This document shows, in pieces, positions 1 through 64,000 of a stretch of 64,000 nt of DNA. The position numbers and the translations under genes were made by a program. How positions within the stretch are numbered: position 1 is the stretch's first letter; each line of letters starts with the position of its first letter. Source of the stretch: Oscillospiraceae bacterium (lineage in GTDB: Bacteria > Bacillota > Clostridia > Oscillospirales > Oscillospiraceae). The notes under the pieces were generated by a model that made no database searches, had not been told where the DNA came from, and saw only the letters and a program-made list of their open reading frames with translations. The stretch is from contig JAGBBD010000029.1 in NCBI GenBank assembly GCA_017938625.1, positions 70 to 64,069 of the forward strand. The letters run 5' to 3'.

Positions 1-87
1 GAGCGTCTTGCCGCGTTGCGGCAATTCACCTTCAGGTGCCGAACAAAGTGAGGCGGATGAGGTGTGTGCAGGTAGTGCGTACAACCC

Positions 88-124
88 CTGTCATTGCGAA
101 GGAGCGCAGCGACTGTGGAAATCT
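88..124. repeat. Copy 1 of a dispersed intergenic repeat (CTGTCATTGCGA...GTGGxAATCT); copy 2 is at 32323..32359
   Basis: Direct comparison of the two 37-nt segments: the first 12 nt are identical, the 3' arm is conserved, and about 26/37 positions match. The ends ATTGC/GCAAT can pair. Both copies are non-coding and lie upstream of glucan-utilisation genes. Confidence 0.5.
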
Positions 125-252
125 GAGCGCTGTCACAGATGAACAAATCTGCGATTTTCATTCAATTTCCGTCTTTCTTCCTTGAATATCCGTCGTGATG
201 ATTGAATTGTTTTGCGCAATCCAGTATGATGAATCCAAAAGGAGGTATTGCT

Positions 253-1803
253 ATGAAAAACTGGCTCAACAACGCTGTGGTCTATGAGATCTACCCGCAG
301 TCCTTCTATGACAGCAACGCAGACGGAATCGGTGATCTGCGAGGCATTTTGGAAAAACTGGATTATATACAAGATTGCGGCTTTACCGCCATCTGGCTCA
401 ATCCTATCAATCTCAGCAGCTTCCGTGATGCGGGTTACGATGTGACAGACTTTTATGATGTGGCGCCGCGTTACGGTACGCTTGCCGACTATAAGGCTCT
501 GTGTGAGGAAGTCCATAAGCGCGGCATGAAGATCATTTTTGACCTTGTTGCGGGACATACCTCCGTGGATCATCCCTGGTTTACCCAGTCTGCCAAAGCG
601 GAAAAAAACCAATATACCAACCGCTATATCTGGACAAATTCCACGTTTGATGAGGCAGAGGGCATTGCAGGCTTTGGTGAGCGTGATGGCTGCTATCTCA
701 CAAATTTTTTCTGGTGTCAGCCGGCTCTCAACTATGGCTATGCCCATCCCACCGAGCCGTGGCAGCTGCCGGTGGATCATCCCGACTGTGTGGCAACGAA
801 AGAGGAGCTGAAAAAGATCATCGCCTTCTGGATGGATCTCGGTACCGATGCCTTCCGTGTGGATATGGCAGCTTCTCTGATCAAGGGTGATACGGATGGC
901 TCTTACACAAAAGCTCTATGGCATGAGATCAGAGAATATATGCAAAAGAAAAATCCCGAAGCGCTTCTGATTGCAGAATGGGGCTCTCCTGCAGATGCCA
1001 TTGAAGCCGGCTACCATTTGGATTTCTTGCTCCACAGCGGCAATGCGGCATATACCTCCTTGCTGCGCTATGAAAAGGGCAGGAATACCTTTAAAAAGCT
1101 GATGGGTGAGGGACACAGTTATTTTAACCGTGACGGCAAGGGCAATATCAACGACTACCTTGACCGATTCCTCTATGATCTGGAGCATACACGAGGCAAA
1201 GGCTATGTGGGCCATATTACGGGCAATCACGATATTCCGCGCCTTGCCTATCGCCGGACGCCGGAGGAGATCAAGATCGTTCTGGCATTCTTGTTTGCTA
1301 TGCCGGGTGTTCCCTTTGTCTACTATGGCGATGAGATCGGTATGGATTATTTGGAAAACCTGCCCTCCAAGGAAGGCGGCTACACCCGCACAGGTGCCAG
1401 AACCCCCATGCAATGGGATGATGGCAAAAACCACGGCTTCTCTCTCAGCGACAGTCCGTATCTTCCTACAGACAACAGACCCGACGCACCTACGGTGGCA
1501 AGCCAGCAGCAGGATGAAACCTCTGTTCTGAGCTTTGTTAAGCAGCTGATCGGATTGTATAAAAAGACCCCTGCTCTGTGGGCAGAGGGAGAATTTGAGG
1601 TCTTGATGGCAGGATATCCCTTTGTGTTTACACGAACAGACGGAACGCAGAAACTGCTCTTTGCCGTCAATCCTTCCGACTATCGCCGCGACTTTGAAAT
1701 TTCTTCTGTCAAAGAGATCCTTATGAGTCAGAATGCCTGTTACGAAAATGGGAAACTGGTGATGGACGGTGTCAGCTTTGTCCTGGCGCAGTTGGAGGAT
1801 TGA
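253..1803 (+). CDS. GH13 alpha-glucosidase / oligo-1,6-glucosidase-like glycoside hydrolase (516 aa)
   Basis: ATG at 253 follows GGAGG (241-245). Motifs VYEIYPQSFxDSNxDGIGDL, AIWLNPI, FRVDMA, AEWG and GNHD are typical of the alpha-amylase superfamily. Confidence 0.9.
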   Translation: MKNWLNNAVVYEIYPQSFYDSNADGIGDLRGILEKLDYIQDCGFTAIWLNPINLSSFRDAGYDVTDFYDVAPRYGTLADYKALCEEVHKRGMKIIFDLVAGHTSVDHPWFTQSAKAEKNQYTNRYIWTNSTFDEAEGIAGFGERDGCYLTNFFWCQPALNYGYAHPTEPWQLPVDHPDCVATKEELKKIIAFWMDLGTDAFRVDMAASLIKGDTDGSYTKALWHEIREYMQKKNPEALLIAEWGSPADAIEAGYHLDFLLHSGNAAYTSLLRYEKGRNTFKKLMGEGHSYFNRDGKGNINDYLDRFLYDLEHTRGKGYVGHITGNHDIPRLAYRRTPEEIKIVLAFLFAMPGVPFVYYGDEIGMDYLENLPSKEGGYTRTGARTPMQWDDGKNHGFSLSDSPYLPTDNRPDAPTVASQQQDETSVLSFVKQLIGLYKKTPALWAEGEFEVLMAGYPFVFTRTDGTQKLLFAVNPSDYRRDFEISSVKEILMSQNACYENGKLVMDGVSFVLAQLED

Positions 1804-1805
1804 TC

Positions 1806-4172
1806 ATGGAAAAACTTCATTTGGTGTGCGGTGCCCATATTGATCCTGTCTGGCTCTGGCAGCGCAATGAAGGAATCGCGGCGACTCTTTCCACGTTTCG
1901 CTGTGCGGCGGACTTTTGTGAAGAATATGACGGTTTTGTCTTTAACCACAATGAGGCTTTGCTTTATGAGTGGATTGAGGAGTATGAGCCTTCACTGTTC
2001 GATCGTATCAGAAAACTGGTGGAGCAGGGGAAGTGGTGCATCATGGGCGGCTGGTATTTGCAGCCGGATTGCGTCATGCCCTCGGGAGAGAGTTTGCTGG
2101 CCCAAATCAGGCTGGGGCAGCAGTATTTTCTTGAAAAGTTCGGGAAAACACCAAAAACTGCCATTAATGTAGATCCTTTTGGTCACAGCCGGGGCCTTGT
2201 GCAGATCCTGAAGCAAACCGGTTATGAGGGCTATGTGTTTATGCGCCCTGCTGAGTTCCAGACGGGAGATTTTCTGTGGGAGGGCTTTGACGGCAGCCGG
2301 ATCCATGCCCATGGCATGATGGGTGCTTACAATGCCCTGCTTGGCGATGCTGCAAACAAGATCAAGCGAGAAATGACTCAGATCGATAAAACCGGCGCGA
2401 AGAGCGGCATGATCTTCTGGGGTGTGGGTAACCACGGCGGCGGGCCTTCCCGCAAGGATCTCGATGATATTGCGGTGCTGATCGGACGATCGGATGTTGA
2501 GATCTTTCACTCTGCGCCGGATCGGTATATGGCGCAGGTGGATAAGCAGAACCTGCCGGTGGTCAGCCGGTCCCTCATTCCGTTCTCTGTGGGCTGTTAT
2601 ACGTCCATGGTGCGCATCAAGCAGGCAAATCGCAGACTGGAAAACAAGCTGGCTGTGACAGAAAAGATCATGAGCTACGCGGGGATCTACGAAGAGCATG
2701 AATTGATCAAAGCCCGAAAAGCCCTTGCATTCTGCCAATTCCATGATGTGCTGCCCGGCAGCTCGATACGCGCGGTGGAAGAAGACAGCTTACAGATGCT
2801 GGCCTATGGTGAGCAGATCACGGATACACTCTATGACAAGGCTTTTTTCCGCCTCTGCGCAGGGCAGCCTAAGGCGAAGGAGGACGAAATACCCATCCTT
2901 GTATTCAATCCGCACCCCTATGAGATCGAGGGCGTGTTCGAAGTGGAGTTCCTGCTGCAAAATCAGAACTGGCAGGCAGGGGAATGTACTGTGGCTGCCG
3001 TATATGATGCCGAGGGGCGTCAGCTTCCCTCACAGAACGAGAAAACGCGCTGTTCATTCAATCTTGACTGGGTGAAGAAAGTGAGCTTCCGGGCAAAACT
3101 GAAGCCGTCCGGTGTGACGCGCTTTGACTGCAGATTGGAAGTGTGCAAAAAAGAGATCTTTGAAACCTATGATCAGACAGGCACCATTGAAGTCAGCAAT
3201 GACAAGATGACAGTGCGCATCAGCCGAAAGACCGGCCTGATCGAACTGTACCTCGTGAATGGAAAGACGTATCTTGAAAACAGCGGTGTGCTCGAAATGT
3301 ATGAAGATAATGAAGACCCCTGGGGCATGTTTGTCACCGGCTTCACAAAGAAGCTAGACAGCTTCCGACTCTTGAGCGACAAGGAAGCCTGTGCCTTTGT
3401 GGGCTACCCGGAAGACAAGACACCCAATGTCCGTATTGTGGAAGATGGAGAGGTGCGGATGAAGGTGCAGGCATTTTTTGCCTGTGGGAGCAATACAGCT
3501 GTGGTGGAATATACCATACCAAAACAGGGAGACTATCTGGATGTGGATATTACCATGTATGCGGCGCAGCCCAATCGGATGTTCAAATACCGCCTTGACA
3601 GTAAGCTTATCGGTGACCCATGGGGCGAAACGGCATTTGGCAGCCAGACGCTGTATGATGATGAACAGGAAAGCGTCTATCACAAGTGGTGTGGGATCCG
3701 CGGCGGGGAAGGGCAATTGTATGTACTCAACCGCGGTACTTACGGCGGAAGCTTCACAAACAGCACCATGAAGCTGTCCTTGCTCCGGACGGCGACCTAT
3801 TCTGCCCATCCTATTCCGGATGGCGGCGACGGGCCTTTGCGGAAGCTGGCTCCGGAAAACAGAATGAACGAGCATATGGATATGGGACAAAGAACATTTT
3901 CTTATCGCATCACGGCGGCAGGGGATGTGGACCGTCAGGCGCAGATCTTCAACGAAGCACCCCGTGCGTTGTCCTTCTTCCCGAGCGGAGAGGGAAGGAT
4001 GCAGCCGTCTGCGATCACGCTGGATGTGCCGCAGGTGATCCTTTCTTCTGTCCGCGGACGGGAAATGGTACTTCATAATACCTGTGACACGCCTGTAGAC
4101 GCTGTGATCGCCCGCACAGGGGAGAAACCTGTGCAGATGCACTTCCGGCCGTATGAACTGAAAATCGTGTAA
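1806..4172 (+). CDS. GH38-family alpha-mannosidase-like glycoside hydrolase (788 aa)
   Basis: ATG at 1806 follows GGAGGA. N-terminal HIDPVWLW and DPFGHS motifs and the overall length fit GH38. The specific substrate is not inferable. Confidence 0.8.
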   Translation: MEKLHLVCGAHIDPVWLWQRNEGIAATLSTFRCAADFCEEYDGFVFNHNEALLYEWIEEYEPSLFDRIRKLVEQGKWCIMGGWYLQPDCVMPSGESLLAQIRLGQQYFLEKFGKTPKTAINVDPFGHSRGLVQILKQTGYEGYVFMRPAEFQTGDFLWEGFDGSRIHAHGMMGAYNALLGDAANKIKREMTQIDKTGAKSGMIFWGVGNHGGGPSRKDLDDIAVLIGRSDVEIFHSAPDRYMAQVDKQNLPVVSRSLIPFSVGCYTSMVRIKQANRRLENKLAVTEKIMSYAGIYEEHELIKARKALAFCQFHDVLPGSSIRAVEEDSLQMLAYGEQITDTLYDKAFFRLCAGQPKAKEDEIPILVFNPHPYEIEGVFEVEFLLQNQNWQAGECTVAAVYDAEGRQLPSQNEKTRCSFNLDWVKKVSFRAKLKPSGVTRFDCRLEVCKKEIFETYDQTGTIEVSNDKMTVRISRKTGLIELYLVNGKTYLENSGVLEMYEDNEDPWGMFVTGFTKKLDSFRLLSDKEACAFVGYPEDKTPNVRIVEDGEVRMKVQAFFACGSNTAVVEYTIPKQGDYLDVDITMYAAQPNRMFKYRLDSKLIGDPWGETAFGSQTLYDDEQESVYHKWCGIRGGEGQLYVLNRGTYGGSFTNSTMKLSLLRTATYSAHPIPDGGDGPLRKLAPENRMNEHMDMGQRTFSYRITAAGDVDRQAQIFNEAPRALSFFPSGEGRMQPSAITLDVPQVILSSVRGREMVLHNTCDTPVDAVIARTGEKPVQMHFRPYELKIV

Positions 4173-4180
4173 AAGCCAAT

Positions 4181-4220
4181 AAAAGAAGCGTGAGAAACTT
4201 TTGTTTCTCACGCTTCTTTT
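4181..4220. terminator. Bidirectional rho-independent terminator (GH38 gene on +, SRP RNA on -)
   Basis: AAAAGAAGCGTGAGAAAC-TTTT-GTTTCTCACGCTTCTTTT is a perfect long stem flanked by A and T runs. Confidence 0.85.
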
Positions 4221-4260
4221 CCTGTTGCCGCAAAAGATCCGATCCACGGCAAGACTGCAC

Positions 4261-4513
4261 ACCCGGCTTCGAATGTACATCCTATCCGTTACCCGGGCAG
4301 CCGGCTCAGAAACGGCACCCTCGCGGCACACGCTGCGGTCCGCTTAATGCTGCTCGGTTCCCCGCCTGACATGGTTCACGGGACAACGTTGCGCAAGACC
4401 AAATCCTCAACACCGCTTTCCCGGGGCAGACAATAAAACATACACCCTCTGTCGGGAATTCATCCCTGCTGTAGCGGATTGCAGGTCACAAGGCACCGCT
4501 ATCTCCCCGACTA
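4261..4513 (-). ncRNA. ffs: Signal recognition particle RNA, long Bacillus/Clostridia type (scRNA)
   Basis: The reverse complement contains GGGGAGAUAGCGGUGCCUUGUGACCUGCAAUCCGCUACAGCAGGG (Alu-domain-like). It also contains CCAUGUCAGGCGGGGAACCGAGCAGCAUUAAG (domain IV / helix 8, at 4349-4370). Both closely parallel B. subtilis scRNA as I recall it. No ORF is present, and the ends given are approximate. Confidence 0.85.
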
Positions 4514-4563
4514 GTGCAGCCTTGCCGCAGATCGGATCTGCGGCAAAGCCTATTCAGTTGTTC

Positions 4564-4779
4564 TTACAGCTTGCTTTCCACGAAAGCGACCAGCTCACCG
4601 ATGGTGGCGATCTTCTCTTCCAGCTCCAGCTCGATGCCCAATTCGTCTTCCAGATCCATGACCATTTCCACGGTATCCAGAGAGTCGACGCCAAGGCTTT
4701 CAAAGGTGGTGTCGGCAGTGATCTCATCGGCAGAGATGTCAAGCTGATTTGCCAGATAATTGGCGATCTTTTCAAACAT
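4564..4779 (-). CDS. acpP: Acyl carrier protein (71 aa)
   Basis: LGVDSLDTVEMVMDLE phosphopantetheine-attachment motif. The ATG at 4779 follows GGAGG, and the upstream in-frame ATG overlaps that RBS. Confidence 0.9.
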   Translation of the reverse strand: MFEKIANYLANQLDISADEITADTTFESLGVDSLDTVEMVMDLEDELGIELELEEKIATIGELVAFVESKL

Positions 4780-4885
4780 GTCGAATTCCTCCATTTATCT
4801 CGGAAGTTCCATTTAAACTGTACTTAGTTATAATACGGTTTTTTGCAGGAATGTCAAGAGAAAATTTTGCTCCGACCTGTGCAGC

Positions 4886-6061
4886 TCAGCTGAGGAAGTC
4901 CCTCAGCTTTTTGCTTCTGCTGGGGTGGCGCAGCTTCCGCAGCGCCTTGGATTCGATCTGGCGGATGCGCTCTCTTGTCACATCAAACTCTTTGCCCACC
5001 TCTTCCAGCGTGTGTGCCTTGCCGTCGGTCAGACCGAAGCGCATACGCAGCACCTGTTCTTCTCTGGGTGCCAGGGTGGCGAGAACCTCCTCCAGTTGTT
5101 CACGCAGCAGAGTGTAGGAGGCGGCTTCTGCAGGCTGAGAGGCTTCTTCGTCCTGAATGAAATCGCCGAGGTGGCTGTCTTCCTCCTCACCGATGGGGGT
5201 CTCCAGAGAAACAGGCTCCTGTGCGATCTTCAGGATCTCTTCCACCTTGCTCAGCTCCATACCCATCTTGGCGGACAGTTCCTGAGGGGAAGGATCGCGT
5301 CCCAGCTCCTGCACCATGGAATGGGCGGTGCGGATCACGCGGTTGATGGTCTCCACCATATGGACGGGGATGCGGATGGTGCGTGCCTGATCGGCGATGG
5401 CTCTGGTGATGGCTTGACGGATCCACCAGGTGGCATAGGTGGAGAACTTGTAGCCCTTGGTATAGTCAAACTTTTCCACAGCCTTGAGCAGACCCAGATT
5501 GCCTTCCTGGATCAGATCCAGCAGCTGCATACCTCTGTTCATATAGCGCTTTGCAATGGATACCACAAGGCGCAGATTGGCTTCTGTCATTTTCTGACGG
5601 GCTTTTTTATCGCCCTCCACCATCTTCTGTGCCAGCTCCTGCTCCTGTTCCTGTGTCAGCAGGGGAATCTTGCCAATCTCTCTGAGATACATACGTACAG
5701 GGTCGTCTGTGCGAAGCATCTCGTCTGCCGTTGCTTCGGCAGAACCGCTCAGATCGGACTGCACATCCTGTTCCAGCGATTGCAGTTCTGCATCGGAGGG
5801 CAGATCCTCGGGCTGCTCATTGGGATCGGGAGTGAAAAGCTCCATCACATCAGTCACATCGATCTCGATGCTCAAATCATCCAGAAGGTCATAAAACTGG
5901 TCGGTCTGACCATCCGTCGCGTTGACGGTTTCCAACGTCTCGACCAACTGCTTGGAGGATACCTTACCTGCCTTCTTGCCTTCTGTCAGAAGGTCGGTAA
6001 GCTTCTTTCTGTTGTCTTCATTCAAGTTCCATTGCGCCAGCTTATTCAATGCTTTTTCCAT
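4886..6061 (-). CDS. rpoD: Primary RNA polymerase sigma factor (sigma-70/SigA)
   Basis: Acidic region 1, region 2 [13 protein letters not shown], region 4.2 [20 protein letters not shown]. Located immediately downstream of dnaG. Confidence 0.97.
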
Positions 6062-6064
6062 AAT

Positions 6065-7807
6065 TCAACCTCCATAGCCCTTTTTCGCCTTCAGACGGGC
6101 TTGTCTGGCAAGCAGAGCAGCCTCATCTGTGCCAAGGGATTTTTCGTACTCGTCGCGGATCTTCCCCGCGCAATCCCGGATGGCAGTTTCAGAAACAAGG
6201 ACGTCTTTTTTTCTGGATACTGCCGTCAGATGGTTCATTTCTTCCGCCGTAAGATCACCGGAGAGAGCGCCGAGCGCAATGGCTCTGCCCCGTTCCTGCA
6301 GCTGCAGCATCAGACCGAAGACCTTGCCCAGAAGCGGGGAGGAGAATTGCTGCGGGAGCAGATTCACCGTCGGCAGCAAAGTGGGGTCTTTCAGCAGCTG
6401 TGCCAGCAGCATTTCTTCTGCGGCGGCAGAAGAAGGATTGCTGTAATGCAGCCCCCTTTCTCTGGGCTGCAGCTGTCCGACCACGTCCAGGTCGGCACGT
6501 TCCTGTTTTTTTCGTTCGGCTGCCTTGCGGCGGCGGAAAGCGCGGTCGATCTCGAGCTTCATGGTGTCGGCTGTGACACCTGCGGCATTGGCGGCCCTTG
6601 CTCCGTAGACTTCACGCTCCACTGCGTTGGCAAATGTGCTGATCAAGCTTGCCGCTTCTTTCACGAATGCCACCTTTTGATCGTCAAAACTCAGATCATA
6701 CTTGTTTTGCAAACTGAGAAGCTGGTATTCTGCTTGATTCTCAGAACGGTCCAGCAGAACGCGGAACTTGTCCGGACCGAACTTTTTCAAAAACTCATCG
6801 GGGTCTTTTGCCCCCTGCATCCGCAGGATCTTGATCTTCAGATCGGCACGCTCAAGAATGGTGATGGCGCGCCGTGTGGCATTTTGTCCTGCAGCGTCAT
6901 TGTCGTATGTCAGTACCACCTCGCCGGTGTACTTGCCGAGCAGCTGTGCCTGTTCTGTGGTCAAGGCTGTGCCCAGAGATGCCACAGCGCAGTCAAAACC
7001 GTACTGATAAAGAGCGATGGCGTCCAGATAGCCCTCGGTCAGAATGATGCGGCCTGCTGTGCTCTTTTTGGCAAAGTTCATGGCGAAGAGATTTTTGCGC
7101 TTGTTGAAAATGGACGTTTCCGAAGTGTTGAGATACTTGGGCTTGCTGTCGTCCATGACTCGTCCGCCGAAACCGATGATGCTGCCGCGGATATCGATAA
7201 TGGGGAACATCAGGCGGTTGCGGAACTTATCGTAGTAATTGCCTTTGGGACTTTTGATCACAAGGTCGGCATCCAGCAGTTCTTCCTTGGTATACCCTTT
7301 TTTCGTCATGGTATCCAAAAGACCGTGCCAGCCATCCGGGGCAAAACCAATGCCAAACTTTGTGACTGTGGCGCGGGTCAGACCGCGCTTTGCTATGTAT
7401 TCCCGACCGGGCTGACCGGCAGGGGAGTTGAGCTGCTCGTGGAAATAGCGGGCAGCCTCCTTGCAAAGATTGCGCAGACGTTCCTGCTTTCTGTAAGCCG
7501 AGCGATACTCTTGATCCTCCGGTACCTCCATGCCCACGCGCTTTGCCAGAAAACGCACGGCATCGGGGTATTCCAGATTCTCCACTTCCATAATGAAGTT
7601 GACTGCGCCGCCGCCTTTGTGGCAGCCGAAGCAATAATAGATGCCCTTGTCCGGGGCAACGGAGAAGGAGGCGGTCTTTTCATTGTGGAAGGGACAAAGA
7701 CCAAAATAATTGCTGCCACGGCGCGTCAGCGCCACATACTGCCCCACCACATCCTCAATGGGATTGCGGGCATTGAGATCGTCTAAAAACGAGGGGGGAA
7801 ACGCCAT
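6065..7807 (-). CDS. dnaG: DNA primase
   Basis: CHC2 zinc finger (CPFHNEKTASF...YYCFGC) and Toprim motifs (EGYLD, DNDAAG). RBS GGAGG lies upstream. Confidence 0.97.
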   Translation of the reverse strand: MAFPPSFLDDLNARNPIEDVVGQYVALTRRGSNYFGLCPFHNEKTASFSVAPDKGIYYCFGCHKGGGAVNFIMEVENLEYPDAVRFLAKRVGMEVPEDQEYRSAYRKQERLRNLCKEAARYFHEQLNSPAGQPGREYIAKRGLTRATVTKFGIGFAPDGWHGLLDTMTKKGYTKEELLDADLVIKSPKGNYYDKFRNRLMFPIIDIRGSIIGFGGRVMDDSKPKYLNTSETSIFNKRKNLFAMNFAKKSTAGRIILTEGYLDAIALYQYGFDCAVASLGTALTTEQAQLLGKYTGEVVLTYDNDAAGQNATRRAITILERADLKIKILRMQGAKDPDEFLKKFGPDKFRVLLDRSENQAEYQLLSLQNKYDLSFDDQKVAFVKEAASLISTFANAVEREVYGARAANAAGVTADTMKLEIDRAFRRRKAAERKKQERADLDVVGQLQPRERGLHYSNPSSAAAEEMLLAQLLKDPTLLPTVNLLPQQFSSPLLGKVFGLMLQLQERGRAIALGALSGDLTAEEMNHLTAVSRKKDVLVSETAIRDCAGKIRDEYEKSLGTDEAALLARQARLKAKKGYGG

Positions 7808-7827
7808 GGTAGACCTCCTTTCCGAAA

Positions 7828-8835
7828 TTATCCCCGCACATGCCAGGTGGAGGGAATAAACAGTTCTTCGTATTTTGCAACGCAGTATTTATCGGTCATG
7901 CCTGCAATGTAGTCGCAGATGACACGGGGCATCCCGTCAAAGTCCAGCTGCGGGATAAAATCGGCAGGCAGCTTTTCCGGATGCTGAATGTAATAATTAT
8001 AGAGAGCCTGGATCATGGCTTTTGCCTTGACCTCTTCGCCCTTCGCCACGGGATTGCGGTAGACGCGCTCAAACAAGAAGGTGCGAAGCGCATCCATGGC
8101 TTTGCTGACTTCCTCGTGCATACCGAGCATGCCCGTTTCTTGGGTATAGCCGATCATATCCATGACAAGGGCGTTGATGCGCTCATTGTGGCTTTCTCCC
8201 AGAACATAGGAAATATCTCTGGGGATGTCCGACAGGGTCAGAATTCCGGCACGGATGGCGTCATCCAGATCATGGTTGATGTAGGCGATGCGGTCGGAGG
8301 TACGGACGATCTGTCCTTCCCATGTTTCCGGGATATGCTCTCCCGTGTGACCGAGAATACCCATTCTGACCTCATACGTCAGATCGATGCCTCTGCCGTC
8401 CTTTTCCAGAATGTCCACCACGCGCAAAGACTGTTCATTGTGGCGGAAGGGCACTCCGGTCACTTCTGTCAGCGCCACCTCTCCTGCGTGACCGAAGGGG
8501 GTGTGTCCGAGATCATGACCCAGCGCGATGGCTTCTGTCAGATCCTCGTTCATGCGCAGCGCTCTTGCGATGGTACGGGCGATGCGGCTGACTTCGATGG
8601 TATGGGTCATACGGGTGCGGTAGTGATCGCCCTCCGGCTGCAGAAAAACCTGCGTCTTGTGCATCAGACGGCGGAATGCTTTGCTGTGAACAATGCGATC
8701 CATATCTCTTTGATAACAGGTACGCACATCGCTTTCTGCATGATCCCATGTCCTGCCTTTGGACAGCGCGGCTTTTTGTGCCTGCGGCGCGAGAAGCTCA
8801 AACTCTATTTGCTCCAGACGCTCCCGTACAGTCAT
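7828..8835 (-). CDS. dGTP triphosphohydrolase-like HD-domain protein
   Basis: HD motif HDLGHTPFGH and ~335 aa length. Conserved position upstream of dnaG-rpoD. Confidence 0.85.
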   Translation of the reverse strand: MTVRERLEQIEFELLAPQAQKAALSKGRTWDHAESDVRTCYQRDMDRIVHSKAFRRLMHKTQVFLQPEGDHYRTRMTHTIEVSRIARTIARALRMNEDLTEAIALGHDLGHTPFGHAGEVALTEVTGVPFRHNEQSLRVVDILEKDGRGIDLTYEVRMGILGHTGEHIPETWEGQIVRTSDRIAYINHDLDDAIRAGILTLSDIPRDISYVLGESHNERINALVMDMIGYTQETGMLGMHEEVSKAMDALRTFLFERVYRNPVAKGEEVKAKAMIQALYNYYIQHPEKLPADFIPQLDFDGMPRVICDYIAGMTDKYCVAKYEELFIPSTWHVRG

Positions 8836-8886
8836 AATAACACCTCTTTATTATATACGATGAATTGTGACAAAAGTTCGGACAAT

Positions 8887-9531
8887 TTAAAAAATATTTG
8901 TAACATTTTCTACGGGGAAGGCGCGGTACTCCTGTCCTGTGATCATGCCTTCCAGCGTTCCTGCCGAAAGATCCACCACTCTGGCGAGGAAATCCTGCGT
9001 TCTGCCCTGAGGGGTCAGAACTTCCAATTCCACATCGGCACCAAACTGTGTATCTCGGAGAACACCTTCATAGACTGTGATCTCCTGCTTCATTTTTTCA
9101 TACCAGGAGTAGGGAACAGGCAGATAGATCACATCCCATACGCGCTTCATGGACTTGCCTGCCTCGTCCACCGCCAGCTTGGCACTTTTGGTGTAGGCTC
9201 GCACAAGACCACCGGCACCGAGGAGGATACCGCCAAAGTATCTTGTCACCACGCAGCACACATCGTGCAGCCCTTCTTTCTGCAGCACCTGCAGTGTGGG
9301 CATACCGGCAGTGCCGCCCGGCTCACCGTCGTCGGAGAAGCGGGTGGGGCCGTCCTTGATGATATAAGCGTAAACATTGTGGGTGGCGTCCCAGTGCTGT
9401 TCACGCATTTTTTTGATGTGCTCCAGCGCTTCTTCTTCCGTTTCCGTATGCCAGATCCGTCCAATAAAGCGCGAACGCTTTTCGATAAATTCCGCCTCGG
9501 CGTCCCGAGTGGGAATCAAATATTCATCCAT
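8887..9531 (-). CDS. YigZ/IMPACT-family protein
   Basis: N-terminal KSRFIG...ATHNVYAY...DDGEPGGTAG pattern typical of YigZ. 214 aa. Confidence 0.8.
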   Translation of the reverse strand: MDEYLIPTRDAEAEFIEKRSRFIGRIWHTETEEEALEHIKKMREQHWDATHNVYAYIIKDGPTRFSDDGEPGGTAGMPTLQVLQKEGLHDVCCVVTRYFGGILLGAGGLVRAYTKSAKLAVDEAGKSMKRVWDVIYLPVPYSWYEKMKQEITVYEGVLRDTQFGADVELEVLTPQGRTQDFLARVVDLSAGTLEGMITGQEYRAFPVENVTNIF

Positions 9532-9542
9532 AGCTGCCTCTT

Positions 9543-10799
9543 TTATATCAAATACTGAGAGAGTCTGCCGTAGAGCACTTCATCGCAGATGGCTTCCACC
9601 TCAATGCCGTCGGCAGTATATTCTGTCCGCAGTACCTTAGCATCCTTGTGCAGGGTATCCACCATGCCGCCCATGGCGTAGGGCAGAAGGAATGTGCCGG
9701 TCTTCAGACCCTTGTTCAGATTTTTTTCAATCAGCTCCAGCAGCTGCGCCATATTGTCGCCTGTTCTGGCGCTGATGCCGATGCGATTTTCTCCTCTGGG
9801 AATGTCGTCCTCTTCCACAAGATCTGCCTTGTTGTAACATTCGATCACAGGAATGCCGGGTTTTGCAAGCTGAGCGATCAGCTTATCCACGACCTGTACA
9901 TGGATATCCATTTCTGGATCGGAAGCATCGATCACATGGAGCAGCAGATCCGCATACTCCAACTCCTCTAAGGTGGCTTTGAATGCCTCCACCAGATGGT
10001 GAGGCAGCTTTGCGATAAAACCGACTGTGTCAGAGAGCAATACATCCAGGGTGTCGGATACCGTCAGCTGTCTTGTGGTGGTGTCCAGCGTGTCAAACAG
10101 ACGGTTGTTGGCAGGAATCCCTGCATCTGTCAGATGGTTGAGAAGTGTGGATTTGCCTGCGTTGGTGTAACCAACGATGGCGACCACGGGAATGGAGTTC
10201 TTTAGTCTGCGCTGACGCTGGGTGGCGCGGTTTTTCCGCACCTCCTGCAGCTCGTCCTCCAATTTGGTGATGCGCTTTCGGATCAGACGACGGTCTGTTT
10301 CCAGCTGTGTTTCACCGGGACCGCGGCTGCCGATGCTGCCTTCCTGTCGTTCCAGATGGGTCCACATACCGGTCAGACGGGGCAGCAGGTATTTGTACTG
10401 CGCCAGCTCTACCTGCAGACGGCCCTCTCTCGTTTTGGCGCGCTGGGCAAAAATATCCAAAATAAGACCGCTGCGATCCATGACCATAACGCCTGTCATC
10501 TGCTCCAGAGCACGCTGCTGGGAAGGGGACAGGTCGTTGTCAAAGACCACAAGGGTCGCCTCTGTATTCTGCAGCAGTTCCTTGACCTCTTCCACCTTGC
10601 CTTCACCGATGAAGCTGTGGGGGTCGGGAGCGGGACGGGATTGGAGCACCTTTGCCACGCACTGACCGCCTGCTGTTTCCAGCAGCGCCTCCAGCTCATC
10701 CAGGGTTTCTTCCGTGGCATTTTCTTCTCTGGTGAAGATGCCTGCACTCAGACCGCACAGAACTGCTTTTTCAATTACTTTTTTCTCAAAAGGATCCAT
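9543..10799 (-). CDS. hflX: GTPase HflX (418 aa)
   Basis: G1 motif GYTNAGKST, DTVGF, NKAD, and an HflX N-terminal domain. The ATG at 10799 follows GGAGG, whereas the track start at 10820 is a TTG without an RBS. Confidence 0.92.
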   Translation of the reverse strand: MDPFEKKVIEKAVLCGLSAGIFTREENATEETLDELEALLETAGGQCVAKVLQSRPAPDPHSFIGEGKVEEVKELLQNTEATLVVFDNDLSPSQQRALEQMTGVMVMDRSGLILDIFAQRAKTREGRLQVELAQYKYLLPRLTGMWTHLERQEGSIGSRGPGETQLETDRRLIRKRITKLEDELQEVRKNRATQRQRRLKNSIPVVAIVGYTNAGKSTLLNHLTDAGIPANNRLFDTLDTTTRQLTVSDTLDVLLSDTVGFIAKLPHHLVEAFKATLEELEYADLLLHVIDASDPEMDIHVQVVDKLIAQLAKPGIPVIECYNKADLVEEDDIPRGENRIGISARTGDNMAQLLELIEKNLNKGLKTGTFLLPYAMGGMVDTLHKDAKVLRTEYTADGIEVEAICDEVLYGRLSQYLI

Positions 10800-10820
10800 A
10801 AATCCTCCAAAATCCTGCAA

Positions 10821-10854
10821 AAAATGAAAAACGCCCGCACCAATGGTGCGGGCG
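10821..10854 (-). terminator. Rho-independent terminator after rpmE
   Basis: CGCCCGCAC-CAATG-GTGCGGGCG stem followed by a T run on the minus strand. Confidence 0.8.
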
Positions 10855-10861
10855 CAGGCGC

Positions 10862-11065
10862 TTACTTCAGGCCGTACTTCTTGTTGAAACGATCAACACG
10901 ACCACCAGTGTCAACCAGCTTCTGCTTGCCGGTATAGAAAGGGTGACACTTGGAGCAGATTTCGACACGGATATCTCCCTTGGTGGAGCCGGTCTCGATC
11001 ACTTCGCCGCACGCACAACGAATGGTAGTCTGCGTATAGTTGGGATGGATGCCTTCCTTCATCAT
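10862..11065 (-). CDS. rpmE: 50S ribosomal protein L31
   Basis: MKEGIHPNY..CxC...[13 protein letters not shown] consensus. The ATG follows AGAGG. Confidence 0.95.
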
Positions 11066-11214
11066 GTTCACCTCTTTCGTCTTTGGTAAAAGGGCAAACT
11101 GCCCTCATAATTCATTCGCCAAGGTATGATATCACACTTGAAACCAATTTGCAAGTGTTTTTTTAGAAAAGTTCCTGTGAATTTTGTGCTTTGTGGGAAA
11201 GAGAGGGAATAATG

Positions 11215-11253
11215 CAAAAAACTGCTCCGACTTTCTTTGAAAAGCCGGAGCAG
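11215..11253 (-). terminator. Minus-strand terminator-like hairpin inside an AT-rich gene-less region
   Basis: CTGCTCCG...CGGAGCAG stem followed by TTTTTT on the minus strand. No recognisable gene lies upstream of it. Confidence 0.45.
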
Positions 11254-11759
11254 CAATATTCACTTTTTTAAGATGTTCTTATCGAACAGATGATTTCTTT
11301 ACGAACTTCTATGTAAATGCTCTCAAACGGTGAGCCACAACCGATCCATTATAAACTTGCATTCATTTCCGAATTACATTTATATCAACGGATCACGCAT
11401 CCGATTCGTGGGAAGATGCTTGTTTCAGATCAGCGCATTGGACTCATTCCTTTCGGTGTAGTGCGGTTCGGTATTCGACGTGTACATCGGAATCAGTCCT
11501 TTCTGTAAGTAAATTCGGATTTCTTTCTTGAGAAGTTTCTTTTGTTTCTCCTCTTTGACCACATTTTACAGGAAAGAATGTATTCTGTAAATTCGCAAAA
11601 TGTATGAAAACAAAGGGAATTTTTTTACTAACACCTTTGTAAAGATCTGTGGTACAATGATTGTGTTGGGGCGTTTTCTACCGTTGACTTTCTTAAATTA
11701 AAGTGATATAGTAATGGGGCTTGGAAACAAGCTCCATTTTGTTTTAAAGAGGGATTTAT

Positions 11760-12455
11760 TTGATCGCGGCAATCGTCAATGCAATCGTGGTCGTTCTGGG
11801 CGGCATCCTTGGGCTGCTGCTGGGCGGACGGCTGAAAGAAAAACACACGAAGACCATCGTGGCGGCTCTGGGCATCTGCACAGCTGTCATCGGCATCACC
11901 AGCGCCATTGTCACCACCAATATCCTTATTGTGATCATCTGCCTGGTGGTGGGTACCATCATCGGTGAGCTGCTGAAGATCGAGCACCGACTGGATACCT
12001 TGGGCGACTGGCTCAAATCCAAGGTGGCAAAAAACGGCGGCGGAAGATTTACCGAGGGCTTTGTGACAGCAAGCCTTCTGTTCTGTGTCGGCTCCATGGC
12101 GATCATGGGCAGCTTTGATGCAGGTCTGCGGGGCGATTACAATACCATCTTCGCCAAATCCGCCCTTGACTGTGTCATGGCTGTGACCTTTGCCGCCACC
12201 ATGGGTGTTGGTGTGCTCTTCTCCGGTGCTACTGTTTTGATCTATCAAGGTGCTCTGACTCTTCTGGCAGGCTTTGTGGAGCCCTATCTTTCCCCGGAGG
12301 TCATTGTGGAAATGAGCGCTGTGGGCGGTGTCATGCTCATCGGTACCGGCATCAACATTCTGGGACTGACCAAGGAGCGCGTGAAAGTAGGAAATATGCT
12401 CCCTGCCATCATGCTGCCTGTGTTGTGGTTTGCCGTTGCAAATCTTGTAAAATAA
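11760..12455 (+). CDS. DUF554-like integral membrane protein
   Basis: TTG start after AAGAGGGA. N-terminus MIAAIVNAIVVVLGGILG followed by multiple TM segments resembles the DUF554/YdfK family. Confidence 0.75.
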   Translation: MIAAIVNAIVVVLGGILGLLLGGRLKEKHTKTIVAALGICTAVIGITSAIVTTNILIVIICLVVGTIIGELLKIEHRLDTLGDWLKSKVAKNGGGRFTEGFVTASLLFCVGSMAIMGSFDAGLRGDYNTIFAKSALDCVMAVTFAATMGVGVLFSGATVLIYQGALTLLAGFVEPYLSPEVIVEMSAVGGVMLIGTGINILGLTKERVKVGNMLPAIMLPVLWFAVANLVK

Positions 12456-12525
12456 CAGTTGCTTTTTTTGTCGGATTTTTGCATAATAGGTCTAAGAAAA
12501 TTTTGTGGAGAAAGGCGGACGGAAG

Positions 12526-13101
12526 ATGGAGCTTTTAAAGAACAGAGTACGGGCTGAGGGTAGGATCCTGCCGGGGAATATCGTCAAGGTGGACGGTTTC
12601 CTCAACCACCGCGTTGATACCAAGCTGATGCGTGAGATCGCAAAGGAGTTCAAGCGCCGGTTTGACACGTCTGAAGTCACCATAGTCCTGACGGCGGAAG
12701 CAAGCGGCATTGCCCTTGCGACCATCTGCGCCGAAGAACTCGGCGTACCGATGATCTTTGCCAAGAAGGCAAAGAGCGACAACATCGAAGGCGGTCTGTA
12801 TCAGAGCGATATCTTCTCCTATACATATAAGAAAAAGGTGACACTTCTGGTGTCCAAGGACTGGCTCAAGCCTTCCGACAAGGTGCTGATCGTGGATGAC
12901 TTCATGGCAAACGGCGAAGCCATGCGCGGTCTGTGCGATATCGTCAAGGTGGCAGGCGCGGAACTGGTCGGCATCGGCGTTGCGGTGGAAAAGGGTTTCC
13001 AGCACGGCGGTGACCGTATCCGTGAAGCAGGCATCAACCTGCAGTCCCTTTGCATCATTGACAAAGCTGATGAAAACGGCTTCGTCTTCCGCGGAGAATA
13101 A
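12526..13101 (+). CDS. xpt: Xanthine phosphoribosyltransferase (191 aa)
   Basis: MELLKNRV..EG.ILPGNIVKVDGFLNH and the PRPP motif VLIVDDFMANG. The ATG at 12526 follows GGCGGA. Confidence 0.9.
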   Translation: MELLKNRVRAEGRILPGNIVKVDGFLNHRVDTKLMREIAKEFKRRFDTSEVTIVLTAEASGIALATICAEELGVPMIFAKKAKSDNIEGGLYQSDIFSYTYKKKVTLLVSKDWLKPSDKVLIVDDFMANGEAMRGLCDIVKVAGAELVGIGVAVEKGFQHGGDRIREAGINLQSLCIIDKADENGFVFRGE

Positions 13102-13108
13102 CAACAGC

Positions 13109-13134
13109 AGGGCGTGCATCTGCACGCCCTTTTA
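13109..13134 (+). terminator. Rho-independent terminator after xpt
   Basis: AGGGCGTGCA-TC-TGCACGCCCT followed by TTT. Confidence 0.75.
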
Positions 13135-13157
13135 TGATTTTTGAAAGAAGTGAAGCA

Positions 13158-13862
13158 ATGAATACTCGTGCGCTGCGGGCGGCATTTCCTCACACCCTTC
13201 CTGTGTTCACAGGTTATGTGGTGTTGGGAATTTCTTATGGTGTGCTGATCACCTCTCAGGGCTTCCCGTTCTGGATGCCCACGTTGACCAGTCTGACTGT
13301 TTTTGCAGGCTCTATGGAGTTTGTTCTGGTCAATATCCTCCTTGGTGCATTCGATCTTCTGCAGGCCTTTATGATGACGCTGATGGTCAATGCGCGGCAT
13401 CTGTTCTATGGCATTGCCATGTTGGATCAATACAAAAGTCTGGGACTGAAAAAGCTGTATATGATCTTCGGGTTGACAGATGAGACGTTCTCCATCGTCT
13501 GCGGCATGGAGCCGCCGGAGGGTGTCAGCAAAAGTAAGTTTATGCTGTTTGTGACGCTGCTCGATCACAGCTATTGGGTGTTGGGCTGCACGTTGGGCGG
13601 CATTTTCGGCTCTTTGCTTCGGTTTAATACCAAGGGCATTGATTTTGCCATGACTGCCATGTTCGTGGTGATCTTTTTAGAGCACTGGCAGAAGGAAAAA
13701 AGTCGCGTTCCTGCCGTTCTTGGTCTGGCACTGCCCGTTGGCTGCCTTCTTATTTTTGGGGCGGACAGCTTTATGATCCCTGCCATGCTTGCCATTCTGG
13801 CTGCGCTGACCATCCTGCGTAAGCCCTTGGAGAAGGCAGCGGAACAGGAGGTACTGTTATGA
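13158..13862 (+). CDS. azlC: AzlC-family branched-chain amino acid exporter subunit
   Basis: Polytopic membrane protein with AzlC-like FP..LPVF.GY...G.S.G N-terminus. It is paired with azlD by a 4-nt overlap. Confidence 0.8.
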
Positions 13863-14188
13863 CACTGACACAACAGCTTCTGACCATTGCCGTGGTGGCG
13901 CTTGGCACGATGCTGACACGTTTTCTGCCTTTCTTGGTCTTTACCAAGGGAAAACCTACTCCCAGGTATATCCAATATCTCGGAAAAGTTCTGCCCGGCG
14001 CTGTGTTTGGACTTCTGATCGTCTATTGTTTGAAAAACGTCACACTGCTGGCTGCACCCTATGGTCTGCCGGAAGCCATTGCGATCCTTGCCGTTATTGC
14101 CGTGCACTTTTGGAAAAAGCAGATCCTACTTTCCATTGCAGGCGGCACTGTCTTATACATGATTTTGGTTCAATTTGTGTTTGTATAA
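13859..14188 (+). CDS. azlD: AzlD-family branched-chain amino acid transport protein
   Basis: 109-aa hydrophobic protein translationally coupled to azlC. Confidence 0.8.
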
Positions 14189-14190
14189 AA

Positions 14191-14222
14191 AATAAGAGAA
14201 CGACTCAGTCGTTCTCTTATTT
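14191..14222. terminator. Bidirectional terminator between azlD and trmO
   Basis: AATAAGAGAACGAC-TCA-GTCGTTCTCTTATT is a perfect palindrome with flanking A/T runs. Confidence 0.8.
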
Positions 14223-14894
14223 TAGTTTTTCCACTTCGCAGACGGTCAGAATGCCGTCTTTTACATGGAAACGGAAATCATAATTGCCGAATGCCACACC
14301 ATAGAGCCTCTCCGGATCGTTCTGATACGAGGGTCTGGGATCCTGTGCCAGCAGACCCAGCACAGGCTCACGGAGTCTTTTTGGGACTTGTGCCATCAGA
14401 TCTTCCGGGAAGACGACCTGCAGATGATAATCCCGCACAGGATCGGCAAAACCGCCCACAGCATCGGGGTGGGAATCTGTGTAGGGAAGATAGGGCTTCA
14501 CATCCAGAATGGGTGTGCCATCCATAAGATCCGCTCCTGCCACATGGAGCACAGGGCCATCCTTGGTCTGTTCAAAGCCCACCAGCTTCACAGAGGAAAG
14601 ACCGATGGGATTGGGACGGAAGGGGGAGCGTGTGGCAAATACACCCATCCTCGTTTTTCCTCCGAGTCTTGGCGGCAGCACTGTCGGAGACCATGTGTCG
14701 CGGACAGCTTCGGAGAAGATCCAAAGCAGCCACAGATGGGAGTAGCCTTCAATGCCGCGGAAGGCTTCTAAATTGCGGTATTGCGGCTCGAACACGATGG
14801 TGGATACCACTTCCTCCACCAAACCCGATTGACGGGGAATACCAAATTTGGCGGTATAGTCATTGTGAATATGGGCAATGGGTCTCATTTCCAT
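14217..14894 (-). CDS. trmO: tRNA (t6A37-N6)-methyltransferase TrmO/YaeB family (225 aa)
   Basis: IGIPRQSGL...GYSHLWLLWIF...RSPFRPNPIGLS motifs. The ATG at 14894 follows GGAGG, and the longer track ORF has no support. Confidence 0.85.
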   Translation of the reverse strand: MEMRPIAHIHNDYTAKFGIPRQSGLVEEVVSTIVFEPQYRNLEAFRGIEGYSHLWLLWIFSEAVRDTWSPTVLPPRLGGKTRMGVFATRSPFRPNPIGLSSVKLVGFEQTKDGPVLHVAGADLMDGTPILDVKPYLPYTDSHPDAVGGFADPVRDYHLQVVFPEDLMAQVPKRLREPVLGLLAQDPRPSYQNDPERLYGVAFGNYDFRFHVKDGILTVCEVEKLK

Positions 14895-14970
14895 AGAAAC
14901 ACCTCCGGTAGTGTGAAGGCACAAAAACGCATCACATTCAACAAAAGTTATTCTATCATGTTCTATCTTC

Positions 14971-14999
14971 TTGACATATACCCCTGGGGGGTATATAAT
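14971..14999 (+). promoter_or_regulatory. Sigma-A promoter with embedded CsoR-type operator
   Basis: TTGACA (14971-76), a 17-nt spacer, then TATAAT (14994-99). The spacer is the GC-rich inverted repeat TATACCCC-tgg-GGGGTATA (14977-14995), which resembles known CsoR operators. Confidence 0.8.
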
Positions 15000-15027
15000 A
15001 TGACTATACAAACAGAGGAGTGAGACC

Positions 15028-15318
15028 ATGTCTGAATGCTGTAAAAAGACGGTTCGCCCCGAGCAGGAGCGGAAAAAGCTGCTCAATCGGCTCAGCCGCA
15101 TCGAGGGGCAGATCCGGGGAATCAAAAATATGGTGGAGACCGACAGCTACTGTAATGATATTTTGATCCAGTCTGCTGCCGTGACTGCAGCCATGAATGC
15201 ATTTAACAGAGAGCTGATCGCCAGTCATATGCGCACTTGCGTGGCAAAAGATCTGCGCGAAGGCCATGACGATGTGATCGAAGAACTGGCACAGACCTTG
15301 CAGAAGCTAATGAAATGA
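15028..15318 (+). CDS. csoR: CsoR-family copper-sensing transcriptional repressor
   Basis: LLNRLSRIEGQIRGI...YC.DIL.Q..A pattern with conserved Cys/His. Directly upstream of copA. Confidence 0.9.
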   Translation: MSECCKKTVRPEQERKKLLNRLSRIEGQIRGIKNMVETDSYCNDILIQSAAVTAAMNAFNRELIASHMRTCVAKDLREGHDDVIEELAQTLQKLMK

Positions 15319-15327
15319 GGGAAGAAC

Positions 15328-17796
15328 ATGAAAAAATATGATGTAACAGGGATGTCCTGTGCCGCCTGCTCAGCCCGTGTGGAAAAGGCAGTGTGCGCCG
15401 TGGAAGGTGTCACCTCGTGTTCTGTCAGCCTTCTGACCAATTCCATGGGTGTGGAGGGCACAGCGTCTGATGCTGCCATCATCGCGGCGGTGGAAAAAGC
15501 GGGCTATGGCGCATCCGTCGGAGGGCAGACCGCACCGGCAGCTGCCAAGGAGGACTCTTTGCGCGATACACAGACACCGATATTAAAAAAGCGGCTTGTC
15601 AGCTCTGTGGGATTTTTGCTGGTGCTGATGTACTTTTCCATGGGACATACCATGTGGGGCTGGCCGCTTCCTTCGTATCTGGAGGAGAATCCTGCAGCCA
15701 TTGGCTTGACGCAGCTGCTTCTGACCGCCATTGTTATGGTCATCAATCAGAACTTTTTTATATCCGGTTATAAGGCGCTGTTCCATAGAGCGCCAAATAT
15801 GGATACCCTCGTGGCGCTTGGCGCTTCCGCTGCGTTTGTCTACAGTACCTATGCCCTCTATGCCATGCTGGGTGCACAGGAACAGCACATGTGGCTGCAT
15901 GAATTATATTTTGAATCCGCTGCCATGATCCTGACACTCATTACCGTTGGCAAAATGCTGGAAGCCAGATCAAAGGGCAAGACTACAGACGCGCTGAAAA
16001 GCCTTATGAAGCTGGCACCAAAGACTGCTGCTGTAGAGGAAAACGGCAAAGAACGTCAAGTCCCTATCGAGCAGGTCAAAAAGGATGATGTGTTTCTGGT
16101 TCGCCCCGGTGAGAGCATCCCGGTGGATGGTGTGGTGTTGGAAGGAAGCAGCGCTGTCAACGAAGCAGCGCTGACCGGTGAGAGCATTCCGGTGGACAAG
16201 GAAGCAGGCAGCCGCGTCAGCGCTGCCACCATGAACACATCCGGCTTTCTGCGCTGCCGTGCCACGGCTGTGGGGGAGGACACCACCTTCTCACAGATCA
16301 TCCGCATGGTCTCCGATGCCGCCGCAACCAAAGCACCCATCGCCAAGGTGGCGGATCAGGTGTCCGGTGTATTCGTTCCTGTGGTCATGATCATTGCTGT
16401 TATCGCCACGGTCTGCTGGCTGTTGGCAGGGCAGAGCCTTGGCTATGCCCTTGCACGCGGCATCTCCGTGCTGGTCATCAGCTGTCCCTGCGCATTGGGT
16501 CTTGCCACACCGGTGGCGATCATGGTGGGCAGCGGTGTCGGCGCGAAAAACGGCATTTTGTTTAAAACAGCTGCCTCCTTGGAGCAGGCAGGCAAAACGC
16601 AGATCGTGGTGCTGGATAAAACAGGGACTATCACCTCCGGTCATCCCCAGGTGACAGATGTGATCCCGGCGCAGGACTGTGATGAAAAGACTCTGCTTCG
16701 ATATGCAGCGGCTTTGGAAAAGAAGAGCGAGCATCCTCTTGCAAAGGCCATCCTCGATCATACGGACACAACAGAGGAGGTCGCGGATTTTGCTGCTCTG
16801 CCGGGCAACGGCGTGACGGCTATGCTGAACGGCGAGACGCTGATAGGCGGAAGCCTCCGATTTATGGAAGCAAAGCTTACCATTCCGGAGCAGATCCGCA
16901 CAAAGGCGGCAGTATTGTCCCGGGAGGGAAAGACACCTTTGTTCTTTGGGAAAAACGGGCAGCTTCTCGGCATGATCGCCGTGGCGGATGCCATGAAGCA
17001 GGACAGTCCGAAAGCCATTGCCATGCTGCGGAATATGGGCATCCGTGTGGTCATGCTCACAGGCGACAATGAACGCACCGCCAATGCCATCGGCAAGCAG
17101 GCAGGCGTGGATGAGGTGGTTGCAGGTGTCCTGCCCGACGGCAAGGAACGGGTCATCCGTGAGCTGAAGCGCAAAGGCAAAGTGGCAATGGTGGGTGACG
17201 GTATCAACGATGCGCCGGCACTTATGGCGGCAGATATGGGTATCGCCATCGGCGCAGGCGCCGATGTGGCAGTGGATGCCGCTGATATTGTGCTGATGAG
17301 GAGCAGCCTTTTGGATGTGCCTGCAGCCATTCGCCTCAGCCGCGCAGCTTTGCGCAATATCCATGAGAATCTGTTCTGGGCATTTATTTATAACACCATC
17401 GGTATTCCTCTGGCGGCAGGTGTTTTTATTTCCGTTCTGGGCTGGCAGCTTAATCCCATGTTCGGTGCTGCAGCCATGAGCCTTTCCAGCTTCTGTGTGG
17501 TGACCAATGCATTGAGGCTGAATTTACTTCGTATCCACGATCCTCACCGGGATCATAAGATCAAACAGAAAAAGGAGAAAAAAGCTATGACAAAGACCAT
17601 GAAGATTGAAGGTATCATGTGCGGACATTGCGAAGCCCGTGTCAAGAAGGCGCTGGAAGCGCTGGATGCTGTGGAACTGGCAGAAGTCAGCCATGAGGCC
17701 GGCACTGCTGTCGTCACCTTGAAAGCAGCTGTTGCAGACGATGTCCTCAAGCAGGCTGTGGAAGCACAGGACTACAAGGTGCTGGATATCCAATAA
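15328..17796 (+). CDS. copA: Copper-translocating P1B-type ATPase with N- and C-terminal HMA domains
   Basis: N-terminal GMSCAACSARVEK, TM CPC motif (SCPCALGLATP), DKTGTIT, GDGINDAP, and a second HMA domain at the C-terminus (IMCGHCEARVKKALE). Confidence 0.95.
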   Translation: MKKYDVTGMSCAACSARVEKAVCAVEGVTSCSVSLLTNSMGVEGTASDAAIIAAVEKAGYGASVGGQTAPAAAKEDSLRDTQTPILKKRLVSSVGFLLVLMYFSMGHTMWGWPLPSYLEENPAAIGLTQLLLTAIVMVINQNFFISGYKALFHRAPNMDTLVALGASAAFVYSTYALYAMLGAQEQHMWLHELYFESAAMILTLITVGKMLEARSKGKTTDALKSLMKLAPKTAAVEENGKERQVPIEQVKKDDVFLVRPGESIPVDGVVLEGSSAVNEAALTGESIPVDKEAGSRVSAATMNTSGFLRCRATAVGEDTTFSQIIRMVSDAAATKAPIAKVADQVSGVFVPVVMIIAVIATVCWLLAGQSLGYALARGISVLVISCPCALGLATPVAIMVGSGVGAKNGILFKTAASLEQAGKTQIVVLDKTGTITSGHPQVTDVIPAQDCDEKTLLRYAAALEKKSEHPLAKAILDHTDTTEEVADFAALPGNGVTAMLNGETLIGGSLRFMEAKLTIPEQIRTKAAVLSREGKTPLFFGKNGQLLGMIAVADAMKQDSPKAIAMLRNMGIRVVMLTGDNERTANAIGKQAGVDEVVAGVLPDGKERVIRELKRKGKVAMVGDGINDAPALMAADMGIAIGAGADVAVDAADIVLMRSSLLDVPAAIRLSRAALRNIHENLFWAFIYNTIGIPLAAGVFISVLGWQLNPMFGAAAMSLSSFCVVTNALRLNLLRIHDPHRDHKIKQKKEKKAMTKTMKIEGIMCGHCEARVKKALEALDAVELAEVSHEAGTAVVTLKAAVADDVLKQAVEAQDYKVLDIQ

Positions 17797-17802
17797 GCTG
17801 AA

Positions 17803-17838
17803 ATACTCTGCACATCTTGGTGTGCAGGGTATTTTTTC
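17803..17838 (+). terminator. Rho-independent terminator after copA
   Basis: CTGCACA-TCTTGG-TGTGCAG stem (extendable) followed by TTTTTT. Confidence 0.75.
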
Positions 17839-17866
17839 TTGACAATAACACTGAACGTGGTAAAAT
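17839..17866 (+). promoter_or_regulatory. Candidate sigma-A promoter for the radical-SAM gene
   Basis: TTGACA (17839-44), a 16-nt spacer ending in TGG, then TAAAAT (17861-66). Confidence 0.5.
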
Positions 17867-17919
17867 AACAGAAGTGTTGCGATTTTTCGCAGATGCCGAA
17901 GAAAAATGAGGGAAACATC

Positions 17920-19656
17920 ATGGCTGAAGTGCTGTTTATCACACCCAATATCCATGGCGCATTGAAAGAAGAGCCTCTGGGCACTATGCTGCTTGCGACC
18001 ATTCTGCGCAAACGCGGTGTGTCCGTGGATGTTCTGCAGTTTTATCACTTTGGCGATGCGGAAAAGTTTGAGGCATTTTTGGAAAATGCCACGACGCAGA
18101 TTCTGGAAAAACAGCCTAAGATCGTGTCCTTCTACACGCGCTGCGATACTTACCATGTTACCTTGAAGCTGGCACAGCAGATCAAAGCGCAGCGCAGTGA
18201 TATCTGGGTGGTCTTCGGTGGACCCCAATCCGATATTACGGCTCTGGACACAGTTCGCGAGATCCCTTATGTGGACTTTGTCTGCTGCGGCGAGGGTGAA
18301 ACGACGGTGTACCCGCTGTTTTCTTCTCTGATCGAGGGAGAGCCGGATCTGACGGTTCCCGGCCTTGTCTACCGCAAAGACGGTGAAGTGGTGTGCAATC
18401 CCAGACCTCAGCTGATCGAAGATCTGGATACCTTGCCCGAGATCGACTATTCTCTTCTGCAATACACCAATGCACACTTTTTAGGTGGCGTGGATATGTT
18501 CCCCATCGATGTGGGCAGAGGCTGTCCCTTTGGCTGCACCTATTGCAGCACAAAGACCTTCTGGGGAAGAAAATACCGTCTGAAAAGCCCTCAGCGCATT
18601 GCTGACGAGGTGCGCAGCATCCATGAGCGCTTTGGCTTTACAAGCTTTTTGTTTGAGCATGATATGTTTACCATGCGCCGCAAGCAGGTGGTGGAGACCT
18701 GCAAGCTGCTCAAGCAGCTGGATTTCCCCGTCACATGGCGATGCAGCGCCCGTCTGGACTGTCTGGACGAAGAACTGATCGATATTATGGTGGATGCAGG
18801 GCTTCAGAGCCTGTTCATCGGCATCGAAACGGGATCTGCCAGAATGCAGAAGCTGATCAACAAGAACTTGAAGCTGGAACACGTGGATCCCATGCTCAGT
18901 TATATCCTTTCCAAGGGACTGCGCGTCACAGCGTCTTTTATCTATGGTTTCCCGGAGGAGACCGAGGAAGATGCTGCCCAGACCGCTGCCATGGTGGCAA
19001 GACTGGAAAAGCTGCCCGGTGTGGATCTGCAGACCCATCTTTGTACCTTCCTGCCCGGCACAGAGCTGTCGAGCCGATATATGCATGAAATGACGGCATC
19101 GGAAGGCTATTCCGACATTGTCCGCGATGTGGCGCTTTCTCACTGCAAAGATCTGGTGGAGCAGCATCCTGTGATCTTCCAGCATCTTCTGGAGTATAAA
19201 ACGCCGCTGCGCACCAAGCTGCAGCATCTGTCTGTGTTCTTCCAGATGTGGACGCACACAAAACCGGTCTACCGCTATATTTACGAGCGCTATCCCGAAG
19301 ACGGCGCCCTTGAAATGTACTATGATTTTGCGGCAGACAATGCCAAAATTCTGGCACAGACGGCGCATTTACCTACCTCTCAGCAACTTGCAAGTCTTTT
19401 AAAAGAAGATAATTTTATAAAACGGTTTGAAAATGACGAAAATTATGATATCATACAGGATATCCGTCGTTTCAAACTTGCCCAGACTTCTGAGGAGGTG
19501 GCAAAGGGCGGCACGGTCACAGACCTGTACTGCTTCTCACCCCGTGATCTGGAGCGCTGTGCCCGTCTGCAGGATATGAAGCGTGGACGCTATATCGTTT
19601 CCTGCACAGGCAGACCCAACGGCGGTGTGAAGGTGGAGATCTTCCGCCGCGGCTAA
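17920..19656 (+). CDS. B12-binding-domain radical SAM protein (578 aa)
   Basis: N-terminal Rossmann-like B12-binding region and a CPFGCTYC (CxxxCxxC) cluster motif. The ATG at 17920 follows GAGGGA. Substrate unknown. Confidence 0.8.
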   Translation: MAEVLFITPNIHGALKEEPLGTMLLATILRKRGVSVDVLQFYHFGDAEKFEAFLENATTQILEKQPKIVSFYTRCDTYHVTLKLAQQIKAQRSDIWVVFGGPQSDITALDTVREIPYVDFVCCGEGETTVYPLFSSLIEGEPDLTVPGLVYRKDGEVVCNPRPQLIEDLDTLPEIDYSLLQYTNAHFLGGVDMFPIDVGRGCPFGCTYCSTKTFWGRKYRLKSPQRIADEVRSIHERFGFTSFLFEHDMFTMRRKQVVETCKLLKQLDFPVTWRCSARLDCLDEELIDIMVDAGLQSLFIGIETGSARMQKLINKNLKLEHVDPMLSYILSKGLRVTASFIYGFPEETEEDAAQTAAMVARLEKLPGVDLQTHLCTFLPGTELSSRYMHEMTASEGYSDIVRDVALSHCKDLVEQHPVIFQHLLEYKTPLRTKLQHLSVFFQMWTHTKPVYRYIYERYPEDGALEMYYDFAADNAKILAQTAHLPTSQQLASLLKEDNFIKRFENDENYDIIQDIRRFKLAQTSEEVAKGGTVTDLYCFSPRDLERCARLQDMKRGRYIVSCTGRPNGGVKVEIFRRG

Positions 19657-19699
19657 TTGCGATCAAGCCGCCGGGCTTGTCCCGGCGGCATCATATGGA

Positions 19700-19921
19700 A
19701 AAATGCTGTGAGAAAGTCAGCAGCAGTCAGGACCCAGAGCGAGGAGGGGATGGTGCAAGCCCTCCGGGAGACCGGCTGCCGCAGCCGCTTTTGAGCATCC
19801 GCGCGAGGAGTGCGGCGTTTCATCTGCGATAGAAGATGGCTAAGATACCGCGCAAGCGGTAATTAGGGTGGTACCGTGAAGCATTGCTTCGCCCCTATGA
19901 GTGGGCGGAGCATATTTTTTT
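19700..19921 (+). promoter_or_regulatory. T-box riboswitch leader of alaS
   Basis: Canonical T-box sequence AATTAGGGTGGTACCGTG (19861-78). A terminator stem CGCCC-CTATGAGT-GGGCG follows, then a T run (19891-19921). A stem-I-like AGAGCGAGGAGGGGATGGTGCAAGCCCTCC lies upstream. The UGGU bulge fits an A73 tRNA. The specifier codon was not assigned by eye. Confidence 0.85.
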
Positions 19922-19950
19922 GTAAATTCATCCAAAGGAGATTTCACATT

Positions 19951-22590
19951 ATGGAACAGAAAAAATACGGACTCAACGAACTGCGTGAGATGTTTCTGAG
20001 CTACTTTGAGAGCAAGGGTCATCTGCGTCTGCCCAGTTTCTCTCTGGTGCCGCAGAATGATGCATCTTTGCTGCTCATCAACTCCGGCATGGCACCTATG
20101 AAGCCCTACTTCAAGGGCGAGCAGGAGCCTCCCCGCCGCCGCATCTGCACCTGCCAGAAGTGCATCCGCACCGGTGACATTGAGAACATCGGCAAGACTG
20201 CCCGTCATGGCACTTATTTTGAGATGCTGGGCAACTTCTCGTTCGGTGATTATTTCAAGGAAGAAAGCCTTGCCTACAGCTGGGAATTTTTGACCAAGGT
20301 GGTGGGACTTTCCGAGGATCGTCTGTACCCTTCCATCTATGAAAACGACGACGAAGCCTTTGAGATCTGGAATAAGCAGATCGGCATCGCACCGGAGCGC
20401 ATTTTCCGTTTCGGCAAGGCTGATAACTTCTGGGAGCATGGTGCCGGTCCCTGCGGCCCCTGCTCCGAGATCTACTATGACCGCGGCGAAAAGTACGGTT
20501 GCGGCAGCCCCGATTGCACCGTTGGCTGTGAGTGCGACCGTTTCATCGAGGTGTGGAACAACGTGTTCTCCCAGTTTGATAACGACGGCAACGGCAACTA
20601 CACCGAGCTTGTGCAGAAGAACATCGATACCGGCATGGGTCTGGAGCGTCTGGCAGTGGTCTGCCAGGATGTTGACAGCCTGTTTGATGTGGACACGGTC
20701 ATGAACATCACCAACCGTGTTTCTCAGCTGACCGGTGCATACTACGGCAAGACCCAGAAGATGGACGTGAGCCTGCGTGTCATTACCGACCACATCCGTT
20801 CCTCCGTCTTTATGATCTGCGATGGTGTTTTGCCCTCCAACGAAGGCAGAGGCTACGTGCTTCGCCGTTTGCTCCGCCGCGCTGCCCGTCATGGCAAGCT
20901 GCTGGGCGTCAACGAGCCTTTCCTGTATCAGGTGGTGGAGACCGTCGTGCAGGAAAACGAAGGTCAGTACCCCGATGTGCGTGAAAAGCAGGCATATATC
21001 ACCAAGGTCATCAAGGTGGAAGAAGAAAACTTTGCCAAGACCATCGACGGCGGCATGAAGATCTACGGCGAAATGCTGGCAGCCTACAAAGCAGAAGGCA
21101 CTACCGTGTTCTCCGGCGCCGATGCATTCAAGCTGTATGATACCTACGGATTCCCCATTGATCTGACTCTGGAAATGGTGGAAGAAGAGGGCATGACCGT
21201 GGATCAGGATGCCTTTACCGCTCTCATGCAGGAGCAGCGTCAGCGCGCCAGAAAGGCGCGTGAGGCGCTGGGCGATCTGGGCTGGTCCGGTGTGGATCTT
21301 GGCCAGGAAATGCCCGAGACTGTGTTTGTCGGCTACACCGAGAATGAAGCTGAGGGAAAGATTCTCGCCATCGTGGCAGAGGACGAGCAGCGCCAGGATA
21401 TGGTCGCAGGCGTGGAAGCCATCGTTGTTATGGACAAGACGCCCTTCTATGCCGAAATGGGCGGCCAGGTCGGCGACCATGGTGTGATCGTCACGGCAGA
21501 CGGCGAGTTCGAAGTCCGCGATGTGCAGAAGAACAAGGGCGGCAAATACCTGCACTACGGTGTCATGCGAGCAGGCACCATGAAGGTGGGCGAAACTGTC
21601 ACCGCCAAGATCGATACCATCCGCCGTGCAGCCATTGCCCGTGCCCATACGGCGACCCATCTGCTGCAGGCAGCGCTGGAAAAGACCCTCGGTGAGCACT
21701 GTCACCAGGCAGGCTCTCTGGTGGAACCCGACCATCTGCGTTTTGACTTTACCCATTTCTCCGCTGTGACACAGGAAGAGCTCAGCACCATCGTCCGTGA
21801 TGTGATGGAAGCTGTTCTGGACGGCGATGATGTGGATACCATGGTTCTGCCCATTGAAGAGGCAAAGAAGCTGGGTGCTACCGCACTCTTTGGTGAAAAG
21901 TACGGCGATACGGTTCGTGTGGTCAAAATGGGCGAGCGCTCTCTGGAATTCTGCGGCGGCACCCATCTGAACAACACCGCAAAGGTCGGTATGTTCCGCG
22001 TGGTGTCCGAAGCATCCGTTGCTTCCGGTGTGCGCCGTATTGAAGCTTACACCGGCAAGGAAGTTCTGCGTCAGCTCGATGAGATGAAGCAGACCATCCA
22101 GGAAGCTGCTGAGATCCTCAAGACCACTCCCAAGGAACTGCTCAATAAGGCAGCAGCTACCATGCAGGAGATCAAAGATGCCAAGCAGAATGTGGATCGT
22201 CTGAAGGACAAGCTGTTCTCCGGCGATATTGAGCGTACCCTCTTTGCCGCAAAGTCCATCGCAGGTCTGCGTGTGGTCACCGTGACCCGCAGCGATATTG
22301 AGACCGGTGACCTGCGTAAGATGGGCGACTTCCTCAAGGATAAGGCTGCCGACGTGGTCGCTCTGCTGGCAGCAGTGCAGGATGACAAAATCACCCTCAA
22401 TGCCGTCTGCGGCAAGGATGCCATCGCAAAGGGCATCAAGGCAGGCGATATCATCAAGAACCTGGCTCCCATCTGCGGCGGCAGAGGCGGCGGCAAGCCC
22501 GACAGCGCCATGGGCGGCGGCACCGACGTACTCAAGCTGGATGATATGATGGCAGCTCTGGACGATTACGTGGCAGCCAACGCAAAGTAA
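19951..22590 (+). CDS. alaS: Alanine--tRNA ligase (879 aa)
   Basis: N-terminal LREMFLSYFESKGH..LPS.SLVP, class II motifs, the editing-domain HTATHLL motif and a C-terminal DHHA1-like GGGGKPD. The ATG follows AAAGGAGA. Confidence 0.97.
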   Translation: MEQKKYGLNELREMFLSYFESKGHLRLPSFSLVPQNDASLLLINSGMAPMKPYFKGEQEPPRRRICTCQKCIRTGDIENIGKTARHGTYFEMLGNFSFGDYFKEESLAYSWEFLTKVVGLSEDRLYPSIYENDDEAFEIWNKQIGIAPERIFRFGKADNFWEHGAGPCGPCSEIYYDRGEKYGCGSPDCTVGCECDRFIEVWNNVFSQFDNDGNGNYTELVQKNIDTGMGLERLAVVCQDVDSLFDVDTVMNITNRVSQLTGAYYGKTQKMDVSLRVITDHIRSSVFMICDGVLPSNEGRGYVLRRLLRRAARHGKLLGVNEPFLYQVVETVVQENEGQYPDVREKQAYITKVIKVEEENFAKTIDGGMKIYGEMLAAYKAEGTTVFSGADAFKLYDTYGFPIDLTLEMVEEEGMTVDQDAFTALMQEQRQRARKAREALGDLGWSGVDLGQEMPETVFVGYTENEAEGKILAIVAEDEQRQDMVAGVEAIVVMDKTPFYAEMGGQVGDHGVIVTADGEFEVRDVQKNKGGKYLHYGVMRAGTMKVGETVTAKIDTIRRAAIARAHTATHLLQAALEKTLGEHCHQAGSLVEPDHLRFDFTHFSAVTQEELSTIVRDVMEAVLDGDDVDTMVLPIEEAKKLGATALFGEKYGDTVRVVKMGERSLEFCGGTHLNNTAKVGMFRVVSEASVASGVRRIEAYTGKEVLRQLDEMKQTIQEAAEILKTTPKELLNKAAATMQEIKDAKQNVDRLKDKLFSGDIERTLFAAKSIAGLRVVTVTRSDIETGDLRKMGDFLKDKAADVVALLAAVQDDKITLNAVCGKDAIAKGIKAGDIIKNLAPICGGRGGGKPDSAMGGGTDVLKLDDMMAALDDYVAANAK

Positions 22591-22605
22591 GAAAGGGGTA
22601 ACACC

Positions 22606-22944
22606 ATGTCCGATTGTCTGTTTTGTAAGATCATTGCAGGGGACATCCCCAGCAGCAAGGTCTATGAGGATGAACTGTGCTATGCATTCCATGACATTGC
22701 GCCTATGGCACCTACCCATTTCCTCGTGGTGCCCAAGATCCACTTTGCTTCCGCAGCGGAAGTGAATGAAGAAAATGCAGCCGTGGTCGGTCATATCTAT
22801 GCCGTCATTGCAAAGCTTGCCAAGGAACTTGGCTTTGCCGATGGCTACCGTGTGGTGACCAATGTGGGTGAGCTGGCAGGTCAGACTGTCCATCACATCC
22901 ATTTCCATGTGCTGTCCGGTAAGCCCCTCGGCAGCTTCAACTAA
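22606..22944 (+). CDS. HIT-family (histidine triad) nucleotide-binding protein
   Basis: CLFCKII.G.IP and the HHIHFHVL triad. Confidence 0.9.
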   Translation: MSDCLFCKIIAGDIPSSKVYEDELCYAFHDIAPMAPTHFLVVPKIHFASAAEVNEENAAVVGHIYAVIAKLAKELGFADGYRVVTNVGELAGQTVHHIHFHVLSGKPLGSFN

Positions 22945-23582
22945 TGGTTTCTCATGTACTGTTTGATCTTGACGGTACTTTGACTGAATCGGGAATTGGA
23001 ATCACACGCTCCGTGATGTACGCGCTCAGGCAGTTCGGCATCACGGAGCGTGATCCGGAAACGCTGGCGCGGTTTATTGGGCCGCCTCTGGTCGATTCGT
23101 TTCACAAGTATTATGGCTTTCCCATGGAGCAGGCGGAACTTGCGGTGAAGTATTACCGTGAGTACTATTCTGTGACAGGTATTTTTGAAAACCGGGTCTA
23201 CGACGGTGTCAGGGAAATGCTTTCTGCGCTGAATGAGCGCGGTGTGGGCTGCGTTCTTGCCACCTCCAAGCCGGAGCACTATGCCGTGAAGATCTTGGAT
23301 CATTTTGATCTGTCCTCTTATTTTACCGCTGTCTGCGGGGCGACCATGGATACATCGCGGTCTAAAAAGGCAGATGTGATCGCCTATGCATTGAAGACTG
23401 TGGGTGCAGATCCTGCAAGGACTGTCATGGTGGGCGACCGGGATCAGGATATCCTCGGTGCAAAAACCTTTGGGCTTTCTGCTGTCGGTGTACTCTATGG
23501 CTATGGCAGCAGAGAAGAACTGCTTTCTGCCGGCGCCGATGCCTTGGCAGAAAGTGCTTTGGATATTCTTCGGTTTTGTTAA
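22944..23582 (+). CDS. HAD-superfamily hydrolase (phosphoglycolate-phosphatase-like)
   Basis: VLFDLDGTL motif I and GDRDQD motif IV. Its start overlaps the HIT stop (TAATG). Confidence 0.8.
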   Translation: MVSHVLFDLDGTLTESGIGITRSVMYALRQFGITERDPETLARFIGPPLVDSFHKYYGFPMEQAELAVKYYREYYSVTGIFENRVYDGVREMLSALNERGVGCVLATSKPEHYAVKILDHFDLSSYFTAVCGATMDTSRSKKADVIAYALKTVGADPARTVMVGDRDQDILGAKTFGLSAVGVLYGYGSREELLSAGADALAESALDILRFC

Positions 23583-23627
23583 AAACACGATGCCTTATGC
23601 GTCGTTCATATTGAGTTGGTGATCACA

Positions 23628-23780
23628 GTGGGAATTAAAAAAAGAGTTGTAAGTGTCCGTATGGACGAAACCTTGTTCCAAAAACTGAGACAGATCGCAC
23701 AGCAGCAGAACAGGCCGTTTTCCAACCTTGTGGAAACAGTCATGAAGGACTATGCTGCAAAGTGGGAGGAGCAACAGTAA
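23628..23780 (+). CDS. Small ribbon-helix-helix (CopG/Arc-like) protein, 50 aa, absent from the ORF track
   Basis: My translation is MGIKKRVVSVRMDETLFQKLRQIAQQQNRPFSNLVETVMKDYAAKWEEQQ. It fits a beta-strand/helix/helix RHH pattern. It has a GTG start with a weak RBS and is followed by a strong terminator. Confidence 0.55.
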   Translation: MGIKKRVVSVRMDETLFQKLRQIAQQQNRPFSNLVETVMKDYAAKWEEQQ

Positions 23781-23790
23781 ATCTGGTCAA

Positions 23791-23825
23791 AAGACCGCTG
23801 CGAAACTATCGCAGCGGTCTTTTTG
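23791..23825 (+). terminator. Rho-independent terminator after the RHH ORF
   Basis: AAGACCGCTGCG-AAACTAT-CGCAGCGGTCTT followed by TTT. Confidence 0.8.
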
Positions 23826-23838
23826 TGTGTGAATAGAT

Positions 23839-25998
23839 ATGCGGAAATTGGCCATCTTTGCTGCCGGTTTTGCTTTGGCAGCAGCGTGTTATGTATATTT
23901 GCATCTTGATGCCCGGGCGTTTTGGATCGCCGGGGCTTGTGTTGCGTTGTCCCTGCTGTGCCGCGTCTTTACTGTTCGCAGAGTGAGTATTGCCTGCCTT
24001 GGTCTTGCGGTTGGACTTCTCTGGTGCTGTCTGTACCAGCAGCTGTGGCTGCAAGATGCCTTTGCCATGAATGAAACAGAGCAGACGGTGCAGGTAAGAG
24101 TCTCTCAATACCCAAGGCAGACCACCCGCGGTGCTTCGGTGCTCTGTACGCTGAACGGTCACGGCGCGGTGTTGTACGGGAAGGAAGAGCTTCTGCCCCT
24201 CACACCGGGAGATTTTGTAACTTGTCGGGCGAAGGTCAAAGTGCAGACTGATGACCTGTATCTGATGGCGAACGACAATTTGCTGATGCTCTATGCCAAA
24301 TCGGAACTGACCATAGAAAAGGGCGATCCTACCTGGGCAGAGCAGATCAGGATATTTCTGCAGTCCCGCATCCATACGCTCTATGAGGGCGAAGCGGCAG
24401 GACTTGTCAAAGCGCTGCTGACAGGCGACCGCTCCGGTCTGTCTTATCAGACCACCAATGCCATGTCTGTGGCAGGCGTCAGCCATGCCGTGGCTGTGTC
24501 TGGCATGCACGTATCCATTCTCATCACCATGATCGCCATGCTGTGCGGCTATTCTCCAAAGCTGACAGCACTGTTTGGTATCCCCATCGTTGTGTCGTTT
24601 GCCTTGATGACAGGCGCTTCGCCATCTGTGTGCAGAGCCGCTGTGATGCAGATCCTGCTTTTGTGTGCGCCTTTGGCGCGAAGAGAACGTGACAATGCCA
24701 CGACTCTTGGCGCGGCAGCACTGTTGATTCTTGCCCAAAATCCATGGTGCATCGCAAGCGTCAGCTTCCAGTTGTCTTTTGCGGCGGTGGCAGGATTGAT
24801 GCTGTTTTGTGAGCGTATTCAAAACAGGCTTCTGTCTTTCCGAAAAGCTTCGGGTGCTGTCTGGAATTTTATTTCCTCCGGTATGGCAGCCACTTTGAGC
24901 GCCACGCTGCTGACACTACCTCTGACCATTTTCTATTTTGGTATTCTTTCCCTTGCTGCACCTCTTGTCAATCTGCTGGTGCTGTGGGCTGTGACAGGTG
25001 TGTTCACTCTGGGGCTCTGTTCCTGTGTGCTTGGAGGTCTTGGCGCCGCGGTCGCATGGATCGTGAGCATATTGTGCCGATACATTCTGGGGGTATGCAC
25101 GATAACAGCGTCTGTTCCCTTTGCCGCGGCCTATCCTCAGAATGTTCCGCTGATGGTCTGGGGCGTGCTGCTGTATTTGCTGGCAGCTGCCGTATTGACC
25201 TTTGACCGATTTCCGGTCAGATGGAGCCTGTGCGTTATGACCTTGGGCTTTGTGGCTTGCGTCATGACTTCCCATTGGGGCTTCGTCAGTCATCCGTGGC
25301 GACTGACGGCTCTGGATGTGGGGCAAGGGCAGAGTCTTGTGCTGCAGATCGGAGATTATACAGCGCTGATTGACTGCGGCGGCAGCGCGCCGCAGAAAGC
25401 AGGCGAGCAAGCGGCGCGGTTTTTCCACAGTGCGGGTATTACCCACATCGATGCCTTGATCGTGACCCATTTTGACGCGGATCATGTAGGTGGTGTGGAG
25501 CAGTTTTTATCCCGGGTGGAGACCGACATGGTCTTTTTGCCGCTGGGAGAGAACGAGACAGTGCAGACACTACGCGGGTATGATACAAAACTCTGCACCG
25601 TAGCAGACCTGACGCAGGTGGAACTTCCGGAAGGCAGTCTGACGATCTATCCACCTATTTTAAAAGAAAATGACAACAACAGCGGTATCTGTGTCTTGGC
25701 AACAGCGGCAGAATATGATATTCTAATAACCGGCGATATGGATCAAAACGCGGAGCGGTGTCTGCTGTCAATCTGGGAACTTCCGGATGTGGAACTGCTG
25801 ATCGCGGGTCACCACGGTGCTGCCACCTCCACATCGCAGCAGCTTCTGGATACGGTCAGACCGGAAACGGTTTTGATCAGCGTCGGAAGCGGCAATGCCT
25901 ACGGGCATCCCCATCAAGAAACATTGGACAGGATCCGTTCTGTCGGTGCACAGATCTGGCGCACCGATGTTGACGGCACGATCTGCATCCATCCGTAA
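23839..25998 (+). CDS. comEC: DNA internalisation competence protein ComEC/Rec2
   Basis: Polytopic competence domain plus a C-terminal metallo-beta-lactamase fold (LDVGQGQS...THFDADHVGG). Confidence 0.9.
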   Translation: MRKLAIFAAGFALAAACYVYLHLDARAFWIAGACVALSLLCRVFTVRRVSIACLGLAVGLLWCCLYQQLWLQDAFAMNETEQTVQVRVSQYPRQTTRGASVLCTLNGHGAVLYGKEELLPLTPGDFVTCRAKVKVQTDDLYLMANDNLLMLYAKSELTIEKGDPTWAEQIRIFLQSRIHTLYEGEAAGLVKALLTGDRSGLSYQTTNAMSVAGVSHAVAVSGMHVSILITMIAMLCGYSPKLTALFGIPIVVSFALMTGASPSVCRAAVMQILLLCAPLARRERDNATTLGAAALLILAQNPWCIASVSFQLSFAAVAGLMLFCERIQNRLLSFRKASGAVWNFISSGMAATLSATLLTLPLTIFYFGILSLAAPLVNLLVLWAVTGVFTLGLCSCVLGGLGAAVAWIVSILCRYILGVCTITASVPFAAAYPQNVPLMVWGVLLYLLAAAVLTFDRFPVRWSLCVMTLGFVACVMTSHWGFVSHPWRLTALDVGQGQSLVLQIGDYTALIDCGGSAPQKAGEQAARFFHSAGITHIDALIVTHFDADHVGGVEQFLSRVETDMVFLPLGENETVQTLRGYDTKLCTVADLTQVELPEGSLTIYPPILKENDNNSGICVLATAAEYDILITGDMDQNAERCLLSIWELPDVELLIAGHHGAATSTSQQLLDTVRPETVLISVGSGNAYGHPHQETLDRIRSVGAQIWRTDVDGTICIHP

Positions 25999-26011
25999 AG
26001 AAGGTGAAACG

Positions 26012-27067
26012 ATGGCAAAAGAAGAAACAGGCGCAATGGATATCTTGAAAAAAGAACTGAAGCAGGATGTGTTCAGAAGACTCTATTTCTTCCATGGTGA
26101 GGAGCATTTTCTGCGCGATCACTATCTGCAGATGCTCCATGATAAGCTGCTCTCCGGCCCTGCGCAGGAGTTCAATTACCATCGTTTTACCCAGGAAAAT
26201 ATGGACTTACAGCAGCTTTCCGATGCGGTGGAAGCGCTTCCTATGATGGCGCCTTCTTCCATGGTGCAGGTCGATGACTGCGATTTGAGCAGACTGACGG
26301 AGGCAGACCGGGATAAACTGGTACAGATTTTGACAGATATTCCCGATTACTGCAGCGTTGTCTTTGTGTTTGATACTGTACCATTCAAGGTAGACGGTCG
26401 GCAGAAAAAACTGAAGGAGGCGGTGGATCGCGGATTTGCCGTGGAGTTTGGCTGTCAAAATCAGCGGGAGCTGAACAACTGGATTCGCCGCCGCTTCCGT
26501 GCCCACGGCAAGGATATCGATGACCGCCTTTGTGAGCATTTGACTTTTTTGACAGGCGGCACCATGACAGCTTTGGCAGGGGAAATCGAGAAGATCGCCG
26601 CGTTTTCCTCCGGCGATGTGATCACGCCGCAGGATGTTGCCACGGTGGTGATTCCCGTTCTCGATGCTCAGGTCTTTGATCTGACCGGTGCCATTGCGGA
26701 CGGTGATTATGAAAAAGCGCTTCTGAAGCTGCGCACCCTTCTGCAGATGCAGGAAGAGCCCATACCGCTGCTTGCCTCCATCGGTGGTCAGCTGCGCAGA
26801 CTGCTCTATGCCCGTGCCGCTATGAATGCAGGCAAGGGCGAGGCAGGTGTGACGGAGCTTTTGACCCTTCCCACGGGACGAAAACCTCATCCCTATGTGC
26901 TGCAGAAGACCATGACCTCAGCACGCAGACTGTCCGATGGCTTCTGCGCAAAGGCGATGGAACTGTGTCTGCAGGCAGATGTCAGCTTGAAGGGCGGATC
27001 TTCCGATGATGCGCGCACCCTGGAACTGCTGATTCTTGCCCTTGCACAGGAGGTGCGCCGTGGTTAA
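26012..27067 (+). CDS. holA: DNA polymerase III delta subunit (351 aa)
   Basis: The YFFHGEE.FL N-terminus and the conserved comEC-holA synteny. The ATG at 26012 follows GAAGGTG. Confidence 0.85.
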   Translation: MAKEETGAMDILKKELKQDVFRRLYFFHGEEHFLRDHYLQMLHDKLLSGPAQEFNYHRFTQENMDLQQLSDAVEALPMMAPSSMVQVDDCDLSRLTEADRDKLVQILTDIPDYCSVVFVFDTVPFKVDGRQKKLKEAVDRGFAVEFGCQNQRELNNWIRRRFRAHGKDIDDRLCEHLTFLTGGTMTALAGEIEKIAAFSSGDVITPQDVATVVIPVLDAQVFDLTGAIADGDYEKALLKLRTLLQMQEEPIPLLASIGGQLRRLLYARAAMNAGKGEAGVTELLTLPTGRKPHPYVLQKTMTSARRLSDGFCAKAMELCLQADVSLKGGSSDDARTLELLILALAQEVRRG

Positions 27068-27650
27068 ACTGAAGCAAGCCATCGTGGTGGAGGGCAAGTA
27101 CGATAAAAATACCCTCAGCCAGCTGGTAGATACAGCGATCTTTACGACAGACGGCTTTGGCGGTATGAATGATAAGACCTTTCTCTCCTTCCTGCGCTCT
27201 GTGGCGCAGGCGAGGGGATTGATTGTTCTGACGGATTCCGACGGTGCAGGCTTTGTCATTCGCAACCGTCTGAAAAGTGCTTTGCCTAAGCAGGGCGTTC
27301 TCCATGCCTATATCCCGGATATTTACGGGAAGGAAAAGCGTAAGACTGCCCCCGGCAAGGAGGGCAAGCTTGGTGTGGAAGGCATGGACGGCGCTGTACT
27401 GCTGCAGGCTCTTGAGCAGGCGGGCGCCACCTTTGAAGATGGCAGTGCGCCTTCTCCCAAAGAGCCTTTAACAAAGCTGGATCTGTACGAGCTGGGACTC
27501 TCCGGGCACAGCGACAGCAAGGAAAAGCGGCTGCAGCTTCTGAAAAAATTGAACTTTCCGGAGCATATGAGCGCCAACGCGCTGTTGGAGGCTCTGAATA
27601 TTCTCTATGGCAGAGAAGAATTTCTGTCGTATTATGAGGAAACACTATGA
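27060..27650 (+). CDS. Toprim-domain protein (RNase M5-like / DUF4093-like)
   Basis: IVVEGKYD...VLTDSDGAG Toprim signature. A GTG start at 27060 follows GGAGG and overlaps the holA end. Confidence 0.7.
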   Translation: MVKLKQAIVVEGKYDKNTLSQLVDTAIFTTDGFGGMNDKTFLSFLRSVAQARGLIVLTDSDGAGFVIRNRLKSALPKQGVLHAYIPDIYGKEKRKTAPGKEGKLGVEGMDGAVLLQALEQAGATFEDGSAPSPKEPLTKLDLYELGLSGHSDSKEKRLQLLKKLNFPEHMSANALLEALNILYGREEFLSYYEETL

Positions 27651-29530
27651 TCGATCTATCCGTTAAAAATCTGGTAAAATCCTTTGATACCGAGCGCAAT
27701 ATCTTAGATGGACTCTCCTTCGATGTTCAGTCCGGTGAGCGTGTAGGTATCATGGGCGCCAACGGCGCGGGAAAAACCACGCTATTTAAAATACTGACCG
27801 GTGAACTGGGGTACGATACAGGAGAGGTCATTTTTGCTCCAGGGAAGAAGGTGGGGCTGATCTCTCAGATTCCCAATTACCCGGCAGATTTTACTGTGGA
27901 GCGTGTTTTGCGCACAGCTTTTGCCGAGCTTGACGGTATCCGCCGCAAGCTGGAGGATCTGGAGGGCCGCATGACGGCTTCCGCCCCTCAGACACTTTTG
28001 CAGCAGTATGACGAGCTGATCAACCGCTATACCGTAGGAGGCGGCTATGAGATCGATGTGGATCTGGAGAAGATCTGCAACGGTCTGAATATCGGCACTG
28101 CCATGCGCGGTCAGCTGTTCATCATGCTCTCCGGCGGCGAGAAGACCAGAGTCAATCTGGCAAGACTTCTGCTGGAAAAGACCGATATTCTGCTTTTGGA
28201 CGAACCCACCAACCACTTGGATATGAAAAGCGTGGAGTGGCTGGAAGACTATGTTCTCAAATTTAAGGGTACTGTTCTGACCATTTCCCATGACCGTTAT
28301 TTCCTTGATCGTGTGGTGCAGCGCATTGTGGAACTGCGCGACGGCAAGGCGGAGTTCTATTCCGGCAATTATTCCTTCTATGTGGAAGAAAAGCAGGCCC
28401 GCTATGAGCTGCAGCTGAAGCAGTATGAGCAGGAGCAGGCGAAGATCAAGCAGCTGAGCTACACGGTGGAGCGCATGAAGGGTTGGGGCATCAATAGCCG
28501 TACCCTCTACCGCCGCGCCATGTCCATCCAGCACCGCATTGACCGCATCGAGCAGACAGACCGCCCCACCAAGGAGCGGGAACTGCGGATGCGCTTTGAA
28601 GAAAAGAGCTTCTACGGTGATGAAGTGTTCACTATCCGCAACCTTTCCAAGTCCTTTGAAGACCGTCTGCTGTTTTCCGATGTGGAACTGGAAGTCAAAG
28701 GCGGTGAGCGCATTGCGCTGCTCGGTGACAACGGTACAGGCAAGTCTACGTTCCTCAAGATCCTTTTGGGAGAGGAGAGCGGCACTACCGGCAGGATTCG
28801 CTTTGGCCCCACGGTCAAATCCACCTATCTTCCTCAGATCATCCATTTTGAGCATCCTGAGCGGACGCTGTACGATACCATGCTCTATGAAAAGAACTGC
28901 ACCCCGCAGACTGCCAGAGACCGTCTCGGCGCGTTCAATTTCCGTGGGGAGGATGTGTTCAAGACCGTCTCCGCCCTTTCCGGCGGTGAGCAGAGTCGTC
29001 TGCGGCTGTGCATGCTTATGGATGAGAAGATCAATCTTCTAATCTTGGACGAGCCTACCAACCATCTGGACATTGCATCCCGTGAGTGGATCGAGGCCGC
29101 TGTGGATGAGTATGAGGGCACGCTTTTGTTTGTGTCCCATGACCGTTATTTTGTAGACCGTTTTGCCACCAGAGTGTGGGAGCTGTCCGATGGCGGCATC
29201 CGTGATTTCAAGTGTCCCTATGCCAAATACCGTTCCATCAAGGAGCATGAGGCAGCACAGCATGTCAGCGTACCGGCTCAGAAAAAAGAAAAAAAGGAAA
29301 AGCCCAAGTCCAATAATAAAAACCTGGAAAAGAAGCTCCGTGCTTTGGAGCGCGACGTAGAAAAGCAGGAGGAAGCCGTGGCTGCCTTTGATCCTCTGAT
29401 CGAAGCGGCCGCCGCGGACTATCAGGAGCTGACGCGGCTGCTGGAAGAAAAAGCCGCCGCCGAAGCGCAGCTGGAGAGTCTGATGGAGCAGTGGGAAGTA
29501 CTGTCTCTGGAATTAGAGGGCGAAGGTTGA
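27647..29530 (+). CDS. ABC-F family ATPase (translation-associated, no TM domain)
   Basis: Two ABC cassettes (GANGAGKTT/LSGGEKTR and GDNGTGKST/LSGGEQSR), an inter-domain linker and a C-terminal coiled coil. Confidence 0.9.
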   Translation: MIDLSVKNLVKSFDTERNILDGLSFDVQSGERVGIMGANGAGKTTLFKILTGELGYDTGEVIFAPGKKVGLISQIPNYPADFTVERVLRTAFAELDGIRRKLEDLEGRMTASAPQTLLQQYDELINRYTVGGGYEIDVDLEKICNGLNIGTAMRGQLFIMLSGGEKTRVNLARLLLEKTDILLLDEPTNHLDMKSVEWLEDYVLKFKGTVLTISHDRYFLDRVVQRIVELRDGKAEFYSGNYSFYVEEKQARYELQLKQYEQEQAKIKQLSYTVERMKGWGINSRTLYRRAMSIQHRIDRIEQTDRPTKERELRMRFEEKSFYGDEVFTIRNLSKSFEDRLLFSDVELEVKGGERIALLGDNGTGKSTFLKILLGEESGTTGRIRFGPTVKSTYLPQIIHFEHPERTLYDTMLYEKNCTPQTARDRLGAFNFRGEDVFKTVSALSGGEQSRLRLCMLMDEKINLLILDEPTNHLDIASREWIEAAVDEYEGTLLFVSHDRYFVDRFATRVWELSDGGIRDFKCPYAKYRSIKEHEAAQHVSVPAQKKEKKEKPKSNNKNLEKKLRALERDVEKQEEAVAAFDPLIEAAAADYQELTRLLEEKAAAEAQLESLMEQWEVLSLELEGEG

Positions 29531-29586
29531 CAATTTTCGATATCATGTTAAAATAATCAAAGATCAAGATAAAGGGGAAATTTCAA

Positions 29587-30408
29587 ATGAGTTCTTGTTC
29601 CGGAAACTGCTCCTCCTGTGGTGAGAGCTGTTCCGATCGTAAGCAGGAGAGCCTGCTGGCACAGGCAAATGCTCACTCCAATGTAAAAAAAGTCATTGCC
29701 GTTATGTCCGGTAAGGGCGGCGTCGGTAAGAGCACCGTCACCACCATGCTGGCAGCTGCCATGGCGAAAATGGGCCATAAGACCGCAGTTCTTGATGCAG
29801 ACATCACCGGCCCCTCCGTGCCCAAAGCATTCGGGCTGAAAGAGCAGATCGTAGGAAACGATGACGGCATGCAGCCTGCTGTGACAAAAGATGGCATCAA
29901 GGTCATGTCCATCAACCTGCTTCTGCCCAATGAATCCGACCCTGTCCTCTGGCGCGGCCCTGTGGTTGCAGGTGCTGTCAAGCAGTTCTGGACGGATGTT
30001 TGCTGGGGCGATGTGGACTATATGTTTGTGGATATGCCTCCCGGAACGGGCGATGTTGCCCTGACTGTGTTCCAGAGCCTTCCCATTGACGGCGTTGTGC
30101 TTGTGACCTCTCCGCAGGATCTGGTCTCTATGATCGTGGAAAAGGCAGTAAAGATGGCACAGATGATGCACGTACCGGTCTATGGCTTCGTGGAAAACTA
30201 CAGCTACTTCAAGTGCCCCGATTGCGGCAAGGAGTATAAGATCTTCGGCGAGAGCAAGCTGGACGAAGTGGCGCTGACCCATTGCCTGCCTGTACTGGCA
30301 AGACTGCCCATCGATCCGGAAACGGCAAAACACTTCGACGAAGGCAATATGGAACATGTGAACTTAGAGCCTGTGGCAGCAGCTGCCACACTCATTTCAA
30401 GAGCATAA
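29587..30408 (+). CDS. Mrp/NBP35/ApbC-family Fe-S cluster carrier ATPase
   Basis: Deviant Walker A SGKGGVGKST, a CxxC-type cysteine pair (CPDCG) and N-terminal Cys-rich CSGNCSSCGESC. Confidence 0.88.
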   Translation: MSSCSGNCSSCGESCSDRKQESLLAQANAHSNVKKVIAVMSGKGGVGKSTVTTMLAAAMAKMGHKTAVLDADITGPSVPKAFGLKEQIVGNDDGMQPAVTKDGIKVMSINLLLPNESDPVLWRGPVVAGAVKQFWTDVCWGDVDYMFVDMPPGTGDVALTVFQSLPIDGVVLVTSPQDLVSMIVEKAVKMAQMMHVPVYGFVENYSYFKCPDCGKEYKIFGESKLDEVALTHCLPVLARLPIDPETAKHFDEGNMEHVNLEPVAAAATLISRA

Positions 30409-30423
30409 AGGAGATAAAATACT

Positions 30424-30654
30424 ATGGCAAGAATTGAAAAGACTACCATCATCGGCGATGTTCTGGATATCGCCCCTCAGACTGCACCTTTGTTCATGGC
30501 CATCGGTATGCACTGCCTTGGCTGCCCCTCTTCCCGCGGTGAGACTGTGGAAGAAGCCTGCATGGTCCATGGTGTGGACTGCGATGCATTCCTCAAGCAG
30601 GTCAATTACTTCATCGAAGTGTCCGAGCAGAACGCAGCACAGGAAAACAATTAA
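30424..30654 (+). CDS. DUF1858-like small redox/disulfide domain protein
   Basis: 76 aa with T.IGDVL...P....F...GMHCLGCP, typical of that family. Confidence 0.7.
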   Translation: MARIEKTTIIGDVLDIAPQTAPLFMAIGMHCLGCPSSRGETVEEACMVHGVDCDAFLKQVNYFIEVSEQNAAQENN

Positions 30655-30683
30655 GAAGAAGGCGGCTTCAGCCGCCTTCTTTC
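30655..30683 (+). terminator. Rho-independent terminator
   Basis: GAAGGCGGC-TTCA-GCCGCCTTC followed by TTT. Confidence 0.75.
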
Positions 30684-30697
30684 CGTAGGAGAGAAAC

Positions 30698-31396
30698 ATG
30701 AAAATACCCATTTCTCAAAGACTTCTTTGCTGTGCCGATCAGGTGGCGCAGGGTGCCCGAGTGGCAGATATCGGCTGCGATCACGGCTACCTTGGCATCT
30801 GGCTGCTGCAGGAGGGAAGAGCAAGCTATGTGGTTGCGTCCGATCTTCGTGAGCAGCCCTTGCAGAAAGCCGTGGAAAACAGCAGGCTCTTTGGTACATC
30901 GGATCGCATGGAGTTCCACGTGGCAGACGGTCTTGCCGCGGTAGATCCCGACAGCGTGGATACCATCATCTGCGCCGGCATGGGCGGTGACTGCATGGCA
31001 CATATCTTAGAGCAGGCACCTTGGGTCAGAGATCCGCGATACACGCTGATTCTGCAGCCGCAGACCTCCGGCAACGACCTTCGCCGTTATCTTGGAGAGC
31101 GGGGATTTTCCATTGAAGCAGAGCGTCTTGTCCGTGACGGCGGCTTTTTGTATTTTACCATCCTTGCCCGTTTTGGTGGCGGTACTCCTTTGTCCCCGGG
31201 TGAGCAGTATTTGTCCAAACAGCTGCTGGAAAGTGGTTCTGAGCTTCTGCCGGAGTATTTTGACAGAGTGATCAATGCCCTCACCAAAACGGTGGAAGGC
31301 ATCCGCCGCAGCAAAAAAGAGCACGAGAAGCTCTCGTATTTTGAAACAGCCCTTCAGGAGCTGCTGGAAATGAGGAAACAATATGACAGTCCGTGA
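30698..31396 (+). CDS. trmK: tRNA (adenine22-N1)-methyltransferase TrmK family
   Basis: ADIGCDHGYL and ICAGMGG motifs. Conserved pairing with the downstream Nif3 gene. Confidence 0.85.
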   Translation: MKIPISQRLLCCADQVAQGARVADIGCDHGYLGIWLLQEGRASYVVASDLREQPLQKAVENSRLFGTSDRMEFHVADGLAAVDPDSVDTIICAGMGGDCMAHILEQAPWVRDPRYTLILQPQTSGNDLRRYLGERGFSIEAERLVRDGGFLYFTILARFGGGTPLSPGEQYLSKQLLESGSELLPEYFDRVINALTKTVEGIRRSKKEHEKLSYFETALQELLEMRKQYDSP

Positions 31397-32156
31397 AATT
31401 CTCAGCTATCTGCAGACCATCGCGCCTGCTTACATGAAATATGATTGGGACAATGTGGGGCTTCTGTGCGGCAGCGGCAGCAAGGAAGTCAAAAGGGTAC
31501 TGGTGGCGCTGGATCCGTTCCCCGGTGTGTGCCAAGAGGCAGCGGACATGGGTGCGGATCTGATCGTGACCCACCATCCGCTGATCTTCCGTCCCTGCAA
31601 AAGCGTGACAGACGAAGATCCTATCGGCAGAAGCATCCTGCTCCTTGCTTCCAAGGGCATCAGCGCCGTCAATCTTCATACCAATCTGGACTGTGCCCCC
31701 GGTGGTGTCAACGATGTTCTGGCGCAGACGCTGGGGCTGCGTGATATCTCCATAGTCGATCCCATCGGGGAGGACTACGGTCTTCTGCGTAAGGGCACCG
31801 TGGAGGAGCAGCCCCTGAGTACCTTTATGGCTGCCGTCAAGGAAAAGCTGGGCGTTCCCGTCCTGCGCTATGTGGACGGCGGAAAACCTGTCCGCCATGT
31901 GGCGGTGGGAGGCGGCTCCTGCGGCGATGAATACGCAGCAGCGCTGGCGGCAGGCTGCGATACTCTCGTCACGGCAGACATCAAATATAACCAGTTCTGG
32001 GATGCCAAAGAACTGGGGCTCAATCTGATCGATGCAGGCCACTTCTATACGGAAAATCCCGTCTGCGCTGTTCTGGCAGATAAACTGAAAAAGCAGTTCC
32101 CAGAACTGGAAGTGATCCTCTCCCAAACCCACCGCGACTGCATGCAATTCTTCTGA
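31383..32156 (+). CDS. Nif3-like dinuclear metal centre protein (YqfO/GCH1-type-2 homologue)
   Basis: P....DWDNVGL, DLIVTHHPLIF and GHF.TE motifs. Confidence 0.88.
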   Translation: MTVREILSYLQTIAPAYMKYDWDNVGLLCGSGSKEVKRVLVALDPFPGVCQEAADMGADLIVTHHPLIFRPCKSVTDEDPIGRSILLLASKGISAVNLHTNLDCAPGGVNDVLAQTLGLRDISIVDPIGEDYGLLRKGTVEEQPLSTFMAAVKEKLGVPVLRYVDGGKPVRHVAVGGGSCGDEYAAALAAGCDTLVTADIKYNQFWDAKELGLNLIDAGHFYTENPVCAVLADKLKKQFPELEVILSQTHRDCMQFF

Positions 32157-32159
32157 TAA

Positions 32160-32204
32160 AACGAACCTGCCCACACCACCTGCGGTGTGGGCAGGTTCGT
32201 TTTA
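32160..32204 (+). terminator. Rho-independent terminator after nif3
   Basis: AACGAACCTGCCCACACC-ACCTGC-GGTGTGGGCAGGTTCGTT followed by TTT. Confidence 0.85.
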
Positions 32205-32322
32205 TGCGTGCTATCGCAATCATGCCCTTGTGCCCCTTTTTCAGGAGGCTGGGATGCATTCCGTAGGGGCAATCGCCCGGTTACTTTCTGCACTCGGGAC
32301 GTCGTGGGCGCCGCCCCCACGG

Positions 32323-32359
32323 CTGTCATTGCGAGCGGCCAGCGGGAGCGTGGCAATCT
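32323..32359. repeat. Copy 2 of the dispersed intergenic repeat (see 88..124)
   Basis: CTGTCATTGCGAGCGGCCAGCGGGAGCGTGGCAATCT compared with CTGTCATTGCGAAGGAGCGCAGCGACTGTGGAAATCT at 88-124. It lies in a 270-nt non-coding gap upstream of glgP. Confidence 0.5.
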
Positions 32360-32471
32360 CTTTTCGGCAGGCAGTTTTAGCTGGCAACATTTGGATTTTT
32401 TAATTATGTAGTTGCGTAAAGTGTGGGATGTATGATATGATAAACAATAATCCTTGCTTTTGGAGGAATAT

Positions 32472-34871
32472 ATGGTGAAAAAAGAAATGATCCTGGAAAA
32501 TTTGCAGCAGGTTTGCGGCAGATTGTTTGGCTGCACTCTGGAAGAGGCAACGGAAAAGCAGGCATATAAAACGGTCTGTACCTACGTCCGTGAGAGTCTT
32601 GCGCAGAAGCGCCGTGATTTCCAGAAGGAGATTCGCGAGCAGGAGCGCAAGCAGGTCTACTATATGTCCATGGAGTTCCTTGTGGGCACCTCTTTGCGCA
32701 ATAATCTTTATAATCTTGGCATCCTTGACGATGTGACCAAGGTGCTCAAGAAGCTTGGCTTCTCTGTGGAGCGCCTGTGCGCTCTGGAGCCGGATGCCGG
32801 TCTCGGCAATGGCGGCCTTGGCAGACTGGCTTCCTGCTATATGGACAGCCTGACCGGCTGTGAGTATCCTGCCACCGGCTTCTCCATCCGCTATGAGTTT
32901 GGCATTTTCCGCCAGAAGATCGTAGACGGCTGGCAGGTGGAATTCCCCGATGACTGGCTGGAAATGGGCGATGTATGGCTCAAGACCAGAGAGGACGATG
33001 CTGTGGAGATCCGCCTTGGCGGTGAGAGCCGTGAGTGGCTGGATAACGGCAAGTTCCGGGTTGCCCATGTGGGCTACCAGTCTGTTATGGCAGTGCCCCA
33101 TGATCTTTATATTTCCGGCTACGGTACCGACAAGGTCAACAAGCTGACCCTGTGGAGCGCCGAGCAGCCCCATGGCTTTGATATGGCTGCCTTCTCCCGC
33201 GGTGACTATGTCCGTGCGCTGGAGCATGACACCATGGCACAGACCATCTCCAAGGTTCTGTACCCTGCCGACGATCATATCAGCGGCAAGCGTCTGCGTC
33301 TGCAGCAGCAGTATCTGCTGGTCTCTGCGTCCCTGCAGGCTATTCTGAAAGAGCACTTCAAACGCTACCGTACCTACCGCAATCTGGCGGATAAGGTCGC
33401 CATCCATATTAACGATACCCATCCTGCTCTGTGTGTGCCGGAGCTGATGCGTCTTCTCATGGACGAAAATGACTACGGCTGGGACGAGGCTTGGGAGATC
33501 ACCTGCAAGACCCTGTCCTATACCAACCATACCGTCATGTCCGAGGCGCTGGAACGCTGGGATGTGGGACTGTTCCGGGAGCAGCTGCCGAGAATCTATG
33601 CCATTACGGCAGAGATCAACCGCCGTCTGATCAACGATCTGATGGAAGCCTATCCCGGTGACTGGGGCAAGCTCAACTATATGGCAGTCATCGGTGACAA
33701 CCAGGTGCGTATGGCAAATCTGTGTCTTGCCTGCTGCCATACGGTCAATGGCGTCAGCCAGCTCCACAGCCAGATTCTCAAAGACGGTATTTTCCATGAT
33801 TATTATGTGCTGGACAATGACCGCTTCACCAACGTGACCAACGGCATCGCTTATCGCCGTTGGCTGTGCCAGTCCAATCCCGGACTGACAGCCTTCCTGC
33901 GCAAGCTCATTGGCGACGGTTTCCTGCGTGATGCAAGAGAACTGGAAAAGCTTTTGGCTTACCGTGATGACGCTGCCGTGCTGGAAACTCTGCAGAAGAT
34001 CAAGCGCGAAAATAAAGAGCGCCTTGCCAAGTATATTGCCGAAAAGAACGGCGTCCATGTCAGTCCCGACAGCGTGTTTGATATCCAGATCAAGCGTCTG
34101 CACGAGTACAAGCGTCAGCTGCTCAATGTGCTGCACATTCTGCATCTTTACAATACCATCAAGGATTCTCCCAATGCGCCCTTTACGCCCCGTACCTTTA
34201 TTTTTGGTGCCAAGGCATCGGCAGGCTATATCCGTGCCAAGCAGATCATCAGTCTGATCGTGGCAGTTTCCAATCTGGTCAACTCCGATCCACAGGTGCG
34301 CAGCAAGCTGAAGGTGGTCTTCCTGGAGGACTACAAGGTCTCCCGTGCTGAGATCATCATCCCTGCGGCAGATATCTCCGAACAGATCTCCATTGCCGGC
34401 AAGGAAGCCTCCGGCACCGGCAATATGAAGCTGATGATCAACGGTGCTGTGACTCTCGGTACTCTTGATGGCGCCAATGTGGAGATCCACCAGCAGGTGG
34501 GCGATGAGAATATGTTCCTCTTCGGCATGAAGGCTCACGAGGTGGAAGCGCTCTGGCAGCGCGGCTACGATCCCAGAGAGTTCCTGACCCCCGAGCTGGA
34601 GCGTGTTCTGCAGATGCTGACCTCCGGTGTTCTCGGTCAGCGCTACGATGACATTGTGGCAAGCCTTCTGACCAACCGCTTTGGCACGGCAGACGGCTTC
34701 ATGACCGTGGCGGATTTTGCCGACTATGCAAGAGCGCAGCGTGATATTTCCGCTGCCTATCTTGATCGCTCTGCCTTTACCGCCATGTCCTTGACCAACA
34801 TTGCCAAGGCAGGAATCTTCTCTGCCGACCGTGCAGTGGAGGAATACGCCGAAAGAATTTGGAAGTTGTAA
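32472..34871 (+). CDS. glgP: Glycogen/maltodextrin phosphorylase (GT35, 799 aa)
   Basis: PLP-lysine motif EASGTGNMKLMINGA and the N-terminal YYMSMEFLVG. The ATG at 32472 follows GGAGG. Confidence 0.95.
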   Translation: MVKKEMILENLQQVCGRLFGCTLEEATEKQAYKTVCTYVRESLAQKRRDFQKEIREQERKQVYYMSMEFLVGTSLRNNLYNLGILDDVTKVLKKLGFSVERLCALEPDAGLGNGGLGRLASCYMDSLTGCEYPATGFSIRYEFGIFRQKIVDGWQVEFPDDWLEMGDVWLKTREDDAVEIRLGGESREWLDNGKFRVAHVGYQSVMAVPHDLYISGYGTDKVNKLTLWSAEQPHGFDMAAFSRGDYVRALEHDTMAQTISKVLYPADDHISGKRLRLQQQYLLVSASLQAILKEHFKRYRTYRNLADKVAIHINDTHPALCVPELMRLLMDENDYGWDEAWEITCKTLSYTNHTVMSEALERWDVGLFREQLPRIYAITAEINRRLINDLMEAYPGDWGKLNYMAVIGDNQVRMANLCLACCHTVNGVSQLHSQILKDGIFHDYYVLDNDRFTNVTNGIAYRRWLCQSNPGLTAFLRKLIGDGFLRDARELEKLLAYRDDAAVLETLQKIKRENKERLAKYIAEKNGVHVSPDSVFDIQIKRLHEYKRQLLNVLHILHLYNTIKDSPNAPFTPRTFIFGAKASAGYIRAKQIISLIVAVSNLVNSDPQVRSKLKVVFLEDYKVSRAEIIIPAADISEQISIAGKEASGTGNMKLMINGAVTLGTLDGANVEIHQQVGDENMFLFGMKAHEVEALWQRGYDPREFLTPELERVLQMLTSGVLGQRYDDIVASLLTNRFGTADGFMTVADFADYARAQRDISAAYLDRSAFTAMSLTNIAKAGIFSADRAVEEYAERIWKL

Positions 34872-34872
34872 T

Positions 34873-36603
34873 ATGGCACTGAGAATTTTATATAACAGCC
34901 TGGATCCTGCCTACAAATCGCCCTTTGGCACTTTGACTCCCGGACAGAGCTGCACCATGACTCTCGCCATTCCGTGTTCCTGTCTGACCACGGAAGTTGC
35001 TCTTGTGCTGCAGTGGGAAAACGGCAGCTTCTTCCGGGAAGAAGCCTTCACCCTTGATCGTGTGGAAGAGCCCTATGAGTATTACACAGCAACATTCTCC
35101 TTTGATGAGCCGGGGCTGTTCTTCTACTATTTCCGTATCTGTACCCAGAATGAGCGTTTCCGCCTGTTCCGTCAGGGCACGGATACCAACATGGAGGCGG
35201 GAGATCTCTGGCAGCTCAGCTGCGTGACAGATTCCCTGCCTGTGCCGGAGGAGTTTCAGGGAAGAGTGTTCTATCAGATCTTCCCGGATCGCTTCCACCG
35301 TGCAGGTACTTGTGACTGCAGCGAAAAGCTCACGCCCTATTGGGTGCATGAAGATCTGACCGAGATGCCGGTCTACCTCCCCGATGAAAACGGTGAGGTG
35401 CTCAACAATGACTTTTACGGCGGCAATCTCAACGGTATCCGGGAAAAACTGCCGTATCTGCACGAGCTTGGTGTGAGAGCAATCTATCTCAATCCTATTT
35501 TCAAGGCTTTTTCCACCCATCGCTATGACACGGCGGATTACAGCCGGATCGATCCAATGCTTGGCACAGATGAAGATTTTGCCGCTTTGTGCGAAGCGGC
35601 CCACAAGCTGGATATGAAGATCATCTTGGACGGTGTGTTCTCTCATACTGGCTCTCAGAGCGTGTATTTTCAGCATGCCATCTCCGATGAGAGATCTTTG
35701 TACCGCAAGTGGTATCAGTTCAAAAACTATCCCACGGACTATGTGAGCTGGTGGGGCTTCAAGACGCTGCCCACCATCGACAAGTCCTCGGAATCATTTA
35801 TGGACTATATCTTCGGCTCTGATGACAGCGTCATTGCCAAATGGCTTCGCCTTGGAGCAGATGGTTTGCGTCTGGATGTGGTGGACGAACTGCCCGACGA
35901 TTTCCTGATGAAGCTGCGCCTGCGTCTGCGGGAGCTGAATCCAAAGGCTTTCCTCATCGGTGAGGTCTGGGAGGATGCATCCAACAAGGTCGCCTACGGT
36001 GTCCGCCGCCGCTATTTCACCCATGGTCAGCTGGATAGTGTTATGAACTATCCCTGGCGCACGGCGATCTTGAGATTCTGTCGCGGCGAGGATGATGGCA
36101 ACGGCTTGAGATGGGCGATCATGAACTTGGCGGAGAATTATCCTGCCGCCGTGCTCAATTCCAACCTGAATTTGCTGTCTTCTCACGATGTGCCCAGAGC
36201 CATCACGGATCTGATCGACCCTGTTAACGGCGAGCGTGAAGAGCTGGCAGCCAGAGTCATGACCGAAGAGCAGCTGAAGCTTGGAAAAGAGCGTTTTAAG
36301 CTGGCATCCTTCCTGCAGTTCACTCTGCCGGGCTGCCCCTGTGTGTACTACGGCGATGAAGCCGGTATGACCGGCTACAGAGATCCCTTTAACCGCCGGT
36401 ATTATATCTGGGGGGAAGAGGATGAACAGCTGCAGGCCCATATTCGTGAGCTTGCCCATATGAAGCAGAATGATATTCTGCGCTTTGGAACTGTGGAGGT
36501 TCTGGAAGCTGGCGAGGGCAAGATCACCTACCGCCGTACTTACGGTGGAAAGTCCCTTGTCTGCGCCTGCGATGCGGAAAAACTCACATTCTCTATTACT
36601 TGA
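34873..36603 (+). CDS. GH13 alpha-amylase-family enzyme (neopullulanase/cyclomaltodextrinase-like, 576 aa)
   Basis: DGVFSHTG, GLRLDVVDEL, IGEVWED and LSSHDVPR catalytic-region motifs. An N-terminal beta-domain is present. The start is 2 nt after the glgP stop. Confidence 0.88.
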   Translation: MALRILYNSLDPAYKSPFGTLTPGQSCTMTLAIPCSCLTTEVALVLQWENGSFFREEAFTLDRVEEPYEYYTATFSFDEPGLFFYYFRICTQNERFRLFRQGTDTNMEAGDLWQLSCVTDSLPVPEEFQGRVFYQIFPDRFHRAGTCDCSEKLTPYWVHEDLTEMPVYLPDENGEVLNNDFYGGNLNGIREKLPYLHELGVRAIYLNPIFKAFSTHRYDTADYSRIDPMLGTDEDFAALCEAAHKLDMKIILDGVFSHTGSQSVYFQHAISDERSLYRKWYQFKNYPTDYVSWWGFKTLPTIDKSSESFMDYIFGSDDSVIAKWLRLGADGLRLDVVDELPDDFLMKLRLRLRELNPKAFLIGEVWEDASNKVAYGVRRRYFTHGQLDSVMNYPWRTAILRFCRGEDDGNGLRWAIMNLAENYPAAVLNSNLNLLSSHDVPRAITDLIDPVNGEREELAARVMTEEQLKLGKERFKLASFLQFTLPGCPCVYYGDEAGMTGYRDPFNRRYYIWGEEDEQLQAHIRELAHMKQNDILRFGTVEVLEAGEGKITYRRTYGGKSLVCACDAEKLTFSIT

Positions 36604-36631
36604 AAAAAGAGAGCGAAAGCTCTCTTTTTTT
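36604..36631 (+). terminator. Rho-independent terminator
   Basis: AAAAAAGAGAGC-GAAA-GCTCTCTTTTTTT. Confidence 0.85.
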
Positions 36632-36658
36632 GGTTATGCTAATGGGGAGGTGAAAGCA

Positions 36659-37717
36659 ATGAAACAACGAGCGCTGCAATTAAAAGAGGAAACCATCCGG
36701 CACAGACGGTATATCCACGAATGTGCCGAAGTGGGACTGAAGCTTCCCAAAACCATGGCATATATCAAAGAAGAACTCAAAATATGCGGTATTGAGCCCA
36801 AACTGTGCGGCAATGGCATTTGCGCCGAGATCGGCAGGGGAGAGCCGGTACTGCTGCTGCGTGCCGATGCCGATGCTCTGCCCAACGGACACACCTGCGG
36901 TCACGATTGTCACGCAGCCATGCTTCTGACGGCAGCAAAGCTTTTAAAGGAAGACGAGCAAAAACTGCATGGCACCGTGCGGCTCATGTTCCAACCGGCG
37001 GAAGAAACGCTGGAAGGGGCAAAAAATATGATCGATCATGGCATCCTTGCGCCCACGCCGCAGGCAGCTCTTGCCTTCCATACGGCAGCCGGAAAGCTGC
37101 GTCCCGGTATGGCGCTGTATGGCAGCGGCATTATGATGCGCTCTGCTGATTGTGTTACGATCACCTTTCGCGGCAAAGGCGGTCACGGTGCTTACGCGGA
37201 TCGAACCTGTGATCCGATCAAAATGGCGGTGGAGGCATACCAAGCTTTGCCGGAGTTTAGTTTTGGCGTCTTCCATGCCGGAGAAACGGGGAATGTGATC
37301 CCGGATACTGCGGTGCTCAAGGGCTCTGTGCGCACAGAGCGGGGCAGAGAAAAAATGCTGGATAAGCTGGAACGTGTGGTACACCAAGCAGCCAAACGTT
37401 ACGGTGGCAGTGTTGAGATCAACCACACAGCAGGTGCGCCTGCTCTGGAGTGCGATCAAAAGCTGACAGTATTCTTTGCCGGATGCTTAAAGGAACTGAA
37501 CTTGATCGTGAAGGACGGTGTCAGAGCAAAAGCGTCTGAGGATTTTGCCTATATTGCCCGGGAAATTCCGTCTGCTTATTTCTATCTGACCTGCGGCTTT
37601 TCCGATGGCAGAGGGGCTCATCTTGCCCATGATCCTCTGGTGCAGATCGATGAGGATGTTTTGCCGATCGGCGCAGCGGCCTATGCCCATTGTGCCCAGC
37701 GGTATCTAAAAAAATAA
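36659..37717 (+). CDS. M20-family amidohydrolase (N-acyl-amino-acid amidohydrolase-like, 352 aa)
   Basis: RRYIHE.AE, LRADADALP, GH.CGHD.H and FQPAEE motifs. The ATG at 36659 follows GGAGGTG. The longer track ORF crosses a terminator. Confidence 0.8.
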   Translation: MKQRALQLKEETIRHRRYIHECAEVGLKLPKTMAYIKEELKICGIEPKLCGNGICAEIGRGEPVLLLRADADALPNGHTCGHDCHAAMLLTAAKLLKEDEQKLHGTVRLMFQPAEETLEGAKNMIDHGILAPTPQAALAFHTAAGKLRPGMALYGSGIMMRSADCVTITFRGKGGHGAYADRTCDPIKMAVEAYQALPEFSFGVFHAGETGNVIPDTAVLKGSVRTERGREKMLDKLERVVHQAAKRYGGSVEINHTAGAPALECDQKLTVFFAGCLKELNLIVKDGVRAKASEDFAYIAREIPSAYFYLTCGFSDGRGAHLAHDPLVQIDEDVLPIGAAAYAHCAQRYLKK

Positions 37718-37740
37718 GAGGTGCTTTTGCACCTCTTATT
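37713..37740. terminator. Bidirectional terminator between convergent genes
   Basis: AATAAGAGGTGC-TTTT-GCACCTCTTATT overlaps both stop codons. Confidence 0.8.
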
Positions 37741-38293
37741 TTTGCGTATCCAGATATGCGGCTCTGCCTGTTGTGTAGAGGTTGTTGCCCTCTGCGTCGA
37801 TGATGACGATCACAGGGAAATCCTCCACTTCCAGTCTGCGGATGGCCTCTGCGCCAAGATCCTCGTATGCAATGACCTCGGACTTTTTGATGCACTTGCT
37901 CAGCAGCGCACCACAGCCGCCAATGGCGCCGAAGTAAACAGCGCCGTGCTCCTTCATGGCTGCAATGACCTCATCGCTGCGCTTGCCCTTGCCGATCATG
38001 CCGGTCTGACCAAGCTTGATCATGGTGGGGCTGTAGGCATCCATGCGATAGGAAGTGGTAGGGCCTGCGGAGCCGATGGCTTGTCCCGGCTTGGCAGGGG
38101 TGGGGCCGACAAAGTAGATCATGGCGTCTTTGACGTCCATGGGCAGTTCCTTGCCTTGATCCGCCAATTCGCACAGACGCTTATGGGCGGCGTCACGGGC
38201 GGTGTAGATCACGCCGGAGATCAGACAGCTGTCGCCTGCCTTCAGTTTCCGGGCTTCTTCTCTTGTCATAGGTGCTTTGATGGAGATAGGCAT
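37736..38293 (-). CDS. Fe-S hydro-lyase beta subunit (class I fumarate hydratase / tartrate dehydratase type)
   Basis: SGVIYTARDAAHKRL...GPTTS.RMD pattern. Abuts the alpha subunit. Confidence 0.85.
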   Translation of the reverse strand: MPISIKAPMTREEARKLKAGDSCLISGVIYTARDAAHKRLCELADQGKELPMDVKDAMIYFVGPTPAKPGQAIGSAGPTTSYRMDAYSPTMIKLGQTGMIGKGKRSDEVIAAMKEHGAVYFGAIGGCGALLSKCIKKSEVIAYEDLGAEAIRRLEVEDFPVIVIIDAEGNNLYTTGRAAYLDTQK

Positions 38294-39133
38294 TTACAGC
38301 ACCTCCTTCTGATGTCTTGTCACATGGCAGTTGATGTTGACTGCAATGGGCAGCCCTGCAATGTGGGTGGGGCAGACTTCAATGTTTACCGCAAGGGCAG
38401 TAGTTCTGCCGCCGAAACCCTGAGGGCCGATGCCAAGGGCGTTGATCTTTTCCAGCATTTCTTTTTCCAGTTCTGCATAGAAGGGAATGGGGCTTTCCGA
38501 ATCCGCGGCGCGCAGGAGCGCCTGCTTTGCCATCAGAGCCGCCTTGTCGAAGGTGCCGCCAATGCCCACGCCTACCACCACAGGGGGACAGGGATTGGGA
38601 CCTGCGTCTTCCACGACCTTGAGAATGAAGTCCTTCACGCCCTGCAGCCCGTCCGAAGGCTTGAGCATCTTGATCTGGCTCATGTTTTCACTACCAAAGC
38701 CCTTGGGTGCGACTGTGATCTCCACCTTGTCGCCGGGCACCAGATCGTAATAGATCATAGCGGGGGTGTTGTCACCGGTGTTGACTCTGTCCAGAGGATC
38801 ACGCACCACGGATTTTCTCAGATAGCCTTCTCCGTAGCCCTGACGCACGCCTTCATGAATGGCCTGCGTCAAATCGCCGTTGATATGGACTTCCTGCCCG
38901 ACTTTCACAAACACACAGGCCATGCCGGTGTCCTGACAGATGGGCGCGTTCTGCTGATCTGCGATCTCATAGTTTTCTTTGATCCGATCCAGAATCTCCT
39001 GTGCCTGGGGCCAGGTCTCTTTGCTGCGGCAGGTTTCAATGCAGTTTTTTACATCTTGAGGCAGATGGCAGTTGGCTTCGATACACAGCCGTTTGACCAC
39101 TTCGGTGATCTTTTCGGCGGAAAGTTCACGCAT
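38294..39133 (-). CDS. Fe-S hydro-lyase alpha subunit (class I fumarate hydratase type, 279 aa)
   Basis: CQDTGMA and GVGIGGT motifs. The ATG at 39133 follows GGAGG. Confidence 0.85.
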   Translation of the reverse strand: MRELSAEKITEVVKRLCIEANCHLPQDVKNCIETCRSKETWPQAQEILDRIKENYEIADQQNAPICQDTGMACVFVKVGQEVHINGDLTQAIHEGVRQGYGEGYLRKSVVRDPLDRVNTGDNTPAMIYYDLVPGDKVEITVAPKGFGSENMSQIKMLKPSDGLQGVKDFILKVVEDAGPNPCPPVVVGVGIGGTFDKAALMAKQALLRAADSESPIPFYAELEKEMLEKINALGIGPQGFGGRTTALAVNIEVCPTHIAGLPIAVNINCHVTRHQKEVL

Positions 39134-39244
39134 ATGAGATACCTCCTGAGTATTTGCTTTCATTATATCGCAGCTTTCCTCGTGTTGCAATAAGAAAAGG
39201 ACTGCAAAGCAGTCCTGAAAAAGTCAAGCAAAAAATGCACCAAT

Positions 39245-40467
39245 TTTTTATGCGTTATTTTGTGCATTTTAGAGCATGACGAATAGGCCACCAGCCCGGG
39301 CCGTCTGGTAGCCTTTCCACTTTATCCCCCAATTTTTGCACAATTATATATTAAATGTGGACAACTGGCGCGGAAACACCCGCCGTTTCTGCCCATTCGG
39401 CCAGCGCTGTGTTTGCGCAGACGCCGCCTAAAATCCCTCTCGGGTAGTTGTTCATCCAGTTTTCGATTTCTTTTACCTGTTTGGCGGTCACTTCTGCCAG
39501 GTTGGTCCCCTTCGGAAGCCACCGGCGGATAAGGATGTTTGCGTTCTCGTTGCTGCCTCGCTCAAAGGCGCTGTACGGATGACAGTAATATACGTGTGTC
39601 CGCTTCTGCTTTGTCAGGCACGACCGCTCTATGCCCTCGCAGTCCGCGAACTCGCTACCGTTGTCCACAGTTATCGTGTGGAAGATGCTGCGGAACAGCC
39701 GGGACCCCAGTTTTCTTTCCAGCCGGTCCAGCGCTTTGACCGTGCTCGCCATGGTGCCATCCGGCATCTTTATGATGACCTCCCGCCGGAACTTCCGCTC
39801 CGTCAGAACTAACAGCCTGTGCAAATCTCCCTTGCAGCTCTCCACCGTGTCCATCTCCCAGTCACCGAAGAACTCCCGCTGCGCGATCTCCTGCGGGCGG
39901 TCCTCAATGCTGTCGCCCTTGGGCAGCCGGGCGGCGCGCACCTTCCGATACGCTTTGTTCTTCTTGGCCTTCCGGGGCAAGTTCTTATTTGTGATGCCCA
40001 GGAAAACGCCCTTTGTGATGTAGGAGTACAGCGTCCACTTGGAGATCGTCACGGAGAAGGTCAGCCCCTCCTCCTTGATCTTATACAGAACCGCCTCCGG
40101 GGAATACTTCTCGTTTACGATCTTGTCCTCGATGTACGCGGCCAGCGCGTAGTCGCTGCCCAGTTTCAGGGCCGGACCCTTTGCCGCGAGGTTAGCCTGG
40201 TATTTGTTCTCGGCCACATCCGGGCAATACACTTCTCTGTCGATCAGGTCCGTTGTGCGCTGGATAGCCGCGCCCCGCTTCAACTCCCGGTAGATGGTGG
40301 TGCTGTGTACGTGTAGGGCAGCCGCAATTTCCTTGGGCTTCTTTCCCTCTTTCAGCATCTTCTCAATTTTCAATCGGTCTTTCCACTTGAGATGGGAAAA
40401 GCGCCGTCCTTTTTCGCTGCTCATGGTTGGTATCCTCCTTTTGTGTGGGGATAATAACCCATAAAAA
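39245..40467 (-). mobile_element. IS30-family insertion sequence (boundaries tentative, ~1.22 kb)
   Basis: Single transposase ORF. The only terminal inverted repeat I could find is TTTTTATGCGTTATT (39245-59) against AATAACCCATAAAAA (40453-67), 14/15 complementary. No clear target duplication was seen. Confidence 0.55.
39351..40424 (-). CDS. IS30-family DDE transposase (357 aa)
   Basis: N-terminal HTH (HLKWKDRLKIEKMLKEGKKPKEIAAALHVHSTTIYRELKRG). The catalytic core has GDWEMDTV, ITVDNGSEF and the YYCHPYSAFERGSNEN region typical of IS30. Confidence 0.92.
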   Translation of the reverse strand: MSSEKGRRFSHLKWKDRLKIEKMLKEGKKPKEIAAALHVHSTTIYRELKRGAAIQRTTDLIDREVYCPDVAENKYQANLAAKGPALKLGSDYALAAYIEDKIVNEKYSPEAVLYKIKEEGLTFSVTISKWTLYSYITKGVFLGITNKNLPRKAKKNKAYRKVRAARLPKGDSIEDRPQEIAQREFFGDWEMDTVESCKGDLHRLLVLTERKFRREVIIKMPDGTMASTVKALDRLERKLGSRLFRSIFHTITVDNGSEFADCEGIERSCLTKQKRTHVYYCHPYSAFERGSNENANILIRRWLPKGTNLAEVTAKQVKEIENWMNNYPRGILGGVCANTALAEWAETAGVSAPVVHI

Positions 40468-40504
40468 CGCAGAATGTCAAGCGCTCAAAGCCCCAAAACC
40501 AGAA

Positions 40505-40533
40505 ATGACGTAGGCTTGTAAAGCCTACGTCAT
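40505..40533. terminator. Hairpin terminator downstream of the XRE gene
   Basis: ATGACGTAGGCTT-GTA-AAGCCTACGTCAT is a 13-bp perfect stem with T-rich flanks on both strands. Confidence 0.7.
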
Positions 40534-40535
40534 AA

Positions 40536-40784
40536 TTATTTTTCGTCGGGTTCCATCAGCCAGTCCGCCGTGACGCCCAGCACCTCCGCGAGGGCGCGCA
40601 GCTCATAGTCCTGCACCATGCGGCTGCCATTTTCTATCCGGCTGATCGCGTCCTGTTCCAGGATGACGCCGGTGGTCTGCACCTTTGCTGCCAAGTCCGC
40701 CTGTGTCAGGCGTTTCTTTGTTCTCATTTGGCGGACCCGCTCACCCGACACATTCCGGCGTCCGTCGAGATCGTATATCTTCAC
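40536..40784 (-). CDS. XRE/Cro-CI-family helix-turn-helix regulator (82 aa)
   Basis: GERVRQMRTKKRLTQADLAAKV......ISRIENG HTH_3 pattern. Confidence 0.88.
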   Translation of the reverse strand: MKIYDLDGRRNVSGERVRQMRTKKRLTQADLAAKVQTTGVILEQDAISRIENGSRMVQDYELRALAEVLGVTADWLMEPDEK

Positions 40785-40809
40785 GTGTGTTCGCTCCTCG
40801 CATGGGGTA

Positions 40810-40871
40810 TTTCCATAATTTATTTGACTTTACCATAAAATCTGATATTCTTATGGTAATATCCCATAATT
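40810..40871. promoter_or_regulatory. Divergent promoter/operator region with CCATAA half-sites
   Basis: Perfect 9-bp inverted repeat TTACCATAA-N12-TTATGGTAA (40830-40859). Two further CCATAATT copies lie at 40814 and 40864. TTGACT lies at 40825-40830 and TAATAT at 40857-40862. The region sits between the divergent XRE and SAP-domain genes. Confidence 0.6.
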
Positions 40872-40901
40872 GCGCAGAAAAGCACGAAAGGCGGCGAGCG
40901 A

Positions 40902-41867
40902 ATGGGTCTGTTCTCTTTCTTCAAACCATCTGCAATGGGTAACGTGGGAGGCCTTGGCAGCGTACCGCATACCGCCGACCTGTTATATCCCGCTCCGCTT
41001 GTGCGTTTCGAGGAGCTTGCGGACGGCGGGCATAGCGACCCCCGTGCGCTGTATTATGCCATCCGCTACATAAGCCCGCACGGGAAGCGTCCTTTTTCTA
41101 CCGATGCCTTGAGCGGCCTTGACTTTGGCCGAAACTCTGACGCCCTTCGTCTCCTCGTCCGCCTCGGATATATACGCGAGATAAGCGCGGCCCGCTCCCT
41201 TGCGGAGCTTTACTCCAAGGATGAGCTGCAAGCCTTCCTACGTGAGCGCGGCCTGCCCGTCAAAGGGAACAAGGCCCAGCTTTCCGAAAGGCTTCATAAA
41301 AGCGGCTTCTGCCCCACAGAAAAGAAACGCCGTCGAAAACAGTATGAGCTTACCGACGCCGGGCGAGCACTGATAGAGGAGCACGACGCGGATAAAAGCG
41401 ACATCATCCTCGACGCCACCCTTGCCATAAAGCAATCGGACTACTCCGGCGCGATCTCCGCATACCGTGACTATGACAGCCGGTGGGGCTTCGTTCACAC
41501 CTCCGGGAAAAACCACACAATTTTTGCCCACTACGACGTGCCATTCAGCCGCTTCGACTTCTTGGCTCACTACTCTATGCGGGAACTGCAAAACTCCTCT
41601 GATTTCCGGGATGCACTACGGGCGTGCCTGATTGCCGGGCTTATGCGCGGCGAACAGGAAAGCGTGGAACTGGCCCACTGTTTCCGCGAAGTGTGCCACG
41701 AACAAATTGTGTGCCCGAATATCACGCACTACTTCTCCATGGATGACTTCGACTATGGCACCGCCGCCGCAATACGTGCCTCCATGGAACGAAACGCCGC
41801 AGCGGATAGCCGGTGTGTGTTGGAATACTATATTTCCCGCATTCTCTACATGAGCAGGCGGGCCTAA
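40902..41867 (+). CDS. Hypothetical protein with a SAP-like DNA-binding motif (321 aa)
   Basis: ELQAFLRERGLPVKGNKAQLSERL matches the SAP helix-extended-helix pattern. The rest is unrecognised. The RBS is GGCGG/GAAAGG. Confidence 0.6.
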   Translation: MGLFSFFKPSAMGNVGGLGSVPHTADLLYPAPLVRFEELADGGHSDPRALYYAIRYISPHGKRPFSTDALSGLDFGRNSDALRLLVRLGYIREISAARSLAELYSKDELQAFLRERGLPVKGNKAQLSERLHKSGFCPTEKKRRRKQYELTDAGRALIEEHDADKSDIILDATLAIKQSDYSGAISAYRDYDSRWGFVHTSGKNHTIFAHYDVPFSRFDFLAHYSMRELQNSSDFRDALRACLIAGLMRGEQESVELAHCFREVCHEQIVCPNITHYFSMDDFDYGTAAAIRASMERNAAADSRCVLEYYISRILYMSRRA

Positions 41868-41874
41868 AACACAA

Positions 41875-41920
41875 AAAATCCCCCGGCAAGGTCCGTCACT
41901 TGGACCCGCCGGGGGATTTT
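41875..41920. terminator. Bidirectional terminator between the convergent SAP-domain gene and holin gene
   Basis: AAAATCCCCCGGC...GCCGGGGGATTTT with an inner GGTCC/GGACC stem. Confidence 0.8.
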
Positions 41921-41923
41921 GCA

Positions 41924-42232
41924 TTAGAAATACTGTTTAATCTGGTTTGCAGCCTCTTTGAACTTATCGAAGCCGAACATGGCCGCGTAGGCCACGGCAA
42001 AGCCGACCACTACGGCAGCGGCCACATAGTACCACAGGACTGCGATGCCCATGTATGCAGCCCACGCGAAGAAAGCAACCAGCGTCAGCACCATGGCGAC
42101 GATGATTGCCAGCAGGTTCGTGGGCAGCTTGTCCCAGGTGGCCTTCTTCAACACCTGCACAATGATGTTGGTCAGCACGGTCAGCGCGCCAACAATGGCG
42201 ATCAGGGTGGAAATGATAAGCGCAATTTCCAT
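41924..42232 (-). CDS. Holin-like membrane protein (102 aa, 3 predicted TM segments)
   Basis: Three hydrophobic segments plus a charged C-terminus. Located immediately downstream of the endolysin. RBS AAGGAGAA. Confidence 0.7.
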   Translation of the reverse strand: MEIALIISTLIAIVGALTVLTNIIVQVLKKATWDKLPTNLLAIIVAMVLTLVAFFAWAAYMGIAVLWYYVAAAVVVGFAVAYAAMFGFDKFKEAANQIKQYF

Positions 42233-42247
42233 ATCGTTCTCCTTCTC

Positions 42248-43771
42248 TTACTTGGCAGGGATTTTCAAAACCTGCCCGATCTTGATGATGGTGGATTTCA
42301 TGCCGTTTACCTGCATGATCTCCTTGTACCTGCTCCCGTTCCCGAGATAGGTATTTGCCAGCGCCCAAAGGCTGTCGCCACGGACAACGGTGTGCGTGCG
42401 GTAGCCGTTGGCGTTGGAGCTGCTGCCGCCGATGTCAGCGGCGTCTACCCAGCCGTACACGGTACTTCCGCCGCCGGTCTGGCGCACCAGGTGATAGGGA
42501 TGCTTCGCGCCCTTTGCGATGGCCGTCACCTTGGCCTTGCCCGGCTTGCAGGCGGGGCCTGCGGAGGCGTTGGCGCTGGCGTAGTGCTTTGCGCCGGTGA
42601 ACTCCACGATGTCGCCCACCTGGTAAGTCAAGCCGGTTGAGGCCGCAGGCTTCTCCGCTGCGCCGTCATAGGTGACATAGGGCAGCTTGCCGTGCTTGGT
42701 CCACTTCCGGGCGTTGTACCCGTCCTTGGTGCCGATGTTCTTAACTGCGGTGATCTGCACCTTGTTATCCCATGCGGGAGTACATTCCACAGCCAGTCCG
42801 TCGCCGATGTAGATGCCGATGTGACCAGAGCACCACAGCGCTTCGCCGATCTCCATACTGTCCCAGCCGGTCGCAGACACGCCGGAACACTTGGCGATCA
42901 TGCTGTCCGCTCCGATGTCCGGCACGCCGTTGGTGCCGTACTTGGCCCCGCCGTAGGTTTTGGAGCTGTCGCCGTCCCATCCCCACAGAATAGCCTTGAT
43001 AAGGCACACACAATCAAAGCCGAAATAGCCCTGGCCGATCAGCTTGCGGAAGGCCGCCTGCTTCTTCGCGGTGTACCACTCGGGATACTGCTTCGACTTC
43101 CCGGCGATCAGCGCCTCGCTGATAGGAGCGCCGAATACGCCCCACATATACACAGTGTTGTGGTTCTTGGCGATGTCAACCGCCTTCGCCACAAGTTCCT
43201 TTGCGGTCATCTTGGTTCCTCCGTTTCCGCTGTTCGTGCCGGTGACGGATTTCCCGCCGCCGTACTTGTTGAAATACTGCTGGCCGTAACCCGCCCGCTT
43301 CGCCTTCACGGCGCTGCCCTGGTCGGCAGGCCGCTCGAACTGGGTGAGCACGATGTCGGATGCTTCCTGCACGCTGGCGGTAGTCGTCAGCACGGCCAGC
43401 ACCTTCTTGTAGTTCTCCCGCAGCTCCTTCACAAGGAAGTCGAGCTGCATTTCCAGGTCTCCGATGCTCTTGCGGCAGCTCATGGCATAGTCCAGCAGCT
43501 CCGCTTTTCGTGAGCAGAAGGTCCACTGTGCCAGGCCGTAACCCGCGCTGTCATAGGCGAAGGCTTGATACTTCCCGTTGTCCACCGCTGCCGTGTACGT
43601 GGCGTCAGTGTACCCCAGCTTCTTCTCGTAGCTGTTCTGCAAATTGGTGGGTATCAGGCCGCTCTCCGCGTAGAGGTTGCCCATCAGGCCCGCTACGCCG
43701 TGGTCGGTCAGCCCCGCCGCCTTGAGATGGTTCCAGGTTTTTTCCTCGTTGGTTTTGCCCGTCAGGGCCAT
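42248..43771 (-). CDS. Multidomain endolysin: lysozyme-like N-terminal domain + NlpC/P60-like peptidase + SH3b-like + LysM
   Basis: N-terminus GLMGNLYAESG...GYGLAQWT (phage tail-lysozyme-like). Central region has FDCVCLIK...GHIGIYIG (Cys/His peptidase). An SH3-like segment ends in YGWVD. The C-terminal LysM is HTVVRGDSLWALA...YKEIMQVNG. Confidence 0.85.
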   Translation of the reverse strand: MALTGKTNEEKTWNHLKAAGLTDHGVAGLMGNLYAESGLIPTNLQNSYEKKLGYTDATYTAAVDNGKYQAFAYDSAGYGLAQWTFCSRKAELLDYAMSCRKSIGDLEMQLDFLVKELRENYKKVLAVLTTTASVQEASDIVLTQFERPADQGSAVKAKRAGYGQQYFNKYGGGKSVTGTNSGNGGTKMTAKELVAKAVDIAKNHNTVYMWGVFGAPISEALIAGKSKQYPEWYTAKKQAAFRKLIGQGYFGFDCVCLIKAILWGWDGDSSKTYGGAKYGTNGVPDIGADSMIAKCSGVSATGWDSMEIGEALWCSGHIGIYIGDGLAVECTPAWDNKVQITAVKNIGTKDGYNARKWTKHGKLPYVTYDGAAEKPAASTGLTYQVGDIVEFTGAKHYASANASAGPACKPGKAKVTAIAKGAKHPYHLVRQTGGGSTVYGWVDAADIGGSSSNANGYRTHTVVRGDSLWALANTYLGNGSRYKEIMQVNGMKSTIIKIGQVLKIPAK

Positions 43772-43784
43772 AGCTCGTCCCTCC

Positions 43785-44192
43785 TTACAGGCCGTCGGTG
43801 GCCGGTTGCGTCGGGTCCTCCGCCGGTTTGGTGGGGTCGCGCTTATCCGGCCACAAATTGTTTTTGCTCAAGTTTTCAATGGCGGATTTGATGGCGTATG
43901 CCAGCACCACGCCGACGATCTCCGTGACCGCTGCCGTAGACAGAGCCTCGGCGATCTGCACCTTATCCAGTGCTGCGAGAATGTAGCTGCACCATACCCA
44001 GGCAAAGCCGTTGCCCAGGCAAATCCATACCACCCGTTTCATGGTTTCGGATTTCTTCTTTTCCTCAACGCCGTCATTGGCCCGGAGGGTGCGTACCCTC
44101 TTTCGCAGGCGCTTGATGGTGCTGCGGCACAGGAAAAGACTAACTCCCGCTCCAATGAAAAAGGCGGCCACGATCATCAAAACGACTTTCAT
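43785..44192 (-). CDS. Membrane protein, possible second holin/lysis accessory (135 aa)
   Basis: The ATG at 44192 follows AAGGAGG. About three hydrophobic segments. Sits between the XhlA-like gene and the endolysin. Confidence 0.55.
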   Translation of the reverse strand: MKVVLMIVAAFFIGAGVSLFLCRSTIKRLRKRVRTLRANDGVEEKKKSETMKRVVWICLGNGFAWVWCSYILAALDKVQIAEALSTAAVTEIVGVVLAYAIKSAIENLSKNNLWPDKRDPTKPAEDPTQPATDGL

Positions 44193-44203
44193 GGCCCGCC
44201 TCC

Positions 44204-44512
44204 TTACATTCCGAACTGGTTGAACACAAAGCCGATGATGATACCGGCGACAGCGGTAGCGATGTAGCCCACGACTTTGCGCCACATCTCACCGTCCCGG
44301 CCTTCCAGCGTTTCAAGGCGCTTGCCCTGCTTCTCCTGCTCTTTGACCATGCTCTCTACACTGGTTGCCAGCTTGCCGACCGAGTTGGTCAGTTGGCCCA
44401 GCTCCCGCACGTTCTCCTCAAGCAGCTCGATACGCTTATCCTGGCGTCGGTTTTCTTCTTCCAGTCTGCGGCGGAACTCCTCATGCTCCGCCCGTGTGAT
44501 AGGAGTGTCCAT
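44204..44512 (-). CDS. XhlA-family (haemolysin XhlA-like) lysis-associated protein
   Basis: N-terminal coiled coil plus a single C-terminal TM (VVGYIATAVAGIIIGFVF), as in PBSX XhlA. RBS GAAGGAGGG. Confidence 0.75.
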   Translation of the reverse strand: MDTPITRAEHEEFRRRLEEENRRQDKRIELLEENVRELGQLTNSVGKLATSVESMVKEQEKQGKRLETLEGRDGEMWRKVVGYIATAVAGIIIGFVFNQFGM

Positions 44513-44584
44513 TGTGACACCCTCCTTCCCCGAGTGATGGCGATACGGGCAGAGGCCGGACGGTGTTCCGCCCGGCCTCTCCGT

Positions 44585-44782
44585 TTACGCTTCTTCCCCC
44601 GGCAGATCATCCGGCCATTCATCGTGACCGATCAGGGCGGTGTACCGGGCCTGCACCCGCTCGATGTCCTCCGCCAATGCCAGGGTGTCGTGCTGTTCGA
44701 GGAGCTTCTGCTGTTCCACCACGATCTTTGCCAGATCGCCGCAGATGCCGCATAGCTCCTCGATGATTTGCAGGTTACTCAC
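44585..44782 (-). CDS. Hypothetical small phage protein (65 aa, GTG start overlapping the XkdX stop)
   Basis: The only open frame filling the gap. The GTG lies within GTGAGTAA. There is no strong RBS. Confidence 0.4.
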   Translation of the reverse strand: MSNLQIIEELCGICGDLAKIVVEQQKLLEQHDTLALAEDIERVQARYTALIGHDEWPDDLPGEEA

Positions 44783-44957
44783 TGATCTCGCCGCCGGGGT
44801 ATTCCTCGCCGGTGATCTCCATGTACAGCTCGGCGCTGATCTTGCCCTCCGCCACGCGGTCGGCAAGCTCCGCCTTGACGCCTTCCTTACGGGAGGCAGG
44901 CACCTCGTCCCAGGTTCTCGTACCGGCTACCAGTCTGTTTGCCCAAATTACGTTCAT
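44775..44957 (-). CDS. XkdX-family small phage protein
   Basis: The ...W.....I.AELYMEITGEEY C-terminal pattern is typical of XkdX. Strong RBS AAGGAGG. Confidence 0.7.
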   Translation of the reverse strand: MNVIWANRLVAGTRTWDEVPASRKEGVKAELADRVAEGKISAELYMEITGEEYPGGEISE

Positions 44958-44973
44958 CAGTTTTTCCTCCTTG

Positions 44974-45345
44974 TTATCCGTTGGTGGCGCTGTCCAGCTC
45001 GCACAGGGCTTCCTCTACGGCTGCCAGCCTTTCCTCCGAAGCGTTGTCCATCTCGCACAGAGCTTCCTCCATGGCGATGATCGCCGCGCCGGTGGTTTCC
45101 TCGTTCTCGATGATGCGGGCGCGGTTGCGGAACACATACTCGGGTGCTTCCGCTTCCTGCACCAGGGCCTCGGGTGCATCAGGGATGGCGCTACCGCCGG
45201 GCAGGTTGTAGACCTCGCCGCCCACGGCGATGCCCTCCGCCTGCTCCTGGGGTGCTTCCACAAAGATGCCGCCCTGGTTTCGCTTCACATAGCGGGGCTG
45301 CTCGCACAGAGCCAGCAGCTCGCCGTTGCTCAAGATTGCATACAT
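44974..45345 (-). CDS. Hypothetical phage protein (123 aa)
   Basis: Strong RBS GAGGAGG. It has an acidic C-terminal half with the duplicated motif EEALCE(M/L)D. No family recognised. Confidence 0.6.
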   Translation of the reverse strand: MYAILSNGELLALCEQPRYVKRNQGGIFVEAPQEQAEGIAVGGEVYNLPGGSAIPDAPEALVQEAEAPEYVFRNRARIIENEETTGAAIIAMEEALCEMDNASEERLAAVEEALCELDSATNG

Positions 45346-45351
45346 GGGTCG

Positions 45352-45771
45352 TTACCTCCTCACTTTGATGTGCAGCGCGTCCGCGAGCTTTTGCAGCTCC
45401 GGCACCTCCGCCGCGAAAAAGTCCTCATTGAACAGAATGACCTCCACATCCTGCCGCAGGAAATGTGCCCACTCCCGTTCCAGCAGCTCGATCTCCTGGT
45501 CGGTGAAGCGCTGCACTCTGCCGTTTTCGCCTTTGCGCACTCTCTGGCTGTACGCGATGGCCCAGGTCAGCTTGCCGCGTTCCAGACCCATCCCGTCATC
45601 ATTCCGGGCGAAATGCTTCTTGGCGTTCTCACTGGTGGCAAAGCACACAGGCTTGCCCTCCTTGGTGATGATGAACTGGCCTGCGGTTTTCAGCTCCGTC
45701 CCGTAGGGGATGTTCAGCGTCTCGCCGCAGGCGGCCAGCTCCTTAAATCTGTTATGGGTGACGTAAATCAT
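45352..45771 (-). CDS. Hypothetical protein translationally coupled to the DGR reverse transcriptase (139 aa)
   Basis: Its ATG overlaps the RT stop codon (ATGA). An alternative GTG lies 6 nt upstream. No family recognised. Confidence 0.6.
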   Translation of the reverse strand: MIYVTHNRFKELAACGETLNIPYGTELKTAGQFIITKEGKPVCFATSENAKKHFARNDDGMGLERGKLTWAIAYSQRVRKGENGRVQRFTDQEIELLEREWAHFLRQDVEVILFNEDFFAAEVPELQKLADALHIKVRR

Positions 45772-47018
45772 GCGCACATTTCCTCCTCAATGACGGCACC
45801 GTGCCGCCGGTATATCCAGCCGCACCCTGTTCGTGAGGCCTTCATCGTACACGGGAACGGCAGACGCCGTCCCGCCAGCTCCGCCGCGAACATCTGCGTA
45901 AACCGCTCGTCCAGCGCCCGGAGCGTGTCGTAGCTGTTGCACCGCTTCGCGTGTGCCCGCCACGACTGGTAGGATTGAAATACATCCTCCGGGTCCAGCC
46001 GCCCCTCGTCCATCCAGCGACGAAAAATATCCATCTTCCGCCGCATAGACCGGATGCTTTTCCGGGACAGCTTCATCACGACCTTGCCGTTCTCCATCAG
46101 CCGCACCCGCATTTTCAGGAAGGTAAAGCTGTGGTGGCGAAACGGTGTGATGATGTTTTTCTTGTCGCTCATGGCGATGCCCAGCTCCTTCGCCAGCCGG
46201 TACAGGTTCCGCCGGATGTCCTCAAGCTCCTCTAAAGAATTGCTGATAACGTATCCGTCGTCCATGTACCGCCCGTATCCATGGATGCCTCTGACATCCT
46301 TCACGTAGTGGTCGATGGGGCTTGCATAGTCCAAAGCGATGATCTGCGACACTTCACTGCCCAGGCCCACGCCTCGGGCCACGTCCTTGTCGGCTGTTTT
46401 CATTCTCCGAAAATCGTCTACAAAGTCGCAAAGCAGGTTATACAGCCGGTCATCCACGATCTTCTCCCGTGCCCGCCGCTTGATCTCGTCATGTGGCAGG
46501 CTGCCAAAATAGCCCTTGAAGTCGAATTGATAGATGCCGCCCTCGGTGCCGTACTTCCGGTAGTGGTCCCGCAGGTGCTTCCGCAGACGCCCCAGCATAA
46601 AGTCCATGCCCTTGTCTTTCAGGCTCGCCGCGTTGTCATAGATGAAGCTCCGGGAATACACGCCGGTCAGCAGATTGGCACACAAGCATTTCTGTATCGC
46701 CCGCTCCTGGATGGGCAGCGCGTCGATATTCCGCAGTTTCCCGTGCTCCACTGTGGAAAAGCTGTGAAATCCGTGGAATACTCGCGTCCCGTTATACAGG
46801 CTGTCGTAGGTTCGTTGGGTCTCGCCCAACAGGTTCGTCTCAAAATTGATCGTCGAGGTTTTCCATCTCGCACCGTTGCAGCAGGCCTTACCCGCCGCGC
46901 ACAGGTTCTTGAAAGACATGACCTCCTCGAAGCGCGCGCCACCGGCTTCCCGCGCCTTCTGCAATCTGCGCGCCTTCCGCCGTTGGTATCTGGCTTCGTG
47001 CCTTTCCTGGCTATTCAA
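45768..47018 (-). CDS. DGR-type reverse transcriptase
   Basis: Catalytic YMDD (GRYMDDGYV), the LGSEVSQ motif that fits the DGR-specific [ILV]GxxxSQ signature, and a position next to the TR. The TTG start at 47018 is 8 nt after GGAGG. An alternative ATG lies at 46919. Confidence 0.92.
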   Translation of the reverse strand: MNSQERHEARYQRRKARRLQKAREAGGARFEEVMSFKNLCAAGKACCNGARWKTSTINFETNLLGETQRTYDSLYNGTRVFHGFHSFSTVEHGKLRNIDALPIQERAIQKCLCANLLTGVYSRSFIYDNAASLKDKGMDFMLGRLRKHLRDHYRKYGTEGGIYQFDFKGYFGSLPHDEIKRRAREKIVDDRLYNLLCDFVDDFRRMKTADKDVARGVGLGSEVSQIIALDYASPIDHYVKDVRGIHGYGRYMDDGYVISNSLEELEDIRRNLYRLAKELGIAMSDKKNIITPFRHHSFTFLKMRVRLMENGKVVMKLSRKSIRSMRRKMDIFRRWMDEGRLDPEDVFQSYQSWRAHAKRCNSYDTLRALDERFTQMFAAELAGRRLPFPCTMKASRTGCGWIYRRHGAVIEEEMCA

Positions 47019-47328
47019 TCATGGTGCCTCCAATGCAGTATCCCACCCGTACAGCGTTCGGCCCGACAGGTGGTTTGCGGGCTGCATAAGTTCCCGCACC
47101 TGATCTGTCTGCCGCAACGGTTTTCTGATAGCTGCATAACGGCTGCTCATGTAACTGGGGCACTCCCGTCAAAATCCCCAGCCATGCAAGAAGCGTCCGG
47201 GCTTCCGTATCGGGTGGCTATTTTAGGAATGAAGCCCGCATACACGGGCCAGTCTCCAAGGGTCAAGTTCTCCTTTAAGGGGTGGGGCGCGGCTTCACAT
47301 TTCGTTACTTGTCTGGCCCCAGTGTGTT

Positions 47329-47456
47329 CTTAAATCCCGGCGCGAAGCCATTCGAATTGTAGGCGTTGTTGTTGTTCGCACTGCCGTCCGTGTTCACATT
47401 GCAGAAGTTGTTCGTGTTGGTCGCATTCACGGAGCGGAGCCACCAGTTGCAGGCGT
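47329..47456 (-). repeat. DGR template repeat (TR), non-coding
   Basis: 128 nt align without gaps to 48120..48247 (offset 791). It is adenine-rich on the sense strand, with runs of AAC, and starts 27 nt after the avd stop. Confidence 0.92.
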
Positions 47457-47482
47457 GGCCGTCAGAACTTGCCCTAATGAAA

Positions 47483-47950
47483 TTACTGTGTTTTGCCCTG
47501 CCGGGCCTTCTGGTATCCCGCCCAGCGGCGCTTGTCGCTGTCCAGGATGCCCCGCAGGCGGGACAGGGCCGTATTTGCCAGCGTCGTCCAGGTCTGGAAC
47601 GTCCGCTCATACTCCTCCTTGTTCTTGAAGAAGTTGTTTCCGTCGTCCACCAGCTCATAGCAAAAGGTGATCTCACCCAGTAGCGCGTCCGCGTTGGCCG
47701 CCGCGATCATCAGATATCGGCGGCGCAGATCGTACTCCTGCGCGCTCATGTCCTTGTGTACGTAGATGCCGTTCCCTTTGAGCGAGTTTGTGTAGATTTC
47801 ACCCGCCATTTCCAGCAGCTTGTTCGTCGTCACATAACGGTAGCTCGCCGGGAACTTTCGCACGATACGCACCGTGGCCTTCCGCAGCTCCCGCGCATCC
47901 GCCACAAACTGCGCTACGGCGTCCTTCCTGCGGGATTTATATACTGCCAT
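47483..47950 (-). CDS. avd: Accessory variability determinant (Avd-like four-helix-bundle protein, 155 aa)
   Basis: Helical basic protein with KFPASYRY...LEMAGEIYTNSLKGN, which resembles the four-helix-bundle/Avd family. It occupies the canonical position between the VR and TR. Confidence 0.8.
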   Translation of the reverse strand: MAVYKSRRKDAVAQFVADARELRKATVRIVRKFPASYRYVTTNKLLEMAGEIYTNSLKGNGIYVHKDMSAQEYDLRRRYLMIAAANADALLGEITFCYELVDDGNNFFKNKEEYERTFQTWTTLANTALSRLRGILDSDKRRWAGYQKARQGKTQ

Positions 47951-48062
47951 GTTGGTTTCTCCCTTCTGTCATGCAGCCCGTCGCCCGGACGGGGCCACAA
48001 AAGCGGTCCCGCCCGGGGTGGTGCTGGTTGCTGTTTTGATACCTGGTTGCAGGCGTTTCGCC

Positions 48063-48082
48063 GCAGGGACTTGCGTCCCCGC
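48063..48082 (-). other. GC-rich hairpin just downstream of the VR (candidate DGR target-recognition hairpin/cruciform)
   Basis: The sense strand reads GCGGGGAC-GCAA-GTCCCTGC, an 8-bp stem (one G-T wobble) with a GNRA-type tetraloop. It lies 28 nt after the target stop codon. Confidence 0.6.
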
Positions 48083-48110
48083 AGCTTCACTTACGATGCC
48101 GGATTTAAGA

Positions 48111-49943
48111 TTAGGCCACCTTAAAGCCCGGCGCGAAGCCAGCCGAATGGTAGGCGCTGCGGTAGCTCGCACCGCCGTCCGTGCTCACACGGCAGAAGTA
48201 GTCCGTGCCGGTCGCACGCACGGAGCGGAGCCACCAGTAGCAGGCGGTCGTAGTCGCGTTGTGCTTATACTTGACCTTGCTGTTACCGTTCTTGTAGTAA
48301 TCATACTGCTTCTGGTAATTCTGCTCGGCACTGTTGGCGTAGCTTCTGGTGCCCTGTACCTCGAACTCGGACAGCAGCCAAATCTTGTCGGATGTGGTGG
48401 TCACGTAGCTGGCGGTGTTGGAGCCGCCGCCGGTGTTGTCGCTGTACTTGGTGCAGGCCGCGATCACGTTCTGCCATGCGGTAGGCATAGCAGCCAGGAA
48501 GGCGGGGCAGATGGTCTTGCGCATATAGCTGCCGTTCCAGCCGCCGGAGTTGCTGTTGCTGGTGTTCATACGGAAGCCTGCGGAGCTGCCAGTGTTGCCG
48601 TAGTTGCCGTCCACGAAAGCGATGTCCACGCCCGCGCTGGTCTTGCCGAACTGGAAGTGGATGCTGTTGCCGCCCTCCACGCTGCTGTTGTGGTTAAAGC
48701 CCAGGATGAAGGCGTAGTAGGTGCCGCTCAAAGACAGCGCGCCCACGGTGCCGGACAGGGCAATTCCCATCTTGTCGCCCACAGACCAGTAGTTTGCCGC
48801 CTGGCCGGACTGTGCTGCCGCCTGAATGGTGGCAGGAGTGTTGTCCGCAAGGGACGAGCTGGGCACGCTGACACTGACAGCGATGGTCTTGTTTGCGGGC
48901 GCGGTGTGGTTGGTGCCAGCCGCCACCTTCACGGTGATGGTGGCGTCACCGGCGGCCAGGCCAGTGATGACCACGTTGTTGCCGCTCACTTCCGCCTTTG
49001 CCACACTGGTGTTGCTGGACGTTGCGCTGATCGCGCCGTCGCCCGCGCGGGTTACCGCCACGGTCTCCGACAGAGTGGAGATGTCCAGGCTCACACTGGT
49101 CTTGCCCAGGGTCAGACTACCGGCGGCCTTGCCGATGGACCAGCTCACAGTCTTGGCCGTGGTGGTGCCGTCGTTCCACTGATAGTTCGCCTTGGGGGTA
49201 AAGGTGGCGTTGTAGCTACCGGCATTGGTGCCGGAGGTAGTTCCGCCGATGGTCAGCTTATTGCTGTCATAGTTGCTCCACTGGGGAGACTGGGCGCTGC
49301 CGGAATAGGTCAGGCTCCCGCTCTGCGCAGGGGTAGCCAGACTGGCCTTGCCGATGGTCCAGGTCACGCTCTTGGCCGTGGTGGTGCCGTCGGCCCACTC
49401 ATAGCCACTCTTGGGTGTGAAGGTGGCGGTATAGCTACCGGCATTGGTGCCGGAGGTAGTTCCGCCGATGGTCAGTCGCTCCTCGTCATAGCCGTTCCAC
49501 TGGGGAGACTGGGCGCTGCCCGTGTACGTCAGGCTCCCGCTCTGCGTGGGCACACTGTTGATGACGCTGTTGATCTTGGTAATGGCGTCCAAAGCGTCGT
49601 TGGCCGCCTGCTGGGCGTTCTGTGCTGCCGTGGCCGCGTCCTCCGCTGCCTGCTTGGCGGCGGCTGCGTTTTCCTCTGCGGCAGTGGCCGCGTCGGTGGC
49701 AGTCTTAACAGAGCCTTCCAGGCTGTTCGCCTTTTCCAGGGCCTCGTTGGCCTTGCCGTTGGCGTCGCCTGCGGTGCTCTCGGCATCAGCGGCCTTCTGC
49801 ATCGCTGCGTTTGCCGTGTTGCCTGCGCTGTTTGCAGCGTTCAGAGCGGCGTCCGCCTGCTCTTTGGCCTGCTGCGCCACCTGTCTTGCGATGGTAGCGT
49901 CTACCCCAGCAGCGCCAGGGGTATTAACTTGTCCTAAAGCCAT
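48111..49943 (-). CDS. DGR target: tail-fibre/receptor-binding-like protein with a C-terminal variable C-type-lectin-like domain (610 aa)
   Basis: Ala/Gln-rich coiled-coil N-terminus, two 73-aa tandem repeats, an Ig-like (Big_2-like) segment, and a C-terminal domain ending in YWWLRS...FAPGFKVA that contains the VR. Confidence 0.85.
   Translation of the reverse strand: MALGQVNTPGAAGVDATIARQVAQQAKEQADAALNAANSAGNTANAAMQKAADAESTAGDANGKANEALEKANSLEGSVKTATDAATAAEENAAAAKQAAEDAATAAQNAQQAANDALDAITKINSVINSVPTQSGSLTYTGSAQSPQWNGYDEERLTIGGTTSGTNAGSYTATFTPKSGYEWADGTTTAKSVTWTIGKASLATPAQSGSLTYSGSAQSPQWSNYDSNKLTIGGTTSGTNAGSYNATFTPKANYQWNDGTTTAKTVSWSIGKAAGSLTLGKTSVSLDISTLSETVAVTRAGDGAISATSSNTSVAKAEVSGNNVVITGLAAGDATITVKVAAGTNHTAPANKTIAVSVSVPSSSLADNTPATIQAAAQSGQAANYWSVGDKMGIALSGTVGALSLSGTYYAFILGFNHNSSVEGGNSIHFQFGKTSAGVDIAFVDGNYGNTGSSAGFRMNTSNSNSGGWNGSYMRKTICPAFLAAMPTAWQNVIAACTKYSDNTGGGSNTASYVTTTSDKIWLLSEFEVQGTRSYANSAEQNYQKQYDYYKNGNSKVKYKHNATTTACYWWLRSVRATGTDYFCRVSTDGGASYRSAYHSAGFAPGFKVA
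48120..48247 (-). repeat. DGR variable repeat (VR) at the 3' end of the target gene
   Basis: Differs from the TR at 21 of 128 positions, every one an A in the sense-strand TR. The invariant GC-rich 3' segment GGCTTCGCGCCGGG is shared (IMH-like). Confidence 0.92.
49113..49550 (-). repeat. In-frame 219-bp tandem duplication inside the DGR target gene
   Basis: P(T/A)QSGSLTY(T/S)GSAQSPQW...TIGGTTSGTNAGSY.ATFTPK...DGTTTAK.V.W.IGKA occurs twice (aa 132-204 and 205-277). Confidence 0.85.
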
Positions 49944-49946
49944 GTG

Positions 49947-50342
49947 TTACTCCTTCCCGCTGTGCAGCCAGTATTCCGCCGGGATAGCCTCGTCGGGAGC
50001 GCTGACTGCCCTCAGTCTGATTTTCCCCTCCAACGTCTCGCTGGTCGGGCACAGTCCGCAGGACGTGGCAGTACCCATGCCGTCCACGCTGATCGTGACG
50101 TCGGCCCGGTCCTTGGCGGTCACGCCCGTCACAGCGATGTCGATGTAATAGGGATAGGATGCTCCGGTTTCTTCCTCGCCGGTCTCGTCGATCTCCTCGG
50201 AGGCCCACCCCTCCGCCGGGATAATAAAACTGACGGGCGAAACCTTGTCTGCCTTGCCGGTTTCCAGATCGTCCAGCCGTTCGTCGGCCTTGCGCATCTG
50301 TTCTTTGAACTGCGCTAACGTGATATTCTTGTCGTCAGCCAA
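49947..50342 (-). CDS. Hypothetical phage protein upstream of the DGR target (131 aa)
   Basis: The TTG at 50342 is 10 nt after AGGAGG. The track start at 50372 lies inside the preceding terminator T-run. No family recognised. Confidence 0.55.
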   Translation of the reverse strand: MADDKNITLAQFKEQMRKADERLDDLETGKADKVSPVSFIIPAEGWASEEIDETGEEETGASYPYYIDIAVTGVTAKDRADVTISVDGMGTATSCGLCPTSETLEGKIRLRAVSAPDEAIPAEYWLHSGKE

Positions 50343-50368
50343 CTGGGTTTCACCTCCTAATGAAACGA

Positions 50369-50400
50369 ACAAAAGGGGGCGGGGTGGTGGCCCCGCCCCC
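50369..50400 (-). terminator. Strong intrinsic terminator inside the tail-fibre region
   Basis: The minus strand reads GGGGGCGGGG-CCACCA-CCCCGCCCCC followed by TTTT. Confidence 0.8.
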
Positions 50401-50436
50401 TCTGTTACTGCTTAATCGCTGATGTGTGGGAGGAAA

Positions 50437-51459
50437 TTAGCCCTCGGTGGGGGTCCAGACCTCATTCATGGCACCCTGGAACTCCTCGTCGGAAGCCTGG
50501 GCTTCGGTCACAGCGGCGGAAGCGGCCTGGGCAGCCTCCTCGTCAGTGGCGTAGCCATCCATACCCTCCTCCAGGGCAGTCACGCGGTTGCCCAGAGCGG
50601 TGATGCTGGCAGTGATGGGGTCGATGACGGAGGTCTGGAAGGCCTCGAACTGGCCGCCGACATACTCCTCGGTCTCGGTCTTGGTGTAGTAGTTACCCAG
50701 AGCGGTTTCCAGAGCACCGATGCGCTCAACGGCAGCGGCCATCTCGGTATCGGTGGCGTACTGGTCAACGTTCAGCTTGGTGATCTCACCGGCGACGTAG
50801 GCCTTCATGGCATCCTCGGTGGTGTAGCCGGTCAGGTCGATGGTGGTATCGTCGATGATACGGACCTCGCCCTCGATCAGGCCGTAGATGTCATAGTGGC
50901 CGGTCTCGTCGTTCTTCACCAGATACCAGGTGTTGGCATCGGCATCCTCGGCAGAAGGAGCGGCGTCAACGACGGAATACTTGAGGTGGGCAGCAGCGGC
51001 GATAGCAGCCTGGACCTGCTCGGCGTTCTGGAAGCCAGCGTTTTCCAGAACAGAGATGCGGCCCTCGGCGTCCTCAACGCGGACTTCCAGAGCGGACAGG
51101 TCGGCCTCGGTAGCCTTGGCGGCGATAGAAGCCAGCAGAGCCTCGTTCAGGTCCTCCTCGCCGATCTTGGACTTGTAAGCCAGGTCGGCCAGGCCCTTGA
51201 TAGCGACAGCAGCACCGTTGACGGACAGAGTGCCGTTCTCCTCGCCGGTGGCGATCAGGATGTCAACCATCTTGTCGGTGATGGTCAGGGCGGTGCCGTT
51301 GACCTTAACGCCGTTCAGGATGTTGGCCTCGCCGCCGGTAGCGATCAGACCGTCAACGCGAGAAGCGACCTCGCTGATCTGTGCGCCCAGGGCTTCGTCC
51401 TCGATCTTGACTTTGGTGGCCAGCACTTTGATCTGGTCAAGGTTTACAAATTTGGACAT
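50437..51459 (-). CDS. Fibre-like coiled-coil structural protein (340 aa)
   Basis: Ala/Glu-rich heptad-like sequence in the tail-fibre neighbourhood. Strong RBS AGGAGG. Flanked by terminators on both sides. Confidence 0.6.
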   Translation of the reverse strand: MSKFVNLDQIKVLATKVKIEDEALGAQISEVASRVDGLIATGGEANILNGVKVNGTALTITDKMVDILIATGEENGTLSVNGAAVAIKGLADLAYKSKIGEEDLNEALLASIAAKATEADLSALEVRVEDAEGRISVLENAGFQNAEQVQAAIAAAAHLKYSVVDAAPSAEDADANTWYLVKNDETGHYDIYGLIEGEVRIIDDTTIDLTGYTTEDAMKAYVAGEITKLNVDQYATDTEMAAAVERIGALETALGNYYTKTETEEYVGGQFEAFQTSVIDPITASITALGNRVTALEEGMDGYATDEEAAQAASAAVTEAQASDEEFQGAMNEVWTPTEG

Positions 51460-51513
51460 ATTTTCGTCCTCCTATAAAAATATTCATTTTCGGGCAGTGC
51501 CCGGAAATGTCGA

Positions 51514-51542
51514 TAAAAATACCGCCGTGTATGTACGGCGGT
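51514..51542 (-). terminator. Intrinsic terminator after the gpH-like fibre gene
   Basis: The minus strand reads ACCGCCGT-ACATAC-ACGGCGGT followed by ATTTTT. Confidence 0.7.
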
Positions 51543-51559
51543 GCCATGGGGAAAGGAAG

Positions 51560-52516
51560 TTATTCGCCGGGGTTGGCAAACACTTCGTCAAGTGCTTCTG
51601 TGGTCTCCTCGGTGTTGGCTGCATCCACAGACATGACGCCTTCGTCGTCGATGACAAGGCCGTCGCCGACCTTCACGCCGCCCAGGCGATAGGGTGTTGC
51701 GGTGGGCAGCACGTAGTTTCCGTCGCCGCCCGCGCTTCCGCCGCCCTTACCGATCAGCAAGACCTCGCCGGTCAGATCGCCGTCGGGCACGGACATCGCC
51801 CAAAACCGCAGCGCGCCCGTCATGGTCTCTACGGTGGGGCAAAGCTCACAGGCCTTGGCAAGCGCCAGACTGTTCAGGTCCAGCGTCGCATTGGGCGTGT
51901 GCATGGTCGTGACGCCATCGAGTGCAACATCCGCATAATACGGATACTGCGAGCCTCCGCCGCTGATCTCGGCCTCGCCGTCCTCCTCGTCGGTGACAGG
52001 CTTCCAGTCGCTCTGCTTAATGGTGAAAACATCGCCAAAGGCCGACGCCGTATCAATGGTCGGGTCCAGCGTGAACTCAAGGGCGTCGCTGTTGGTCATA
52101 ACGATGTGCATGAGAATGGTCAGGGCGGCAGAGATGCCGTCCTCAATGATCGCCTTCTCGGCGTCAGGGATATTGCATACCGCGATCAGGTCACCGGCGT
52201 CGTCCACGATGCCGCACTCTCTCACGGTAAAACCGCCCACCTTGGCGGGGATAACGACCTTTACGTCCAGCATATTGGCCGACTTGCTGTTGATCTCTTT
52301 GCTGGCGATAGGGCCGCGCCACACCTCGTTTACAAGGGTGGTCTGGTCTGCTGTGGGTACGTAGTAGCTTCCGCCGCCGTCACCCACCACCGCAGCGACA
52401 ACATTGACCTTTACGCCGTTCAGAGTGGCGTTCATCATCTTTTCGTTGCCGATGTCGGTCACAAGGGTCTTGTACTTTCGGTCCTGTTTGGTGACAACTA
52501 CGTTTTCAGTGTCCAT
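51560..52516 (-). CDS. Tail fibre protein, P2 gpH-like N-terminal (tail-collar) domain (318 aa)
   Basis: TD.G..........G....V....VGDGGG....P....T.L.NEVWR pattern of the phage tail-collar fibre N-terminus. The ATG at 52516 is 6 nt after GGGGGAGG. Confidence 0.7.
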   Translation of the reverse strand: MDTENVVVTKQDRKYKTLVTDIGNEKMMNATLNGVKVNVVAAVVGDGGGSYYVPTADQTTLVNEVWRGPIASKEINSKSANMLDVKVVIPAKVGGFTVRECGIVDDAGDLIAVCNIPDAEKAIIEDGISAALTILMHIVMTNSDALEFTLDPTIDTASAFGDVFTIKQSDWKPVTDEEDGEAEISGGGSQYPYYADVALDGVTTMHTPNATLDLNSLALAKACELCPTVETMTGALRFWAMSVPDGDLTGEVLLIGKGGGSAGGDGNYVLPTATPYRLGGVKVGDGLVIDDEGVMSVDAANTEETTEALDEVFANPGE

Positions 52517-52518
52517 GT

Positions 52519-53430
52519 TCATCCTCCCCCTTCCGGGTAAATTTCAACGACCTGGTTTGTAGCGGTCACGCCGCTTCCCAGCTCTGCCGTTGCTTCAACC
52601 TGTGCGGCCAGCTCCGGCCAGACCTCAAGGGCCTCGCCCGTGCTTACCGCGCCGCCGTTGTGTCGGGCTGCCGTGATTTCCAGTGTCTCCACCAGTTCCG
52701 GCCAGACCTCCAACATCTGTCCCGCGCTGATCGCGCCGCCGGTGTGTCTCGTCGCTGTGATCTCAAGCGCCGTCACCAGCTCCGGCCACACTTCGGTCGT
52801 CTGTCCAACAGAGACCGCGCCGCCGGTACTGCGCTGCCCGGTAACTTCCAGTGCGGTTATCAGCTCCGGCCAAACCTCGATGATCTGGCTCATGGCGCTG
52901 TATCCGCCCACCACCATGCGCGCCTCGCACTCGTAGCGAATGTCGATCACGTCCAGGTGGCTTCTCTCGTTTTTGGTGGTCAGAATACCGTTCTTGAGCC
53001 TGCGGTATTCTTCACCCGTGATGCCGTTCTCCGGCAAATCCAGCAGCACACGGAAGCATCCGGCGTTGCCGTCGTATTGAAACCATTCCTCCACGGTGGC
53101 CCCGGGGTAGATGGTGTCCACTTGCAGCTTGACCGCCGCAGCCGTGCCCATCAACCGCCGGACCGTCAGCGCCGACTTCACAATGCGGCGCTTCTGTTCC
53201 AGCGTGAAAGAGGTATCGTACCAGTCGATTTTCCAGTTGACGGCCAAAATATCCAGCACCGCCTCCGGTGCTGTGTCCAGCCGTGTGTAGATTTGGCTCT
53301 CGTCGGTGTAGTCTAACGTCCGCCCCAGGACAATGCCCAGGGCCTCGGACAGGGCGATGACCCACTCCTGCCCCGCTACTACCCTCGGAAGGCCGTCCGT
53401 AATCCGGGCTTGACGCAGACTTTTAATCAT
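52519..53430 (-). CDS. Tail protein I (P2 gpI-like) with a repetitive C-terminus
   Basis: N-terminal LP....G.....AL.EA......L......LD.AP...LD.LA..W..DWYD pattern of gpI. Located immediately downstream of the baseplate J gene. Confidence 0.75.
   Translation of the reverse strand: MIKSLRQARITDGLPRVVAGQEWVIALSEALGIVLGRTLDYTDESQIYTRLDTAPEAVLDILAVNWKIDWYDTSFTLEQKRRIVKSALTVRRLMGTAAAVKLQVDTIYPGATVEEWFQYDGNAGCFRVLLDLPENGITGEEYRRLKNGILTTKNERSHLDVIDIRYECEARMVVGGYSAMSQIIEVWPELITALEVTGQRSTGGAVSVGQTTEVWPELVTALEITATRHTGGAISAGQMLEVWPELVETLEITAARHNGGAVSTGEALEVWPELAAQVEATAELGSGVTATNQVVEIYPEGGG
52522..52878 (-). repeat. 84-bp (28-aa) in-frame tandem repeat, ~4.2 copies, at the C-terminus of the gpI-like protein
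   Basis: EVWPEL(I/V).(A/T)LE(V/I)T..R.(T/N)GGA(V/I)S.G... is repeated at aa 185, 213, 241 and 269, with a partial copy at 297. Confidence 0.85.
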
Positions 53431-54571
53431 CTTCCAGCCCTCCGTATGTCACGGTGCGCTGTCCCAGCTTGGGGAGCTGCGTTTTCCCGATCACGATGTC
53501 GCCCGGAGCTGCCAGCCTGACGCGCTTGGCTCCCGCTGCCCGGACGCGGAACACCAGCTCCGTCGGGTTGATGTCTCGCCCCATCTTCCGCTGCCAGCTT
53601 GCGTACTCGTCCACCGCCGCCTCTACCTGTGCCTGAATGGTGCCAGCGCTTTTCTGGTCGCTGCTGCCAATCCAGTAGGTCAGGTCGATGTCGTAGGTGA
53701 TCTCCTCCGCCGCCGGGCAGTCCACAATGTCGGTCAGCGGGCGGATGGTGTCACCGTTCAGGTATTCCGCCAGCTCGGCCCGCTCCTTTTCCGTGGGTAA
53801 TGTTCCGCCGTTCAGCACCACATACACGTGTACCAGGCACGGCTCCGGGCTGACGATCTGCACGTCGTCCACGTCCGTCCGCCATTCTTTCGCGTAGTAG
53901 GCGTAGGCGTCGCGCGGTCCCGCGCAGGAATATTTGCTCGGGGCCAGCCACACACGTTCCGTCAGGCTGTCGTCGTCCTCGATGTCGAGGCCGCCCGTGC
54001 TGGCTTCGGTGCTGACCACACTCGCCACATAGGGGATAGGGTCTACCAGCGTGTCGATCTCACCGGCAGGGATGCCGCTGCTTCCCGCTCCGGCTTCCTC
54101 CGCCTGTACCGCCACATCCAGCGTAAGCTCTCCCGCCGCGATCTCTGCGTAATCCACGGTGTTGAAATACTTGCCGCCCTGGGTCTTGACGCGGGTGCCC
54201 GCCGGGATGGCAGTCGGCTCCGCTCTCACCCCGGAGAGGGTGAAGTGCACCACGCAGGTTGCCCGTCTGGCCTCCTGCCGCGTGATGCTGAACAGGGCGG
54301 CCAGTGCGTCCAGCGCGTCGCCGGTGGAGGTTTTCAGCAGCTCCGCCCGGCCCTTTGCGTCGATGTACTGCATGACCTGGTACAAGACCAGGCTGAAAGA
54401 TTTGATAATCAGGTTCTTGGTGTCGGCATCTCCCAGGGTGGCCTCCTGTCCGGTCCGCTCCTTGAAGATGCGCAGGAAGTTTGCCCGCACCAGTTCCTCG
54501 GTCTCTTGCAGGCTCATGTTCTCGATAAAGCTGATCTCCGGCACATTTGCCAGCTCTTTGATATTAGACAA
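53423..54571 (-). CDS. Baseplate J-like protein (P2 gpJ / XkdT family)
   Basis: Size, position between the W-like and I-like genes, and a typical baseplate_J central region. TTG start overlaps the upstream stop. Confidence 0.8.
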   Translation of the reverse strand: MSNIKELANVPEISFIENMSLQETEELVRANFLRIFKERTGQEATLGDADTKNLIIKSFSLVLYQVMQYIDAKGRAELLKTSTGDALDALAALFSITRQEARRATCVVHFTLSGVRAEPTAIPAGTRVKTQGGKYFNTVDYAEIAAGELTLDVAVQAEEAGAGSSGIPAGEIDTLVDPIPYVASVVSTEASTGGLDIEDDDSLTERVWLAPSKYSCAGPRDAYAYYAKEWRTDVDDVQIVSPEPCLVHVYVVLNGGTLPTEKERAELAEYLNGDTIRPLTDIVDCPAAEEITYDIDLTYWIGSSDQKSAGTIQAQVEAAVDEYASWQRKMGRDINPTELVFRVRAAGAKRVRLAAPGDIVIGKTQLPKLGQRTVTYGGLEDD

Positions 54572-54878
54572 AGCTCACCACCACCTTCGGGACGATACTG
54601 CCGCCCTGCGCGTTATTTCCGGTCCACTCCACTTTCACGACGCGGACCCTCGGCTCATACTGTTCTGTTTTCCGCACGAACTCCGCCGCCAGCAGCGCCT
54701 TGGCGGTTTCCTGCGGATTGTCCAGTATGTTGATGTCGATGCCAAAGTCCCGGTCAAGGGCCTGTTCTCCGGTCTCCGTGCCGTACAGCACTTGCAGATT
54801 TCGGTAGACCTCCTCCCGGGTGGTGTCATCCACGTCTCCGGCCTCGATCAAAATGACTGTGTTCTGCGTGTTTATCAC
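54564..54878 (-). CDS. Baseplate wedge protein, GPW/gp25 family
   Basis: 104 aa with the ...G....D..FG pattern. Position upstream of the J gene. GTG start after AAGGGAGGG. Confidence 0.7.
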   Translation of the reverse strand: MINTQNTVILIEAGDVDDTTREEVYRNLQVLYGTETGEQALDRDFGIDINILDNPQETAKALLAAEFVRKTEQYEPRVRVVKVEWTGNNAQGGSIVPKVVVSFV

Positions 54879-54891
54879 GGCTCGCCCTCCC

Positions 54892-55284
54892 TTACGTGTA
54901 TTCCTCGATGGTCAGGCTCACCTTGCACTCGATCAGCGTGCCGCCGTTCAGCACCGCGTCCCACGTGTCGCTCACGCTGACCAGCCTGAACGGATGCTCC
55001 GACAGCGGCATCCCGCCGATGATGAACCAGTCTACGTTCTGGCTCTCTGCCATCCGTTGAAAGAAGTCCAGCGTTGACCGTGGGCTTACGCCGTCCTGCG
55101 CCCGCAGCAGAATGTCCATGGTGTAGCTTTTCAGCTTCGGTCCTACCCATTGGCTGCGCGCCTTCCGGCCTATGATCTCATGGTTGGCCCAGTCGCTCCC
55201 GGTGCTGCCTTTCAGATTGTTCGGGGTGAATATCTTTCGGTTGCTCACCGTGAATACCCGGCCCATATAGCTGCCCACTGCCAT
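54892..55284 (-). CDS. Phage tail/baseplate protein (gpU-like or similar, 130 aa)
   Basis: Position between the spike and W genes. Weak resemblance to P2 GpU-type tail proteins. Strong RBS. Confidence 0.5.
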   Translation of the reverse strand: MAVGSYMGRVFTVSNRKIFTPNNLKGSTGSDWANHEIIGRKARSQWVGPKLKSYTMDILLRAQDGVSPRSTLDFFQRMAESQNVDWFIIGGMPLSEHPFRLVSVSDTWDAVLNGGTLIECKVSLTIEEYT

Positions 55285-55310
55285 CGTCGTGACCTCCTAT
55301 CCGTAAACGG

Positions 55311-56129
55311 TCACAGGTCAAGCGTGGCAGAGCTGCCCGCCAGGTGTATCGCCTGCGCCGTCATATTGATTTTTCCGGCGGATTGGATGGAAACGTCGCC
55401 GCTCTCTCCGATGGTGATGGACACGCCGTTGATGTTCAGCGTCACCGCGCCGGTGATATTCAGCGTGACGGCAGCGGTCACGGTGTCCTGGATGTCTCCC
55501 TGAAACTCCCGCTCCACCTCGCCGCCGTAAAGCTCGGTGTTCTTTCCGCCCACCATCAAGGCCCGGTCGCCGCCCACGCCCTCGTCAAGGTCGCCCTCGG
55601 CTTCCAGACTGATGTGCTCCCCGGCGTCAATGGTCACGCTTTTCTCCGCGCCGATGCCCACACCTTCCTTGCCGTGGACGCTGACGCTCTTTCCCCGGCT
55701 GGTGATCTGCACCAGCTCCTCCGCGATCACGCTGATCGGGCCTTTTGCCTCGTCGAATATTTCTCCGTTGCAGTTGCGCCCGGTCCGCTTGTCGGTGAAC
55801 TGGGTGTAGGTCCCGGTGTTGGCGTCGTACCGCTCGTAGGCCTGTCCCGCCGCCGTACCGTATTCCTTGCGGTAAAGGCCGTCGAAGCCCTCCGCCGGTT
55901 TATTGCTTTTGTTCCACACTGTGCCGGTGGTGGTGCCCGCCGCCGTGCCGTTGCTGATATGGCAAACGCTCACGATCTGGCCCACCCTCGGCATTTTGTA
56001 TTCACCGTTGCTCATGGCGTTTATCCGCCGTGTCACGGTCTTTCCACGGTCGGCATAGGTCACTTCATAGGTTCCGCTCTCGTAATCTATGGAGCTGACC
56101 CGCCCCGTGCGGATGATGTTTTCCGACAT
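55311..56129 (-). CDS. Baseplate assembly protein V / central spike
   Basis: N-terminal OB-fold pattern (GRVSSIDYESGTYEVTY...PRVGQIVSV) followed by a beta-helix-like repeated C-terminus. Confidence 0.75.
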   Translation of the reverse strand: MSENIIRTGRVSSIDYESGTYEVTYADRGKTVTRRINAMSNGEYKMPRVGQIVSVCHISNGTAAGTTTGTVWNKSNKPAEGFDGLYRKEYGTAAGQAYERYDANTGTYTQFTDKRTGRNCNGEIFDEAKGPISVIAEELVQITSRGKSVSVHGKEGVGIGAEKSVTIDAGEHISLEAEGDLDEGVGGDRALMVGGKNTELYGGEVEREFQGDIQDTVTAAVTLNITGAVTLNINGVSITIGESGDVSIQSAGKINMTAQAIHLAGSSATLDL

Positions 56130-56141
56130 ATTCCGGCCTCC

Positions 56142-57884
56142 TTACTCGCTCTCCCCGGTGCCGCAGTAGCTCACAGGGACCCAGCCTGTCACGTTCTGGC
56201 CCACCGGCAGCTTGCCGCAGCGGTCCGCGCTGTTGGTCATCCGGTAGCGTCCGTTTATCAGGATGCCGTCGTAGAAGTAAAACACGCCGCTCTTATAGCA
56301 GCTCGGGTTGGGGGCCGTGCTGGTGTAGTAGAAAGGCGCGTTGTCCAGCGTCACCGCAGCGCCCGCCTCCGCGCCCGCCTGGGCGCTGGCTGCGTTGGCC
56401 GCCGTGCTGGTCTCGTAGGTGGTGCTGTACTCCGTGTCGCTCACGTCAGACCCCTCCGTGTTGTACAGCAGGGTCCCGCCCACCTCATGGGGGTGGAAAG
56501 CCTTGCGGACACCGCTGCACTCAAAGGCCGTGGTGAAGCCGCCGCTCTTGGCATACTTGTGTGTCACCTTGTCCACAAAGTATTTGCCGTTGATGCCGCC
56601 CTCGCCGCCGTCCGGTCCGCCGCCGTAGCCGGTAATGGTGATCGTGTTGCCCGCGCTCACCGACCAATCGCCCGGAACAGAGAACCGCAGCTTGATCGTG
56701 CCGTGGTTGGCCCTGTTCAGCTCCGCGCAGAGCTGAACCGCCGCGTCCTGTACACTGGTGGCTCTGCGGTTGACCGCCTTGATATGCGTCCCGCCGCCCA
56801 CCGCGCAGGAGATGTCGCAGTCCTTGTCTGCGTCCGTATAGTCGAAGGTGCCGCCGGTGTACGTGCCGGACAGGGTAGTGGTCCAGCTCAAGCTCCCTCG
56901 GATGATGTCGGTCCGGTCAAAGTTCCGCACCGCCCGCTTGGCCTTGTAGGCCTCCCGATCATAGACCCACAGCCGCCGCGCATACACCTTGAGCACCAGT
57001 CCGTAGTTCTGGCACAGACTGTTGTAATAGCTGCTGTCGGTCCCGTCCTGCTCGTCACATTCGATCTCGTAGTCCTCCGCGTCATAGGTGAAGCCCAGCC
57101 CATACCTGGCCGCGATGGTCTCGCCGATGCGCTTGACGGAGGTGTTCTTCCACGTGGTCGCCCGGTCCGTTTCGCTGAAATTGCTGTCGCTGGGCTTGCT
57201 CACGCCGCCGAGCTGCAAAGTGGTCGGAGTGTCGGAGTAGTTCACGTCATCCACCACGAACAGCCCGCAGTCTATGGCCCGCTCGTCCCCGGGCCGGTTC
57301 CAGTCATGTCCCAGCAGCCGGGGATACAGCGTCGTGCCCTTCTGCGGCATCCAGTCCCACAGCCATTTGCGGTCCTGGGCGTCCAGGGTGATGTCAATGG
57401 TGTCGCTGTCGTCCGCAGCGTTGTCCACGTAGGTCAGGTTTTCCACATAGGGGGCGATGTCCGTACCCGCGCCCGCGCCCAGAGTGGACACGATCTTGGT
57501 CGCGGTGGTCTGCGGCATGGCCTCTGCGGCCTCTGTGCCGCCCTCTCCGGCGTCCATCCATCCGGTCACATTCTGGCCCACCGGCGTCTTTCCCACCCGC
57601 GATGGGGTGTTTGTGATGCGGTAGCGCCCGTTTATCAGGATGCCGTCGTAGTAGTAATACGTGCCCGTTTTGTGGGTGGCTGGGTTCTTGGCCGTGCTGC
57701 TCACGTAAAGCGGGGTGTTGTTCAGTGTCACCGGCGCGCCCGCCGTGGCTCCTCCGCCGGAGCTGGCCGACGCGGCGCTTCCGCTGCCTTCTGCCTGCTC
57801 CACCTGCTCTACCGTCTGCACCAGTACGGAGTACGGCGTGTTCCGGTACAGCACCGAAAGTCCGATGCTTCTTGCCTTATTCAT
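56142..57884 (-). CDS. Late control gpD-like baseplate hub protein flanked by two SH3-like modules (580 aa)
   Basis: The central region resembles P2 gpD. 58-aa modules at aa 52-109 and 511-568 are 39/58 identical (…YDGILINGRYR.TN…PVGQNVTGW). Confidence 0.75.
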   Translation of the reverse strand: MNKARSIGLSVLYRNTPYSVLVQTVEQVEQAEGSGSAASASSGGGATAGAPVTLNNTPLYVSSTAKNPATHKTGTYYYYDGILINGRYRITNTPSRVGKTPVGQNVTGWMDAGEGGTEAAEAMPQTTATKIVSTLGAGAGTDIAPYVENLTYVDNAADDSDTIDITLDAQDRKWLWDWMPQKGTTLYPRLLGHDWNRPGDERAIDCGLFVVDDVNYSDTPTTLQLGGVSKPSDSNFSETDRATTWKNTSVKRIGETIAARYGLGFTYDAEDYEIECDEQDGTDSSYYNSLCQNYGLVLKVYARRLWVYDREAYKAKRAVRNFDRTDIIRGSLSWTTTLSGTYTGGTFDYTDADKDCDISCAVGGGTHIKAVNRRATSVQDAAVQLCAELNRANHGTIKLRFSVPGDWSVSAGNTITITGYGGGPDGGEGGINGKYFVDKVTHKYAKSGGFTTAFECSGVRKAFHPHEVGGTLLYNTEGSDVSDTEYSTTYETSTAANAASAQAGAEAGAAVTLDNAPFYYTSTAPNPSCYKSGVFYFYDGILINGRYRMTNSADRCGKLPVGQNVTGWVPVSYCGTGESE

Positions 57885-58089
57885 AGCTTGCCTCGTATTT
57901 CCACGGCGGCAGCGTGCCCGCTCTGGCGTCCTTTACCTCCGGGGTGGTCAGCACCACCCCGGAAGAAAAGCGAAATGTACCGATATGCTGCGGGTTCGCC
58001 GCCATCAGGGCGTCGGCATGGTACTCGCTTCCGTAGACCTCTTTGGCGATCACGTCCCACGTGTCGCCGCTCTTTGTCGTGTATGCCAT
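57877..58089 (-). CDS. Tail protein X (P2 gpX-like, LysM-like fold)
   Basis: 70 aa with Y.....GDTWD.IA...YG pattern. Position between the tape measure and gpD. Confidence 0.75.
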   Translation of the reverse strand: MAYTTKSGDTWDVIAKEVYGSEYHADALMAANPQHIGTFRFSSGVVLTTPEVKDARAGTLPPWKYEASYE

Positions 58090-58104
58090 GCTCTGCCCCT
58101 TTCG

Positions 58105-61100
58105 TTAATAGCTCATTCTGGCGCGCTTGCGCACCATCTGTTCATACCAGGCCTCGAACTGCTCCTTGGCCTGACGCAGCGCCTCGTCGATCACATCCCG
58201 GTCTGCGTTGCCCTGGATGATGATGTTCGGCGCAAATGTGAAGCCGCCGCCCGGGCCGTCATCCGACCCGCCGCCGACCTCTTTCAGCTCTACGACGTTT
58301 CCGCCGCCCACAGCGTGCAAAGCCTGTTCGGCGCTGACGCCCAGCATCCGGCCAGCCTGTGCCCAGGTGGCGATGTTCTGCGCCCGCACGCCTCGCTGGA
58401 AGCTGATGACAGCCTCGCGCCCGGCCTCGCCCGCGATGCTCACGCCGTCGGTAAAGCCGCCCTTTGCAAGCATCGGGATTTCCGGGATGTTGATGGAAAA
58501 GCTCTTGCCGCCAATCACGGGCACCCAGTCCGGGATTGTCAAGCCCAGTCCGTTGATGCCGGAGATTGCCTTGTTGATAAGGGCGATGACTGCGTTGACC
58601 GGCGTTTTCAGCAGGCCTTCCAGCGCATTGAACGCACCGGCGAATATCTGCTTCACGCCTTCCCACGCCTGTGTCCAGTTTCCGGTGAACACGCCCGTGA
58701 TGAAAGAGATCAGCCCGTCAAAGATCGTTTTGATACTCTCAAGGATGGGGCCTATGCCGGATGCCAGCGCATTGATACCGGCCAGCACGGCGGGCACCAC
58801 CACGGAAGCGATGCTCATAATCACGGAGACGATTTTCTCCACGACGGGGAGCGACGCCTGAATGGCCGAGCCGATGATCTGCATACCCGTCATCACGGCG
58901 GAGCCGATGCCGGAGATGATACCGGCGATGTACGGGGCCGCCTGCGTGAACAGGTTCATAATCGTGGGAAATACCGTCGTGGTCAGGAACCCGAAGATTT
59001 CCTGAATGATCGGCTTCACCGTTGTGTTGGCGAAGTTCACGATCTGGCCTACGACGCCCATGACCGATTGCAGGATGGTTGTCAGCCCGTCAAAGGCCGC
59101 GCCCGCTTCCGGTCCGAATAGGTTCACGATGCTGTCCCGCAGCGGGGCCATAGCTTCCGCCACGCCGCCGTCCACGAATAGACCGCTGATGAAGTCGCCC
59201 ACGTTTTGCAGTACCCCGAGGAAGCTGTCGAAGATCGCCAGTCCCTCGTCGCCGAATACGTTCTGGACGATGCCCCGGATGCTGTCTATGTTGTCTCCCA
59301 GGATGCTTACCACGGCGATGATCGCCGAGATCACGCCGATAACCGGCGCGGCTCCTGTAAAGATGCTGCCAAAGCCCGAGGCGATGGGACCCCATACGCT
59401 GCCGAGTACGCCAGCGCCGGAGCTTGCCACGCTTCCCAGGCCGCCCAGCAAGCCGCCGATAGCCTTACCCGGCCCGGAGCTTGCGATACCGCCCAGGAAG
59501 CCGCCAGCCTTGCCCAGCAGCCCCGAGATATTTTGCTGAAAGATGCTCCCCTGAATGGTCGCCGCAGCGCCCACACCTGCGATGCCTTTACGCAGAGGCA
59601 GCGTCAGCTTGTTCAGCACGCCGCTGATCGCGCCGCCTGCCTTGGTGTTGCCCAGTGTGGTTCCCAGGTCTCCGACAGAGGAGAAGATGCCGCCGAGATA
59701 CTGGCCGACGCCGCTCCCGCCGACCCTGTTCCGAATGGCGCTTCCTACGCCCTGATAGCCGGACAGCAGCCCGGGGGTTCCCGCCGCCGCGTCCAGCAGT
59801 CCGGTCGTCCCCTTGATGCCGTTGCCGGAGATCAGGCTGGACGCCATGGCGCTTAATGTTGTGAAAAATCCGTTGCCGGATGCAGCGCCTCCAAATGCAG
59901 CCGCCAGACCTCCCGCAGCTCCACCGGCCTTCTGGCCGCCCTTGAACAGGTTGGAGATACCGCCGACCAGTCCGCCGGAGCGTTTTCCGCCTCCGCCGCC
60001 GGGAGTGCCCATAAGCAGGCTTCCCGCTCCGCTCAAGAGGCTTTCGATGCCCGGGGCAAACTTCATGCCCACGAATACCGCTGCGATCTTGCCCAGCGTT
60101 TCAGCCACTTCCGGGCCGTTGTTCGCCAGGTAGTCGAGGCCCTTTTGGATGTATGGCAGTGACTTGTCCATGACATCTGCCAGCTTTGCAACGCCGCCGC
60201 TCGCCAGCTCGCCCAGCGTTCCCGCCAGTTGTTCCAGCTCCGGCATATTGCCCCGGATGGTGTTCAGGAAGTCGATCATCGCCAGGCTGAACTCTTTCTT
60301 GGCAGGCAGGAAGGCGTCGCCGATCTCGACCGCCATGGCGTACTTGGTGTTCGCCAGCATGGCGTCAATGCTCTCCGATGTGCTGGCCTTGATGATGAAC
60401 TCCCGCTCCATGCTGCCTGCATAGAGGTTCGGGTCGCTCACCATTTTCAGCGCATCCGTGAACACGTCCATGTTGCCCACGATCTTTGCGTTACCTTCGA
60501 TGGCCCACTGTCCAAACAGCGTGCTCAAGGCCGCCACCTGTCGCTCGTCCGGCAGATTGTTGATCGCGTCGAACACGGTCAGCAGCGTGCCCACGCTGTC
60601 CACCTGCATCGACTTTGCGATGCCTTCCGCAGACATACCCAGCTCTTGCCACATTTCCTTTTGGGCCTTTGTGGCGCTGGCTCCCTTGCTCAAGTTGGTG
60701 TAGGTTCGTTTGATGCTGGTGCCCACGCGGTCGCTGGCTACGCCCGTTGCCAGCATGGCGTCAGCCAGTGCCGCCGTGGTAGCCACGTCCGCGCCTGCGA
60801 TCTGACCCAGCGAAGCCGCCGAGTTCACCGCTTCCGCGATTTCCGCCGCCGTGGTGGCGCTGTTTGCGCCCAGGTAGTTGATCTGGTCCAGCAGCACCAT
60901 GACCTGGCTGTGGTCCATGTTAAAGGCCTTTTCCCACTTGGCGGCCCAGTTGCCCGCCTGGTCTGCGCTGATGTCCATAGCGACGCCCGCCATGGCAACA
61001 TCACGCAAAAAGCCGGTGATATTGCCGCTGGCATCTGTCTTGATAAGGTCCTCCATCGCCTTGCCGGACTGACCGGCTGCGGCGGCAAGCTCTGTCAGCT

Positions 61101-61479
61101 CGTTCGCCGTAAAGGGGATTTGGGTGCTCAAGTCCAGAATGGCGTCCTTCATGGTGCCGTAGTTTTCTGCGAAGGTCTTTCCGTTGTCGGCCAGCTTGTC
61201 GCTGATCTTTCCGGTGGCGTCCGCCAAACCGTCCACGTACTTCACCACGTCGGCCATGCTGGCCTCAAACTCCCTTGCCGTGTCGGTGGCTTTCGCCAGC
61301 CCGGCAATCGTCGCTGTGGTCAGTGCGCCCATGGCCGCAAGGCCCGCCGTACCCACCTTGCTCATGGTGGTGGTCAGGCTGCCCATCAGGTTATTGGTAT
61401 TGTTGATAGCCGCCGTCAGGCTTTTGTCTACCTTACCGGCGATCTTAATGCTTAACTCTAATGTTTTGTTCTGCGCCAT
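58105..61479 (-). CDS. Tail tape measure protein (1124 aa)
   Basis: Length, a Gly/Ala-rich helical and TM-like central segments, and its position after the chaperone pair. Confidence 0.9.
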   Translation of the reverse strand: MAQNKTLELSIKIAGKVDKSLTAAINNTNNLMGSLTTTMSKVGTAGLAAMGALTTATIAGLAKATDTAREFEASMADVVKYVDGLADATGKISDKLADNGKTFAENYGTMKDAILDLSTQIPFTANELTELAAAAGQSGKAMEDLIKTDASGNITGFLRDVAMAGVAMDISADQAGNWAAKWEKAFNMDHSQVMVLLDQINYLGANSATTAAEIAEAVNSAASLGQIAGADVATTAALADAMLATGVASDRVGTSIKRTYTNLSKGASATKAQKEMWQELGMSAEGIAKSMQVDSVGTLLTVFDAINNLPDERQVAALSTLFGQWAIEGNAKIVGNMDVFTDALKMVSDPNLYAGSMEREFIIKASTSESIDAMLANTKYAMAVEIGDAFLPAKKEFSLAMIDFLNTIRGNMPELEQLAGTLGELASGGVAKLADVMDKSLPYIQKGLDYLANNGPEVAETLGKIAAVFVGMKFAPGIESLLSGAGSLLMGTPGGGGGKRSGGLVGGISNLFKGGQKAGGAAGGLAAAFGGAASGNGFFTTLSAMASSLISGNGIKGTTGLLDAAAGTPGLLSGYQGVGSAIRNRVGGSGVGQYLGGIFSSVGDLGTTLGNTKAGGAISGVLNKLTLPLRKGIAGVGAAATIQGSIFQQNISGLLGKAGGFLGGIASSGPGKAIGGLLGGLGSVASSGAGVLGSVWGPIASGFGSIFTGAAPVIGVISAIIAVVSILGDNIDSIRGIVQNVFGDEGLAIFDSFLGVLQNVGDFISGLFVDGGVAEAMAPLRDSIVNLFGPEAGAAFDGLTTILQSVMGVVGQIVNFANTTVKPIIQEIFGFLTTTVFPTIMNLFTQAAPYIAGIISGIGSAVMTGMQIIGSAIQASLPVVEKIVSVIMSIASVVVPAVLAGINALASGIGPILESIKTIFDGLISFITGVFTGNWTQAWEGVKQIFAGAFNALEGLLKTPVNAVIALINKAISGINGLGLTIPDWVPVIGGKSFSINIPEIPMLAKGGFTDGVSIAGEAGREAVISFQRGVRAQNIATWAQAGRMLGVSAEQALHAVGGGNVVELKEVGGGSDDGPGGGFTFAPNIIIQGNADRDVIDEALRQAKEQFEAWYEQMVRKRARMSY

Positions 61480-62257
61480 TCTTCCGCCACCTCATTATTC
61501 AGCGCTATAAACTCCTCCACGGGCAGTTTCAGGTAGAAATCCACGCCCGTTCTGGTCACGGCTGACAGGCGGATGGCCGCTTGCCGCAGCGCTTTCGCGC
61601 CGCCCTTTACTCGAAAAAACCGCTGTCGTTCACCGCGTTTTTCAGTTTCAGGGTCTCATACAGGGGCAGCCCTGTGAAAAACTCCTCCGGCAGTCCGGTC
61701 GCCATGCTCGCCAGGATGCAGGCAAACAGGAAGTTGTAGGAGGTCTCCGTCACAACAAAGCCCGCGCGGGTCAGTCTGTTCTCCGCCTCGCTCTCGTTCA
61801 TGCTGTTCAGGTCTGCGATGCCGTTCAGGTCCACTTCGGTATAGGTCTTGCCTTTGAAGTGATAGGGCTTGGCAAGCTGCATCACGTGGTTTTCCGTGGC
61901 CGCTTCCACGTTCAGGTATCCGCGCACGACCGCCGCCACTCTGCGGCTTGCGCCGCGAGGCATCAGCTTGAAAACCTCAATAGGCAGCTCGGTCGCCTTG
62001 GCGGCTACCGCTCTGGCAAATGCGGTGGTGGTCTCGGTCAGCATGGCCGCCGCCACCTCTCGCTCGTTGAAAAGCTGTCTCTGGATGTCAATGGCGTCCT
62101 TCACAGTCAGCTTATCCAGCCCGGTCAGGTCGATTTCGGTGTATTCCGTATCCTCGAACTTATAGGGCTTGCCCAGGTCTACCACCCGGCGCTCCTCCTG
62201 CATGGCCTCCACGGCCTCCTCGTTGGTCTCCGCCTGAATGTTCTTCTCGTCAGACAT
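61458..62257 (-). CDS. Predicted -1 frameshift-extended chaperone isoform (gpE+E'/gpGT-like)
   Basis: Slippery heptamer TTTTTTC (61613-61619). The -1 frame stays open for 51 further codons (RVKGGAKALRQAAIRLSAVTRTGVDFYLKLPVEEFIALNNEVAEEWRRTKH). That spans the whole 127-nt gap and ends inside the tape-measure start region. Confidence 0.6.
61607..62257 (-). CDS. Tail assembly chaperone (gpE-like; internally duplicated domain)
   Basis: Position between the tube and tape measure genes. Two related halves are present (LGKPYKFEDTEYTEIDL.GL and LAKPYHFKGKTYTEVDLNGI). It ends at a slippery T_TTT_TTC site. Confidence 0.75.
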   Translation of the reverse strand: MSDEKNIQAETNEEAVEAMQEERRVVDLGKPYKFEDTEYTEIDLTGLDKLTVKDAIDIQRQLFNEREVAAAMLTETTTAFARAVAAKATELPIEVFKLMPRGASRRVAAVVRGYLNVEAATENHVMQLAKPYHFKGKTYTEVDLNGIADLNSMNESEAENRLTRAGFVVTETSYNFLFACILASMATGLPEEFFTGLPLYETLKLKNAVNDSGFFE

Positions 62258-62285
62258 GGTAGTGCTCCTTTCGATTTGAATATGG

Positions 62286-62324
62286 CGCAGGCCCTATCCT
62301 CCGGTGCGGAAGATAGAGCCTGCG
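62286..62324 (-). other. Long sense-strand mRNA hairpin between the tube and chaperone genes
   Basis: 18-bp stem. The two imperfect positions are G-U wobbles on the minus (sense) strand but C-A mismatches on the plus strand. Confidence 0.6.
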
Positions 62325-62343
62325 TTTTTGTGTTTGATTGGTT

Positions 62344-62871
62344 TTAGGTCAGCTCGGAGATGCCAGCCAGCATATCCTTACCGTTGACCTTGTAGACGCC
62401 GTTCAGCTTGTCCACCTCAAGTAAGGGCTGTCCGTCGTTCTCGACCAGCAGATAGGTCAGTTCCAGAACGACCTTGGCCTCCATGCCCTCGCCCTTCTCC
62501 ACCTTGCCGGGGTTGAAGGTCTTGACGCGGCCCATCTCCACCACGCGCAGGCCCTTGAAGGCGTAGCCGCCGGTCTTGTCATAGACCTGCTGGGCGGCGC
62601 GCAGCGTCAGGTTGACCACGGACAGGGGAGACAGCATATCCATGGCGCTGCTGTACAGCACATTGAAGTCGATCTCCTGCTCCATGCTCTCGAACTGGCC
62701 GATGGTGGGGCTGTCGATCTCGCCGTTGATGCCAGCGCCGGAAACGGTGCTGGTTTTCATCTTGACCTCCGGCAGAGTGACGGAGGCCGCAACACCGATC
62801 ATCTTGGTTCCGTCCAGATAGGTGTTGAAGTCATTGATCTTCTCGGGGATGTAGTTGTTGCTGATACTCAT
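62344..62871 (-). CDS. Major tail tube protein (P2 FII-like)
   Basis: The 175-aa sequence, with IPEKINDFNTYLDG...G.A..V.LPE, resembles FII. Follows the sheath gene. Confidence 0.85.
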   Translation of the reverse strand: MSISNNYIPEKINDFNTYLDGTKMIGVAASVTLPEVKMKTSTVSGAGINGEIDSPTIGQFESMEQEIDFNVLYSSAMDMLSPLSVVNLTLRAAQQVYDKTGGYAFKGLRVVEMGRVKTFNPGKVEKGEGMEAKVVLELTYLLVENDGQPLLEVDKLNGVYKVNGKDMLAGISELT

Positions 62872-62889
62872 GGTTTCGTCCCTCCCTTA

Positions 62890-63996
62890 TCAGCTCAAGG
62901 CGCTAACCAGCGCGTCGGGGTCGAACTCGATGATGTCCTCGATGTCCTCCGCAGGGGTGTAGGGGGTCATGTACTGGTGGAAGGTGATCTTACCGTTCAT
63001 CAGGTCGGTAACGGGGTTCTCCTCCTCAAGATACACGATCTCGTCACGGGCGGCAGCGCCGATGGCAACATAGCTGTTGCCGCGCACGTTCTCGCTGTCC
63101 ACAATAGCCTCGATCAGCCGCTTGTTGAGGGGGCTGTCAACCTTCTGGAAGTAGGTCAGGATGAAGCTATTGGCGCGCCAGCTCATGTAGCGGCGGCAGG
63201 AGAAAAAGCTGTCCTTGGGGTCGGTGTTGCCGGGGTAAGCGCAGGTGCGGTTGCCCCACAGGCGGAAGCCGTTCATGTTCAGCCAGGTAGCGATACCGTA
63301 ACTGTTTACGACGTTGGCCTGGTCCTGGTCCAGCAGCACCTCCGTACCGTCAGCCAGGCACATAGCGCTGATTGCGATAGGCTTGTTGCTGGGGTTTGCG
63401 GGGATGTCGTCGTTGGCCGCATCGGTGTATGCAGTCAGGGCGGCAGCCAGAGCGGAGCCGCTGTACATCACTTCGCCCAGCTTGCAATAGCCCCACACGC
63501 CGTAGGCGTTGGGGTCAGTGAGAGCCTGCGCTTCCTTCTGCTCCTTCACGTCGGCGTACTTGGTAGCGCCGTTCTCGGAGCTGTCCACGTCCGCGATGCA
63601 CACGCACTTGAACACGCCGTTGATCTCCTTGGTTTTTGCCTGCAAAGCAGCGCTTACGGTGGCGTCCGCGCTGTAACGGGGTGCGACCAGGATGCCGGGG
63701 GTCAGGCCCAGCTTGGGGTAAACCTGACGCACCACTTCCAGGCCGGTCTCCTTGCCGGTGGCAGCGTCCACGCCGCCCACGATGTCGGCAGCGGTCACCA
63801 GCTTGGCGTCCACCTTCTTGCCGCTCACGGTCAGGTTGGTAGCGCCGTCACCAGCGCCGCCCTCGATCAGGACGATGCTCACGGTGCCGTCGGCATTGTA
63901 CACGGCGGTGTAGTCCACGTCTGCGGCCAGCTCGGTCTCGCCATTCTTGACCTTCATCTCGGCCAGCAGCACGCCCTTCTCCTCGATCACAGCCAC
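62890..63996 (-). CDS. Contractile tail sheath protein (probably 5'-truncated by the window edge)
   Basis: Sheath C-terminal domain pattern (…NGFRLWGNRT…). The frame is open to within 4 nt of the window end, so the true start is likely beyond 64000. Confidence 0.85.
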   Translation of the reverse strand: MAVIEEKGVLLAEMKVKNGETELAADVDYTAVYNADGTVSIVLIEGGAGDGATNLTVSGKKVDAKLVTAADIVGGVDAATGKETGLEVVRQVYPKLGLTPGILVAPRYSADATVSAALQAKTKEINGVFKCVCIADVDSSENGATKYADVKEQKEAQALTDPNAYGVWGYCKLGEVMYSGSALAAALTAYTDAANDDIPANPSNKPIAISAMCLADGTEVLLDQDQANVVNSYGIATWLNMNGFRLWGNRTCAYPGNTDPKDSFFSCRRYMSWRANSFILTYFQKVDSPLNKRLIEAIVDSENVRGNSYVAIGAAARDEIVYLEEENPVTDLMNGKITFHQYMTPYTPAEDIEDIIEFDPDALVSALS

Positions 63997-64000
63997 GCCG

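Follow-up and report, generated by a model that had tools for sequence, protein, structure and literature searches.

A complete and apparently intact diversity-generating retroelement (DGR) of the FP_Taranis/Roos type very probably occupies the junction between the tail-fibre and lysis genes of a prophage with a P2-like baseplate in a gut member of the Oscillospiraceae. On the minus strand of the window (the whole 64-kb stretch of DNA that was analysed), a 610-aa target gene carrying the variable repeat (VR) is followed by a gene for an Avd-like protein, the template repeat (TR), a spacer RNA and the gene for the reverse transcriptase (RT) (Table 1). All parts of a DGR are present and intact, and every element named in an earlier sequence-only reading of this DNA was recovered at its place; the layout, which that reading had likened to BPP-1, is indeed the annotated mtd(VR)-avd-TR-brt order, and both gene order and strand are shared with the mtd-avd-TR-Sp-brt cassette. 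DGRs of this kind have already been published for the Faecalibacterium phages Taranis, Roos and Pioen (PMC5883640, PMC11792537), and the present element is accordingly a good annotation rather than a discovery. The details that are new here are the covarying helix that brackets the TR, the conserved GNRA hairpin after the VR and the Avd-like four-helix model of the small protein.

Table 1. Positions of the retroelement's features and of the adjoining ORF in the window.
Feature	Position	Strand	Basis or detail
DGR target gene	48111..49943	(-)	ORF list, 610 aa
Variable repeat (VR)	48120..48247	(-)	128-nt ungapped alignment to TR
IMH-like invariant VR 3′ end, TGGCTTCGCGCCGGGCTTTAAG	48120..48141	(-)	differs from TR counterpart 47329-47350 at one position
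GC-rich GNRA hairpin, GCTGCGGGGAC-GCAA-GTCCCTGCGGC	48060..48085	(-)	folding and conservation
Avd-like accessory protein	47483..47950	(-)	155 aa, pI 9.8
TR-bracketing helix, 5′ strand, AGGGCAAGUUCU	47464..47475	(-)	RNAalifold, 13 loci
Template repeat (TR)	47329..47456	(-)	128 nt, non-coding
TR-bracketing helix, 3′ strand, AGAACUUGACCCU	47259..47271	(-)	RNAalifold, 13 loci
RT-2 spacer RNA (Rfam RF03077)	47073..47322	(-)	cmscan
DGR reverse transcriptase	45768..47018	(-)	416 aa
141-aa ORF	45352..45777	(-)	overlaps RT stop codon by 10 nt

Repeats and reverse transcriptase

The VR comprises the last 42 full codons ahead of the final Val-Ala-stop of the target gene and ends 6 nt before its stop codon, and the TR begins 26 nt past the avd stop codon. 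The two repeats are 84% identical without gaps, and realignment, proposed as a check in the sequence-only reading, placed all of the mismatches (21/21) at TR adenines, of which there are 36 in 128 nt (hypergeometric P 9e-15). No further TR-like copy occurs elsewhere in the 64-kb window. Translated in the VR frame, the TR reads ACNWWLRSVNATNTNNFCNVNTDGSANNNNAYNSNGFAPGFK, with 13 AAY codons; these correspond to 13 of the 19 mutable codons of the VR, from which ~8e18 protein variants, and no stop codon, can be reached. At the single difference in the IMH-like end the VR has C and the TR has A, and the same holds more widely: at repeat position 122 every TR has A, the 11 VRs compared all have C, and none of these VRs varies 3′ of position 106. 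In BPP-1, likewise, an invariant VR 3′ end with a marker difference from the TR precedes a hairpin, and by this analogy the VR 3′ end may serve in an IMH/IMH* role.

The RT starts with TTG, a start kept in five relatives, and has a GGAGG ribosome-binding site 8 nt upstream; it matches Pfam RVT_1 and has its YMDD at residue 251 and its LGSEVSQ at residue 219. Its best match in the PDB is bRT of BPP-1 (8ub7; E 7.6e-10, full length), in agreement with the earlier assignment to the DGR RTs, and its phage matches include known DGR phages. Although identity to the BPP-1 enzyme is only 26%, the catalytic residues and those of A-mutagenesis (fidelity) are conserved along the full-length alignment: F87, R96, I98, D166, L219, G220, Q225, D253 and D254 align with bRT F66, R74, I76, D138, I181, G182, Q187, D215 and D216, and LGSEVSQ with bRT IGSLTSQ. 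The disruption of catalytic residues that would have spoken against a DGR is thus not seen.

It is scarcely credible that the RT instead belongs to a retron, a group II intron or an Abi/DRT defence system and that the two repeats arose through ordinary duplication of part of a gene. The RT does match a group II model (59.6 bits), Drt3a, a retron model and the UG17/UG26 models, but only at the generic level of the RT domain and far under the curated cut-offs (for group II, 59.6 vs 300 bits), and phrog_1423 scores 242 bits, whereas no defence RT model exceeds 53 bits. A plain duplication conflicts with the adenine-only mismatches, and the DGR-specific motif aligned to bRT conflicts with another RT class. 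In the Rfam scan, no RNA family of group II introns or retrons was matched, RT-2 being the only significant RNA match. The adenine-only mismatches, the low scores of the rival RT models, the bRT match and RT-2 together refute this alternative and leave the DGR assignment, made from the sequence alone at first, well founded.

Accessory protein and RNA elements

The small protein encoded between the VR and the TR is predicted to have an Avd-like fold, and this is supported at the level of models: AF2 yields a four-helix bundle (pLDDT 90.7), the top PDB folds for which are 2gsc and 2rld (TM 0.79-0.84, normalised to the target), and the proteins at BFVD ranks 2, 3, 5, 8, 15 and 24 are named "Avd-like" or "bAvd-like". 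The BPP-1 accessory protein is a basic four-helix bundle, as modelled here, although sequence similarity between bAvd and the window protein is undetectable. Searches of Pfam, NCBIfam and PDB sequences with the protein gave no match at threshold, and hhalign against bAvd was null; Pfam bAvd appeared below threshold in 11 of 39 homologues. The initial description of an Avd-like four-helix bundle therefore holds for the fold (AF2, PDB, BFVD), whereas no sequence model recognises the protein. It is 31% identical to gp70 of FP_Taranis, which has the equivalent position, and a gene of this kind lies between the VR and the TR in nearly all related loci.

The 310-nt spacer separating the TR from the RT had been regarded as unusually long; on the contrary, it is normal for the clade (310-437 nt in 12 relatives) and is the RT-2 RNA. 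This motif, which includes a GAAA-capped stem-loop directly after the TR, starts 7 nt past the TR, stops 54 nt ahead of the RT start and covers model positions 1-222 of 222 at 77.9 bits (gathering score 40; E 5e-17). That the match spans the whole model, exceeds the gathering score and stands directly ahead of an RT gene agrees with the RT-2 motif as described (Weinberg et al., 2017; PMC5737381). Of the 13 related loci scanned, 12 have RT-2 at the equivalent position, namely all twelve with a close RT homologue, and it scores 175 bits in FP_Taranis. By contrast, the BPP-1 spacer is 140-144 nt long and is assigned to RT-10, the only motif that the 2017 paper placed in a DGR while speculating on other RT motifs (PMC5737381).

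A 12-bp long-range helix brackets the TR, its 5′ strand lying between the avd stop codon and the TR and its 3′ strand inside the conserved "AAAGGAGA" stretch of RT-2. This stretch is unpaired in the Rfam consensus, whereas here its partner is a segment upstream of the TR, beyond the Rfam model. Among the 13 loci, 95.5% of cells are paired, vs 28-58% with the partners slid; both sides are changed in 8 of the 12 pairs, and the observed score was reached by 0/500 shuffles. The helix resembles the "cPRT Stop" duplex of BPP-1 and corresponds to the duplex of sequences upstream and downstream of the TR reported in BPP-1 and in 207 further DGRs (bioRxiv 10.1101/2023.10.23.563531). Both the covarying long-range helix and the RNA motif exist.

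The GNRA hairpin lies 35 nt downstream of the VR and may act in target recognition, as a hairpin or a cruciform. Its support rests on conservation, because the stability of the window copy by itself does not exceed that of shuffled sequences (z = -1.7): 12 of 13 related loci have, at the same offset, a hairpin whose loop is GAAA or GCAA and whose stem shows compensatory changes, and the remaining locus (L026) has a different fold at this position.

Relatives and diversification

The closest described systems are those of FP_Taranis, Roos and Pioen (Taranisvirus and relatives), which share the order of baseplate J, gpI, tail fibre, two small ORFs and DUF6273 target, and onward of small four-helix protein, TR, RT-2 RNA, RT, small ORFs, holin and endolysin. 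In the window, the DGR is likewise flanked by P2 gpI-like, baseplate J and tail-collar fibre genes on one side and by a lysozyme/LysM endolysin on the other. The targets of these phages are 53-54% identical to the window target over residues 128-609, whereas its N-terminal 127 aa are unrelated and the RTs are only 32% identical; furthermore, the window lacks an Arc-like gene between its VR and avd, and its host is one of the Oscillospiraceae (Oscillibacter or Flintibacter-type MAGs), not Faecalibacterium. Closer relatives, with RT identities of 88-99%, are found only as unannotated IMG/VR, MAG and ENA contigs.

Extra unassigned ORFs had been listed as a peculiarity of this instance, but the one that follows the RT is a phage gene conserved in synteny, which may or may not belong to the DGR. 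It matches phrog_29409 (E 3e-14), is 36% identical to gp73 of FP_Taranis and lies directly 3′ of the RT wherever RT identity is at least 62%; in more distant loci, it is ~1.1 kb off or absent. Pfam, PDB and PADLOC searches with it gave no match.

The lineage is active in nature, since nine IMG/VR contigs share one identical TR and have nine different VRs, in which 32 of the 35 variable columns are TR adenines; these sister elements are diversifying. Identity among the nine is 98% over the 400 nt upstream of the VR and 80% in the VR. In a Logan contig (L094), the VR differs from the window TR at 19 positions, all adenines, and for Roos and Pioen, VR variation in reads has been shown experimentally (PMC11792537).

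Activity of the window copy itself is suggested by these relatives. A silent or fossil DGR, structurally complete but with a VR written in the past and now fixed, is improbable, yet carries some weight: the only near-identical public copy of the element (L092; 99.98%) has an identical VR, several DGRs of Faecalibacterium phages were without read variation at the time of sequencing (PMC11792537), and the cassette yielded no promoter-like site. Against this, RT, Avd-like protein and RNA motif are each intact, the sister elements are clearly diversifying, and there are zero non-adenine mismatches between the TR and the VR, which implies no drift since the last homing event.

Target protein and proposed mechanism

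The target (phrog_37900; E 1e-195) consists of an Ala-rich coiled-coil N-terminus, two tandem copies of a ~73-aa repeat, a region matching a PHROG family and a C-terminal DUF6273 domain (residues 460-608; Pfam E 1.4e-16), which carries the VR. Residues 209-303 match a family annotated "tail protein", and the DUF6273 domain itself (461-608) matches one annotated "Hoc-like head decoration". The PHROG-matched region, with residues 274-378, looks Ig-like by sequence; Pfam Ig models gave no match to it. The AF2 model of the last 229 aa (pLDDT 95.6) has as its top PDB match 9qa6, a Thomasclavelia ramosa IgA peptidase whose N-terminal domain is DUF6273 (PMC12402451). Because Foldseek matches of the domain to C-type lectins are weak (probability 0.2 or less), the C-lectin assignment depends on the literature (PMC10743442).

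By analogy with BPP-1, a transcript would run from the end of avd through the TR and the RT-2 spacer; the 12-bp helix would hold the TR as a closed loop, with the RT-2 structure docked on a complex of the RT and the Avd-like protein. The RT would be primed in cis from the spacer, copy the TR and misincorporate opposite adenines, and the cDNA would replace the VR, guided by its invariant GC-rich 3′ end and the downstream GNRA hairpin. Both the cis-priming and the role given to each RNA element are transferred from the BPP-1 model. Up to 19 codons (~1e19 variants) would be recoded in the C-terminal DUF6273 ligand-binding domain, and the DGR most likely rewrites in this way the tip of a fibre-associated binding protein and alters what the virion binds.

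Directly ahead of the target gene stand the gpJ, gpI and tail-collar fibre genes, along with two small ORFs of the fibre module. In BPP-1, the protein analogous to the target is the receptor binder. Position and domain type fit the sequence-only reading of a receptor-binding protein and tropism switching, and from them we reasonably infer the role itself, with the target probably binding a host receptor. It is unlikely, though conceivable, that the diversified protein is instead an environmental adhesin that attaches to mucus, glycans or host immunoglobulin and holds virions in their gut niche. The "tail protein" and "Hoc-like head decoration" matches, a flexible stalk suggested by the two tandem repeats and the IgA peptidase as best structural match of the variable domain would suit an adhesin, an alternative also raised for other DGR targets by the authors of PMC10743442. 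However, the available part of PMC12402451 does not establish a function for the peptidase N-terminal domain, and both the fibre-module location and the analogous BPP-1 protein favour a host-receptor binder.

The putative receptor binder differs from known targets in several respects. The BPP-1 target is of the Mtd fold family and serves a podovirus tail, whereas the window target is DUF6273, not Mtd at the sequence level, and belongs to a phage with a contractile-tail-type baseplate. The DUF6273 DGR targets nd4_tgt2 and nd12_tgt2 (PMC10743442) are single-domain proteins of 234-294 aa, whereas the window target has ~380 extra N-terminal residues comprising the coiled coil, the two tandem repeats and a further region.

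Components of the retroelement and identity of the reverse transcriptase

The element encoded in the window is a real, complete and intact diversity-generating retroelement (DGR) of the type published for the Faecalibacterium phages FP_Taranis, Roos and Pioen, with a target protein bearing the DUF6273 domain. All the parts that the sequence-only reading had placed on the minus strand within 45352-49943 are present, namely a target gene ending in a variable repeat (VR), an Avd-like gene, a template repeat (TR) and a reverse transcriptase (RT). DGRs with DUF6273 targets are already published from gut Bacillota phages and thousands of DGRs have been catalogued; the window DGR is nothing new in kind and its value is modest, and it marks a hypervariable fibre-tip domain of an Oscillospiraceae prophage that is useful for host-range work.

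Features of the retroelement and its RNA elements in the window
Feature	Position	Strand	Basis or remark
Target ORF, 610 aa	49943..48111	minus	ORF list
VR	48247..48120	minus	ungapped 128-nt alignment to TR
GC-rich hairpin, GCAA loop	48085..48060	minus	35 nt past VR
Avd-like ORF, 155 aa	47950..47483	minus	ORF list; between VR and TR
Long-range helix	47475..47464 / 47271..47259	minus	consensus fold, 13 loci
TR	47456..47329	minus	ungapped 128-nt alignment to VR; non-coding
RT-2 RNA (Rfam RF03077)	47322..47073	minus	covariance model, 77.9 bits (gathering 40 bits), E 5e-17
RT ORF, 416 aa	47018..45768	minus	ORF list; Pfam RVT_1
ORF, 141 aa	45777..45352	minus	overlaps RT stop codon; phrog_29409

The proposed restriction of TR/VR differences to TR adenines was borne out by realignment: all 21 mismatches fall on the 36 adenines of the 128-nt TR (chance P 9e-15), and the homology ends abruptly at either flank. 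The same holds at ten related loci, each of which has 14-22 TR/VR mismatches with at most one at a non-adenine position. The TR comes after the avd stop codon and before the RT, and the target stop codon lies 6 nt past the VR end. Translation of the TR in the frame of the VR gives ACNWWLRSVNATNTNNFCNVNTDGSANNNNAYNSNGFAPGFK, with AAY at 13 codons. Mutation can alter 19 codons without ever creating a stop, which gives approximately 8e18 possible target proteins. No further TR- or VR-like copy was found in the 64-kb window, and a second VR within it was therefore rejected.

The 3′ end of the VR and its TR counterpart behave, at the sequence level, as expected for the IMH/IMH* pair of BPP-1 (a Bordetella phage) and are a candidate for such a pair. 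Across 11 elements, all TRs have A at repeat position 122, where all VRs have C, and no variation occurs 3′ of repeat position 106. The hairpin downstream of the VR is found at an equal offset in 12 of 13 related loci, with a GAAA or GCAA loop and compensatory stem changes, the exception being locus L026, in which the post-VR region folds otherwise. Since the window copy by itself does not significantly exceed shuffled sequence in stability, support for this hairpin comes from its conservation.

The RT carries LGSEVSQ at residue 219 and YMDD at residue 251 (DGR motif 4, [ILV]GxxxSQ, and YxDD), and matches the phage RT family phrog_1423 with 242 bits. Its top PDB match, over the full length, is bRT, the RT of BPP-1 (8ub7, E 7.6e-10), the only other PDB match being a group II RT (E 8e-4), and its tblastn matches include Bordetella, Bacteroides and Faecalibacterium DGR phages. 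In a pairwise alignment, F87, R96, I98 and D166 correspond to bRT F66, R74, I76 and D138, and L219, G220, Q225, D253 and D254 correspond to bRT I181, G182, Q187, D215 and D216; these bRT residues are the catalytic aspartates and contacts to the template or incoming nucleotide (BPP-1 cryo-EM paper, bioRxiv 10.1101/2023.10.23.563531). Models for other RT classes match at the level of the generic RT domain only and score far below their cut-offs, so that a group II intron RT (59.6 against 300 bits), Drt3a (38.7 against 200 bits), a retron RT (26 against 235 bits) and the defence RTs of the DRT and Abi groups (PADLOC RT models at most 53 bits) were rejected. In addition, a covariance-model scan with Rfam found no intron or retron RNA family. 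The earlier assignment thus stands, and the motifs, the intact catalytic residues and the bRT match argue for an RT of the DGR clade. Translation of the RT likely starts at a TTG codon with a GGAGG site 8 nt upstream, and the TTG is kept in five relatives.

The additional ORF after the RT, previously regarded as an unusual feature of this cassette, turned out to be a syntenic phage gene related to FP_Taranis gp73, which is 36% identical to it and likewise persists downstream of the RT. At all related loci whose RT identity is at least 62%, this 141-aa ORF comes immediately after the RT, and in more distant loci it is located about 1.1 kb from the RT or is absent; its product has no match in Pfam, PDB or PADLOC. 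The ORF could encode an unrecognised DGR accessory that is translationally coupled to the RT. However, because the whole region is syntenic among phages, linkage to the RT is not specific evidence of a role in the DGR, and an accessory function is judged improbable, a passenger phage gene being the likelier reading.

The Avd-like protein and the variable target protein

The AF2 model of the 155-aa protein, built on a 39-sequence alignment, is a four-helix bundle (pLDDT 90.7), as had been proposed for this gene. The top PDB folds of the model are 2gsc and 2rld (TM 0.79-0.84 normalised to the target), which we take to be pentameric 23S-IVS/S23 proteins related to bAvd, the Avd of BPP-1. Among viral structures in BFVD, the 24 highest-ranking matches include six that bear the name Avd-like or bAvd-like, and the protein is basic, with a pI of 9.8 against 9.55 for bAvd. 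The likeness to Avd was seen by structure-based comparison alone: no sequence match to Avd was obtained in searches of Pfam, NCBIfam and PDB (phmmer and profile search) or with hhalign, which assigned a probability of 0.3% to the alignment with bAvd. Likewise, the protein does not reach the curated threshold of the Pfam bAvd-like family (PF22296) and gives no match to it, and 11 of its 39 homologues show this family below threshold, at E 0.01 or worse. The protein at the equivalent position in FP_Taranis, gp70, is 31% identical to the 155-aa protein, and no Avd homologue was detectable in the Taranis DGR (Cornuault et al., 2018; PMC5883640). The modelled structure suggests that DGRs of the Taranis type carry a diverged Avd. 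At the fold level the 155-aa protein qualifies as an Avd-like accessory, for which binding to the RT and assembly into a pentamer are predicted, and DGR finders based on HMMs will under-call Avd in this clade.

Chimeric relatives of the Avd-like protein were also observed. In many ENA samples, about 25 protein clusters (within P0070-P0108) combine an N-terminus of the host DUF3842 family (PF12953) with an Avd-like C-terminus comprising the C-terminal 69 aa at 84% identity. One chimera (L095:3001-4272; ENA YEOH20-1_SAMN13509553 scaffold_6034) comes after the chromosomal genes MatE, Exo_endo_phos, Sm_multidrug_ex and Peptidase_M20 and precedes a TR, RT-2 and the beginning of an RT, with no target upstream. 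This orphan half-avd/TR/RT fused to host DNA may represent a fixed prophage remnant or a rearrangement.

The target protein is matched over its whole length by phrog_37900, and DUF6273 occupies residues 460-608 (Pfam). For the C-terminal 229 residues (window 48111-48800), the AF2 model (pLDDT 95.6) has a sole strong PDB match by Foldseek, 9qa6, an IgA peptidase of Thomasclavelia ramosa, whose N-terminal domain is DUF6273 (PMC12402451). Foldseek matches to C-type lectins are weak (probability at most 0.2); the C-lectin assignment of DUF6273 comes from PMC10743442, in which a C-lectin-like fold is given for other DUF6273 DGR targets. Most economically, the target protein would act in receptor binding at the tip of the fibre. 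Upstream of this domain, the target gene contains a tandem duplication at 49125-49546 (219-nt period, 88-89% identity) that encodes two copies of a repeat of about 73 aa (SGSLTY.GSAQSPQW...TW.IGKA). In L092, a near-identical scaffold, runs of N occur in this tandem repeat and probably reflect assembly collapse.

The RNA between the template repeat and the reverse transcriptase

The TR-RT distance had been described as unusually long. This spacer is instead accounted for by the RT-2 RNA, and spacers of 310-437 nt are normal across the clade. The match spans model positions 1-222 of 222, and RT-2 is found at the corresponding site in 12 of the 13 related loci scanned, with 175 bits in FP_Taranis. 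In BPP-1, the TR-RT spacer contains the RT-10 motif (Weinberg et al., PMC5737381), and a DGR role for the other RT motifs was speculation only in this 2017 motif paper (PMC5737381). The window element is a clean, fully parsed example in which the TR-RT spacer of a verified DGR is tied to Rfam RT-2.

When 13 loci were folded to a consensus, with an input that ran from the avd end through the TR and the spacer to the RT start, a long-range helix was predicted with its 5′ strand just upstream of the TR and its 3′ strand inside RT-2. The helix is 95.5% paired, a figure that drops to 28-58% once the partners are shifted by 1-3 columns; eight of its 12 pairs show compensatory changes on both sides, and its score was attained by none of 500 shuffles. 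Thus, a conserved stretch of RT-2 given as unpaired pairs, with covariation, with a segment that lies upstream of the TR. In BPP-1 and 207 other DGRs, sequences upstream and downstream of the TR form the “cPRT Stop” duplex, and a tetraloop-capped stem-loop lies just after the TR (Handa et al., bioRxiv 10.1101/2023.10.23.563531). The window helix matches this duplex and the stem-loop after the TR fits as well, which extends the RNA mechanism of BPP-1 to the Taranis-type clade. A further RNA element was seen in L031, a related IMG/VR phage contig, where a type II hammerhead ribozyme (Rfam RF02276; 49.7 bits, gathering 37 bits) is located at 10393-10461, about 4 kb downstream of the RT.

Diversification among relatives and the phage setting

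In IMG/VR, 79 loci contain a related RT (28-99% identity). An identical TR, with 97% identity to that of the window, is common to nine of these, which have nine different VRs, in which 32 of the 35 variable columns correspond to TR adenines. The mean identity of the nine loci is 98% over the 400 nt upstream of the VR against 80% in the VR, the ungapped identity over the 400 nt downstream being unreliable owing to indels. Furthermore, the VR of L094, a Logan contig, differs from the window TR at 19 positions, all 19 of which are adenines. The shared TR with differing VRs and the pattern in L094 are indirect evidence of mutagenic homing and indicate that the lineage is active. For the window copy itself, we infer activity from its intactness and the absence of non-adenine drift.

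The sole near-identical copy of the window element is L092, from an ENA gut metagenome, which is 99.98% identical over 4.3 kb and has an identical VR. Neither a VR query with N at the TR-adenine positions, for other VRs derived from the window TR, nor an exact 50-nt TR segment yielded a match in JGI metagenomes and IMG/VR; the exact element is therefore rare in these collections. Megablast of the cassette against GenBank phages returned only short matches of 75-78% identity, and a promoter scan of the cassette found no site.

The target-domain proteins nearest to that of the window, after the identical P0120, are P0121 and P0123; these proteins, each around 300 aa long, lie on contigs with no avd, TR or RT next to them and were rejected as VR variants of the window element. 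On the contigs L093 (1059-1958) and L094 (547-1440), DUF6273 domains 87-91% identical to that of the window belong to proteins roughly 300 aa long in which the N-terminal stalk of 380 aa is missing, and both contigs continue into XkdX, holin and endolysin genes with no adjacent avd, TR or RT. Either those phages carry the DGR at another site, or the binding domain is swapped between phage backbones.

The cassette is flanked on one side by genes for a tape-measure protein, gpU, baseplate J, gpI, a tail-collar fibre N-terminal domain and two small fibre-module ORFs, and on the other by a small holin-like ORF and a lysozyme/LysM endolysin. This gene order equals that of FP_Taranis, in which gp68 is already annotated as “DGR target.” The genome matches are Oscillospiraceae MAGs (Oscillibacter and Flintibacter muris). 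A strong terminator-like hairpin at 50372-50403 (minus), with a 13-bp stem, 10 GC pairs and a T-rich tail, separates the 340-aa fibre-module gene from the 141-aa ORF preceding the DGR target. Just beyond the endolysin, the region 39351-42250 contains an IS30-like transposase (39351-40424; HTH_38 and a weak rve match) and a SAP-domain protein (40902-41867). Because the GC content shifts from 53% over 1-39000 to 60.6% over 42000-64000, the left boundary of the prophage is probably near 42 kb.

Follow-up and report, generated by a model that had tools for sequence, protein, structure and literature searches.

Is the small gene that overlaps the reverse transcriptase (RT) of a DGR a component of that DGR, or a gene of the phage operon in which both are found? 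The window (the whole stretch of 64,000 nucleotides that was analysed) carries on its minus strand a complete DGR composed of a DUF6273 target, an Avd-like gene, a TR/VR pair and an RT. The target is a 610-aa fibre-like protein (48111..49943, minus strand; Pfam DUF6273, E 1.4e-16; phrog_37900, E 1e-195), whose lectin-like DUF6273 domain is C-terminal and carries VR (48120-48246) at the 3' end of the gene. A 155-aa Avd-like gene (47483..47950, minus strand; phrog_30516, E 4.6e-8) occupies the canonical place between the target gene and the template repeat (TR; 47329..47455, unstranded), a 127-nt direct repeat which is 84% identical to VR, and iterative searching found an Avd-like gene kept 5' of TR-RT in 85 loci. 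The RT itself is a protein of 416 aa (45768..47018, minus strand; Pfam RVT_1, E 8e-11; phrog_1423, E 2.4e-71). The tail module 5' of the DGR resembles that of P2 and includes Baseplate_J, Tail_P2_I and a tail-collar fibre.

The gene under study, referred to here as gene X (45352..45771, minus strand; 139 aa), comes directly after the RT. It is followed by gene Y (44974..45345, minus strand; 123 aa), which is conserved 3' of X and has no Pfam match, then by an XkdX-like small protein (44775..44957, minus strand; Pfam Phage_XkdX, E 5.9e-4, below the gathering score; TIGR01669, E 0.03) and by a 65-aa ORF (44585-44782) located between the Y/XkdX-like region and the lysis cassette. The latter is opened, and the tail module closed, by an XhlA/'hemolysin'-type protein (44204..44512, minus strand; phrog_937, E 2.5e-19); an endolysin with Phage_lysozyme2 and LysM domains lies at 42248-43771. 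The earlier note, made from the sequence alone, had proposed that X may be a new DGR accessory factor or simply the first of three small unassigned ORFs between the RT and XkdX, and the small neighbouring ORFs and the XkdX-like gene that it listed are indeed present. The C-terminus of Y contains a repeated EEALCE(M/L)D motif, and Y is more widespread than X; an ESM Atlas feature search with Y gave a weak lead to Phage_YomQ_N.

On the minus strand, X runs from an ATG at 45771-45769 to a stop codon at 45354-45352 and its product begins with MIYVTHNRFKELAACGETLNIPYGTELK. The start codon overlaps the last sense codon and the stop of the RT, which ends in ...GCA TGA, so that the junction reads ATGA (45768..45771, minus strand), as can be seen directly on the sequence. 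Both the ORF and this overlap, which had been taken to imply co-translation with the RT, were confirmed. A Shine-Dalgarno-like GAGGAGGA (45781..45788, minus strand) is found 9 nt 5' of the ATG, within the RT coding sequence. The X homologues share the start methionine (M-x-Y-I/V), which favours this ATG over the upstream GTG at 45777. Of the 22 junctions between genes of the late operon, 4 are overlaps of 4 or 8 nt and 12 have gaps that do not exceed 26 nt; the RT/X overlap is ordinary for this operon and not distinctive. No promoter- or terminator-like site was found between RT, X and Y.

X is a real gene, since it has hundreds of homologues, a dN/dS well below 1, a confident structural model and a PHROG match. 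A word-indexed search of a database clustered at 90% recovered 250 homologues and an exhaustive profile search recovered 418 clusters at 50% identity, the identity within the family reaching down to about 30%. The dN/dS of 0.05-0.26 indicates purifying selection. Residues 3-134 of X align with positions 6-131 of the 135 positions of phrog_29409, a family of unknown function (E 3.9e-14). Conservation is strongest in a F-A-x-N-D-D-G-x-G-L-E-R-G-x-L-T segment and at S47, F118 and L126. That the ORF could be open by chance, or lie in a 3' segment of the DGR transcript that is not translated, is practically inconceivable: the homologues, the dN/dS, the fold and the PHROG match all refute it, and no point was found in its favour.

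An AlphaFold2 model of X, computed from an alignment of 92 diverse sequences, reached a pLDDT of 96.5 and a pTM of 0.88. The predicted structure consists of a six-stranded N-terminal barrel, of which residues 1-58 are SH3-like, followed by a helical C-terminal domain. Comparison of this model with PDB, AFDB clusters and BFVD using Foldseek returned only its own family and generic SH3 domains; VIA-align over 48,161 PDB chains and an ESM Atlas shape search likewise gave nothing beyond the family and SH3 barrels, the best fold Z scores (4.0-4.6) being restricted to residues 1-58 and to generic SH3 barrels. An ESM Atlas feature search with X was uninformative. At the sequence level, no match was obtained in Pfam (E <= 0.1), NCBIfam, PADLOC or a PDB sequence-profile search, nor was X found in defence or lysis libraries. 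The family is thus catalogued in PHROG and uncharacterised, with a predicted fold that has no match outside the family. The earlier note had judged X unlike Avd, HRDC-domain or MutS-like proteins and unlike any phage structural family that it recognised, in line with the absence of a match to any annotated family in Pfam, PHROG, NCBIfam, PDB and PADLOC; the profile and structure searches that it had recommended revealed no confident match to an unrelated tail or lysis function.

Among the members of phrog_29409 are gp73 of Faecalibacterium phage FP_Taranis and a hypothetical protein of Dulem virus 34, which align with X over its full length at 29-34% identity and possess the invariant residues of the family. 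In both phages, the gene occupies the same place as in the window, after a DUF6273 DGR target, an Avd-like gene and an RT and before the lysis genes; they differ from the window by an extra gene (of 57 or 236 aa) between RT and X and by the lack of Y. Papers dealing with DUF6273 'tentaclin' targets and with Faecalibacterium DGR prophages make no mention of X. In public records, gp73 of NC_047914.1 and UniProt A0A2V2GQ35 bear the name 'isoaspartyl peptidase', for which none of the searches gave support and which seems to be an annotation error passed on between records.

We then compared X with the known DGR accessory proteins. Wu et al. 2018 described Avd, HRDC, MSL and CH1 as DGR accessories, together with the tentative PAG1-4 (PMC5758913). 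Avd is a basic helical bundle with an average pI of 9.5 that binds the RT and forms a homopentamer in BPP-1 (PMC5758913). X resembles Avd in being a small protein encoded in the operon of a DGR RT. In contrast, X is near neutral, with a pI of 6.43 (family median 6.58), is predicted to fold into an SH3-like barrel and a helical domain and not into a helical bundle, gave no Avd-related match in Pfam, NCBIfam or PHROG, and is accompanied by an Avd-like gene distinct from it. In the Bordetella phage BPP-1 prototype, avd lies between the target and TR, as does the Avd-like gene of the window, whereas X is downstream of the RT. No HRDC or MutS_I signal was detected in X by Pfam, which separates it from HRDC and MSL. 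CH1 is a protein of 160-169 aa with an acidic pI of 4.7, found only in DGRs without avd (PMC5758913); with its 139 aa, its pI of 6.4 and an avd-like gene close by, X is set apart by this description. X resembles PAG1-4 in that it too is common to a set of related DGR cassettes. Wu et al. cautioned that genes common to a few DGRs may be phage genes conserved among related phages (PMC5758913), and X fits this caution.

The association between X and the RT was analysed in 80 loci from IMG/VR and 37 loci from species-representative genomes, plus a 201-genome sample of the family. X adjoins a DGR RT in 53 of the 68 de-replicated lineages, in most cases with an overlap of 4-58 nt. The junction is an ATGA (-4) in the clade of the window, an overlap of 14-58 nt in other clades and a 14-nt gap in one clade; in the Taranis/Dulem clade, RT and X are 480-700 nt apart because of the extra gene. 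Y follows X at 9-24 nt in most loci. A programmed frameshift that would yield an RT-X protein is unsupported: the junction offsets (negative for an overlap) are -4, -14, -20 to -29, -58, +5 and +14 depending on the clade, so that X does not keep a constant frame relative to the RT and no frameshift geometry is conserved.

In several lineages, RT and X are joined in a single reading frame, and these fusions have at least four different junction sequences. One is found in the L038-L043 phage, recovered from six metagenomes (protein cluster P0269, 86 members), and others in clusters P0270, P0271 and P0272, the last of which has 120 members. Cluster P0176 comes from a 10-kb contig in which the order is DUF6273, Avd-like gene and RT-X, and cluster P0179 from a short contig that constitutes weak evidence. 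The X part has diverged down to 64% identity among RT-X proteins that are still fused. The fusion of locus L038 keeps an internal GGAG and the ATG of X, and free X may therefore still be produced. An AlphaFold2 model of this natural fusion gave two well-folded domains (pLDDT 90.6; pTM 0.72) connected by a low-confidence linker, the first ~35 residues of X resting on only three sequences; this single model showed no confident docking of the two domains.

X also evolves in concert with the RT. In the 42 de-replicated loci that contain all genes, distances between X proteins correlated with those between RTs (r 0.92) more tightly than with those of Y (r 0.81) or of the fibre domain (r 0.76). Among RT-bearing loci, the partial correlation of X with the RT given the fibre domain was 0.79, while that of X with the fibre domain given the RT was 0.04, and the division of X into two deep clades has its counterpart in the RT tree. 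Fusions of this kind are classic 'Rosetta stone' evidence for a function in common with the RT. Both observations are genuine but partly expected, because X abuts or overlaps its upstream gene, such that a single indel can fuse them, and because overlapping genes admit no recombination breakpoint between them.

These data raise the possibility that X is a facultative partner of the RT, acting in trans through translational coupling or in cis through fusion, which would aid retrohoming or couple it to the target, with a second role keeping X after loss of the cassette. The adjacency in 53 of 68 lineages, the fusions with several independent junctions that persist through divergence, and a co-divergence that is tighter with the RT than with Y, the other neighbour, all argue for it, as does the small N-terminal barrel, whose SH3-like fold belongs to a class in which binding of nucleic acids or peptides is frequent. 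Against it, the cassette already has an Avd and X is not basic. On balance with the results below, we regard this reading as the main rival of the one preferred here, and as a rather unlikely one. In a more specific form, X would be a new DGR partner domain (SH3-like/helical) that works with the RT, in trans through start-stop coupling or in cis by fusion, perhaps connecting the machinery of retrohoming with the lectin-like target or with the gene for it, and that is retained after loss of the DGR because of a second role with the fibre; this form, too, appears rather unlikely.

If X were a dedicated component of the DGR, it would be expected to depend on it and to be lost together with the RT. 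This is not what was found. In 15 de-replicated lineages, X is present and avd-TR-RT is absent. In every RT-less locus with enough flanking sequence, X starts 5-170 nt past the stop of a DUF6273-type protein, the Pfam DUF6273 domain being confirmed in four of them, and Y comes after X as usual. The RT-less state mapped on the X tree required 12 changes, at least six of which are forced by well-supported branches, and its clustering was no greater than with shuffled labels. The whole records of six RT-less phage contigs contained no DGR RT, and as a positive control the same search detected the RT in each of 4 RT-bearing records; one of the RT-less phage records is 46.5 kb long and rated 100% complete. 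In the genome of the Anaerolentibacter hominis isolate, X follows a DUF6273 gene and no DGR RT profile match was detected at E <= 0.001. The earlier note had asked whether the family always neighbours a DGR RT; with 15 RT-less lineages and at least six independent changes, it does not, and the presence of homologues in phages lacking DGRs, among them a phage record rated complete, and in an isolate genome, counts against an accessory role.

The junctions of several RT-less loci can be aligned with those of RT-bearing relatives. L048 and L071 do not differ from their RT-bearing relatives L047 and L053 over the fibre stop codon and the 13 nt that follow it, and the sequence then passes straight into the X ribosome-binding site. 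In L061, ~190 nt of the post-fibre hairpin region are kept, nearly identical to the RT-bearing relatives, and the ATG of X is at the position of the avd ATG in these relatives. The alignments therefore indicate that the cassette, from the start of avd to the end of the RT, is cleanly absent. Purine-rich, RBS-like sequences that resemble each other (…AAGAAC(G)AA(A)GGAGA…) stand before both avd and X (L047:1660-1960, L061:7760-8010 and L048:7900-8010; compare 45772-48110 of the window). Recombination between the avd and X RBS-like sequences could excise exactly avd-TR-RT.

X remains under purifying selection once the cassette is gone. The residues S47, D59, G62, R65, G66 and F118 are each kept in 15 of the 15 RT-less X proteins, and dN/dS is 0.10-0.23 in RT-less lineages versus 0.05-0.26 beside an RT. 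Two further loci, L020 (6886-6888) and L087 (G155:C7), have an RT broken by in-frame stops next to an intact X, and may represent decaying DGRs. This retention of a conserved and selected X in at least six independent RT-less lineages, and its occurrence in an isolate genome in which no DGR RT profile match was seen, weigh against the facultative partnership with the RT considered above.

Conversely, X is not present throughout the DGRs of the same RT lineage, as a dedicated component should be. Three loci carry an intact related DGR without X: in the 201-genome sample, L159 and L160 show the order VP-avd-TR-RT-Y, where VP is the fibre-like target gene, and L161 (G015:C5:1000-15500) shows the order VP-Y-XkdX-avd-TR-RT. 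Since the cassette of L161 sits after Y and the XkdX-like gene, its position among the post-fibre genes is not fixed. The RT, the Avd and the DUF6273 target of these three loci are all related to those of X-linked DGRs, and their RTs branch between both X-linked RT clades. In the absence of X, Y is found directly after the RT or after the fibre gene, and fibre genes of the DUF6273 type also occur without X. A dedicated role in the DGR is unlikely, because X survives repeated loss of the cassette, conserved and under selection, and because intact sister DGRs lack X; the latter also speak against a facultative partnership with the RT. Of the proposal that X is a new DGR accessory, the frequent proximity to the RT, with overlap and sometimes fusion, is borne out, whereas the RT-less lineages and the related X-less DGRs speak against a dedicated accessory role; the proposal is thus only partly supported.

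X can also be joined to a gene other than the RT. In two loci on Selenomonadaceae MAG contigs, L129 (7203-8345) and L130, a 380-aa ORF has the X domain (profile positions 14-133) as its C-terminal part, preceded by 260 residues in which coiled-coil segments (...LQxQI...) recur, as is typical for the shaft of a fibre; the L129 protein matches phrog_29409 at E 2.3e-30. Neither an RT nor a DUF6273 gene was found within 8 kb upstream of these ORFs. Fusion of X to any upstream gene therefore seems mechanically easy, and this second type of fusion is a further point against a partnership with the RT.

An X that is optional in both directions might be just a passenger late gene, with a role for instance in lysis timing or exclusion, linked to its neighbours by position alone. 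DGR-bearing and DGR-free relatives without X do exist, the fibre-to-holin region contains several small variably present genes (Y, the XkdX-like gene and the 65-aa ORF), and in the Taranis/Dulem clade X stands directly before a holin-like gene and is separated from the RT by a further gene. On the other hand, X lacks a separate promoter and terminator and is closely packed with its neighbours in the late operon for translation, its place directly after the fibre gene or the cassette does not change even at about 30% sequence identity, and it matches nothing in defence or lysis libraries. We thus consider a passenger gene improbable, and less likely than a facultative partner of the RT.

Taken together, these results lead us to favour, with some reservation, the view that X is a late-operon companion of the distal tail-fibre module and not a part of the DGR, a view to which the second proposal of the earlier note, that of a small ORF in the tail-to-lysis region, comes closer. 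X would be a conserved, cytoplasmic, late-expressed phage protein, and the stable unit would consist of the DUF6273 receptor-binding fibre gene, X, Y, optionally XkdX, and the lysis genes. The avd-TR-RT segment would behave as a separate exchangeable cassette, inserted mostly between the fibre gene and X and repeatedly lost or exchanged with X unaffected. The ATGA overlap would then reflect the usual tight packing of the operon, X having its own ribosome-binding site and starting shortly past whichever gene is upstream, which may be the RT or the fibre gene or, in one lineage, a gene for a coiled-coil, fibre-like protein with which X is fused. From this constant position, we infer that X acts on or with the fibre encoded upstream, for example in its maturation or assembly, or by partnering its lectin-like tip. 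Such a role in the maturation, assembly or partnering of the fibre is our preferred mechanism; it would imply a contact between X and the fibre and a biochemical activity of X, both of which are proposed here from genomic context.

Several results run counter to this fibre-companion role. RT-X fusions have arisen recurrently, with at least four junctions; X tracks the RT, and not the fibre domain once the RT is controlled for, which gene overlap could explain; and the two deep X clades mirror the deep RT clades. X is moreover optional among DUF6273 phages and has no similarity to a known fibre-chaperone fold.

Genes for fibre assembly or chaperone proteins are known directly 3' of fibre genes in several phages, such as T4 gp38/gp57A, lambda Tfa, P2 gpG and Mu U'. 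X follows the same genomic logic, that of a gene for a small non-membrane protein placed after a fibre gene in a late operon. In RT-less loci it lies immediately 3' of the fibre gene, and elsewhere only avd-TR-RT intervenes. It differs from these chaperones in having no sequence or fold similarity to them in Pfam, PHROG, PDB or AFDB, and it shows no resemblance to a known family of this type (Caudo_TAP and similar).

The DGRs of gut Oscillospiraceae/Faecalibacterium-type phages are among the commonest hypermutation systems of the human gut virome, and the most obvious accessory candidate of this clade, the RT-overlapping X, is not a dedicated DGR part. The avd-TR-RT segment behaves as a discrete unit that comes and goes as a whole, with clean borders, at the site between X and the gene of the lectin-tipped fibre. 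The X family comprises no fewer than 418 clusters at 50% identity and is associated with receptor-binding proteins of the DUF6273 type. A role of X in fibre maturation, or as a facultative partner of the RT, would, if confirmed, matter for engineering or interpreting the diversification of host range in gut phages.

Two minor observations concern the records in which the module was found and the edge of the prophage. A near-identical Oscillospiraceae-type prophage module is present in L095, labelled as uncultured Desulfovibrio, and in L113, labelled as Prevotella, the X proteins of which are 83% and 40% identical to that of the window, respectively; these look like mis-binned phage contigs in MAGs and not true hosts. 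Just past the end of the prophage in the window, a 357-aa ORF (39351-40424, minus strand) resembles by eye an IS30-family transposase, with a helix-turn-helix N-terminus and a DDE-type C-terminal part.

Follow-up and report, generated by a model that had tools for sequence, protein, structure and literature searches.

The locus raises the question of how two related 128-nt repeats came to lie 791 nt apart in the 64,000-nt stretch of Oscillospiraceae DNA analysed here (the window), and whether the differences between them record adenine-specific mutagenic homing. A base-by-base comparison aligned the template repeat (TR) and the variable repeat (VR) without gaps at this fixed offset, with 21 mismatches (TR positions 47335, 47351, 47352, 47358, 47366, 47369, 47370, 47373, 47375, 47382, 47393, 47399, 47400, 47409, 47412, 47417, 47418, 47426, 47427, 47448 and 47456). 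At all 21 the TR carries T on the plus strand (A on the minus, coding strand) and the VR carries G, C or A; 58% (21/36) of the plus-strand T residues of the TR are changed, and the hypergeometric probability that 21 of 21 mismatches fall on 36 T among 128 positions is ~9e-15. A sequence-only reading of the same DNA had reported 21 mismatches at this offset, all at template adenines, and these were reproduced exactly with identical positions, as were its estimates of about 36 sense-strand adenines and 58% changed; its amino-acid strings match the computed translations (TR, ACNWWLRSVNATNTNNFCNVNTDGSANNNNAYNSNGFAPGFK; VR, ACYWWLRSVRATGTDYFCRVSTDGGASYRSAYHSAGFAPGFK). It had put the altered residues at about 15, and we counted 14 within the in-frame block plus a partial first codon. 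The exact alignment and the test of mismatch against base identity that it had proposed are those given above, and the block contains neither non-adenine mismatches nor indels.

The similarity ends sharply beyond the two copies, and a separate repeat search returned the identical pair. A whole-window search for a remote second VR, using an adenine-degenerate TR and allowing ≤6 substitutions per half, recovered the known pair only. The VR forms codons 567-608 of its gene, and the TR is non-coding and lies in the intergenic region between avd and the reverse transcriptase (RT) gene. We do not take the open reading frame that crosses the TR (47305-47676) for a gene, since it lies over avd in another frame and owes its openness solely to the origin of the TR in coding sequence. 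The repeats are almost certainly the TR and VR of a diversity-generating retroelement (DGR) that is complete and phage-borne, and no observation speaks against this reading. DGRs are a well-known kind of system and the copy in the window is an ordinary, well-preserved one, so that its main value is as the annotation of a textbook DGR.

Features of the candidate DGR cassette (window coordinates)
Feature	Coordinates	Strand	Description
DGR reverse transcriptase, 416 aa	45768..47018	-	RVT_1, Brt homology
RT-2 spacer RNA (RF03077)	47073..47322	-	Full-length Rfam match
Template repeat (TR)	47329..47456	-	36 adenines, 13 AAY codons
Putative IMH*, TR 3' end	47329..47350	-	GGCTTCGCGCCGGG then ATTTAAG; A at 47335 fixed relative to VR
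Avd-like accessory gene, 155 aa	47483..47950	-	Assigned by fold, size and position between VR and TR
GC-rich hairpin/cruciform, GCAA tetraloop	48060..48085	-	Begins 34 nt past VR end
DGR target gene, 610 aa	48111..49943	-	ORF; C-terminal DUF6273 domain ending in VR
Variable repeat (VR)	48120..48247	-	42 codons at target-gene 3' end; mutagenised part ~48142-48247
Putative IMH, VR 3' end	48120..48141	-	GGCTTCGCGCCGGG then CTTTAAG; C at 48126 fixed relative to TR

On the minus strand the cassette runs from the target gene with its 3' VR through the hairpin, the avd-like gene, the TR and the RT-2 RNA to the RT gene, and it lies between the tail-fibre and lysis genes of a myovirus-like Oscillospiraceae prophage. 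A scan for sigma-70 promoters around the cassette found no sites. Megablast against GenBank phages, run with the cassette and with 20 kb of the prophage, returned short patches of 72-81% only, and because of this we regard the phage as one not yet described.

Related prophages were used to compare VRs, as the sequence-only reading had suggested, and the VR proved hypervariable and the TR constant. Ten prophages that come from other samples and encode an identical Avd protein had diverged by 14.7% in the VR, 0.31% in the TR and 2.49% elsewhere; near-identical prophages had 0-2 TR differences, and their VRs differed at 18-24 positions. Across the eight distinct VRs found on exactly this TR, 33 of the 36 adenines vary, together with 1 non-adenine position. 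The anatomy of the cassette, its adenine specificity and, across natural relatives, a hypervariable VR beside a constant TR are direct observations. Two other loci have changed in ways less usual than anything in the window cassette: one (L109) has lost the TR and RT by deletion, and in another (L020) the TR is corrupted, apparently by mutagenesis.

This population-level sequence comparison indicates that mutagenic homing was active in the past of this lineage, and homing appears to have continued within it because prophages 2-3% diverged share the TR and carry completely different VRs. The earlier statement that the element has been active in adenine-specific mutagenic homing accordingly stands for the lineage (VR 14.7% against TR 0.31%); for this particular copy it is carried over from the population, and the closest relative, L095, which differs at 5 of 8468 nt (0.06%), has an identical VR. 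That shared VR, which amounts to no diversification on the shortest available time scale, is also what one would expect if the DGR had formerly been active and were now a fossil in this prophage, its A-only differences historical and its cassette no longer homing, and decay of the kind seen in L109 (TR and RT gone) and L020 (TR corrupted) is known to occur in relatives. We consider a fossil improbable: L095 may be the same strain, the window retains an intact YMDD RT, the Avd-like ORF, a TR with all 36 adenines, a full-length RT-2 match and the hairpin, and the same TR accompanies completely different VRs at only 2-3% prophage divergence.

An origin by ordinary diverged duplication, or by a recombination hotspot in tail-fibre genes, would involve no reverse transcription. 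Repeats and mosaic ends are indeed frequent in tail-fibre genes, and the target gene itself also contains an unrelated 219-nt tandem duplication, but neither point mutation nor recombination can confine all 21 differences to a single base of a single copy. The pattern recurs, moreover, in 39 independent related TR/VR pairs, in which 677 of 1368 adenine sites differ against 10 of 3624 other sites, and the unchanged copy is non-coding and adjoins an RT gene; we give this origin next to no credence. The natural series is well sampled (eight distinct VRs on one TR, and 39 pairs in total) and could be used for mapping variation-tolerant positions.

The RT matched Pfam RVT_1 (E 8e-11) and phrog_1423 (E 2e-71), and aligned over nearly its full length to BPP-1 Brt (24% identity, E 4e-17), with LGSEVSQ on IGSLTSQ and YMDD on YMDD; DGR-clade RTs carry [I/L/V]GxxxSQ and YxDD motifs. 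Its best solved relative is 8ub7, the alignment to which matches that to BPP-1 Brt; a literature search with the PDB code 8UB7 found nothing. That this RT comes from a different class of retroelement (a retron, a group II intron or a defence RT), with the repeats only incidental to it, is hardly credible: the NCBIfam matches that might suggest it, to models of group II intron RTs, retron RTs and Drt3a, are sub-threshold and far under curated cut-offs (59.6 vs 300 bits, etc.), whereas 8ub7 aligns like Brt, intron RNA domains are absent, the RNA beside the gene is RT-2 and not a retron msr/msd, and the TR/VR logic is specific to DGRs.

The gap between TR and RT is filled exactly by a match to Rfam RT-2 (cmscan 77.9 bits against a gathering score of 40, E 5e-17, model positions 1-222 of 222), and all 11 of the related loci tested have the match in the same position (12/12 with the window). 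In the original description the RT motifs were merely noted near RT genes and RT-10 alone was tied to DGRs (Weinberg et al. 2017, PMC5737381), and our literature search found no link of either RT-2 or RT-10 to DGR spacers. Unlike that account, in which RT-2 lies near RT genes only, the window RNA, with its full-length match above the gathering score, occupies the TR-RT spacer. Its placement suggests that in this clade RT-2 serves as the spacer RNA of the DGR, in the position that the DGR RNA takes in BPP-1, and by analogy it is presumably the portion of the RNA that binds RT and Avd and takes part in priming. Placing this orphan motif in the spacer would be a modest gain in knowledge of DGR cis elements beyond BPP-1.

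One of the 21 mismatches requires a separate explanation. The sequence-only reading had taken all of them as adenine mutagenesis, and this holds at the other sites; 47335 (TR position 122; GGGATTTAAG in TR, GGGCTTTAAG in VR) is a fixed, family-wide TR/VR difference and no outcome of random mutagenesis, because across related loci all 40 VRs have C there and 39 of 40 TRs have A. With this site counted as fixed, ~20 of 33 mutable adenines are changed. A 14-nt GC-rich block precedes the fixed C (VR) or A (TR), and adenines 3' of it are invariant, those at TR positions 126 and 127 staying A in related VRs; a lone G-to-T change at position 120 was seen in one relative (L096). The A/C difference is probably the marker that separates IMH from IMH*, with the IMH role modelled on BPP-1 (PMC3240598). 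A single fixed base separating the two elements in a whole family would again add modestly to what is known of DGR cis elements outside BPP-1.

The hairpin downstream of the VR folds with z = -2.8 and has a stem of 9-11 bp. Thirteen distinct relatives have it in the same position, with 95.7% of cells paired and compensatory changes at 4 of 9 pairs. Hairpins of phage DGRs have been described as a 7-10 bp GC-rich stem with a 4-nt GRNA loop, 4-34 bp from the VR (PMC3240598). The window element fits this description save for its GNAA-type loop, GCAA, which is unlike strict GRNA; most relatives have GAAA, and the GRNA consensus is found only in relatives. Its role would, by analogy, be that of the phage DGR hairpins.

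The target gene directly follows the tail-fibre genes. Its product begins with an Ala-rich, coiled-coil-like N-terminal stretch followed by two 73-aa tandem repeats, and matched Pfam DUF6273 (E 1.4e-16, residues 460-608) and phrog_37900 (E 1e-195). An AF2 model of the last 230 aa (pLDDT 95.9) was searched with Foldseek, and the sole strong PDB match was a DUF6273-containing IgA peptidase (9qa6), matches to lectins being weak and partial. Comparison with Mtd by hhalign gave no similarity, and a profile of the target domain searched against PDB sequences returned nothing. For this domain a C-type lectin fold, on which DGR variable proteins of the Mtd/TvpA type display the VR, is no more than a possibility. 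DUF6273 has been described as a target domain of DGRs in gut phages (PMC11792537, PMC10743442), and by analogy the 610-aa protein is likely an adaptive binding protein of an uncultured Oscillospiraceae prophage.

The mechanism that we propose takes its RNA and cDNA steps, the roles of the IMH and hairpin, and receptor binding from BPP-1. An RNA containing the TR and the structured spacer would be bound by a complex of the RT and the Avd-like protein, and would be reverse-transcribed with random misincorporation opposite template adenines. The resulting cDNA would replace the VR, and the GC-rich IMH that closes the VR at its 3' end (the TR having the fixed A at 47335), together with the downstream hairpin, would keep transfer one-way. 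With 13 AAY codons and 6 single-A codons, the TR allows ~8e18 possible protein variants, and no stop codon is reachable by mutating its adenines. Variants would fall in the C-terminal, putatively ligand-binding DUF6273 domain of a tail-fibre-associated protein, presumably affecting receptor binding, and would retune binding of the phage to Oscillospiraceae hosts or in the gut environment.

We compared the cassette with the prototype, the BPP-1 DGR (mtd-avd-TR-brt). The two share the order of tail fibre, target, avd, TR, RT and lysis genes; a VR that makes up the final ~130 nt of the target gene; TR/VR differences at A only; an RT homologous over its full length, with aligned [I/L]GxxxSQ and YMDD motifs; a repeat whose 3' end has a GC-rich block with TR/VR differences after it; and a GC-rich hairpin with a 4-nt loop after the VR (PMC3240598). 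Unlike BPP-1, the window has a DUF6273 target without sequence similarity to Mtd, an Avd-like protein of 155 aa (bAvd, 128 aa; sequences unrelated), RT-2 as spacer RNA at the place equivalent to that of RF03022 Phage_DGR in BPP-1, a TR-RT gap of ~310 nt, putative IMH and IMH* elements that differ at just one in-repeat position, a hairpin at 34 nt from the VR with a GCAA loop, and a Gram-positive gut anaerobe as host. The second comparison set was the DUF6273 DGRs of Faecalibacterium and gut phages (Roos, Pioen, Lelie, CP11; nd4/nd12 'tentaclin' phages), which likewise place the VR at the C-terminal end of a DUF6273 target (PMC11792537, PMC10743442), have gut Clostridia as hosts, carry myovirus-like tail modules and show a hypervariable VR (in their case in cognate IMG/VR genomes). 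The window differs from them in its Oscillospiraceae host, its single VR, nucleotide similarity limited to short patches, and an RT just 32-37% identical to those of Roos, Taranis, nd12 and the Roseburia phage Shimadzu.

The accessory protein of a DGR is either Avd, which forms a pentameric four-helix bundle, or an HRDC protein. The Avd-like protein was predicted by AF2 to be a four-helix bundle (pLDDT 90.5), for which the top Foldseek PDB matches were 2gsc and 2rld (TM up to 0.84) and the BFVD matches include several proteins annotated 'Avd-like protein'. It had no match in Pfam or NCBIfam and no sequence similarity to bAvd (hhalign probability 0.35%), and phmmer and profile searches against PDB gave noise only. 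The fold comparison, the one informative search, points with size and position to an Avd-like identity.

In a sister clade (L003-L012; RT 88% identical), avd contains a 24-nt core, GACGCGCTGCTGGGCGAGATCACC, common to a bacterial DUF3842 gene. Two junction contigs read DUF3842'-'avd-TR (L104) and target/VR-avd'-'DUF3842 (L105), and lysogeny there therefore appears to split avd and to part the VR from the TR and RT. The view that all Avd chimeras mark integration was rejected: P0079 comes from an intact cassette where the gene was simply called shorter, P0112 is an internal deletion, and junctions are confined to the DUF3842 chimeras. We suggest tentatively, as a possibility that we rate below even chances, that avd doubles as the phage attachment site in this family, the DGR being reassembled only on excision. 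If true, diversification would be confined to replicating phage, and such coupling of diversification to the phage life cycle, if confirmed, would be of real interest. The avd of the window keeps the core with 2 mismatches (47666-47689), and the gene is intact in this lysogen.

The template repeat (TR) was compared base by base with the variable repeat (VR) at an offset of 791 nt, which gave 21 mismatches and no indels, in exact agreement with the coordinates of the sequence-only reading, whose translations of both repeats were also correct. At all 21 mismatches the lower copy (the TR) has T on the plus strand and, because the cassette genes lie on the minus strand, these T are template adenines. 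The 128-nt TR contains 36 of them, as had been estimated. The statistical check of mismatch against base identity proposed in that reading gave a probability of 9e-15 that all 21 differences would land on the 36 T if placed at random over 128 positions. Homology stops sharply at both edges of the two copies; an independent repeat search of the window recovered the identical pair, and a window-wide search with the TR found no further VR. Read from TR to VR on the minus strand, 11 of the substitutions are A to G, 7 are A to C and 3 are A to T, with changes confined to codon positions 1 or 2 except for a silent change at position 122. By computation, the mutable codons of the TR (13 AAY and 6 with a single A) can reach about 8e18 proteins and never a stop codon.

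Of 40 TRs, 39 have A at position 122 (47335; GGGATTTAAG), and all 40 VRs have C at the base opposite it (48126); the adenines at positions 126 and 127 are unchanged in every related VR. The mutagenised tract therefore excludes the last 22 nt, which resemble in their behaviour IMH and IMH*, the 3' markers of VR and TR in the prototype diversity-generating retroelement (DGR) of Bordetella phage BPP-1. In this DGR family the two are told apart by one fixed base and by divergent flanks. The earlier count of 21 differences, all at A, stands, but with position 122 a fixed difference the mutagenesis tally falls to about 20 of the 33 mutable adenines.

Relatives of the reverse transcriptase (RT) were found in IMG/VR (79) and in GTDB genomes (10), the latter mainly Oscillospiraceae MAGs together with Flintibacter muris; the G+C content of the window (56%) is consistent with such Oscillospiraceae-type relatives. 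Across 39 distinct TR/VR pairs, the VR differs at 677 of 1368 TR adenines and at 10 of 3624 other positions. The sharpest test of homing was restricted to contigs encoding exactly the window's Avd-like protein, which comprised ten prophages; divergence from these was 14.7% in the VR, 0.31% in the TR and 2.49% over the remaining 73 kb aligned. Eight distinct VRs on an identical TR vary at 33 of the 36 adenine positions and at only one non-adenine position, which supplies the comparison across related prophages that the first reading had called for. A scrambled VR beside a constant TR indicates that the element has been homing in this lineage, and the earlier claim that it has been active holds to that extent. 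The VR of the window recurs unchanged in the one nearly identical relative (L095, which differs at 5 positions in 8468 nt), so for this particular copy we infer activity rather than see it.

Features of the DGR cassette and its neighbourhood (window coordinates)
Feature	Coordinates or length	Strand	Remarks
Tail-collar and tail-fibre genes	52522-51560, 51459-50437, 50372-49947	minus	
Target gene, 610 aa	49943-48111	minus	Pfam DUF6273 match (E 1.4e-16) over the C-terminal 150 residues
VR	48247-48120	minus	last 42 codons of target gene
VR hairpin (inverted repeat)	48060-48085	minus	GCTGCGGGGAC GCAA GTCCCTGCGGC; begins 34 nt past VR
Avd-like ORF, 155 aa	47950-47483	minus	
TR	47456-47329	minus	
Repeat 3' end, last 22 nt			14-nt GC-rich block + CTTTAAG or ATTTAAG
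TR-RT gap	310 nt		
Spacer RNA, Rfam RT-2 (RF03077)	47073-47322	minus	full-length match, 77.9 bits (gathering score 40)
RT, 416 aa	47018-45768	minus	RVT_1; phrog_1423, E 2e-71
Small ORFs, then endolysin	43771-42248 (endolysin)	minus	downstream of RT

The best explanation of the TR/VR pair is the standard DGR cycle, in which a complex of RT and Avd-like protein would bind the TR-spacer RNA, the RT would make adenine-mutagenised cDNA, and this cDNA would replace the VR. IMH and hairpin would guide this one-way transfer, and the outcome would be a diversified binding surface on a fibre-associated protein. Anatomy and population pattern are observed here directly; for the biochemical steps and for the ligand, the account is presumed by analogy with BPP-1.

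The BPP-1 cassette has the same gene order, and there too a fibre gene lies upstream and lysis genes lie downstream. BPP-1 Brt aligns to the window RT over nearly its full length (24% identity, E 4e-17), with IGSLTSQ against LGSEVSQ and YMDD against YMDD, and the best match of the RT among solved structures is the 8ub7 series, whose 328-aa sequence is the same as the BPP-1 Brt aligned. Models for group II intron, retron and DRT enzymes scored well under their cut-offs. The 155-aa protein is without a Pfam or NCBIfam match and has no detectable sequence similarity to bAvd of BPP-1. AlphaFold, supplied with 47 homologues, models it confidently as a bundle of four helices (pLDDT 90.5) with best PDB matches to 2gsc and 2rld (TM up to 0.84 on target), which are bundles of the 23S-rRNA-IVS-protein type, relatives of Avd; several of its best viral structural matches are annotated Avd-like. 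From predicted fold, size and position we call it Avd-like. In the target gene a 219-nt (73-aa) segment upstream of DUF6273 is tandemly duplicated (49125-49546; repeat families D1 and D3; 88-89% identity); the duplication encodes two ...GSLTY(T/S)GSAQSPQW... modules and is unrelated to the TR/VR pair.

The RT-2 match begins 7 nt past the TR, occupies the TR-RT gap and recurs at the equivalent position in 11 of 11 related DGR loci scanned, whereas BPP-1 has another family (RF03022, Phage_DGR) there. Of the RT motifs, Weinberg et al. linked RT-10 alone to a DGR, and they speculated that others have a role in such elements (PMC5737381). Judged by position, RT-2 clearly has one here, and DGR spacer RNA is a suitable annotation for this orphan Rfam family.

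The VR hairpin is kept in place in 13 distinct relatives, with 95.7% of cells paired, compensatory changes in 4 of 9 pairs, covariation unmatched by any shuffle and a loop of GCAA or GAAA. It fits the hairpin/cruciform that Guo et al. showed to be required for BPP-1 homing and to be present in other phage DGRs, which has a GC-rich stem of 7-10 bp and a loop of 4 nt and lies 4-34 bp from the VR (PMC3240598). G-T wobble pairs are common on the coding strand, suggesting that this is the strand on which the structure is important. Between the VR hairpin and the start of avd there is a second strong GC-rich hairpin (47983-48014, minus strand; GGGCGGGACCGC TTTT GTGGCCCCGTCCGGGC), which is not followed by a T-run and is not kept in more distant relatives, where avd starts sooner.

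In about 35 protein clusters, DUF3842 is fused in frame to one half of the Avd-like protein. Contig L104 reads bacterial genes, DUF3842', 'avd, TR (5174-5933) and contig L105 reads target/VR, avd', 'DUF3842 (1-1108). Their phage parts are 97-99% identical to the sister clade L003-L012, whose avd is intact, and overlap by a 24-nt core (GACGCGCTGCTGGGCGAGATCACC, coding ADALLGEIT) that is present both inside the avd of that clade and in the bacterial DUF3842 gene. These junctions and the common core suggest that the attP core through which the clade integrates lies within avd, so that lysogeny would divide the DGR cassette. In the window the core is retained with 2 mismatches (47666-47689), and avd is intact.

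Contigs L020 and L021 differ at 17 of 8273 positions; 15 of these differences, all A-to-G/C, lie in the L020 TR (5523-5650), and the VRs are identical. Either the L020 TR was itself adenine-mutagenised, the cDNA having homed into the TR despite IMH*, or the contig is an assembly chimera in which VR-variant reads were mis-assembled into the TR. In contig L109 (8001-8729) a deletion fuses the 5' portion of avd with the endolysin's LysM end, taking out TR, spacer RNA, RT and small ORFs and leaving the target gene with a frozen VR.

The phage is not a described one: the closest RTs from GenBank phages share 32-39% identity with the window RT, and no extended nucleotide similarity to GenBank phages was found. 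The DGR itself is a known kind of system. Homology to phage contigs ends near 39.2 kb, probably the left end of the prophage, with bacterial genes upstream (M20 peptidase, 36470-37717; glycogen phosphorylase, 32454-34871). Beside this point lies an IS30-like transposase gene (39351-40424, minus strand; HTH_38 and rve; phrog_4646, E 2e-128); related phage contigs conserve it at their end. The related contig L030 carries a match to the type II hammerhead ribozyme (RF02276, 49.7 bits; 11393-11461, minus strand) about 4 kb downstream of its RT.
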